A stretch of 64,000 nt of DNA from Magallana gigas (GCF_963853765.1 NC_088856.1:31186001-31250000), one strand, 5' to 3'; shown: positions 1 to 64,000, counted from the stretch's first letter. A program made the numbers and translations. Notes: generated by a model from the sequence alone, not told the origin.

Positions 1-3000
1 TTTCATGAAAAGTTTATTCCTAAAATGGTGTTTGCTATAGATGGTACGTGAATAAAGTGCAGTTTAATTATATAAAGGGCATTGAGATAAATGATAAAAG
101 TAATAAAGCTACTAATAGTAAAACAAACAAACTACAAAAAATTGTTTAAGTTGTCTCCGAAAAGACTTAAAAGAATAGGGATCTCTTATTTTAAACCAAA
201 GACAAATTCAAATTTTGATGAAATCTTTATTTAAGAGCACTGAGCTCTATTTTCAATGGTGTCATTCCTCTTAACCCTATAATACCGGTATCTATTTTAT
301 ACAACAAATCTGGGTTTTTTTAGAAATTCAAGTAATTGTCATCGATTAAACATCCTGCATGACAGGTACAGCTGCCTGAATTGATGACCGTCGGTGCCTG
401 GTAAGATACCAATACCCACTGCGTCTACATACATATTTTTTTCATGAAAGCGTGGCATTTCGAACGAATGCATCTCAACAGGCAAACATCGTAATTTGAA
501 AGAGTGTGCGGGGGGGGGGGGGGGGGGGTTAGAAGAGCAGACCGACCAACCGAAAATCAAGACGAAAAACAATTAATAAACTAAAATAATCACTTCACAC
601 ATTTTCAGAATCCCAGTCTGTGTAGATAGCGGGGCGGGTATTTCGTATATATATGTATCTTTGAATTTAATAAGAATTATATAAATGCATACTTTCTGTT
701 AGGTCTATATTGTGTTTGCGTTGTCCTCAAGAGAAAAAAAATAGGGACAATTCGTTAAGAATTTATATTTCTATATTTGATTTCTAAAGAAGAAAGTTGA
801 TTTTCAACTCCTGCCTCTCTAATATTTATAACATCTTTTATTTCTGTGTAACAGGGGGGGGGTCATTTTATCAGAGAAATCACAATACCATCATCCATCC
901 GTTAGCACACAAAAGGAGTAATTGTCACCCCCAAAAAAGAATCGCAATGTCTTTCACTCGCAATGTTTGCCGAATAAGCAAAACCATGTACATCACGTTA
1001 TACATTGTAATCAAACGCATTCTTTGCATTCATTTTAATTTTTTTAGATAACTTTTGATGTTTTCTGTTTGGTAATTTAAATATCATCAAATGTTTTGCT
1101 GTAAGAAAAGTCGTTTTTAATTGACGTCGTATATGTAAACTCCCGCACTGCTTACTCATCTTCGAATAACCGGAAGTACTGCATACCTGCTATGAGGGGA
1201 AGATAACTCTTTCAGTAACGATAACTCTAGTTTATGGGAAGACCGAATAGTTCTGTTTCATTATATTTAAAGATGTATGTATATCAGGGGATTTTTGTCT
1301 TTTTTTTAATTTCGAAGTTGTCGACTTGCAATACAAAAGACGTTGTTTTAGCAGTTTTACAACAGTGTGCATTATTTACAAATTAAATAGCTTGCATTTG
1401 TCATACTTATTATATAAACAATTGTATACACCCCACCCCAATAACCCAAAGCAGATATTGGGGGTGGGGGGGGTGGGGGGGTGGGGGGGGGTGGGGGGGG
1501 GAGTAAGAATCAAATGTACTTCTGAAAACCGCAAAGATGCAATATGTCTTATACAGATGAGGAGAGGGGATTTTTTAAGATGCCTTTTCCATTAAACTTT
1601 AAGAAACCTTTTATTCGAAAAACTTTCTTCAAATAAGTAGAGGGTTCTTAGATGACTGCTCATATATCTATATTTTAATCAAGAAACTGTATACAAGGTT
1701 ATTTTCGTCTCGTGTAATTTCCGCCCTTCTATATTTGCAGTTTTAACAGTTTTGCTCTGTCGTGAATTCACCCAGGCACAGTTGTTACTTAATATCAGAT
1801 ATTGAAAATCGACAAGTCTTACATTCGCCCGCTGACAACGAGAGTGAAATGATTGGAAATGAAACGGGGGCGAATAATTCCCAGTATAAAGTATATATTA
1901 CTTTGAACCCCCCCTTCCCCCGAAAAAAAACAAAACAAAACTATCAATCGATTAAAATCGATTGAAACAAAAACAGGAAAGGTAGTTGGGGAGACCCCGG
2001 CCTCGAATGTTGATAATTCCTGTGTTGTTAATTATTGACCCGACTAAATATTTGCGTAACTTTGTTAGTCGGACTTTCTTAAGCCCAAAATTACGCCTTT
2101 TTGAGAAACGGGTCCCTGGTTATTAAACCAGTGGATATTGACTTTGACCAATGGTTAAAATAACCAGTGGTTTAAGTTAACAGAGTTTTTGAGCAACCCA
2201 GTCCTTATAGTTAATTTAGTCTGCAAAGTCATGCCGACGGCACAAAATCCAGTAGTTTCGATGAATACTGTGACGAACGAGCTTTTTAAAAGAGGCTTGT
2301 TCATTTGATCAATTTACTCAGGGTGTAATATGAGCCACCAATCAACTTGCATTCTTCAATACGAGCCCCGACATTTAAACGAACCCAATTAAAGGGTGAT
2401 GAAGAGAGAAATTTAAACGACGTGTAATCAACCGTGGGTTTCCGACGATGCAAAGAAAGCCGTTTATTGTTTAGATATATTGTTATAGAAATAATGTTGG
2501 TTTTTTGGTCTAAGGTATTGCAAACAGGGTAATTATGTTGGTATGTGGTTTCAATTAATACAAAATATTATTTAATCCTCGTGTGAGTTTTTTTGTGGAG
2601 TGATATTTTGATCAATTTTAAATATCAACGATTATTGAATGCGTATAAATGGCCATCTTCACAAAATCGTAATTATTCTTCTCGACAAACAAATGAAGAA
2701 ATGTTTTCATTCACATGTATTCCATGTGTCTGCATTTTTCCGCTATGATTTCTGACACCTGAGGTTGATAGCACTTTGTTTATATGTCTGTGATGAGTGG
2801 ATTTTCTATGAAATGAAATTATAACTCAACCTTGTTCATTTCAAATCGACATTTTTGAGATATTTTTGTTAAGAACAAAACGGTTTGCGGTCGGTTAATT
2901 CTTTATTAAAAGCTTGCAACAGTGGTTTTTTTAAGCATTTTATGGAAGGGCTTGGAGTTTTGTTTTTTGGTTTTTTTTTATTGTTTATTTTTTTGTACAT

Positions 3001-3167
3001 GTAAATGAAGTTCAAGATGAATGTTTACTTATAGGTAATCAAACTAAAGTGTAAATAAAACCAACAGCAAATTTTAATAACACAGTTAATATACACAAAC
3101 AAAAATTATTGTTTGTTTAACTTTGATTTGCAACAATTTCAAAAACATCATCTTTACTTTGAATATT

Positions 3168-4814
3168 TTATTTTCTTTTGCCATTGTGATATTCACACAC
3201 AAACAGATTGTCATCATTGTCCTCACATAAGCCAGAAGGATCCCTCAGACCACAGTTTTTAATGTAACGTAGAAATTGTCCTTTCTGATCCAGAATGTGG
3301 ATACAATGGTTGTCACAGTCTGCTGTCAGGATACGACTCTGACTGTCTGTTGTGATACCATAGGGTCTAAATGGTTTGTTCTTGGTAACTGAGGGATTAC
3401 CAGTGTATCTCCATCTAAGTTTCCCGTACTGATTAACCACCACTACCGAATAAGCTCCAGAGTCAGATACACAGATGTCATGGTTTATGTTCTCTGTTAA
3501 GTATTTCATTTTACCGTTCATTGAGTACAGATGTTTACCATCATCGTCAAATTGAAATGTGTTTTTCTCTGTAGATCCCAAGTAACGGACAATTTTCGAT
3601 TGAGTTTCATCATCACTGTACATGGCGACCAGGAGATCACCAGTAGAGGAGACACAAACTTTACTAGGCCTCCAACCCTGTATTCTGATCAACTCTTCTG
3701 TCTGTCCACTCTTTACTTTATACACTGTCTTTGTTAATGCACTAATGTACAGTAGATTCCCATCAATGTCTACAGCTATACCACTAGGGTATTTACCTGA
3801 TTTTTTCTGGATTGTCTGGAGGAGTGAACCTTGAAAGTTGAAGCATTTAATATCATTGGTCTCTGCACTCGTCCAAATCCTGTCTCCATTCAGACAGGTA
3901 ACACTGCGTAAATATTTATACCCAGTCTGTATTGTGGCAACAAGCTTCGGTTTATCCAGTAGTTCTTTGAATGGAGTGTTTGGTTGGTTCGGTGACAGTA
4001 GATTTTTTTCTGTAGCAGAAGATATTGGGGTGATCTGTCCAAACAAACTATACAACGTCGTATGGTATATTGGTTTGGGAATGAAGGTTGGCATTGATAC
4101 CTGAACCTTGGGTGGAAGCTTTCTTAACGCTCTGATATTTGAGCTGTATTCAATGGTAGGAGATAATTCAGTAGATTTCTCAATTTCTTCTATGGCAACT
4201 AGTGTTTGTTTAATGAGAGATTGTATCTGTTTGATTTCATCCAAATGTTTCTGTAAAATGTCTCTGTGTTTTACTTGTATCTCGCTGATTTCAGTTTTCA
4301 TTTTGTTGACGTTGATGTCGATTTCTCTGTGCCATTGCTCTCCTTGTTTGGACATTGTTGTTGTAAGTTTCTCATATCCTCCCTCCAGGTTGGTAATCTG
4401 ATTTTCCAAGTTGCGTGCAATTTCTTCATATGTAGGAAAAATAGTGTTTACTAACTCTTCTGCTTCTTTTTCAATATTTTTTTTCTTTGCCTTGTAAATA
4501 GTGAAAACATCTACGAATACATGTCCCCTGTGTTGATCAGATGCAGTACAAGAGGAACAAATTAAAATGTTAGTGCAATTTTTGCAATGCAAATCACAAA
4601 TTTTGTGTGGATGTGTTCCACATTTCGGATAAATGAGGGTTGATCTCCGTTCCTGGAAAGGGACTATTTTATGTTTGTCATATCCATCTGAGATGTGTTT
4701 GCCTATACAAGGCGTGCATAGGTTGACATGACAAAAGTCACAGTAGCTGTGTACTATGGCGGTCTCACAAAGGTCACATCGGTGCACATCCTGGGCACTA
4801 TGACGGGGATCCAT
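3168..4814 (-). CDS. RING-less TRIM-like protein, copy 1: B-box1 + B-box2 + coiled coil + NHL beta-propeller (548 aa, C-terminus frameshifted)
   Basis: ORF has CDLC..YCDFCHVNLCTPC..H..H (B-box1), C.THP..CDLHCKNC..IC..C...H..H (B-box2), a coiled-coil stretch and NHL repeats (PSGIAVD, PYGITTD..RILTAD, PSGLC.D). A splice acceptor (cgtAG on the - strand) lies at 4825-4826, 10 nt upstream of the ATG. Clear paralog of 12061-13725 and 44436-46100. Confidence 0.93.
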   Translation of the reverse strand: MDPRHSAQDVHRCDLCETAIVHSYCDFCHVNLCTPCIGKHISDGYDKHKIVPFQERRSTLIYPKCGTHPHKICDLHCKNCTNILICSSCTASDQHRGHVFVDVFTIYKAKKKNIEKEAEELVNTIFPTYEEIARNLENQITNLEGGYEKLTTTMSKQGEQWHREIDINVNKMKTEISEIQVKHRDILQKHLDEIKQIQSLIKQTLVAIEEIEKSTELSPTIEYSSNIRALRKLPPKVQVSMPTFIPKPIYHTTLYSLFGQITPISSATEKNLLSPNQPNTPFKELLDKPKLVATIQTGYKYLRSVTCLNGDRIWTSAETNDIKCFNFQGSLLQTIQKKSGKYPSGIAVDIDGNLLYISALTKTVYKVKSGQTEELIRIQGWRPSKVCVSSTGDLLVAMYSDDETQSKIVRYLGSTEKNTFQFDDDGKHLYSMNGKMKYLTENINHDICVSDSGAYSVVVVNQYGKLRWRYTGNPSVTKNKPFRPYGITTDSQSRILTADCDNHCIHILDQKGQFLRYIKNCGLRDPSGLCEDNDDNLFVCEYHNGKRK

Positions 4815-5240
4815 TATAGTTTATCTACGAAAACAAAATATGAAGATTAGAATAGTTCTGTATATTAAGGTATAGACAGTGTTGTGTATTTTGAAAACAG
4901 TTTAAGCAGCCATCTATCTAAACTACTATATCAAAATAATAGACTCTTTTTAAGCTTTTTAAGCTTTAATACCGAGAAATCGGAAGAGTACTGCCATTGT
5001 TTTATATATTTTAAACATTATTGGCACTTGAAGATTACCAATTTGTTTTTATTTTTTCTCAATCAAGCTTCGCTAATTAATAATCAACGAACATTCCTTT
5101 AAAAAATCCGGAAATCATATGGATTTTTCGGATTTTACAATCTTGCCATTCACGCTAAATCACGGGAGGCTCTTTAGTTTTTGTTTCCACAATATCACAT
5201 TTGCATGGATAAACTCAGAAACGATATTACAAATACGTGT

Positions 5241-5372
5241 NNNNNNNNNNNNNNNNNNNNNNNNNNNNNNNNNNNNNNNNNNNNNNNNNNNNNNNNNNNN
5301 NNNNNNNNNNNNNNNNNNNNNNNNNNNNNNNNNNNNNNNNNNNNNNNNNNNNNNNNNNNNNNNNNNNNNNNN
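5241..5372. other. Assembly gap (132 N)
   Basis: Run of N in the sequence. Confidence 1.
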
Positions 5373-6274
5373 AATTTTTAGTACTCGGTTACTCGGACGT
5401 TTTTCCGATCGAGTACCCGGGTACTCGGTAAAAGTGTAAATAAATGTGAACAAGTACATTGATAGCTGTAAAACCATGGTCACTTTTGTAGAACTTAAAC
5501 CACATGATCTAATGGGAGTTTCGATCCTAGATTTTATAGTATTACGGGACGGTAGGTTGTAGTTTGATGCGACGATGGACATCAGTATTGTAACGGCATG
5601 TTTTATAACACATGATTAAAATCAACAATCGCACGTGTAATATCATCTGTCTCTTTTCCCGAGAATATACGGCTTCTTGGAGAATTGACAAAATTCCATA
5701 AAGTCGGTTGTTTTTCTGGAGTTTCTGGCCGGTCAAATTCCTCCTTATGTTTAAGACGAATGTGATTTAACATGTTTGTCGTTCCCCCGTATAGGATAAA
5801 TTTATTTCGCACAGCTGACATTTTACGTTTTTTGAATCTTCAGTTCTTTTAAAATATTTCCAGGCCTTCGAAGTCGCTGACAGCATTTTAGGTCTGTTTA
5901 ATTTCTCTACCGTGTGCTATCTAATTTATATAATAGACTATATAAACGATGTTTAGTGAAAACAAATCATTAAAGTTAGCCCAAAAAAAGGGTAGAAGAC
6001 AGCCAAAGGTGAGAAAAGCTAGGTAACAGGTTCTTGGTCACGATAATTACTATATAAACACTGCCACAGGCTAAAACGGTCATTTAGCATATTTAGAGGC
6101 GTAGGAACTAATTACTGTATGTACACGTGCAATGGACATTTTAAGTTTTAATACCGATGTTTTAATGCATTATTAAATAAACTTAGAAATATTAAAAAAT
6201 ATACATCCGAGTAACCGAGTACCGATTTTAGTATTCGATACTCGGACGTTCGATCGAGTACCCGGTTAACCGGG
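5373..6274 (-). mobile_element. Internally deleted hAT (ZBED1/Ac-like) element with BED zinc-finger relic
   Basis: From ATG 5886, restoring one G in the G-run at 5784-5788 gives MLSATSKAWKYFKRTEDSKNVKCQLCEINLSYTGGTTNMLNHIRLKH (BED finger, W..F..CxxC..H-x4-H). A further frame gives YNLPSRNTIKSRI, a typical hAT N-terminal motif. No DDE core. Repeated GAGTACCCGG/CCGAGTA motifs lie at both ends (5381-5430, 6207-6274); the termini fall in the gaps. Confidence 0.8.
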
Positions 6275-6443
6275 NNNNNNNNNNNNNNNNNNNNNNNNNN
6301 NNNNNNNNNNNNNNNNNNNNNNNNNNNNNNNNNNNNNNNNNNNNNNNNNNNNNNNNNNNNNNNNNNNNNNNNNNNNNNNNNNNNNNNNNNNNNNNNNNNN
6401 NNNNNNNNNNNNNNNNNNNNNNNNNNNNNNNNNNNNNNNNNNN
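6275..6443. other. Assembly gap (169 N)
   Basis: Run of N in the sequence. Confidence 1.
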
Positions 6444-7407
6444 ACGGGAGATAGCTCAAACTCTGTGCATTTAATATGAAAAATCCCGATAGTTCCGAAT
6501 TTCAACTCGAAGCTAGTGAAAAACGTTGCTGGAGAAGGTGTTGAATTCTTCATTAATATGAATCAAATTTTTAGATGAAAGGTATTTACAGTCTCAAAAT
6601 GGTTTATTATGTATAATTTGACTGTTATTTTCAATGCAGCTTCATTGATTTTCTCCAAAATCGTTTCGGAGCGATTCTGCAATTTTTTGCTACATTACAG
6701 GTATATGGGTGGCATTTTAACTGTGGTATAGGCCTGTCTCGAGTCACAGTTAGATCATTAATTCTAACTTAGCAGAGTGTAGTGAAATTAATAGCATAAT
6801 TGTAGGCTTAAAGCTTTATAATGTAAATGGCAACAATGCGGTGTGTCGATGTATCTATTTCGTATATCTCCGATATCATATACAATGTCAACCCGTGCAT
6901 GCACGGGTCAAAGTCTAGCATTTTATTATAATTTTTCTTAACTGTTGGGAATCTATGTCTTTGTTATTTAGAAGATATTGCTAAGCTAAAGCAACCACAC
7001 GTTCATTGTAAATTTTAACACGATCCAACAGTACATGCATACAATAATATTATCTGCGCCATAAAAAATGTAATCAGGAGTTTATTTCAAAGTCACAGGC
7101 ATTTGACTCAATTTGTGCAACAACAAAAGGGGTGGGGGTGTTATATATTCCCATTTAAACGTTATCCCCCTCCTTGTTTCGCTCAGATTCAGTGAAATCC
7201 CTGATGTAACCTCCCCCACCCCCTCTTTTTCCCTCAGATTTAGTCAAATCCCTGTGTATAATAACATCAAAATTGAAAGTAGGTTTAGAAATGAATATTC
7301 AGTTACATGCATATTACATATAATGCAAATGTATATTTGAAACAACTTCATAAACATCTATCGATGTATCATGAAGTTGACATAGATATCTAAAAACGAA
7401 TACATAC

Positions 7408-7470
7408 CGTGCTCTTATCTATCATGTCCATACGAGCGAGTCACATGACAATTCATTAGAGTTACCTCCC
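7408..7470 (-). promoter_or_regulatory. Putative non-coding first exon and splice donor of TRIM copy 1 (5' boundary approximate)
   Basis: GAGCACG|GTATGT donor and upstream GGGAGGTAACTCTAAT motif are conserved in all three paralogs (7408, 14651, 43727). Confidence 0.6.
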
Positions 7471-8022
7471 GTGCCTGACATTCCATTGAACGGTCAAGAA
7501 AATATTAAATATGAAAGCGCTAGAAATCTCACATTAAACATTATTAAGATAATGTGTATGCTGAAAAAGATTTTGCTTGTATATTGAACATATTATTTTG
7601 GTTCATATTGTGTTCCACATTTTTTTCTTAACCATTTTTAAAAAATGATACAAAAGCAGCTAGGAGAACCTAAACCAATATACCATAGAATGACTGGACT
7701 AATATTGAGTTTATGTTGACTAAATTCTTCCTGTTGCAGATGACTTAAAAAATGATAAAAATTTGTCTGCCTTTAACTGTTTGATTTATATGCATTATAT
7801 TGTTGCAACTGGAACTATTTGCAATTTCGCATTATGTTGTATTAAGAATCTTTAAAGGTTGCTAACAAATGAACCATCAGATCTGCCTTAAACTTTAACA
7901 TATATGATATACTTGTACTTGGGCATAAACTAATATTCAGGAAAGAAAAAAATCCAGATATATTAGTTTTATAATTTGAGCATTTGTAAAGTAATTAACA
8001 CTGTGCCGGTGTCGTATAATTT

Positions 8023-8139
8023 AAGGTCCGCCCTGTAAAATGGTCCGGTCGGGCTTTTAATGTTAACTTTTAAGGTCCGCCTTTGCACTAAAAGGGTCCG
8101 TCCAGTATACGAAAAGGTCCGCCTAACATAAAAGGTCCG
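8023..8139. repeat. Array of about six (A)AGGTCCG motifs; probable subterminal region of a DNA transposon fragment
   Basis: The motif recurs at roughly 15-40 bp spacing within 120 bp. Confidence 0.55.
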
Positions 8140-8169
8140 AGGTACATGTATATTTTTCATTTTAGAAGT

Positions 8170-8248
8170 AAAACGTGACAGCCGGACGGACGGACGGAAC
8201 AGGGTAACAACAATATTCCCGAACTTTCTTTAGAAAGTGCAGGTATAA
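8170..8248 (-). mobile_element. 5' fragment of a Helentron-associated (HINE/DINE-like) element
   Basis: The reverse strand reads TTATACCTGCACTTTCTAAAGAAAGTTCGGGAATATTG, then a (TCCG)n microsatellite. This is the subterminal inverted repeat plus microsatellite layout of HINEs. Confidence 0.6.
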
Positions 8249-8553
8249 AGAAAATATTTGGAAATGTATCAAAGTCGAGTACTCTGGCTCTTATTCAGGC
8301 TTTGGGCGAATTACATTGTCAAGTAATGCATTTCATTTATTACTTCATGCATTTGTCATTAAATTATCGTTTCCATTACCTAATGTTCTTAAAGTAATGC
8401 ATTTATTACAATTACATGAATAAAATAGTACATTACCATTACTTTTGAAATATCAAAAAAATAATTATAAAGCTAAATGAAAAGATTTTGCAAATGTTTT
8501 AAATATAAAACACACTTTAACATATCTACAGATCAGTCTCGCCTTGAATATAT

Positions 8554-9058
8554 AGGGACTCAGACGCGATTCGATATCAATTTTTTTGATTTCTAAAATG
8601 GTTTACTTGTGCATTTTAAATGATTGACCAAGATATTGAATGTTAAAGTCAAGTTACAAGCGAGATACAGAGGTAAGAATTGATTATTATGTAAACAAAG
8701 CTCGAGTTTTATAGTTGTTTACAAAAAATGTAATGTAGAGAATTATCATTTCTTAGACAAAATTACATGTAAAAAACAATTTAAACTAATTCAATATCTT
8801 CATAAATACTATTATCAACAAAAGAAAGATACATTTAATTGAAATTTACACCAATACAACACATATGTGAAAAAATGACAATATTCGAGCTTTGTTTAAA
8901 AAACAAAGAATTATGAACACTGTATCTTGCTTATAATTTGATATTTGACTTTCAAATTTTTACATAGCATTATAAACGTCTATTAATATTTATCAGTATA
9001 AACACTGACAATGGAAAAAAAAATTGAAAATTTTAAGTCAAAGCGTGTCCAAGCCCCA
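8554..9058. mobile_element. Diverged Kolobok-like MITE
   Basis: Degenerate TIRs (AGGGACTCAGACGCGATT / revcomp GGGGCTTGGACACGCTTT). Internal motifs (CGAGATACAG, TGTAAACAAAGC) are shared with the 27483-27981 element. Confidence 0.5.
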
Positions 9059-12000
9059 GAGTACCAGATTACATTTGCACTTTATGATCATCAACAAACT
9101 TTCAAATGTTTCATCTTTTATCTGCATCCTGTTGGTTTGAAAATCTTCCAGGCTATACAATATCAAATAAATGTTCTACAGAACAGTGGAAGCTTGGACT
9201 GAAAGATACTGTTTCGTCTGATTGGCAATTTTTATCTAAAAGATATGTTAAGTGCAATAATAGATAAAAATACACGAATCTTGTATTTTCTATCAGTTCA
9301 AACTAATGTTCTTAATATACAACACTGATATTGAGAGAGATGGGAGAGAGAGAAAGAGCGAGCTAGAGAGAGAGAGAGAGAGAGAGTTATTATTTTTAAA
9401 TAGGTTATAATATTGGAAGTGATTTTTCAAGTTTCCAGAGAAAATGGTTGGATAGTGCATTTATTTTTTGTTTTTAAAAGTGCATTTGTGCCCTCTGTTT
9501 TATTAGAAGGTAGCCAAGGAAAACGGGATTGGAGTGTTTAGCACTTCTAAAAACAATAGATTGTGTTGATACTTAGATAAACCTGAGGGAATTGTATGAA
9601 TGTGTGTTGCTACATGTAACACATTCTTCACAGAAAAGAATTTATTGAATGCACAACTAATTGGAGTAAATTTTTCAAATAATTTCAACAATCTTAATGT
9701 TATTGAATTGTGTTGTTCTAGCAAGTAATATTCAGAATTTTTCACGTTTAGTCGTCTGTACACACTACGGAAATGACCGGTGATTTTTATCATTATATTT
9801 TCTAATTTGTTTTAAAAGAATGAAAATAACACATACACAAAATGCATCTGCAATAAAAAACCATCGCGAAGTTTTCTTAAATATTTCATGCAATTCAAAG
9901 TGACACAGTTCTTACAGATGTTCATAACGTCAACTGCGTACTAAAGCCTCAGTCACAATTGACCGAACGTGTTTGGTGACCGTGCGTGTGCTACTAGTTT
10001 TACGCGTCGTAACTCCTGTGGCTGATCGTATTGTTAAAAATCGTATTGAAGTGATTTCGAGTGCAACGTACGACAAATGGACGTTTGACGTGTCAGTCGT
10101 AGGTGTCACGTACAATTTTGTTTGAAGACGGGATGCCACTCGCAGCAAGCGATGCCCGTAGAAAGCGCACTTCCGTCTTACGTTTATCGTGTACCAGACG
10201 TAGGTTTTTCTTGCGAACGGCAGTAATAACATTCGCATCGTAGGTTACGTGCAAGTCAATCGTACTTGTAACAACGTCTTTCCGTGTCCCACAAAAGATG
10301 CACGGCCATTGATTAGTTTTCTTTACATTAATATAGAATATTTTTTCCTTGGGCATGTACTGAAATATATCTACTGTAAGCAAATAAATATTAAAACGTC
10401 AAAAGATCTAGAACTCGTAAAAAAAGAAAAATATTATTCTTTAATTGCTGTTCTGGTGATAAGACTAGCTAAACTAAGGAATACGTTTTAAAAACAAAAT
10501 TTACCTTTGGTATCTAATACCATAAAATATTGAAAACTTCTCTGAAATCTAGGAAAAAGTCTGCGCAAAAAATCTATTTTTAGAGAAATTAGCAAATTAA
10601 TTAACATCTTATAATTTAACTCCTGGCCAGTGTAATATCTTTAAATAATTTTGCAATTTTGTTCACTAAAAAGCCATATCGAATTTCTTTGGTTTTTAAA
10701 AATTTTATTATTAAAAGTGTAACATCCATCTACCCTTCATTTCTTTTAAAAATCGAAGTCAAAATCAAAGTCTACAAATTCTTTTCTGGTATAATGATTT
10801 TGATACAAATATGGGAACAGTTTTAATGTACTCTGTTTACAAACAAAAATTATTATACTCCCGAAAACAACAACTTCCTCCCGTAGGATGTGTAGGGGAT
10901 TTTGTAGTTGGTTTTAGATGAATATATCGTTTTGTGCGTATATCTAATTTCTCTTCTCCTTACTCCGAAAATGTATATTATTCTATCTTAGCACGCTTGC
11001 AGGTCGAAGTGAATTGGGAATCCTATGGCTTTTCTTTATCCTCTACTTCATTATCTAGTTCATTTTCGTTCTGTTTTTCTTCTTTGCCTTCCAATTTTTT
11101 TGCATAAAATATATTGATTTTGTTTGATTTTGGTTTTTAGAACGAGGGTACTAAAATCTATGATTAAATTTTAATGAAACAGTCGATCTTTTATCCTAAT
11201 GGGAATTTTTTTTCATAATCAACTTTTTATAAAAATCTTGTTTATGGGCGATTTGCAAGCACCACGAGCAAATGGTGTACGTACAACGTTGAGGCTCATT
11301 ATTAGAACATCTACTTGTCAAAACAGCTACATGTAATTATCATAGCCAATCATAAGGCCCTCTAAGGGAGCACATTTAGAATTTAGCTGTGTTCGCCTGT
11401 ATTTCTTTAAACAGTTTTTTAAGCAATTTATTAAAATTAAATGCATGTTCCTATAAACTTAAGGTAGTTTGTTTTAAAAGCACAACAATATAAATAATGC
11501 AGTTTTTATCATTGTTTTTTAATTCAAATAACACTGTATGAAAATGCATGTTTATATAAATATAATTTAGTTATTCCTTTTCGAAGGGAAACACCTTTTA
11601 CTCGATGTCCACAAGATGACAGTGTAAAATTCGTTAGACTACGCGAACACTTATCATCGCTGATCAGGGCTTATGGATAAAACCCGCCCCCGCCCCCTCC
11701 TCTTCACAGTATTGATCCCCTGGTCTGCACCCCTTTTTAATTACACCACCCTTTGATGAAATTTCTCTTATAATTTTTCCTTCATGCCGAAAAATACCTA
11801 AAACAAACATTTTATCAAATTTATACTTATGCTTTGTTATTTCAAAACAACCTAGGACAGTTGAATTTTTTAAGTGGTAAAAACCATCCCCGAATGAAAC
11901 GACCAGTACACAACTCACAACTACATTTCATTTAATTGATAAAGCATGATGAAACTTTTTTTCTATGTAAGTATCATGATAAAACTGTATGTTACTAAAT

Positions 12001-12060
12001 AGTTAAAAGAAAACAATGTTAAGCATGTTTAACTGATATCATTGTCACAAACGACAGTGT

Positions 12061-24092: not shown

Positions 24093-24964
24093 CGTTTCGT
24101 CTGCTAGACGTAACGAAGTGCCATTTTGTTGCGATGTAAACAATTTGCCCTACAATTCCGCAATATCACGTGATCGAAGTGTATAAAAGTCGACCGGAAA
24201 CCGCCGTTCCGGGGTATCTCGAAAGTTCCGTATTGCAGCCACTTTTTGAATAAAATGATGTTTAGAATTATTATTGAACATTTTACATTTGACATGGTAG
24301 ATTAAATACCAGATATGATTTGTTTATCAGATTTATCAATAAAATTAAACTAAAATTGAACTCAACAAATAATTACTATACTCTGTCCCGAGTTTTTGCT
24401 TCCACCACTTTTTGCATGATATTTCACTAATAGTAAATACCTTTGTGCTCAAACTACGTTCATCCACTAATATAAAAAATGTCCAGATTATCTGTTTTGA
24501 AACGCCCCCTCTACCGCTTCAGGTTTCAATACACATCCCGAAATTGAAAGTCTACGGAGATTTTGCATTGCAACAGCCATTATTAAGCCCGGATGATAAC
24601 GTTAAAAAATTGCGCGATGTATTCCGAGTGTATTCCGAATGGAGAAAAGATGTAAACATTCCCCATTATAAATCTCCGTAAGGAATCTGTTTTCGTTCCT
24701 GTTAATTTTTCTGAGTGGAAAGGGATAATTGTTCAATGAAAATATCTTGGATATATTCCCTTTTAACGATTTCAACTGTATTTCGTTCACAGGTATGTGT
24801 AATTTTATTAAAAATCACCAAAAAGCGATGGAAGCAATAACTTGGGACAGACTATAGTCATTGCATTTCTAAAGACCGTCAATTTATAATTTGAAAAAAA
24901 AGCACATTGTTACAATTAGTCACTTCCGGTCGAAATAGGTAACTTGCAATTGCAGCGAGATGCA

Positions 24965-27397
24965 GGAGTACCTGTATGTACAATGCTAAAACGAAATAGA
25001 AACGAAACGAAATTTACCGAAACGAAACAAAATGGAAACGAAATCATTACAAAACGAAACGAAAATTAATCAAATGAAAACAAAATCTACCGAAACAAAA
25101 CTATCAGAATGTTTTTCAAATCAAGGTATACAATTTTATCATACCTCTGGGAATATTTACTTCATTTGTATGTAAAATTAAAATGAATAAACATACTATT
25201 CTTATTATTTATAATAAAGCTTCTTTGTTTTATAGCTGCCCATGGTGATTGAAATTATTCATTTCCCCTTGTTTATGAACTCAGAACACCTGTGGTTTAA
25301 TTCGAGTCTCTATGTTGAATTCAAAGTATGATAACTCTAATTTGTTTACCTCAAGAAAATCTACATCGCCGACAAATCACGTATTTTTCAGTATAATTTA
25401 ATACCTATTTACTGACTATTCGGACATTTATTCCCAACCCCATCCTTGACAGCAACTATTTCACGAGGCTTCACTAAGAAAACGACGGAATCATTCTCGG
25501 TAGATGTAAATGTAAAATTTAAGTATATGTGTATATAAATATATTTGTACCAAATTGATGTAAATCACCTGCATACTGCAAGTATGCGCGAGCAAATTCA
25601 AAATATGGATTTTAAAATATGCGTAGTATTCTCCGATTTTTGTGTCTTACTGTTATTTTTAGCCCTCAATCAATTAAAATACAATCGAGACCAGGAAAAA
25701 CCCAAAATATTGCGAGCGGATGTACGTTTATTTGGTAGAAGAAAAGAAAAAGTGGCAACAAGCTTATTTAAAACATTCGTTTAAAGCAAAAATACCAAGA
25801 CTATAAAAATGATAAACATGCTAGTTATTTCTAAAGAAACGTTATCATGTATAAGGGAGGAGGTGAAAGCAAAGTTGCTCTCCATTGGAGTCGATGTTTG
25901 AGTAGAAGAAATATTGAAATTTGATGCTTTTAAATTAAAGAATGGGGCCAATAGCAATTATTCATTTACATTTATTGTATTGTCTATTATAATGGTTCAA
26001 TTTTGAAAATCATGAGAAGTATTTTTTGTACAAGCTAACTAATTTTCAGTTTGGGATAAACATTTTTTGTACAAGCTAACTATTCTGAGTTCAATATAAA
26101 CATATAATATGGTACAAGTTAACTATTTAGTTCTGGTCAAGCTCACTTCCCGTCAGCCTTACTGGCCAGTGCGGCCACACATTTGGAAATCCGTTTCCAA
26201 CCTGTTTAATGCGTGCCTCAAACCACTATGTAAGTCCTTTACATAGCAGTAATTGCTTTTATTTGTCAGTATTGAATCGTATTTTTGAAGTATAATTACA
26301 GATGGAAATTTATTAACCAAATCAAACATTCTTAAAAGTATGGCAAGCCATTATGGTCTTTAAAGTATATGTAATTTACACATATTTTCAAAGATATGAA
26401 GTAATGGTTTTACATATTCATATTTTGTAAATTATTTCTGTTTGTTGTAGATTTAACCAAAATTTAATATTGAATATTTTGTACGACGGTAATGTTTACC
26501 ACACAATGAAATATTAAACCATATGACTTTTAACGTGCTGTGTGTGGTTGGCTACATTTATCTGCCTGCATCAGGCAGAATATCTAAGTAAGAGAGAAAT
26601 GTAAAATTATGCAATTGCTCGTCATCTGAAAGTCTAATCACAAAGCCTTTCTATTGGTATTTTATTAGCAAACTCAAATGGTTTTATTAAAATTAAATTT
26701 CAATTTCGATTATGGTTTGAATTTATTTTGTATTTGATTTTTTAAAAATTTATCATATCTCTTCAAAAATTGCTTAATTATTCTCCACTTTTAATTTACT
26801 GTTTATGAAAAGCGTGATCTGATATAGTTTGGTGTTGGATAGGTCTTAAAATTTAATTCTGCGTTTCCAAATACACATACAAATGATTGTATTGAGAAGA
26901 ACCCGAAAGTGATAACTTAAGTTTTATATCAAGGCAAAGTATTAATAATAGGTTTGCACTAAAATGAGTAATAACTTTTTTAATATATAAGTGTAATCCA
27001 CACTTACAAACACGCACGTTTAGAAAGGCGCAAAATCTTTATCTTTCACTGTGTTTCAATAGAGACTTATTACGTATAAAATATACACTATATTATATAT
27101 TTTAAATCTTAATTATTTATCATATTAGTTCTATTTCGATTTCATTGTGCTCTATTTTATTTCAATTTTTTTTCCGTTTCTGTAGTTTTCGTTACGTTTC
27201 AATAGGTTTCGATTCGTTTCCATTTGATTTGATTTGTTTCGGAAGGTTTCGATTCGTTTCCATTTGATTTGATTTTGCTTTGTTTCGGTAGGTTTCGATT
27301 TAATTTCGTTTCGAATTCGTTTCGGTACAATTCGATACGTTTCGGTTGATTCCATTTCCTTTCGTTTCTATTTTGTTTCGCATTTTACAGTTACCCC
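24965..27397. mobile_element. 2.4-kb non-autonomous DNA transposon with GAAAC-repeat arms and 8-bp TSD
   Basis: Termini GGAGTACCTGTA / revcomp GGGGTAACTGTA, each followed by GAAAC(G) arrays (24985-25105; 27150-27380 inverted). Flanks GAGATGCA (24957-24964) and GATATGCA (27398-27405) form a TSD with one mismatch. No ORF inside. Confidence 0.72.
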
Positions 27398-27482
27398 GAT
27401 ATGCAGATCTTGTTGACAAGTATAGTAATAAATGGAAGTGTTTTTTATAAACTGATTAAGACTAGAAGCACCTAAGCCTTAA

Positions 27483-27981
27483 AGGGGCATGGTCACGAAT
27501 TTTGTCAAAAATTATTTTTTCGATTTTAATGTTTATAATGCTTCAGTAAGGCATTTTTAATAGGCAACCCAAATTTGAGTGACAGTTGTTGAGTTATGAG
27601 CAAGTTATACTTTTTAGAGCTTACACTTCCTCGCTATGTAAACAAAGCTTTTGTTTACATTTTGAATGTTGAAGTGAAAATTCAAGTTTTAGACGTAAAA
27701 TGAATGTATTAATGGTTAGGAACTGTTTATTCATGTTTAAAATGAATAAGAATTTTGACAAATCATCTTGAAAAAGATTTTTTACTGGGATATTGAACCT
27801 ATGTAAACAAAAACAGGGCACGAGCCTTGTTTACATGACGAAGAATTGTGAGCCCTGTATCTCGCTTAAAACTCATCAACGGCCACCCAAATATACTTGA
27901 TCAATAGAAATGTATTCAAAAAGCATTGTCAATAATAAAAACAGGAAAATAAAATTTGACCAAAATCGTGACCATGCCCCT
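27483..27981. mobile_element. Kolobok-like MITE with TTAA target duplication
   Basis: TTAA|AGGGGCATGGTCACGA...TCGTGACCATGCCCCT|TTAA: a 16-bp perfect TIR that extends imperfectly inward. Confidence 0.88.
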
Positions 27982-28943
27982 TTAACACTGTTTTCTTTAT
28001 TTTTTTTTTTTTTTTTTTTACAGTTTTATAAGTACTAGTAATGTGGTTATAACTATATACTAGTAATCATCTTGTTTTCATTGTAAGTTACTCTTTATAC
28101 AAAAATACGGTATAATACTATGCACATAGATGTATATTCTTCGGACCAGTATCAATTTAATGTGTTTCGCCTGTCTGCCCTAGTTAATTATTAATCAGCT
28201 GCTAAAAAGCCACCAATTTAAGGAATGTAAAAACTGTCACTGAGTTTTGTGGCTAGATGTTGGTTACAATCCAATGACGGAATTAATCAATATTCAAAGG
28301 ACAAGTGTTCGCAACCCCATTCCACGGTTTAATCGTCTAGTTATCGAAAATCTGATTTGCTGGTTATACGGCTGTCATGTTGGGTATCCAGTACTCTACA
28401 CCGTCACAAATAATCGTCTGTCATAAATCATCCTTGCATTTACATAATTCCTATATTTAAAAATGTGTGCAGCAATTTTATTCTTTATTAAGACAAACTT
28501 TGCCGTTATGTACAACGTTAATTATTCATTGACAGTCTGTAAAACTATACATCAGTTTAATATGTCTATACATATATGTCTATGTATACATCAACAGCCC
28601 TCGGTAATGTTGTACCAAGATGCCATGGTGGATTTCATGGACACGTTTTGTTTTGGCAACAGTTTCTAGGTACAATTTGAAAAACACAATCATTGATAAA
28701 AAAAAAAATCAATCCTAGGTTGCTTTTTTTTTATTCTCCCGAGTTCAAAGAATTTTCTCTTGCGGCTCGGGTGCTTTTTTGTGAATATTCTATTAAGAGG
28801 TTGGAAATTCCCCGAGTTCTGCTTGGAAACGAACACAAACAGAATTCAATACAATTTGTTTAGAAATACTGCCAGATTTCCTTTTCAGATCTTAAGAATA
28901 AGACTTATTTTTTCTCAGGGAAATATTAGGGTTGTAGAGAAAG

Positions 28944-29671
28944 ATGGCAGAGAATATGGATATGACTAACCGGGACCCGAACAACTTGAACAGTCATCTT
29001 GGGGTAAGTCCTTTTCTCTTCGTTGGCTGCGTTTTAGATGATATGCAACCTTTGAACTACTATACGTGTAGTCAATTCTTTAAAATTTGGGCTTAAAAGT
29101 TTAGAATTAAATATAACTTCATAAAATCGATCAATTTCAAGTTAATAGAATGTAAATTAATTCGATCGTTTTGGAAAGAACTTTTGCTGTTTCAAAAGAA
29201 AATACGTACGTTACATGAATGTAATACATCACATGAATTTTTAAAGCATTAAACCACTTTCTTGTTTAAACTTCATATTTTTTGACGCCAATATGATATC
29301 GGGTATAAAATCATTCAGCAACAGAATTTCACCTTTTGCAGACGCTGCTTTTCAATGACGTCATCGGTGAACCGGACGGGGCGCACAGTATCGACTGTGT
29401 TTGGAAGTTGTCGCGCGCCTGTTTCGAGTGCTGCAAGGGCCTATGCTACAAGCTGATGACGCTGTGTTGCGGATGTTGCATAGCTGCGCAGTGGGGTTGC
29501 GAGTTCGCATACATCGCTTTCTGGCACGTCTGGTACATCACTCCCATGTTCAAGGTTTTGGAGATCAACTGTTCGGTCTGTCAGCGCCTGTATTCCATGT
29601 GTATCAACTGCTGTATGACCCCGGTGTGTGAAGCTTTTGGTGGGATCTTTCACCACTTTAAGCGCACTTAA
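28944..29671 (+). CDS. Caveolin-like protein A (2 coding exons, 129 aa)
   Basis: Exon 28944-29003 (MAENMDMTNRDPNNLNSHLG|GTAAGT) plus exon 29342-29671 (TLLFNDVIGEPDGAHSIDCVW...). NRDP..LN and F.DV..EP.G.HS.D.VW are caveolin hallmarks. An upstream acceptor at 28917-28918 implies a 5'-UTR exon. Orthology to vertebrate CAV1/2/3 was not assigned. Confidence 0.93.
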
Positions 29672-31149
29672 CGAGAAAGAGTCGTGGCTGCAAGAAGAAA
29701 CTTTGGTTTTTGGAATGTTTAACAGATATGTGATATAACTTTTCCGAATATTGATTTTTTTATTTAAATCTTATTTATTATTTTCATATTTTTGTTATCA
29801 ATTTATAATAACCGTTATATTGCTCAGATTACTCACTGAATGATAAATATTGTAAGATAAAAGTATTTATATAAAACGTCGTAAATCGACATTTTATTTT
29901 ACAATCGATTTATTTCATTTTCACAATAAATAAAAAATTCAATGTCATTTTATTATTTATAAAAATTCAATGTCATCTTATTATTTATAACTAGGGTGAA
30001 TAAGAAAATTGAATATATGATACCCAATTAAAGCATTTTATTTTGCCCATCATTTTTTTTGTTGTTAAAATAAAACCCTATCAATGGACATTTAATTCAA
30101 GAAATGTGAAACTAAAAAATCAGTGTTGAGATTTTTTACAGTATAACACAGGATTTGAATAAAGAAATTTGAATCATTTAATATTTATTCGTTTGATGAG
30201 ATATCGGCGCTTCTGATTGGTCGAAAAATTTCTTTGATACCTGCATCAATAAAATTTTTCGCCGGATCTACTTTTATCAACTGTTCTGATCTAAAGCTAT
30301 TTATAGAACGGGAATTTCCAAGATAAACACTGTCAACAAAATGTAAAGTTGTGTTTGTTTTATTGTCAGCAAACAAAATGCAACCTTGTGAATATAAAAA
30401 CCAGAAAGTTTAACCTTCAAAAATAAACAAAACACATTATTTGATTCACGAAATGGAAAATTAAAGCGTCTTCTCACGATTTCGTCTGCTTGAGATCAAT
30501 CAACATTTACAGCGAGGCTGGCTGTTCCTTTTCCATGAATATTATAACGAACATATACGCCTATAAACTTTCACGGAAACACTGCTGTTCAAATTTGGTA
30601 ACGATAATTTTTAAATTTACACACGTACATGATCGGTCTTCAGAATAAGCGTCCTAAAGAAAAGCTATGAGAAGGTATCAACTCCTTCGGCGCATTCCAA
30701 GCGGCAGATACACCATTTAAGTACATCACTGGCTATCTAGTTACCACACCGTTTACAAAAGTCGCTTATACATACTATTCTTTGTCGACATATCAGCTAT
30801 TTTCGTCCACGATCGCCTTTCCTTGGATGGTTATGTCCAGTTGCATATTCCAGCGATCTCACATGAAAACTAGTTTTATTACGAGTTTTTCTGCACAGTG
30901 AATAATATCACAAGCTACCGCATGTATTTTCCTTTCGTTTTCAATTCAGCCAGTTCAGATTTTAACTCACTATTTGTGTTTAATCCATTAAATTCAGTTC
31001 AATAGCTCTGCATCAGCTGAAGACGCATCCATTTTGAATATTGTTGCTGTTGTTGTTTTGTATTCATACGCGCCGCTTCATTTACATTATTTACATTTTT
31101 GATCAATGACACTTCACATTTTTTTATTTGAAAATGTTTTATTAAATGA

Positions 31150-31309
31150 TAAGAAATGAAGATAATAATTTTTCTATTGATCGACGTATCAAAGAAAAAA
31201 TTGACCGGAAAACTTTTTCATCAATGCGCTACGCGCATTGATGAAGTTTTCCGGTCAATTTTTTCTTTGATATGTCGATCAATAGAAAAATTATTATCTT
31301 CATTTCTTA
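31150..31309. mobile_element. 160-bp near-perfect palindrome (foldback mini-element)
   Basis: TAAGAAATGAAG...CAATGCGC-TAC-GCGCATTG...CTTCATTTCTTA, with one 3-nt bulge and about one mismatch. Confidence 0.85.
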
Positions 31310-32069
31310 AATCACAAAAATGATTATTTCTTGATAAAGTTAATTCAAACGTGCGTTAACGTTGCGTCATGCGTTAGGATACAATTATGATTGATAAAAC
31401 GTGTTTATCAAATAAAGCTAAGCCTTATAGTAGCTTAATGATAAAAAAAAAACCGGTTGTTGAATCGGCGTGCTATACATGTACCGTAGCAAATATCTTG
31501 TCAGATTTGCATGTTTTAAAATATTTTAGCATCAAAGTACTTCCGACTCCTCACATATCCTGCTCGCATTCCTGGTCGCAGTTAGTCAAGTACTGAAAGT
31601 AATAGTGAAAGTGAAAGTTGATGTATACACCTACTGGTAGGTTTTGAAGAAACATATGTATACCCACTTAATATCTGATCGCGATTTGCATTACATTTCT
31701 AATAGCATTGATTAATATGATATGGTAAGTTAAGAAATTATAAAGCATATTATAATCCTCCACCCTTGATGTTTTTATGGTTAAATCCGTGATATGTTTG
31801 TTTAGATTTGAAAATGAATATGTAAACATTCAAATTAAACTTAAATATCGGTATGTTGCAAATATTTTGTTCATGCTGTAGGAGCTAACACAGGTACACT
31901 ATCAACGCAATTATAGCGACGACTGCTCTCCAATCAAACATCACATTTTTTTTTTTACTGATTTCTATATAATAAAGCAATTTTTTATACAAATCTCAGG
32001 TCTAGAGCCAATTTATTTCAGACACCACTGAATGATAACGATGCGTGTTGTAGTAGCCTATCTGATAAC

Positions 32070-32530
32070 GGACCGATTACATACATTTGTTTACATAGTT
32101 TACATTTGTTACGTCGGATTGTATGCAGTCTTACATTTTAGGACCGATTACATACATTGGTTTACATAGTTTACATTTGTTACGGATTGTTTCCATAGTT
32201 GCATTTAAGGGCCGATTACATACATTAAAGGTATGATTACAAAGTTACTTCAACGGAATGATTACATATTACCTTTACGGAATGATCATTGAAATTATTA
32301 CATATATTTCTGTTTGTGTTTATATTATATTTAGGACTGATTACATAATGAACACACCGATAACAAACTTTTACGTAATGATTACATACATTTAGGACTG
32401 ATAACATACACTGACGGAATAATTACATACATTTAGGACTGATAATATACACTGACGGAATAATTACATACATTTACGGACAGATTACATACAAGACTGA
32501 TTACATACATTTGCTGACTGATTTTACAAG
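32070..32530 (+). repeat. Degenerate minisatellite built on (GACC/GACT)GATTACATACATTT
   Basis: The motif recurs more than ten times with variable spacers. Confidence 0.7.
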
Positions 32531-32818
32531 TTTACAATAAATAGGTTACTGAAGAACCCGGGAATTGAAAGGATTGAATACTGTACTTCTCACATTAATT
32601 CTTCGTGTGCATGGTGACTCTACAAGATGCCGGATGCTGTGTGTTAATTATATCTCACGATCAATAGTCATTTAATAAACTCGAGTCAATTATACACTAA
32701 CTTGCGTGATTTTACAAAATATCTGTGAATAAAAGCAGCAACAATTAATATTATTGGTTTTCTATCCGTAATTTTTATTTCTTTTATATGGCTGAATCTG
32801 AATCAATTTTACTTCGGG

Positions 32819-32820
<2 letters not shown>

Positions 32821-32879
<59 letters not shown>
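32821..32879. repeat. (GA)n microsatellite
   Basis: About 29 perfect GA units. Confidence 0.98.
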
Positions 32880-32887
<8 letters not shown>

Positions 32888-35800
32888 CGGAATATCAATC
32901 ACAGGCCAGATGCTGACTGTACTGTTTAGATCTGTAAAGTTTTTGAGATTTATAGACGCAAGTCTGAAAATGAACTGCGACGTCCATCCTATTTTTTTTT
33001 TCAGACCGGGAGCTACAGACCTGCAGCTAAAAAAAGATTTACGGAGCTCGAGATCAGAATGGTGAAAGATTTTTAGTTCACTGGTTTTAAATTATTCAAT
33101 AAAATTCATTTGTAACAAATTTGTATTCTTTGAATCAATTTTTTAATATCAAATTGGTATATAGACATGAGCTGTGCAGAAAATAAAGTACATGTAAAAA
33201 CAGAGAGTAAAGGAAGATAAGATTAGTACGGTGAAAATGATACCCCCACCTCACGCCACTCAAAAAAAAAAATGATACGTTCCAATGTAGCTGACATCAT
33301 GCCAGAAAATCAATAGAAAAAAGGAAAAGACTTATTATTCATTGATGATAGACCTACATCACAAAGTATTGGTGATGTTTTTATAGCTGTTCAATGATGC
33401 CTATTGATTTTTTTCCTCTCTTTTTAACAATATCTGACCGATATTATTTCTTCTCATCACTGCATGCAGAATTGTACAATAAGTTATGACTGAACACAAT
33501 TAAACGTAGTTGGTATAATTATATTCATTTTGTGGGGGAGGGGTTTTTTTTTGGGGGGGGGGGTGATGTTCAAAATGTAAGTTGAAATATATATTTGGTA
33601 TAGCTATACCTTTTTTATTCTTCAATGACCGGATTATGTACAGAAATGTAATAATAGTACAATATGAGATCTAGGAAATGTCAAAATACAGAATAGGAAA
33701 AATTGACAAAATATAGATATAGGTCTTATTCTCAAAAAAAAAAGACAGTTGTCGGATCTAACATCGGGATCGACCTCAAACACCCCGCCCCATCCCTAGA
33801 AAAAAAAATCATTTATCTGTTCTTTGAACTGTGTTTGGTGTAGAATTAAAATTGCCTTTAATTTATAATATGGTGTACGTTTTTCTTTTATTTTGTACTT
33901 ATGATATTGATTGGTGGCACTGTATCGTTTAAAATTTCACCCAACCCATTGGCTTGCACCGGTCGATCAATTATTAATCAAGACCAGCTTTTTTCCTTGC
34001 TTTGAATAATTTATACCATAGATTAACTAGATATTTCAATGTAAAATTTAAGGTTTAATTGTAAGTTGCGTTTATATTACTAGACAAGAAATGTAAAATA
34101 ACTTTTACTCCAATAACAATTTTATTAAAACATATTCACTCTATATCATATTTTGTTTTCTAAATTGAAATATCAAAATTAATGTTAATTTAACATTATA
34201 CATGAGTCTGTCTAAAATTATAATTCCATTTTTTTTAATCCTCAAAACAAATATATCTGTACTTTCATATATGTTAATTGCATATTAAATACATGTACCT
34301 GTACATATATGTCCAAAAGCTATCATATTTTGATGAACTTTAGATAGTACGAGCTGACGAGAAATAGGACAAATTAAATATAGCACTTGATAGACATGAA
34401 AAGAAGCGTTTCATTATAGATCGACTAGGGGGGAAAAATCGAGCACAGGACCAGTTGCGGATACCTGAATTGCGCTTCTTTGCATGTCATGGTGCGATAA
34501 TTGATGCGAAACTGCAGCCGTTTATTCGATGAGATAAAGGAACTTGTAATTTATCGCCCATTGTGTGTAATAAGGAAACTGAGTTGAAAATTGGTAAATA
34601 AATGCAATTCTAACGCTTTACACATATAAACGATATCCAATCAATTCTGCATATAATATGATATATCCTTGATATTCTGTTTTTAAGGGATGTGTACTGT
34701 GTACTTGTACTCTTTTTAAATCTTTGCACAAAAAAAACATTCTACAGTGTACATGGAAATGAATTATATTACATGTACATGACCCAAGTCTATAAGTTTT
34801 TAGCCTTAGTTGTGTTTTTTAAAATATTTTCCGAGGTCAGATTAAGTCTGGGTTGGAGATTTTGTTTTAAGAAGATTTCATAATTTTTAATGATATTAGT
34901 AATCACGATACGATTATTATAGCAGCCGCAGTATATGGCATTAGTGTTACACAATTAACTGCGTAATTATTATAAAACCGACAATTAGCGTCCATTGTGT
35001 TTAGACAGATTTGAATCGCTAATCTGGATTTATTTACAATTCGTCGGATGACACCGTCTGGCAAATCTTCGGTATCTATAAACAAAATTGAAGATATTAT
35101 TTATCGTTAAAAAAATGTTTAGAATATATAATTTATGTGTATATTTATATGCATATAGAGGATGTGTACAGAAAAATATTGGCGACCATTATTTCATTTA
35201 ATACATTATTCAATTCACTTATTCCCTCAAAACCATATATAAGTAAGTAATTTTATTAGTAAGTAAGTAATTTATTTATATTTATAGTGACCTGTGTATA
35301 CATTTCCAAGTGTAATATTAACAACAGTCAGCATAGATTAAACACCCGGCCCGTCGGGCCTATATGCCACTTTGAATAATTTCTCGTATGAGTTAAACCT
35401 AAAGTCTTTATTATTATGTATTGAGGAAATAATTTTCCCGAGAGCACGTCCCCCTGCTCTAGCTAGCCTTTCTCCATTTTCTATAAAGTTTCCTGAGTAA
35501 GTAAATGTTATTCCCAGATACTTATAACTATCAACTGTTTCTATAGTTTATTAGACCCAATAGTAAATTCAAAATCCGTCGCTCTTGCCCTACTTTTATA
35601 GGGTTTATATAACTGGTACATGTAGATGGTGATTGTACAAATCTTATAAACATATTTACATAAATGCAGTCTGGATGAGCAGAGCTTGCTGATTGTTTGT
35701 GGAGAACAGACAATCTCAAACTCTTTTTAGCTATGAATTATAAGGTTTTTATCATTTTTTTTTAATGGGGGGGGGGGGGGGGTGGTTAAATACATTTACA

Positions 35801-36646
35801 TAGTTGGTATACGACAATGAATTACAAATTTGGTTGAAGTTCCGCTGAATACTACATGTAAAATGTATATTCTTGAAAGAAATTCTTTTCTAACCAGAGG
35901 TAAAATTTTGCAACCCAACAGGCAGTGAAATTCGCCCCCAATTTGATTATTATTACATAAGTTACAAACTAGAAAGTTATTTCCACTGAAAAAAGTAACA
36001 CAAAAAACTTTTTTCAAAAATGTCCTCCGATTTTCCCGATCATTTTATGATTATCACACATAGCAAACGTTTTATTCATTATCAATTTTATTATAAAAAA
36101 CATTTTATTAAAGAATAAAGTTAAGGTTAATTCGCAAGCCTATTTATTATATTTAATAGACTAATAAGCAACATAATATAAAGGTATTATCCAATACATT
36201 TGAATCCATATCAAATATACATATTCTTGACAACGTATTATTTTGTTACAAAACTGAAAAGAATTATCATTAAAAATAAAATAATTATGATCAATACATC
36301 AATCTTTACATTCGCTATCACGGATTGATTAATTAAATTGAAAGTAACATGTAAAGCAAAGCAATACCCGTTTAATATATCACTTTGATACAAAACAAAA
36401 CCCAACTAATTAACATTCATCAAATTATCACGGTAGTTGAAATACTTCTGGGAAACATTTATTTTATTGTTATTTCAAAAGATTAAATTTGTTTACTTTC
36501 ATTTCCGAATTAAAACAGCGGGTGTGTGAATGTAAAATTACGATAAATTGTCCGTCCTGTTTGGACATATCGTTTGTACTGGACAAAAGAAATCTTTATA
36601 TTTTAGCTGCGTTTCGGGGGGCAACGCACCGTCGGGGGTTCGGCTG

Positions 36647-36690
36647 TATATAAAAAAGGACTAATGGCGTATCGAATCCTGTCAGTATTG
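36647..36690 (+). promoter_or_regulatory. Candidate TATA box and Inr of caveolin B
   Basis: TATATAAA at 36647-36654 and TCAGT at 36682-36686, about 65 nt upstream of the ATG. The spacing is a few bases longer than typical. Confidence 0.45.
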
Positions 36691-36747
36691 TATATTGCTT
36701 GAACACTAACGGAAACGTACCTACAGGAAAATATACACTAGATAAAA

Positions 36748-37669
36748 ATGGAAGTCGACCTTGTCAACAGAGATCCTAACAGTTTGAACGCCCATCTTGG
36801 GGTATGTATATGTATATTCTTTTCGAATATTTAGGAATATTGATTCGGTTTGTGTCAGCTAGCTAGAAGTCTGTTTCAAATGACGATAGGTGTTTTGTAA
36901 ACTGCGCTGAACTTTGAAAATTGAAATCTTAGCAATATTGCTTTTTTTTTAAAAATAAATCTCTAAAGATATTTTGTAAATCCAAAAGTAAGTTGGATAC
37001 ATTTGCCCCAAAAAGTCGCATGCATTCACCGCAGATGCTTTTTTTTTGCATCATCTTTTTTATTTTCATTTTAAAAATCAAATGTATTTTCTTGAATAGA
37101 TTTTTTACTTTTATTGCGAGATTGGATTTTTTATACAATTAGCTCAGATCTAGAACACTTTTATAATCTTTCTACGAATGTATCTTTTCTGTTTTTTTCC
37201 GGTAAAACACGATTGCCGGATAGGCAATGATTCCTGTTTTTAACAAAAGCAAATTGCAGTAACATGATATTTATTTAAAATTACACGCTTATTTACCAAT
37301 ATTGAATATGAAAAATCAAGGATTGTTTTTTTATTTTAACAGACCCTTCATTTCAATGATGTTTTTGGAGAGCCTGACGGTACCCACAGTATTGACTGCG
37401 TCTGGAAATTGTCCCACGCCTGCTTTAACCTCTGGAAAAACCTCTGCTACAAAATACTGACCCTGTGTTTCGGTTGCTGCATCGCCGCAGAGTGGGGCTG
37501 TGAGTTTGCCTATATCGCCTTCTACCACGTCTGGTATATCACTCCATTCTTCAAGTGGCTCGAGATCAATTGCGGGGTTTGCCAACGTCTCTATTCTATG
37601 TGCATCAACTGCTGCATGACGCCATGCTTCGAGTCATGTGGAGGAATCTTCCATCATTTCAAGAAATGA
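36748..37669 (+). CDS. Caveolin-like protein B (2 coding exons, 126 aa)
   Basis: Exon 36748-36801 (MEVDLVNRDPNSLNAHLG|GTATGT) plus exon 37343-37669 (TLHFNDVFGEPDGTHSIDCVW...FHHFKK). Same phase-0 intron position as copy A. Confidence 0.93.
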
Positions 37670-49504: not shown

Positions 49505-49926
49505 TATTATACCTCATTATAAATATTCTAAACAATGTGTTTTCTGATTGGTTCTAAGTTATCACGTGATCGGGCCGTAAAACTTCATATTTCCAGGCCG
49601 TCGGCATGGTTTTCATCATATTACATAGTACGTGTATTTTCCCGAAATATAGTTCTCGTTTGTTGAACGAAAACTCCTGAGAGTAGTAGATGTCACAATA
49701 GCTTGGTTTACGTCACAAAATTAATGATAATGTGCAGAATTTTAAAGTTTACCTTTATTCCAAAGGTTTTCCTTGTTTTGGTATATTAAACAATTTATTG
49801 CATGAATGTTCGGGAAACATGAAGACTTATTCAGCCAAGAAATATCATATTCCCCTCGGGCGATGATTTTTCTTGGCTGAATAAGTCTTCATATTTCCCT
49901 CACTATCATGCAATAAATGTATAATA
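49505..49926. mobile_element. Non-autonomous element with TATTATAC termini and a 3' long hairpin
   Basis: Starts TATTATAC, has CTGATTGG about 40 bp in, a hairpin at 49795-49916 (arms GAAGACTTATTCAGCCAAGAAA / TTTCTTGGCTGAATAAGTCTTC), and ends GTATAATA. Same layout as 13838-14297. Confidence 0.7.
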
Positions 49927-50262
49927 TTTCCATTTCTAATTTTTTTTTTCTCTGTGATAACTCTGAGAAAGTTGTCGGAGTTTATTTCTTGATAATTCTG
50001 CCGGAATGTAAATTAGGCAGGTCGATAGGTCAGGAGCTAAGGAGACCTAATACGCATGCAAATCCCGTGCGCATCTGTCTCTGTGTCTGATGCTAAGAAG
50101 GCCAAATATGCATGTAAATCCCGTGCGGCTGCCTATGTGTTTGACGTCAGTGGGCGAGGACTATTGAAATTGGCATGGAAGTCCTCGTGTGATTATAGTC
50201 TATGTCTACATTTTTTAAGTTTAAATCTACAATTTTATTTTGATCACAATGAAATGGTAATA

Positions 50263-50387
50263 TAAGGAATCACTGTCTAGTTTTGAGAGTATGCCAGGGA
50301 CATCAACGCCCGTTATGCAAATTATCCCATGTTTCCCTCTATTGTTGATGCCCTGGCATACTCTCAAAACTAGACAGTGATTCCTTA
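50263..50387. mobile_element. 125-bp palindromic mini-element
   Basis: TAAGGAATCACTGTCTAGTTTTGAGAGTATGCCAGGG(A)CATCAAC ... exact reverse complement, with a ~35-bp spacer. Confidence 0.85.
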
Positions 50388-50399
50388 AATAACACACCT

Positions 50400-51000
50400 A
50401 TACTTAAGGAGTTATAATTTACATCCATCATTTAAGAAGAAGTTGGATAGAATCCATACTTCAAGAGCTTAAATTGTCCATAAATTAAGAGGATGTTTTA
50501 TATAGTCCATTCTTAAGGAGCTAAAATTGCCCATCAATTAAGAAGACATTTTATATAGTCCATTCTTAAGGAGCTGAAATTGTCCATAAATTAAGAGGAT
50601 TTTTTATATAGTCCATTCTTAAGGAGCTAAAATTGTCTATTAATTAAGAGGACATTTTATATAGTCCATTCTTAAGGAGCTTAAATTGTCCATTAATTAA
50701 GAGGACGTTTTATATAGTCCATTCTTAAGGAGCTAAAATAGTCCATTAATTAAGAGGACGTTTTATATAGTCCATTCTTAAGGAGCTAAAATTGTCCATT
50801 AATTAAGAGGACATTTTATATAGTCCATTCTTGAGGAGCTAAAATTGTCCATTAATTAAGAGGACATTTTATACAGTCCATTCTTAAGGAGCTAAAATTG
50901 TCCATAACTTAAGAGGACGTTTCATATAGTCCATTCTTAAGGAGCTTAAATTGTCCATTAATTGAGAGGATGTTTTATATGTCCAAAATTTAAGAGCTTT
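50400..51000 (+). repeat. 53-54-bp tandem repeat array (about 10 units)
   Basis: TATAGTCC anchors at 50501, 50554, 50607, 50660. Unit is GAGCTAAAATTGTCCATTAATTAAGAGGACATTTTATATAGTCCATTCTTAAG. Confidence 0.9.
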
Positions 51001-51583
51001 AGTCTGTAAAAAAAGGAATTCTGGGATTGGAAAATGGAAGTTATTTGGAAGCACATGATTGCTGTAGAAACATTGCTCAGTTTGTTGCTTATTGTTTTCA
51101 TAGCAGTTTCAATTGCCATTTTTGTTGCAATTTATAAATGGGGCAACTATTTTAGTAGATGGAATAGAGAATTCATGAGAGTTTAAAAAAGGTATTCTAG
51201 CTGTGATAAGTAATGAAGGTTCAGAATAATTTTAGAAGTGCTGAAAGTTTTTGTGAATTTTTTTTTTTTCTGTTATAGAGTTTTTCTTGAAGTTCTGCTT
51301 TAGATTAAATAAAACCCTCTACATTTTGGCAACCAAGTGTATGCTTCACAGAATGAGCTTAAAAAGCTTGGTTAGAGAAAATAAATTCATGGTCTCTGAG
51401 AAATATGTGCAATATTTACTGTATCTTTTTCTGTACATCCATATTTGGGTGACGTAGGTCTTGAAGTTTTGTTGTTGGCTATACACTCAACAGTGCTTTC
51501 TTACATTATACAATAAGCATAGCTTTTGTATATTTTTGCATTAGTATTATTAAAAATTTCCTTTTTTTAATAGAAGAATCAAG

Positions 51584-54500
51584 ATGCCAGGTCGTAAAAG
51601 AAAAAAGTTGAGTAGAAGTAATAATGGTCAAAGTGAATCAAAAGGTAAATAATTCCTAAAAAATTTAGTTGTTGCTGCTTGCATGGCTTTCCTCAAGATT
51701 CAAATGTTAACAAAGTCTTTGGATTCAATGATTTCAATCAGCTAGAATTTAAAGTAATTGACCTTAAGATATGAATAAAATATGAATAAAATAACACAAA
51801 TCATGCAGATTGACATATAGAGTGTGAAAATATTGTATGACTTTTTTCCATAAATTGTTAAAGTGTAAAATGAAAGCAAAGATAGATTATTGCAAAAATA
51901 TCTATTATATTGTAGCAAACATTTGCATGAAATTTCAAAATTTGAAATAAATTTAGAGACATTGTTAGCTTGTCAGTTAGGACATGATTTTCTAAAGTGA
52001 CTTTCTTTTTCATTTCAGGATCACCAAAATTGTTTATGGAAGGTAAATTTAAATATCAAATCATTTATAGCAAATCAATTTTAATGATAAGAAAGATATT
52101 TCAGAAAAATATATATACTTACATTTTAAAAAAAAAGTTATCATAACCATAGGTTAACATGTATGGATACAAGATGTGATGTGGAAAAGGGTATACATGT
52201 ATTATTTTGTTTATTGCATACTTGGTAATAGAAAGTGGTCATTTTTGACTACTAGTATATATGTGTATCATTTTTTTTAACAGGAGACCCTATATTTTGC
52301 CTAATGGATATGGGAGTATGGTGGCCTGGATTTGTGTTGGATGTTTGTGCAAATGGTGTTGTCTCTGTGGCATTTTGGAATGAAAATTCTATGTAAGTTT
52401 ATTTATTTTATAACAGATTTGGAGAATGCTACCATCCTTTATAATGTAGATGCATATAACGAGAATGTATGTAAAAACATGGTCTAGAATCTTTGTCTGT
52501 AATATACTGTGGCACCTTCATTACTAACTTCCTGTAGACACTGCCTATCTAATACACTGTACTACTTAAATTGTCATCAAATTATGGTTATTAGCCCTCC
52601 CTACTCTATTTCAGGAAATATTTTCAAAATGATAGGTTGACAGATGTTTAGAGATTATTAAATCAAAAATCGAATGTATTATTTTATATATATAGGGTTA
52701 TCAAAAAGTTTGTAGACAGATGCAATAGAATTAATCCTATGAAGTCTGCATACAAAATTTATAAGGAACATAAAACAACAAAAATGTTAGAAATTTTAAC
52801 TTGTTACATTGATAATTTTCCAGATTAATTAACTCTTCTGAGTTGAATATATTTCACAGTCAAGATTTATTTGGATTTTTTACAGAGTGAAAAGATCATT
52901 GTCAAAACTTGTAAAATTTGACAAGAATTCAAGCTTGATAATATCATGTATAGGTAATATATTTAGAAGATTATATATTGTTAATGTTTATCAAGTTACA
53001 GTAAAACACACTTATAGCCAACATGCTTGATGCTTTTAATGAATTGACACTTGAAATTTAAAAGTTTCATTCCCCATGATTTCAAAAATATACATGTATT
53101 ACAAATTTTACAGTTATAACAATTGAGTTATGCTTAAGGACATATGCAAGTTACCTTACCTACTGGTAATTTTTCAAGATCAGATGCTCATACACAAAAA
53201 ATTGGCATGCATTACTAGGTTTTTTTGGGAAGATATCAAATCATGAATTTTTTTGCATTATTCAACATGTTCAAAGAAAAATATACAAAAATTTTGAAAC
53301 AAAAATTCTATATTTTTTCCATCAAAATTTGTTCTAGAAGAGGTGTACAAATCCATATATAGACATTAAAAGTATTGCACACAGGTCCTTGATTTAGTGG
53401 AACTCTTCAACTATAGTGAAGAGCCCAATAAAGTTCAAACTATAATGTTGTGTATGACCTTAAAGTGAAGTAAACTCGTGCATTCCTAGCATTTTGTTAT
53501 ATAAGTATGTTTTACTGTGTATTTCTTTTATTCTAAATGTTGCTTTGTTGGTACTAATAGATGTGGCATTTCTACTGAAAATAATGTTTACTCTAAAAAT
53601 TAGCAAAGCCAAAGGATAAGATCAAATTTCTTCTGAATTTCTCAGAAAAAGGTAATGAAATCTGCACTGCACTGTACCGAACTTAAAAAAAGTTTTTGTA
53701 CTTTATGTTGGAGTATATAACCCTAATTACACATAAAGATCATGATAATTTTCAAACCTTCCACTGCAAAACCTTTCAAGACATAGGTAGTTTATAGCTT
53801 GAATTTCATGCTCAAAAACATTGTATGTAACAGTCTGCCATTTTGAATTTTGGTGGGACTTTCCAAGATTTTTTTGTTTGTTTACACAGGTAAATCACAT
53901 GATTTCTTACTGGAGTTTGATGTTATCATCTATTGTTAATCTGCAGATGGCCACCTGTGTTCTGATAATTTGTAAACAAGCAGTAATTTCAAGTCAAATC
54001 AACAATGAAATCATATGCATCAGAAGTCATCATTAAGGGTTGGGGTCTAGGCATCAAAAGTCATCATTAAGGGATAAAGGAGGGAAAGGTCTGAGAGGAA
54101 TAGAATTAAGAAACAGTAGAAATGCCACTTGTATTTAAGACTAAATCTAAATTTAATTTCTGATTCTGATAAGGCCAATTTTCTACAAAACTGATGCAGG
54201 AAGGAGGCGTTTTATTCGCAATAAAATATTGAGGGAGGTATTTTTTAAATTGTAATTTTCGAATTTTCTTTAAAATAAAGATAATTTATTTACGGATGTA
54301 CTTTTCATGTCTGATCAAAAGGATTGCTTTATCCACTGTGTGTGAACATTGTAGGCAATGTCTTCGAATGTATTTTCAATCAAATTAGTAGGGCTGGGTA
54401 TTGGCCAGAGATTTTATATTGCGATATATTTGAATATTTTTAACTGTACTGCAATATTTATTGCAATATTTTCAGTGAAAATTACAATGGCATTTTCTTT

Positions 54501-57500
54501 TTATTAACTTTAATATACACGGAATGTTCATAACTTGTATAAATTCAACATTAATGCAGTGAATGTGTTCCTTAACAATGGAATAATCTTTAATTTCAGA
54601 AAAATTAGAAAAAAAGAAACGCCACAGCTTGATTAAAAAATACAAGGATGACCTATGCTTTGCAAGCTCAGTGGAGCTATCATCTGACACTTCCATCCCC
54701 TCAGGAGATTCAACCTCTTTAGTCAGTGAAGAAAGTATGACAGTCCAGTCCTCTGTTGCAAGCATGGATGCAACTGTGCCCTGTACAAGAACTGCAGAAG
54801 AAACTTCTGGAATGGTGTGCTCAGCAACTGTGTCAATGTCAGTGGATGAAGCAAACATGGCCCTGTGGAGTCACTTAACAGATTTTGAGAAAATGCTTCT
54901 CAAAACTCAAAATCTTGTGGAAATACGAGGCAAAGTATGTATTAGATTTGTTTATCAGAGAATGTAATTCAAATGTGTAGCAAAATCATTTTTCTATCCT
55001 AATATCTGCTTTATAAGCATTTCTAATTAATAATTAATTAATTAATAATTATATCATGTCTCATGCTTAAAAATGTAGTTAGTTCAGCTATGTGTGTTCT
55101 GAGTTTACTGATTATTATTACTTGTACAATACATGTAATTTTTATTACTTGAGGTCAATACATGTAAAAACTTTTTTGATGAAAACTAGTACATGTATGT
55201 ACTGTCATTACCTTAGATTATCTCTAATAAGCAAATGAACCATGAGTTTTCTAACTTGTCAATATTTTTCATGCAGACTGGTAGGGGTGTACCTGTCTTA
55301 ATCCCAAAGGAAACAAACAAAGTGCTGGAATATTTGAGTGACCCAGTTGCCAGACAAAGGGCAAGCATTCGACCAGAGAATAACTACATGTTTGCCAATA
55401 CCGGTGAGTGGTAACTACAATGAAGCGCATTGAAGTGGTAAAATTTTCCATTTGGATGAAATATTCTGAGTCATGTTTTGAACGTCAATTATAACATTAC
55501 ACCACGCCCATTTCTTTAGAAACGAGAAAAAAAAAATAGCCGTCGTAATGTTTTAGGACACCCCATTTTCCGCAACAAGCAACATGAGTTACACTGACAT
55601 GAATATTTTTAAATACGAAAAAGCTATATATAAAGTCTCCGCTTCTGTAATAAAAGCATTGCAACAAATATGTACATAATTATGATTTTGTTTACCGGAG
55701 TAAGCATAACGCATGTATCAGTTGAACACGTTTATGTAGACCGTCAATTTGATTGGCTATTATATTTATGGAATACTTGTTCTACAGGTGTTCTATTGAA
55801 TCATTTGACCGATTTTTCCTTTCTAAAGAAATGGGCGTGTCTAAAGATAGCTGAAAACGTTCAATCCAAACGAAAAATTTTACCACTTCAATGCGCTTCA
55901 TTGTATGTTTTATTTGTATTTACCCAAATTAGGTTTATTTATTGTAAGACTTGTTTGTGATCATGTTTGTTGTTGGTTATACAGGTCGCACTGTTGTTCG
56001 AGCAGGGGAATCACTTGATCAAGTGAAATTCAGAAGTGAAGTTGAATTGAGATTCTATGCCAACAACTTGAGAAAACACACTGCAACAATTGCCCAGGTT
56101 TGCTTAATTTTTCTTAATTTAAAATTATAATATTAAAGCTGAAAAAAATTGGCATTATAGTTCTCAAGCCTTTGCACATCTGTTGAGGTAGCCTCAATCC
56201 AAATTTTATCGTATTTTTGATAAAATGAAAACTTGGTAATGTGGAAACCAATCTTGAAAAAAAAATTCCACCCTCACTCTTTCTTAGTTTAGTAGTCGAA
56301 CATTGCTTCTGGTAGCCACTTGCAAAGGGACTTGGTTAATTCATGAAAAAAAAATACATTTGAAGATCATGCCTACAAGTTTTACATAATGACATTGAAG
56401 CAATTAATGGATAATGGGACTTTGACATGGAAAGAATATCATGAACAAAGAATTGGTCTCATTTTTGTATATAGAAAATTTGGGTATTAAAAAATACCTC
56501 CCATATAATTTAGAGCCGATAAATGATTTTAGAAAATGCCCCCTACTCACATCTGTTTTAGAAGAAGATGCCCGAGAACCAGAAAATTAAGTTTATGTAG
56601 CTTTCTTTTTATGCGCTCGGATCGATAGATCCCGGGCGTATATTGTTTTTGTCCTGTCTGTTTGTCTGTTTATCTGTTTGTCTGTTTGTCTGTTTGTCTG
56701 TCTGTCTGTTGTCAACTTTAACCTTCGCCATAACTTTTGAACAATAAGAGATAGAGACTTCATATTTAGTATGCATACTCCACTAATAAAGTACTTTCAA
56801 ATGACATCAAGGTCAATGACTTGTGACCTTGACTGTGACATATGCTAAAAATAGCTTTTTCCACTGTTTGTCATAACTTTTGAACCATAGGAGATAGGGA
56901 CTTCATATTTGGTATGCATACTCCACCCATAAAGTCCTTTCAAACGATGGCAAGGTCAATGATCTTGTGACCTTGACTGTGACCTATATGCTAAAAATAG
57001 CTTTTTACACTTTTTGCCATAACGTTTGAACCATGGAAGATAGGGACTACATATTTGGTATGCTTACTCCACCGATTACGTTCTTTCAAATGACACCATG
57101 GTCAATGACCTTGTGACCTTGACTGTGACCTATATGCTGAAAATAGCTTTTTCCACTGTTTGTCATAACTTTTGAAGCAAAGGAGATAGGGACTTCATAT
57201 TTGGTATGCATACTCCACCGATAAAGTCCTTTCAAACGACGGCAAGGTCAATGATCTTGTGACCTTGACTGTGACCTATATGCTAAAAATAGCTCTTTAC
57301 ACTTTTTGCCATAACTTTTGAACCATAGGAGATAGGGACTTCATATTTAGTATGCATACTCCACTGATTAAGTTCTTTCAAATGACACCATGGTCAATAT
57401 GCTAAAAATATATTTTTTTAACTTTGTTGCCGCTGGGCGCATAGTGTTTCACAAACACATCTTGTTTTTTTCCTGGCAAAAGATGGATTTTTAAGTTCAA

Positions 57501-60087
57501 TTAGTTCAAAGAAAAATTCTGAATTTCTGTTTAGGCCCTTAATCTGAATGACACCGAGATGAAATATATCTGCAATCACCTTGGCCATACACAGAAGGTC
57601 CATGACCTTGTATACAGACAAACATCTGGAATGATCGAGAGATTAGACATTGCAAAGCTTATGTTAATTCAGGAATTCAACGTTGTTGGCAAATACCAAA
57701 ACAAGAAGCTGTCGGAGATTCAGTTTGACGGTAAAAAAAAACTTTAAAAACATTTTAAAAATTTTGAAAGGAAATCACATAGTGATCAAATACATTTAGA
57801 TAAGCATTGATTAGTTAGTTTGCAAATACATTTAAAGTATATGCTGTAAAATGTTCATTCATTGTAGAACTTGGAACACTTGAGAGAAAAATTCAAGACC
57901 AAGATCAAGAACAGCAAGGTAATTATATCCAGTCAAACATTGGTATCTCAAACTCAAACGGACCGATAAAAGTCGCAATATACCTAAAGATTTTTTCAAT
58001 GATTAGGGTATATCATGTAGACTTTTTGAGACTTCAATTTGGATATAACATCATTTTCATATATCTATCATAGTATTTGAGATACTAGATTTTTAGATAG
58101 CAACAATCAATTGTATGTTCCTCATTGTATCAGTTATAGCAACTGCAAGTTCTTGGGGTACCCATCTTTTTTGGCAACTCATACCACTAATGTTGATGAG
58201 CAATGATAATTTTTTCTCCCCTAAATTTGAAATTGGGATGAGGGATTTGGTGTTAGCACTTTGGGTTTAATTCATGTAATAGAAGTGGACTGCATAGATA
58301 GTTATCTCTCTCCTGTATTTAACAGATAAGCCAATTCCATGGTTATTGAATGTGACTTTTAATGTTTGAAATACATTATTTTTCAAACCCAACGGCATGT
58401 ATGTAATACACTGAAATGTATCATCGAACCTTTATGATGTCACAGAATTTTTTTTTTACGTCAAACGTTTATCCAAACATATACGCACATCTATGACCTC
58501 TTGACCCCATACCGGTATTTATACAGTTAAAGATACGCATTGCTTTCAGTAGTGTTATGAAAAAAGTTACACTGATCCATGTGGTCTGTGACAATTAATA
58601 TTGGTGCGCATATGTTGTTTATTATTCAGTGATATCTTATTGATGCATATAATACTCAGTTTACAGTGTTCATTAAATTTAATTTGGTTATTCAGTTATT
58701 TAGTTATTCATGTTGTTTTTGCAGACACTGAAAATGCTGCTGATCAAGGGAAAAATGTGGATGATGGTATGTACATGTTAATTCTTAGGTTATCTCGAAT
58801 GTCAATAAGACAGGAATTAGAAAGAAACTTTTTCATTGTATTGACATGAACAGCATCTATGACGGTTTACATTATTTGCAGTAAACATATCACTGTATTT
58901 GTGATTTGTTTTTGGTACCTCATTAAAAACAACACTTCTTGATGTGTGATTCATCATGAATCCCTTACTTTATTTTCATGTATACAACATGGAATGCAAA
59001 GTCTATTTTAAAGCATTTTTAGGATCTAGATTATTGATATATGTGCCCCAAGCGAAATGGACAAAACAATTGGGGTTTTGTGTGTGTGTGTGTAAAACTT
59101 CAAAATTACCATTGCACAATAAAAATAAGCTGATTATGACAGCATCTTTCAAGTCTGCAACTTTGCAAATATTTAGGATACAGTGTATAGATGTGCATAT
59201 TGCCAGGAAATTCCGATTCCATTATTTTTGTCCTTAGAGTTTTGAATTTCCAGCTAGGTATATATAAGGAAATCTACTGGAATCAGCTCTCCTAATGAAA
59301 TTTTATGTGAAATATTTTATGTCCTTAAAAGACCCTATTGATATTGATAACAGAGTGTTCACAATTCAACACACACAGAGATTTTTTTATAGGATAGAAG
59401 TACACAAGCCCCCCCCCCCCCCCCCCCCCCCCTTTTGGCTTTGCCAATATTAACAATTTTATGTGGCTACATCATAAATTTGTTTCCATTAATTATTTAA
59501 ATGTGTAAATTGTCATTTGTTGGACATGGAGTTTTAATGTGATGAATTCTTGCAAATAATGCCCTTTTTGAATTTTACATACCCAGTATATTTAAAGTGC
59601 ACAGTGTCATTGTTGCATTGTCAACTTTTAGGGGAGTGTGGGGTAAATGAGCTTGCTCATTTTTTCTTATATTTTTTAACATATATTTTTGCATTGAAAA
59701 TGGAGTGATGGATGCTTATAATGGTTAAATACTCAGACAATGGAGAACGAAATGTTCTAAGCATAATTTTGGTCAGAAGTTTGAAATACACATAAAAGCT
59801 GTGAGATTTTACAATGCAACTCCATGTCTATTCTGTTGTGAAACAAATATTCTGATGTTTCTTTCTTTTTAGCTGAAAGAGTCAGATGGTCTCCAGCTGA
59901 AGAAGAGGAGATAAAGAAATACTTCTCTCGTTATTTTGAGGGACATTTTCAGAAGAAATGCCCCTCAAGGGAGCATTGCCTTGATGCTCTTAAAAAAAGC
60001 AAAGAAAATGGTGGAACAATTTTTAAGAGAAAATGGGAAACCTTGAAAATAAAAGTTTCCAATATGTTAGTCAAGATTCAAGTATGA
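51584..60087 (+). CDS. Eleven-exon gene or pseudogene: NLS + PWWP-like motif + C-terminal tyrosine recombinase domain + Myb/SANT-like tail (about 454 aa; Crypton-like)
   Basis: Exons 51584-51644, 52019-52042, 52284-52392, 53561-53651, 54600-54934, 55277-55403, 55985-56097, 57535-57730, 57868-57918, 58725-58766, 59873-60087, all GT-AG. Exons 1-3 and 5-11 join in phase without stops; exon 4 needs one extra base. Motifs: MPGRKRKK, GDPIFCLMDMGVWWPG, VEIRGKTGRGVPVL, NNLRKHTATIAQ, HLGHTQKVHDLVY, RVRWSPAEEEEIKKYF...RKWETLKIKVSNM. Confidence 0.72.
52999..53517. mobile_element. Diverged TA-type MITE in intron 3 of the recombinase-like gene
   Basis: CAGTAAAACACACTTATA ... TATAAGTATGTTTTACTG. TA on the left, TG on the right. 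Confidence 0.55.
56607..57466 (+). mobile_element. Second HINE family with (TGTC/TGTT)n microsatellite and five 146-bp units
   Basis: 5' TTTTATGCGCTCGGATCGATAGATCCCGGGCGTATATTG. Unit anchors at 56728, 56871, 57017, 57163, 57309. 3' hairpin GTGTTT-CAC-AAACAC then CTTGTT in a T-run. Confidence 0.82.
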
Positions 60088-60102
60088 AGTAGCTTATACA
60101 AT

Positions 60103-61345
60103 TTTTAGCTCACCTGAGCAGAAGGTTCAAGTGAGCTTTTCAGATCAAAATTTGTTTGTTATTTGTCGTAGCTGTCGTTGTAGTAGTAAACTTTTCACAT
60201 TTTAACCTTGTTCTCAAGAACCAATGAGTCAATTTCCACCAAACTTGCCAAAAAGTATCCTTAGGTGAAGGGGGTTCAAATTTGTTTAAATGAAGGGCCC
60301 TATTCCAAAGGGAGATAATTATGAATAAGTAAAAAATTAATGGCATATGTTAAAGATTTTCATCTCAAGAACCACTGGGCCTGGAAAGCTGAAACTCAAG
60401 TGGAAGCATCCTCAGGAAATGTAGATTCAAGTTTGTTGAAATCATGACTCCTGGGGGTAGCACGGGTTATCAAAATTTAACATAGACATATATAGGAAAA
60501 ATCTTCTTCGCAAGAACAGGAAAGCTGTGATTGGTCATAGTTAAATGATAGTATCCTCTGGTAGTGTATATTTGATGTAGTTCAAATCATGACCCCCCAC
60601 GATAAAGGGGGGCCACAATTGGGAATCTGAGTTTCACATAGGAAATACATAGGAACATTTTTAAAAATCTTTTTAAGAACAGCAAAGCCATGATTGGTCA
60701 GAGTCCTCTTGTAGTTTAGATTCACGTTTGCTCGAATCATGACCCCTTGGGCCATAATGAGATATAAATTTTTTTAAGAAGGAATTCATAGAACATTCTT
60801 TAAAATTCTTCTTCTTGAGAACACCAAAGCTCTTATTGTTCATATCATATCATTTATATGGAGGCATCCTTGGGTAGTGTAGATTCAAGTTTGTTCAAAT
60901 CTTTATCTGTAGGGGTTGAGTGGGGCCACAATGGGTGATCAAGGTAATATGTAGGAATACATAGGGAAAATTGTGAAAATTTTTAACAAGAACAAAGCTA
61001 TCATTGATCATCATTATAAAAGCATTGAAAAAAGTAATGTAGATTTAAATTTGTTCCATTGACCAACCAGGAGAAAAGAGGAGCCATTAAAAGTGGATTA
61101 AAGTTATACACAGGATTATAAAGGCTATATCAATAAATATTTTCATCTTATAAACAACAAAGTCATTTTGTATCATGTTAATTTAAAAGCATCCCCAGGA
61201 AGTATAGATTTAAGTTTGTTCAAATACCCCCTCCCCTTTTTTCTCTGAATCCACTTTTACTAGTATATTTCAAGATAAGAACTGAACTGATTTTTGCTTT
61301 TAGCCAGTTGCTCAGGTGAGTGATGTGGCCCATGGGCCTCGTGTT
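60103..61345 (+). mobile_element. Older HINE copy with decayed 166-bp-type units
   Basis: TTAGCTCACCTGAGC...GCTCAGGTGAG plus GGCCCATGGGCC hairpin. Internal fragments (GGAAGCATCCTCAGG, GTAGATTCAAGTTTG, GGGGCCACAAT) match the 15633 array. Confidence 0.8.
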
Positions 61346-61687
61346 TGTTTTTTTTTTTTTTTTTATTGTATGACACAAGAACTGAGATCAGAGAGGATCA
61401 ACTTGCTTTTTTCATTTTTGTTTTCCATAAGGCCTAGAAAAAAATGTTTGTTTCCTGTACCCCGGCCGACCCATTCAAATTAGCCTCTTGTTGATTTTTC
61501 TCCTGCTAAATGGCAAAACTGTGTTTGATCAAATCAGCTGTTTCCATTTATTCAAAAGAAATTAGTTGTAGCTTTACTTGAGACATAAAATATATCAAAA
61601 TACTTCACATTAACCCTAAATATAAAGAGTAATCATTACTTTAAAATAAATTTCCCCCACATCTTTTTGAAGTTTGTTTTCTGTCGC

Positions 61688-62416
61688 TTTGCAGCCATGT
61701 TGGTTGTACACTATAAATATAACACCTGGATGAATCAGTCCGAGAATGTTTTTGGAGACTGTTACAGGAAACAAACATATTTTTTTGAAGCCTAAAAGAA
61801 AATTTGATGTACTGATTTTTGTGACTTAGTAATGGAACTTGTTTGGAGAAATTTTTGTTACACTGTTGAACATTTGATATGATGTAGTGAAATTTCAACT
61901 CAAGATGGAGGATATTCCAATTGGATTTATATTATTTCATTCTCCTTATGACTACTCGGAAACATGCTCTTTTTGCTCAGATTTTGACATGGATGTTTTG
62001 GAAATATATATACATGGATTATGTTGTTTAACTTTTTTAAAAGTACCAGGGAAAGAGCCAATGCATTTAAAACAATGAGATTTTAAGTTTTGAAGTTTTT
62101 TATCCAAGAATTGAGTGATAGACATGTGACAGGTTTGAGGAAATGTATAAAGGATTCTAGAAACAACTATTAATGGACTGAAGCTTTAGAGGTGAAGAAA
62201 AAGGAAATGTTTGCAGCCATGTTGGTTGTACACTATAAATATAACACCTGGATGAATCAGTCCGAGAATGTTTTTGGGGACTGTTACAGGAAACAAACAT
62301 ATTTTTTTAAGCCTAAAAGAAAATTTGATGTACTGATTTTTGTGACTTAGTAATGGAACTTGTTTGGAGAAATTTTTGTTACACTGTTGAACATTTGATA
62401 TGATGTAGTGAAATTT
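61688..62416 (+). repeat. A-B-A structure: ~208-bp direct repeat flanking a copy of 47181-47325 + 47473-47646
   Basis: A1 61688-61895 and A2 62210-62416 are nearly identical. The insert matches the 47.2-47.6 kb region with about 150 bp missing. Confidence 0.9.
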
Positions 62417-63168
62417 AGTGCAACTTGGGATTTTTTTTAGTCACATTAACCAAAGGCTAATGTAAGCTTTTCTAATCACAAAGTATCCAGCATCTGTCTG
62501 TCACTTTTTTTCTTAATTTCAGATATTGTAGATTCAGGTTTTTTCATATTATGACCCCCTGAGTTAGGTCACAACAAGGGTCCAAGTTTAATGCAGTAAT
62601 AAATAGGAAATATCTTAAAAGTCTTCTCAAGAATAGCAAAGCTATTGTTAGCCATATTAATTTTTAAAATGTAAAATCTTTTCAAGGAATAGCAAAACAT
62701 AATTCAAAGCATCTGTATTTAGTGAAGTTTTATTTTGAAAAAATCTTTAAAAAGTCTTTCTCAACAACAACAAATTCATAATAAGCAATATATATAATTG
62801 AATTATTCTTTGAAATGTGCATTAAAGTTTGTTCAAATTTTGACCCCCTGGAGTGGGGAGAAGTTGATATAAGATTTATGTTGGGAAATAACCTAGAATG
62901 ACCATTTTTGTCTGGTTAGTGTCATGGCCAATTGGCTCTTTTGTTAATATAGCCAAAAGTTTCAAACAGACATGTATGACACTATACAGGTATGATCAGA
63001 AAAAGAGAAAAAAACATTGGCAAATCCGAATTTTAAATGTATGTACATATATCTTGAAATACATTTACTCTCATTTTGTAGTATATGAAATACTGATTTG
63101 GTTGGATTTGTATGTTGAACATTGAAGAGTTAATCAATTTCAATTTATGACTGAAAAAGTTAAAAATG

Positions 63169-63169
<1 letters not shown>

Positions 63170-63242
<73 letters not shown>
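63170..63242. repeat. (AT)n microsatellite
   Basis: About 36 perfect AT units. Confidence 0.98.
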
Positions 63243-63250
<8 letters not shown>

Positions 63251-64000
63251 CAGACAACAACATGTTCCTAGAAAAAAAAAATCGCTAGAATTTGTAATTG
63301 AAGTAGGCCCCTATTGCTACTTGAACAAGTTTTATCACCTAAAATTGGGATACCTTACCAGGAGTATGGGCAAGACACCAGAGGGTGATATTTCTTAAAT
63401 AATCCTTATATAATCCCCATGATTAATCCCTTGAATCGCTTATCTCAAAAATTTTTAAACATTGAAAACAATTTAGAAATCACTGAAGAATGACAATTAT
63501 GAATAATTATTGATATTATACCATATATTTGAGGAACATGCTGTCTGTCCTTAAGTCCTCTAAGCTATGGTCTTAGGGCCTGGATTTAAGTTTTTAAGAT
63601 AACAAAGATTATGTATTTTATTTTGTTTTAAGAAAGATTATGTAATTTTAGTCTTGGTATATTTGTTTTAAAAAGAAAATTTGTAATCTTACTTTGTTGC
63701 AACAAGCACTGTCAAATAAAGTATATAATTTGTTGAAACATTTGATTTCATCGCATTACCATGGGAGGAAGGAGAACGGGTTTTAATTATTCTTGTAATA
63801 GAAAGGATACATTTAATTTTCCTTAGATAATCACCCCATCACCAAAGTGAGAACGTCTTGAACATGTTTACTTTTAAGAAATATATATATATTTAAGCTG
63901 ATGCAAAATATTTTCTGAAATGATGATCATCTATCTTGGAATGTCAGTGTTTGCTAAAACACACTATTACCATATTTACTTCCTATAATAAGATTTTTGG

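Follow-up and report, generated by a model that had tools for sequence, protein, structure and literature searches.

Exon structure and expression of the window gene

Within the 64,000-nt stretch of Magallana gigas DNA analysed here (the window), the plus strand carries a gene of 11 GT-AG exons at positions 51584–60087, whose spliced frame is open over 1341 nt (446 aa). An 11-exon structure had been proposed in a preliminary description of this DNA; AG/GT borders were found at all 11 exons given below, the joined frame is open, and every motif quoted there was recovered. Exon 1 (51584–51644), identical to exon 1 of the intact paralog P0001, contains the start codon and a basic RKRKK stretch (51593–51607). 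It is followed by the 24-nt exon 2 (52019–52042), with its AG/GT borders, and by exon 3 (52284–52392), which encodes the core of a predicted Tudor/PWWP-type barrel, including VWWPG (52316–52330). Exon 4 (52886–52953; 68 nt, in frame) supplies the final barrel strand and the start of the adjoining helix, and is needed to join the reader domain in frame to the rest of the protein. This exon belongs to the C9 model of P0001, and sequence comparison shows that its peptide is kept in the Lottia homolog P0019. An exon 4 with a 1-nt frame defect had instead been placed near 53600, but that position carries no exon and there is no such defect.

The next exon (54600–54934) ends in IRGK, with the β-hairpin lysine at 54932–54934. 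Described earlier as exon 5, it is in fact the start of exon 5 fused to the end of exon 6 by a deletion. Exon 7 (55277–55403) encodes a peptide beginning TGRGVPVLIP, and exon 8 (55985–56097) carries Arg II within NNLRKH (56071–56073) together with a 12-nt in-frame deletion relative to the C9 copy. Exon 9 (57535–57730) contributes the LGH histidine (57586–57588) and the nucleophile tyrosine of VHDLVY (57613–57615), exons 10 (57868–57918) and 11 (58725–58766) encode an acidic linker, and the last exon (59873–60087) encodes a three-helix Myb/SANT-like tail, with RVRWSP at 59878–59895, and the stop codon. All exons lie on the plus strand. Intron 8 harbors a HINE-like insertion (56590–57398) in which a GTCY microsatellite precedes a tandem array of 4.6 units of 146 bp; RNA depth is extreme inside it, at 56600–56799, as expected for an abundant repeat.

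RNA contigs from four runs confirmed that the locus is transcribed and spliced. Specifically, they show the joints E1>E2>E3 and E6'>E7>E8>E9>E10, with the joint 52042>52284 present in all four runs and the end of exon 1 seen as a loose end joined to exon 2. Contigs also cross the deletion junction specific to the window copy, and others break off at 54836 with loose ends that agree with the undeleted exon 5 found in C9 and C10. Exon 4 appears in none of the four assemblies, and three of the four splice exon 3 directly to exon 5 (52392 to 54600); being assembled contigs, these data lose rare isoforms. Skipping exon 4 puts the reader domain out of frame, with a stop after 76 codons.

The intact paralog and the deletions in the window copy

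P0001 is a 1647-aa M. gigas protein listed at NCBI as an "uncharacterized protein". A paralogous locus on contig C9 encodes it exactly in 13 GT-AG exons, the C10 copy is nearly the same, and C1 has partial copies, so the gene, earlier called cryptic, is neither cryptic nor unique, and its region is found on three chromosomes (C4, the window copy, C9 and C10). P0001 starts with a basic N-terminus and the Tudor/PWWP-type barrel and helix. Five Ser/Thr-rich repeats of 106 aa come next, then low-complexity acidic sequence and a pair of C2H2-like zinc fingers; the two-domain tyrosine recombinase, an acidic linker and the Myb/SANT-like three-helix tail complete the protein. The exon order claimed earlier is that of P0001, with PWWP-like and recombinase exons in one gene. 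The inferred succession of reader, recombinase and Myb-like domains likewise holds for this intact paralog, whereas the window copy retains only the C-terminal part of the recombinase.

The 446-aa window frame matches P0001 residues 1–165 and 1346–1647. Compared with C9 and C10, 3.75 kb is missing from the window copy, with TCAA microhomology at 54833–54836, leaving a fusion exon in which the initial 236 nt come from exon 5, covering the linker and a portion of a single Ser/Thr repeat, and the terminal 99 nt from exon 6. Residues 166–1345, Arg I among them, are lost, and because of this deletion the window copy has no Ser/Thr repeat array, neither zinc finger, no recombinase N-terminal domain and no Arg I. 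In addition, a deletion of ~250 bp with CTT microhomology (59161–59165, plus strand, position 59163) removed the 51-nt exon 12 that is present in C9 and C10. What is left of the recombinase is the C-terminal ~165 of ~375 residues. With Arg I and the N-terminal domain gone and the catalytic fold incomplete, the product should be unable to cleave DNA or act as an active recombinase.

Chromatin-targeted integration by the window gene, as suggested earlier, is ruled out by this loss. We give almost no weight to the reading that the window encodes a working fusion of recombinase and chromatin reader that integrates DNA at marked chromatin, which the mapped deletions contradict: motifs for Lys, Arg II, His and Tyr do share one open frame with a reader-like barrel, but Arg I, the entire DNA-binding domain at the N-terminus, the initial portion of the catalytic domain and the two zinc fingers have been lost by deletion, and exon 4 is not in the RNA assemblies. 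For genome annotation, the window gene is best classed as a deleted copy and not as a new recombinase. Divergence between the window copy and C9 is ~1.1% in exons and ~3% in most introns; pN/pS is 0.72, a value based on only 15 differences and indistinguishable from 1. The still open window frame and this pN/pS fall short of demonstrating neutral decay and count against reading the gene as a crippled copy.

The N-terminal barrel was modelled by AF2 with pLDDT 84–88, from seven sequences. Its top VIA match is a PWWP domain (Shuguo 6kco; Z 10.4 over 83 residues), the Tudor domains of PHF19 and MTF2 match with Z ~10 and rmsd 1–2 Å, and Foldseek hits with E 1e-3 to 1e-2 were to domains of the PWWP, Tudor and Agenet types. 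The Atlas feature search ranks three PWWP clusters first (0.87–0.88), which is only a lead. The PWWP-like start described earlier stands as a barrel fold in the AF2 model with a PWWP domain as best match, but not as a Pfam assignment: PF00855 (Pfam PWWP) was not significant for P0001 (E 0.52) or P0019 (E 0.11), scoring 11–13 bits against a cut-off of 25.6. We regard the N-terminus as a Tudor/PWWP-type barrel by predicted fold, with putative histone binding. As for the tail, the AF2 model of P0001:951–1647 contains a confident three-helix unit (pLDDT ~95) in which W, F and K positions are conserved. Sequence signals for Myb are weak: the PDB sequence matches are only to Myb domains, at E ~1, and the best score that any relative reaches with a Pfam Myb model is 0.018.

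The same AF2 model of the intact paralog (P0001:951–1647) was used for the recombinase fold. It has pLDDT 88, and both of its domains are covered by matches, the top PDB and Swiss-Prot hits all being Xer, Cre or lambda-type recombinases (in the PDB, XerA, XerH, Cre and lambda Int). Full-length XerC/D chains align to model residues 187–560, with TM by hit of 0.5–0.64. A structural match to the tyrosine-recombinase fold was thus found for intact P0001. Across 44 relatives, R379/R380 (Arg I), K429, R505, H531 and Y540 show little or no variation, and the HxxR histidine is replaced by Asn, Thr or Ser. Neither P0001 nor the window exons matched the Pfam profile PF00589 (Phage_integrase); among the 44 relatives, matches number two with a limit of E 0.01 (best 3.7e-6) and three with a limit of E 5.

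A wider family of recombinase genes

The family extends well beyond this locus. In a representative protein library, 5046 clusters were retrieved at E up to 0.001, and homologs occur in oysters, mussels, a scallop, gastropods, beetles and a fish. The M. gigas genome itself has 38 exon-9 matches, many with stop codons, and a second subfamily comprises four copies on three chromosomes that are 98.9–99.8% identical including introns. Intron positions are conserved between subfamilies, and one intronless member exists. The genes are intron-rich at conserved positions, are carried at NCBI as ordinary gene models and are expressed, so a host gene family would fit as well. A Saccostrea protein is 97% identical across 696 residues, which could mean strong constraint.

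Known Crypton profiles do not capture the family. PF12012 (DUF3504, CryptonA) matched none of the 44 relatives, even at E 5, and the DUF3435 and GCR1_C models had no match in the P0001 family. The 118 DUF3504 matches in the M. gigas genome all lie at other loci, and hhalign against one genomic DUF3504 open frame gave a probability of 0.08%. The family looks like a Crypton-like element family distinct from DUF3504, and most likely descends from, or still is, an intron-carrying, Crypton-like, recombinase-only mobile element.

Alternatively, these genes could form a domesticated host family encoding a recombinase-derived, chromatin-associated factor, with the window paralog a shorter protein of independent use, for example as a reader and Myb-like DNA binder free of catalysis. 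The 446-aa frame that stays open despite three deletions would fit this, as would transcription and splicing of the window copy in several studies, the lower divergence of exons than introns from C9, the intron positions shared by subfamilies and the Saccostrea identity. We nevertheless consider domestication unlikely, although it is the most serious of the alternatives. Assembled transcripts skip exon 4 and end the frame after 76 codons, and pN/pS cannot be told apart from 1. Moreover, the catalytic residues are nearly invariant, unlike those of domesticated DUF3504 genes, which lost theirs (PMC3212892), decayed copies are numerous, and near-identical copies of several subfamilies sit on different chromosomes.

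A composite Helentron and its relation to known systems

The gene lies inside a larger repeated unit. Its left end (46145–46262, plus strand) is that of Cg_HINE, with a subterminal inverted repeat (subTIR), an internal complement and a GTCY microsatellite; agreement among C4, C9 and C10 starts exactly here, and the first 100–117 nt recur at hundreds of loci. An upstream direct repeat of ~325 bp (47176–47646, plus strand) is split into two segments, 47176–47325 and 47473–47646, which are 98–99% identical to the downstream direct repeat (61889–62213, plus strand). A ~140-nt segment related to the upstream repeat sits 5–21 kb upstream of paralogous recombinase genes. The downstream repeat is bracketed by a 207-bp local duplication (61688–61895 and 62210–62416), and the partial copy on C1 has neither. 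The remaining low-copy cargo (62214–64000, plus strand) continues past the window into a satellite of 48 copies of a 166-bp unit (L020:1175–9192), followed by the HINE right end (L020:9553). Within the ~19-kb low-copy unit, no further open frame of at least 100 aa was found; the recombinase is its sole enzyme, with no reverse transcriptase.

The composite measures ~27 kb (units of 27–32 kb), of which ~19 kb is cargo, and has identical ends on C4, C9 and C10. All three copies have sharp common ends, unrelated T-rich flanks and no target duplication, and both HINE ends are found again at hundreds to thousands of loci, most of them ~2-kb elements. The subTIR, the internal repeat with its GTCY microsatellite and the 3' palindrome, all seen at the ends of the three copies, together with the 166-bp repeats agree with Cg_HINE, a group of non-autonomous Helentrons described from Crassostrea gigas (Vojvoda Zeljko et al, 2020; PMC7492417). 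Among the copies compared, no termini of the recombinase gene itself were found. As the only shared ends are those of HINE, the copy number of the P0001 subfamily, which is explained by carriage inside a Helentron-type element and not by recombinase activity, is uninformative on recombinase-driven mobility.

Ordinary segmental duplication, with HINE ends at the borders by coincidence, appears improbable to us as an origin of the three large copies. The units are indeed very large, the copies differ by kilobase-scale indels, and the C1 partial copies have other borders. On the other hand, the borders of all three copies coincide to the base with a HINE left end on one side and a HINE right end on the other, and their unrelated T-rich flanks without target duplication are as published Helentron behaviour predicts (PMC7492417); three independent duplications would not have both breakpoints in common.

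Taken as a whole, we hold it probable that the window contains a transcribed but crippled copy of a low-copy, HINE-borne oyster gene whose family is Crypton-like. According to this reading, the gene and ~10 kb of its surroundings constitute the ~19-kb cargo between the Cg_HINE left end and the 166-bp satellite core. Rolling-circle transposition, starting at the HINE 5' end and continuing as far as the following HINE 3' end, most likely placed the ~27-kb composite on C4, C9 and C10. The window copy lost residues 166–1345 and exon 12 through its two microhomology deletions and the 12-nt deletion; it retains the barrel, a portion of a single repeat, the catalytic domain's final ~165 residues and the tail. 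The locus also illustrates clearly how an entire 15-kb gene belonging to one type of mobile element is brought to new chromosomes by another, a Helentron-type element.

To our knowledge, recombinase-only transposons of animals are poorly known, and the described ones lack accessory domains. Here a large family, ranging from oysters to beetles and fish and undetected by any Crypton-related Pfam model, has zinc fingers and a Myb-like tail joined to a full Xer/Cre-type fold, and in molluscs a predicted chromatin-reader barrel as well. Because barrel and recombinase occur in one protein, reader-guided integration is testable in the intact C9 and C10 genes. More speculatively, and with only tentative confidence, the intact relatives could represent an undescribed, metazoan-wide, recombinase-only lineage without the HxxR histidine, whose mollusc members would be tethered by the Tudor/PWWP-type reader and the Myb-like domain, and one of which would have been captured whole by a Helentron and spread by rolling circle; by analogy with deleted P-element copies, the expressed, internally deleted C4 copy might then serve as a truncated product of repressor-like kind.

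Comparison with XerC/D, XerH, XerA and Cre shows a common two-domain fold in which Arg I, Lys, Arg II, His and Tyr are spaced alike, but identity is only 11–17%, P0001 has no significant PF00589 match, and its gene is eukaryotic and intron-bearing, encoding ~1650 residues with added domains and no HxxR histidine. The barrel, like the PWWP/Tudor domains of chromatin proteins (6kco, PHF1/PHF19/MTF2, DNMT3A/B), is five-stranded and followed by a helix, with a WWP motif at its second strand, but its Pfam PWWP score in P0001 and P0019 is far under the cut-off.

Cryptons are recombinase-only eukaryotic DNA transposons with the catalytic tetrad R-H-R-Y (Kojima and Jurka, 2011; PMC3212892). The P0001 family resembles them in its tyrosine recombinase gene, which is the unit's only gene and is not accompanied by a reverse transcriptase, in its low copy number with many decayed copies, in its introns, as in fungal Cryptons, and in a helical DNA-binding-type domain C-terminal to the recombinase, comparable to GCR1_C in CryptonF. 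It differs in the replacement of the tetrad histidine by Asn, Thr or Ser, in the extra N-terminal Tudor/PWWP-type barrel, Ser/Thr repeats and two zinc fingers, and in having no own termini defined. The carrier, in turn, matches Cg_HINE in its left flank (subTIR, complementary internal repeat and GTCY microsatellite), its central ~166-bp repeat, its right flank (subTIR and palindrome) and its T-rich insertion site without target duplication. Unlike ordinary ~2-kb Cg_HINE elements, for which at most ~1.2 kb of anonymous DNA between arrays is mentioned (PMC7492417), it holds, from the left flank up to the repeats, ~19 kb of low-copy DNA that includes an entire gene of many exons.

The window gene and its intact paralog

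The window gene is a deleted, expressed copy of a tyrosine-recombinase gene and is incapable of DNA recombination. By three-frame translation and tblastn with an annotated relative, the gene was resolved into 11 + strand exons (51584-60087); each has AG/GT borders, and together they form an open frame of 1341 nt (446 aa). The preliminary description had proposed an 11-exon fusion of PWWP, tyrosine-recombinase and Myb/SANT-like parts with a spliced product of 454 aa; the open frame was borne out at the close length of 446 aa, and every motif quoted for it was found in the gene in the order stated. There is no exon near 53600, where it had put an exon 4 short of one base; exon 4 instead lies at 52886-52953 (68 nt) and keeps the frame.

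The genome contains 38 matches to exon 9; identity is 100% for those on contigs C9 and C10 and 97% for one on C1. The weaker matches, many with stop codons, cluster mostly at 53-65 Mb of C1, which may be a repeat-rich compartment collecting these elements. On C9, a 1221-codon open exon stands in place of the window's 335-nt fusion exon (54600-54934), which joins the start of exon 5 to the end of exon 6. A protein search identified the C9 product as P0001, an NCBI 'uncharacterized protein' of 1647 aa, and splice-aware reconstruction showed that 13 GT-AG exons of C9 encode it exactly; P0002 (LOC117688559) is a 1700-aa version.

Residues 1-165 and 1346-1647 of P0001 are represented in the window gene, except for four that fall in exon 8 and the 17 encoded by exon 12. 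Most of the difference is due to a 3.75-kb deletion that starts within exon 5, ends within exon 6 and shows TCAA microhomology at 54833-54836; a further deletion, of ~250 bp with CTT microhomology at 59163, took out exon 12. The window copy lacks the five Ser/Thr repeats of 106 aa each, a low-complexity acidic stretch, both zinc fingers, and the whole N-terminal recombinase domain together with the Arg I motif NRRRPGE. We rejected the alternative that C9 and C10 gained the 3.75 kb by insertion: this DNA forms a single open coding exon with conserved recombinase motifs. Between the window and C9, pN/pS is 0.72 (11 non-synonymous and 4 synonymous changes), a value that decides nothing.

Transcript evidence came from RNA runs, eight of which contain most of the sequence words of the fusion exon. 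Splice joints were read over 52000-57999 from the contigs of four runs, where five junctions of the window gene were seen as GT-AG joints (52042>52284, 54934>55277, 55403>55985, 56097>57535 and 57730>57868), and contig sequence ahead of exon 2 continues, as a loose end, into the end of exon 1. Four contigs cross 54833-54836 unbroken, and the longest (2882 nt) also has the window's 12-nt exon 8 deletion; a window-type allele is therefore transcribed. At 54836, loose ends carry on with intact exon 5 sequence from C9 and C10, which shows that these copies are transcribed as well. Exon 4 was absent from all contigs of the four runs; contigs drop rare isoforms, so some transcripts may still include it, and its assignment to the gene comes from the gene model and conservation rather than from RNA. 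In three runs 52392 is joined directly to 54600, which shifts the frame and leads to a stop after 76 codons. One contig of run X8 leaves exon 3 at 52392 into 46 nt absent from the window and the compared C9 and C10 regions; this stretch could be an alternative exon or reflect a chimeric contig.

Domains of the recombinase family

Exhaustive HMMER searching with P0001 residues 951-1647 returned 5046 representative clusters at E <=0.001, 806 of them at E <=1e-30. In an alignment of 44 relatives (25-79% identity), R379/R380, E383, K429, R505/K506, G530/H531 and Y540 were invariant or nearly so; in P0001 numbering the conserved family positions are 1329/1330, 1379, 1455, 1481 and 1490. Three residues before Arg II, the histidine is replaced by Asn in P0001 and by Thr or Ser in most relatives. 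AF2 modeled this alignment with confidence (pLDDT 88, pTM 0.75), and the model's leading PDB matches were all tyrosine recombinases (XerA, XerH, Cre, lambda Int and Tn1549 Int), with whole XerC/D entries aligning to model residues 187-560.

PF00589 was reached by 2 of the 44 relatives (E up to 3.7e-6), while DUF3504, DUF3435 and GCR1_C matched none of them even at E 5. Pfam searches with single window exons and whole P0001 gave no significant match, and PDB sequence searches with P0001 and the family profile gave weak zinc-finger matches only. The protein database gives Pfam PF27049.1 for P0001 and P0002 only, both of which carry the N-terminus, and not for the N-terminally shorter models P0003-P0005; in the local Pfam copy no family was significant for P0001. 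Assignment to CryptonA/DUF3504 was rejected: besides the missing profile match, all 118 DUF3504 matches in the genome lie at loci other than those of this family, and profile comparison with one of these loci gave no support, yet the catalytic motifs were in register. Literature searches found no paper describing this recombinase family or a PWWP-recombinase fusion.

A fold predicted from seven sequences gives P0001 residues 31-75 five strands (pLDDT 84-88) followed by a long helix. In Foldseek this model matched, at E 1e-3 to 1e-2, PWWP, Tudor and Agenet domains as well as the C-terminal domains of retroviral integrases; in an exhaustive VIA search the best match was a PWWP domain (6kco, Z 10.4, 83 residues), ahead of the PHF19 and MTF2 Tudor domains (Z about 10), and three PWWP clusters ranked highest by Atlas language-model features (0.87-0.88). 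The Pfam PWWP score was far below threshold. From the predicted fold, we read the N-terminus as a Royal-family barrel of PWWP type. Among long proteins, the first 115 residues had relatives in P0001 and P0002 only, and an HMM of the N-terminus matched nothing beyond its own seeds. The same N-terminus, including the exon 4 segment, is present in P0019 of Lottia gigantea, and a variant (VWAQVKG...WP) in P0017 and P0013; N-termini differ in most relatives.

At the other end, the AF2 model shows P0001 residues 1578-1647 as three helices (pLDDT about 95), and W, E, F, P and K positions are conserved there. In the PDB, a profile built from 25 tails matched only Myb domains, at E about 1, and Pfam Myb matches among relatives reached 0.018 at best; an Atlas search with the tail gave no usable match. 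The tail model likely represents a Myb/SANT-like fold. Overall, the observations of the preliminary description largely stand, and its interpretation holds for the family but fails for the window copy, which is deleted.

Transposon or host gene

We regard the recombinase family as probably a transposon. Its decayed copies are numerous, and a second subfamily occurs on three chromosomes, at C7:40120541, C3:41860879, C5:5181266 and C5:25573891, with 98.9-99.8% identity among these four copies even when introns are counted. Near-identical loci also occur in Mytilus and Littorina, the spread is patchy (molluscs, beetles, a fish), and the catalytic residues are near-invariant. An intronless member exists (L026), with flanking inverted repeats of 22 nt (91%) on a single contig that may be due to chance. 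A host gene is the less likely reading; in its favor, the intron structure is rich and conserved, gene copies are expressed and the family has no ends of its own. It is also favored by Saccostrea cucullata P0004, which shares 97% identity with the M. gigas protein over 696 residues, versus 78% for the best Crassostrea virginica relative; judged from sequence, such identity could reflect horizontal transfer, strong constraint or paralog sampling.

A Helentron-type carrier

The window gene is carried by a Helentron-type element. The window's contig (C4), C9 and C10 agree from window position 46145 to L020:9553, 9553 bases past the window end, and their flanks are unrelated, T-rich and without target duplication. 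C9 and C10 are ~99.2-99.3% identical, and C4 is ~96-97% identical to both. The unit's first 100-117 nt and last 304 nt recur at hundreds to thousands of loci, usually ~2 kb apart. Its left end comprises an 11-nt subterminal repeat, the complement of that repeat and a GTCY microsatellite; 48 copies of a 166-bp unit precede the right end, which has an inverted subterminal repeat and the GGCCCATGGGCC palindrome. The ~19 kb between left flank and satellite occur only three to five times in the genome and contain no other open frame of at least 100 aa. Outside the unit, an intact open frame of TRIM-NHL type (554 aa, with NHL repeats and two B-box zinc fingers) occupies 44436-46100 (+) and stops 45 nt short of the composite's left end.

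The gene is flanked by a 325-bp direct repeat at 47176-47646 (with a 147-nt insert) and 61889-62213, and a local duplication of 207 bp encloses the downstream copy. Both this duplication and the downstream repeat are missing from a partial copy on C1; several paralogs have a related segment, about 140 nt long, on their upstream side. The repeat may be a head-to-tail junction relic of a recombinase element, or a conserved 5' region; an Rfam scan of 44000-64000 gave no match, so it is not a known RNA. Upstream of the gene, tandem repeats of 88 nt (47833-48653) and 53 nt (50424-50985) vary in copy number among the three units, and a palindromic element of ~150 nt at 49777-49930, matching many loci in both orientations at 75-83%, looks like a MITE.

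Shortly after the stop codon (60100-61000) and within intron 8 (56590-57398) are further pieces that resemble HINEs, the non-autonomous Helentrons of this oyster. They comprise left-flank-like sequence, GTCY microsatellite and satellite-like repeats, and RNA contig depth reaches thousands in the 56600-56799 bin of intron 8. A satellite-like array at 15630-17550 is 67-80% related to the right-end arrays of the C9 and C10 units and probably represents a further HINE core. We infer that rolling-circle transposition from a HINE left end lacking a terminator of its own ran on to the next HINE right end and took the gene along. The composite's ends and repeat core have the same structure as that published for Cg_HINE.
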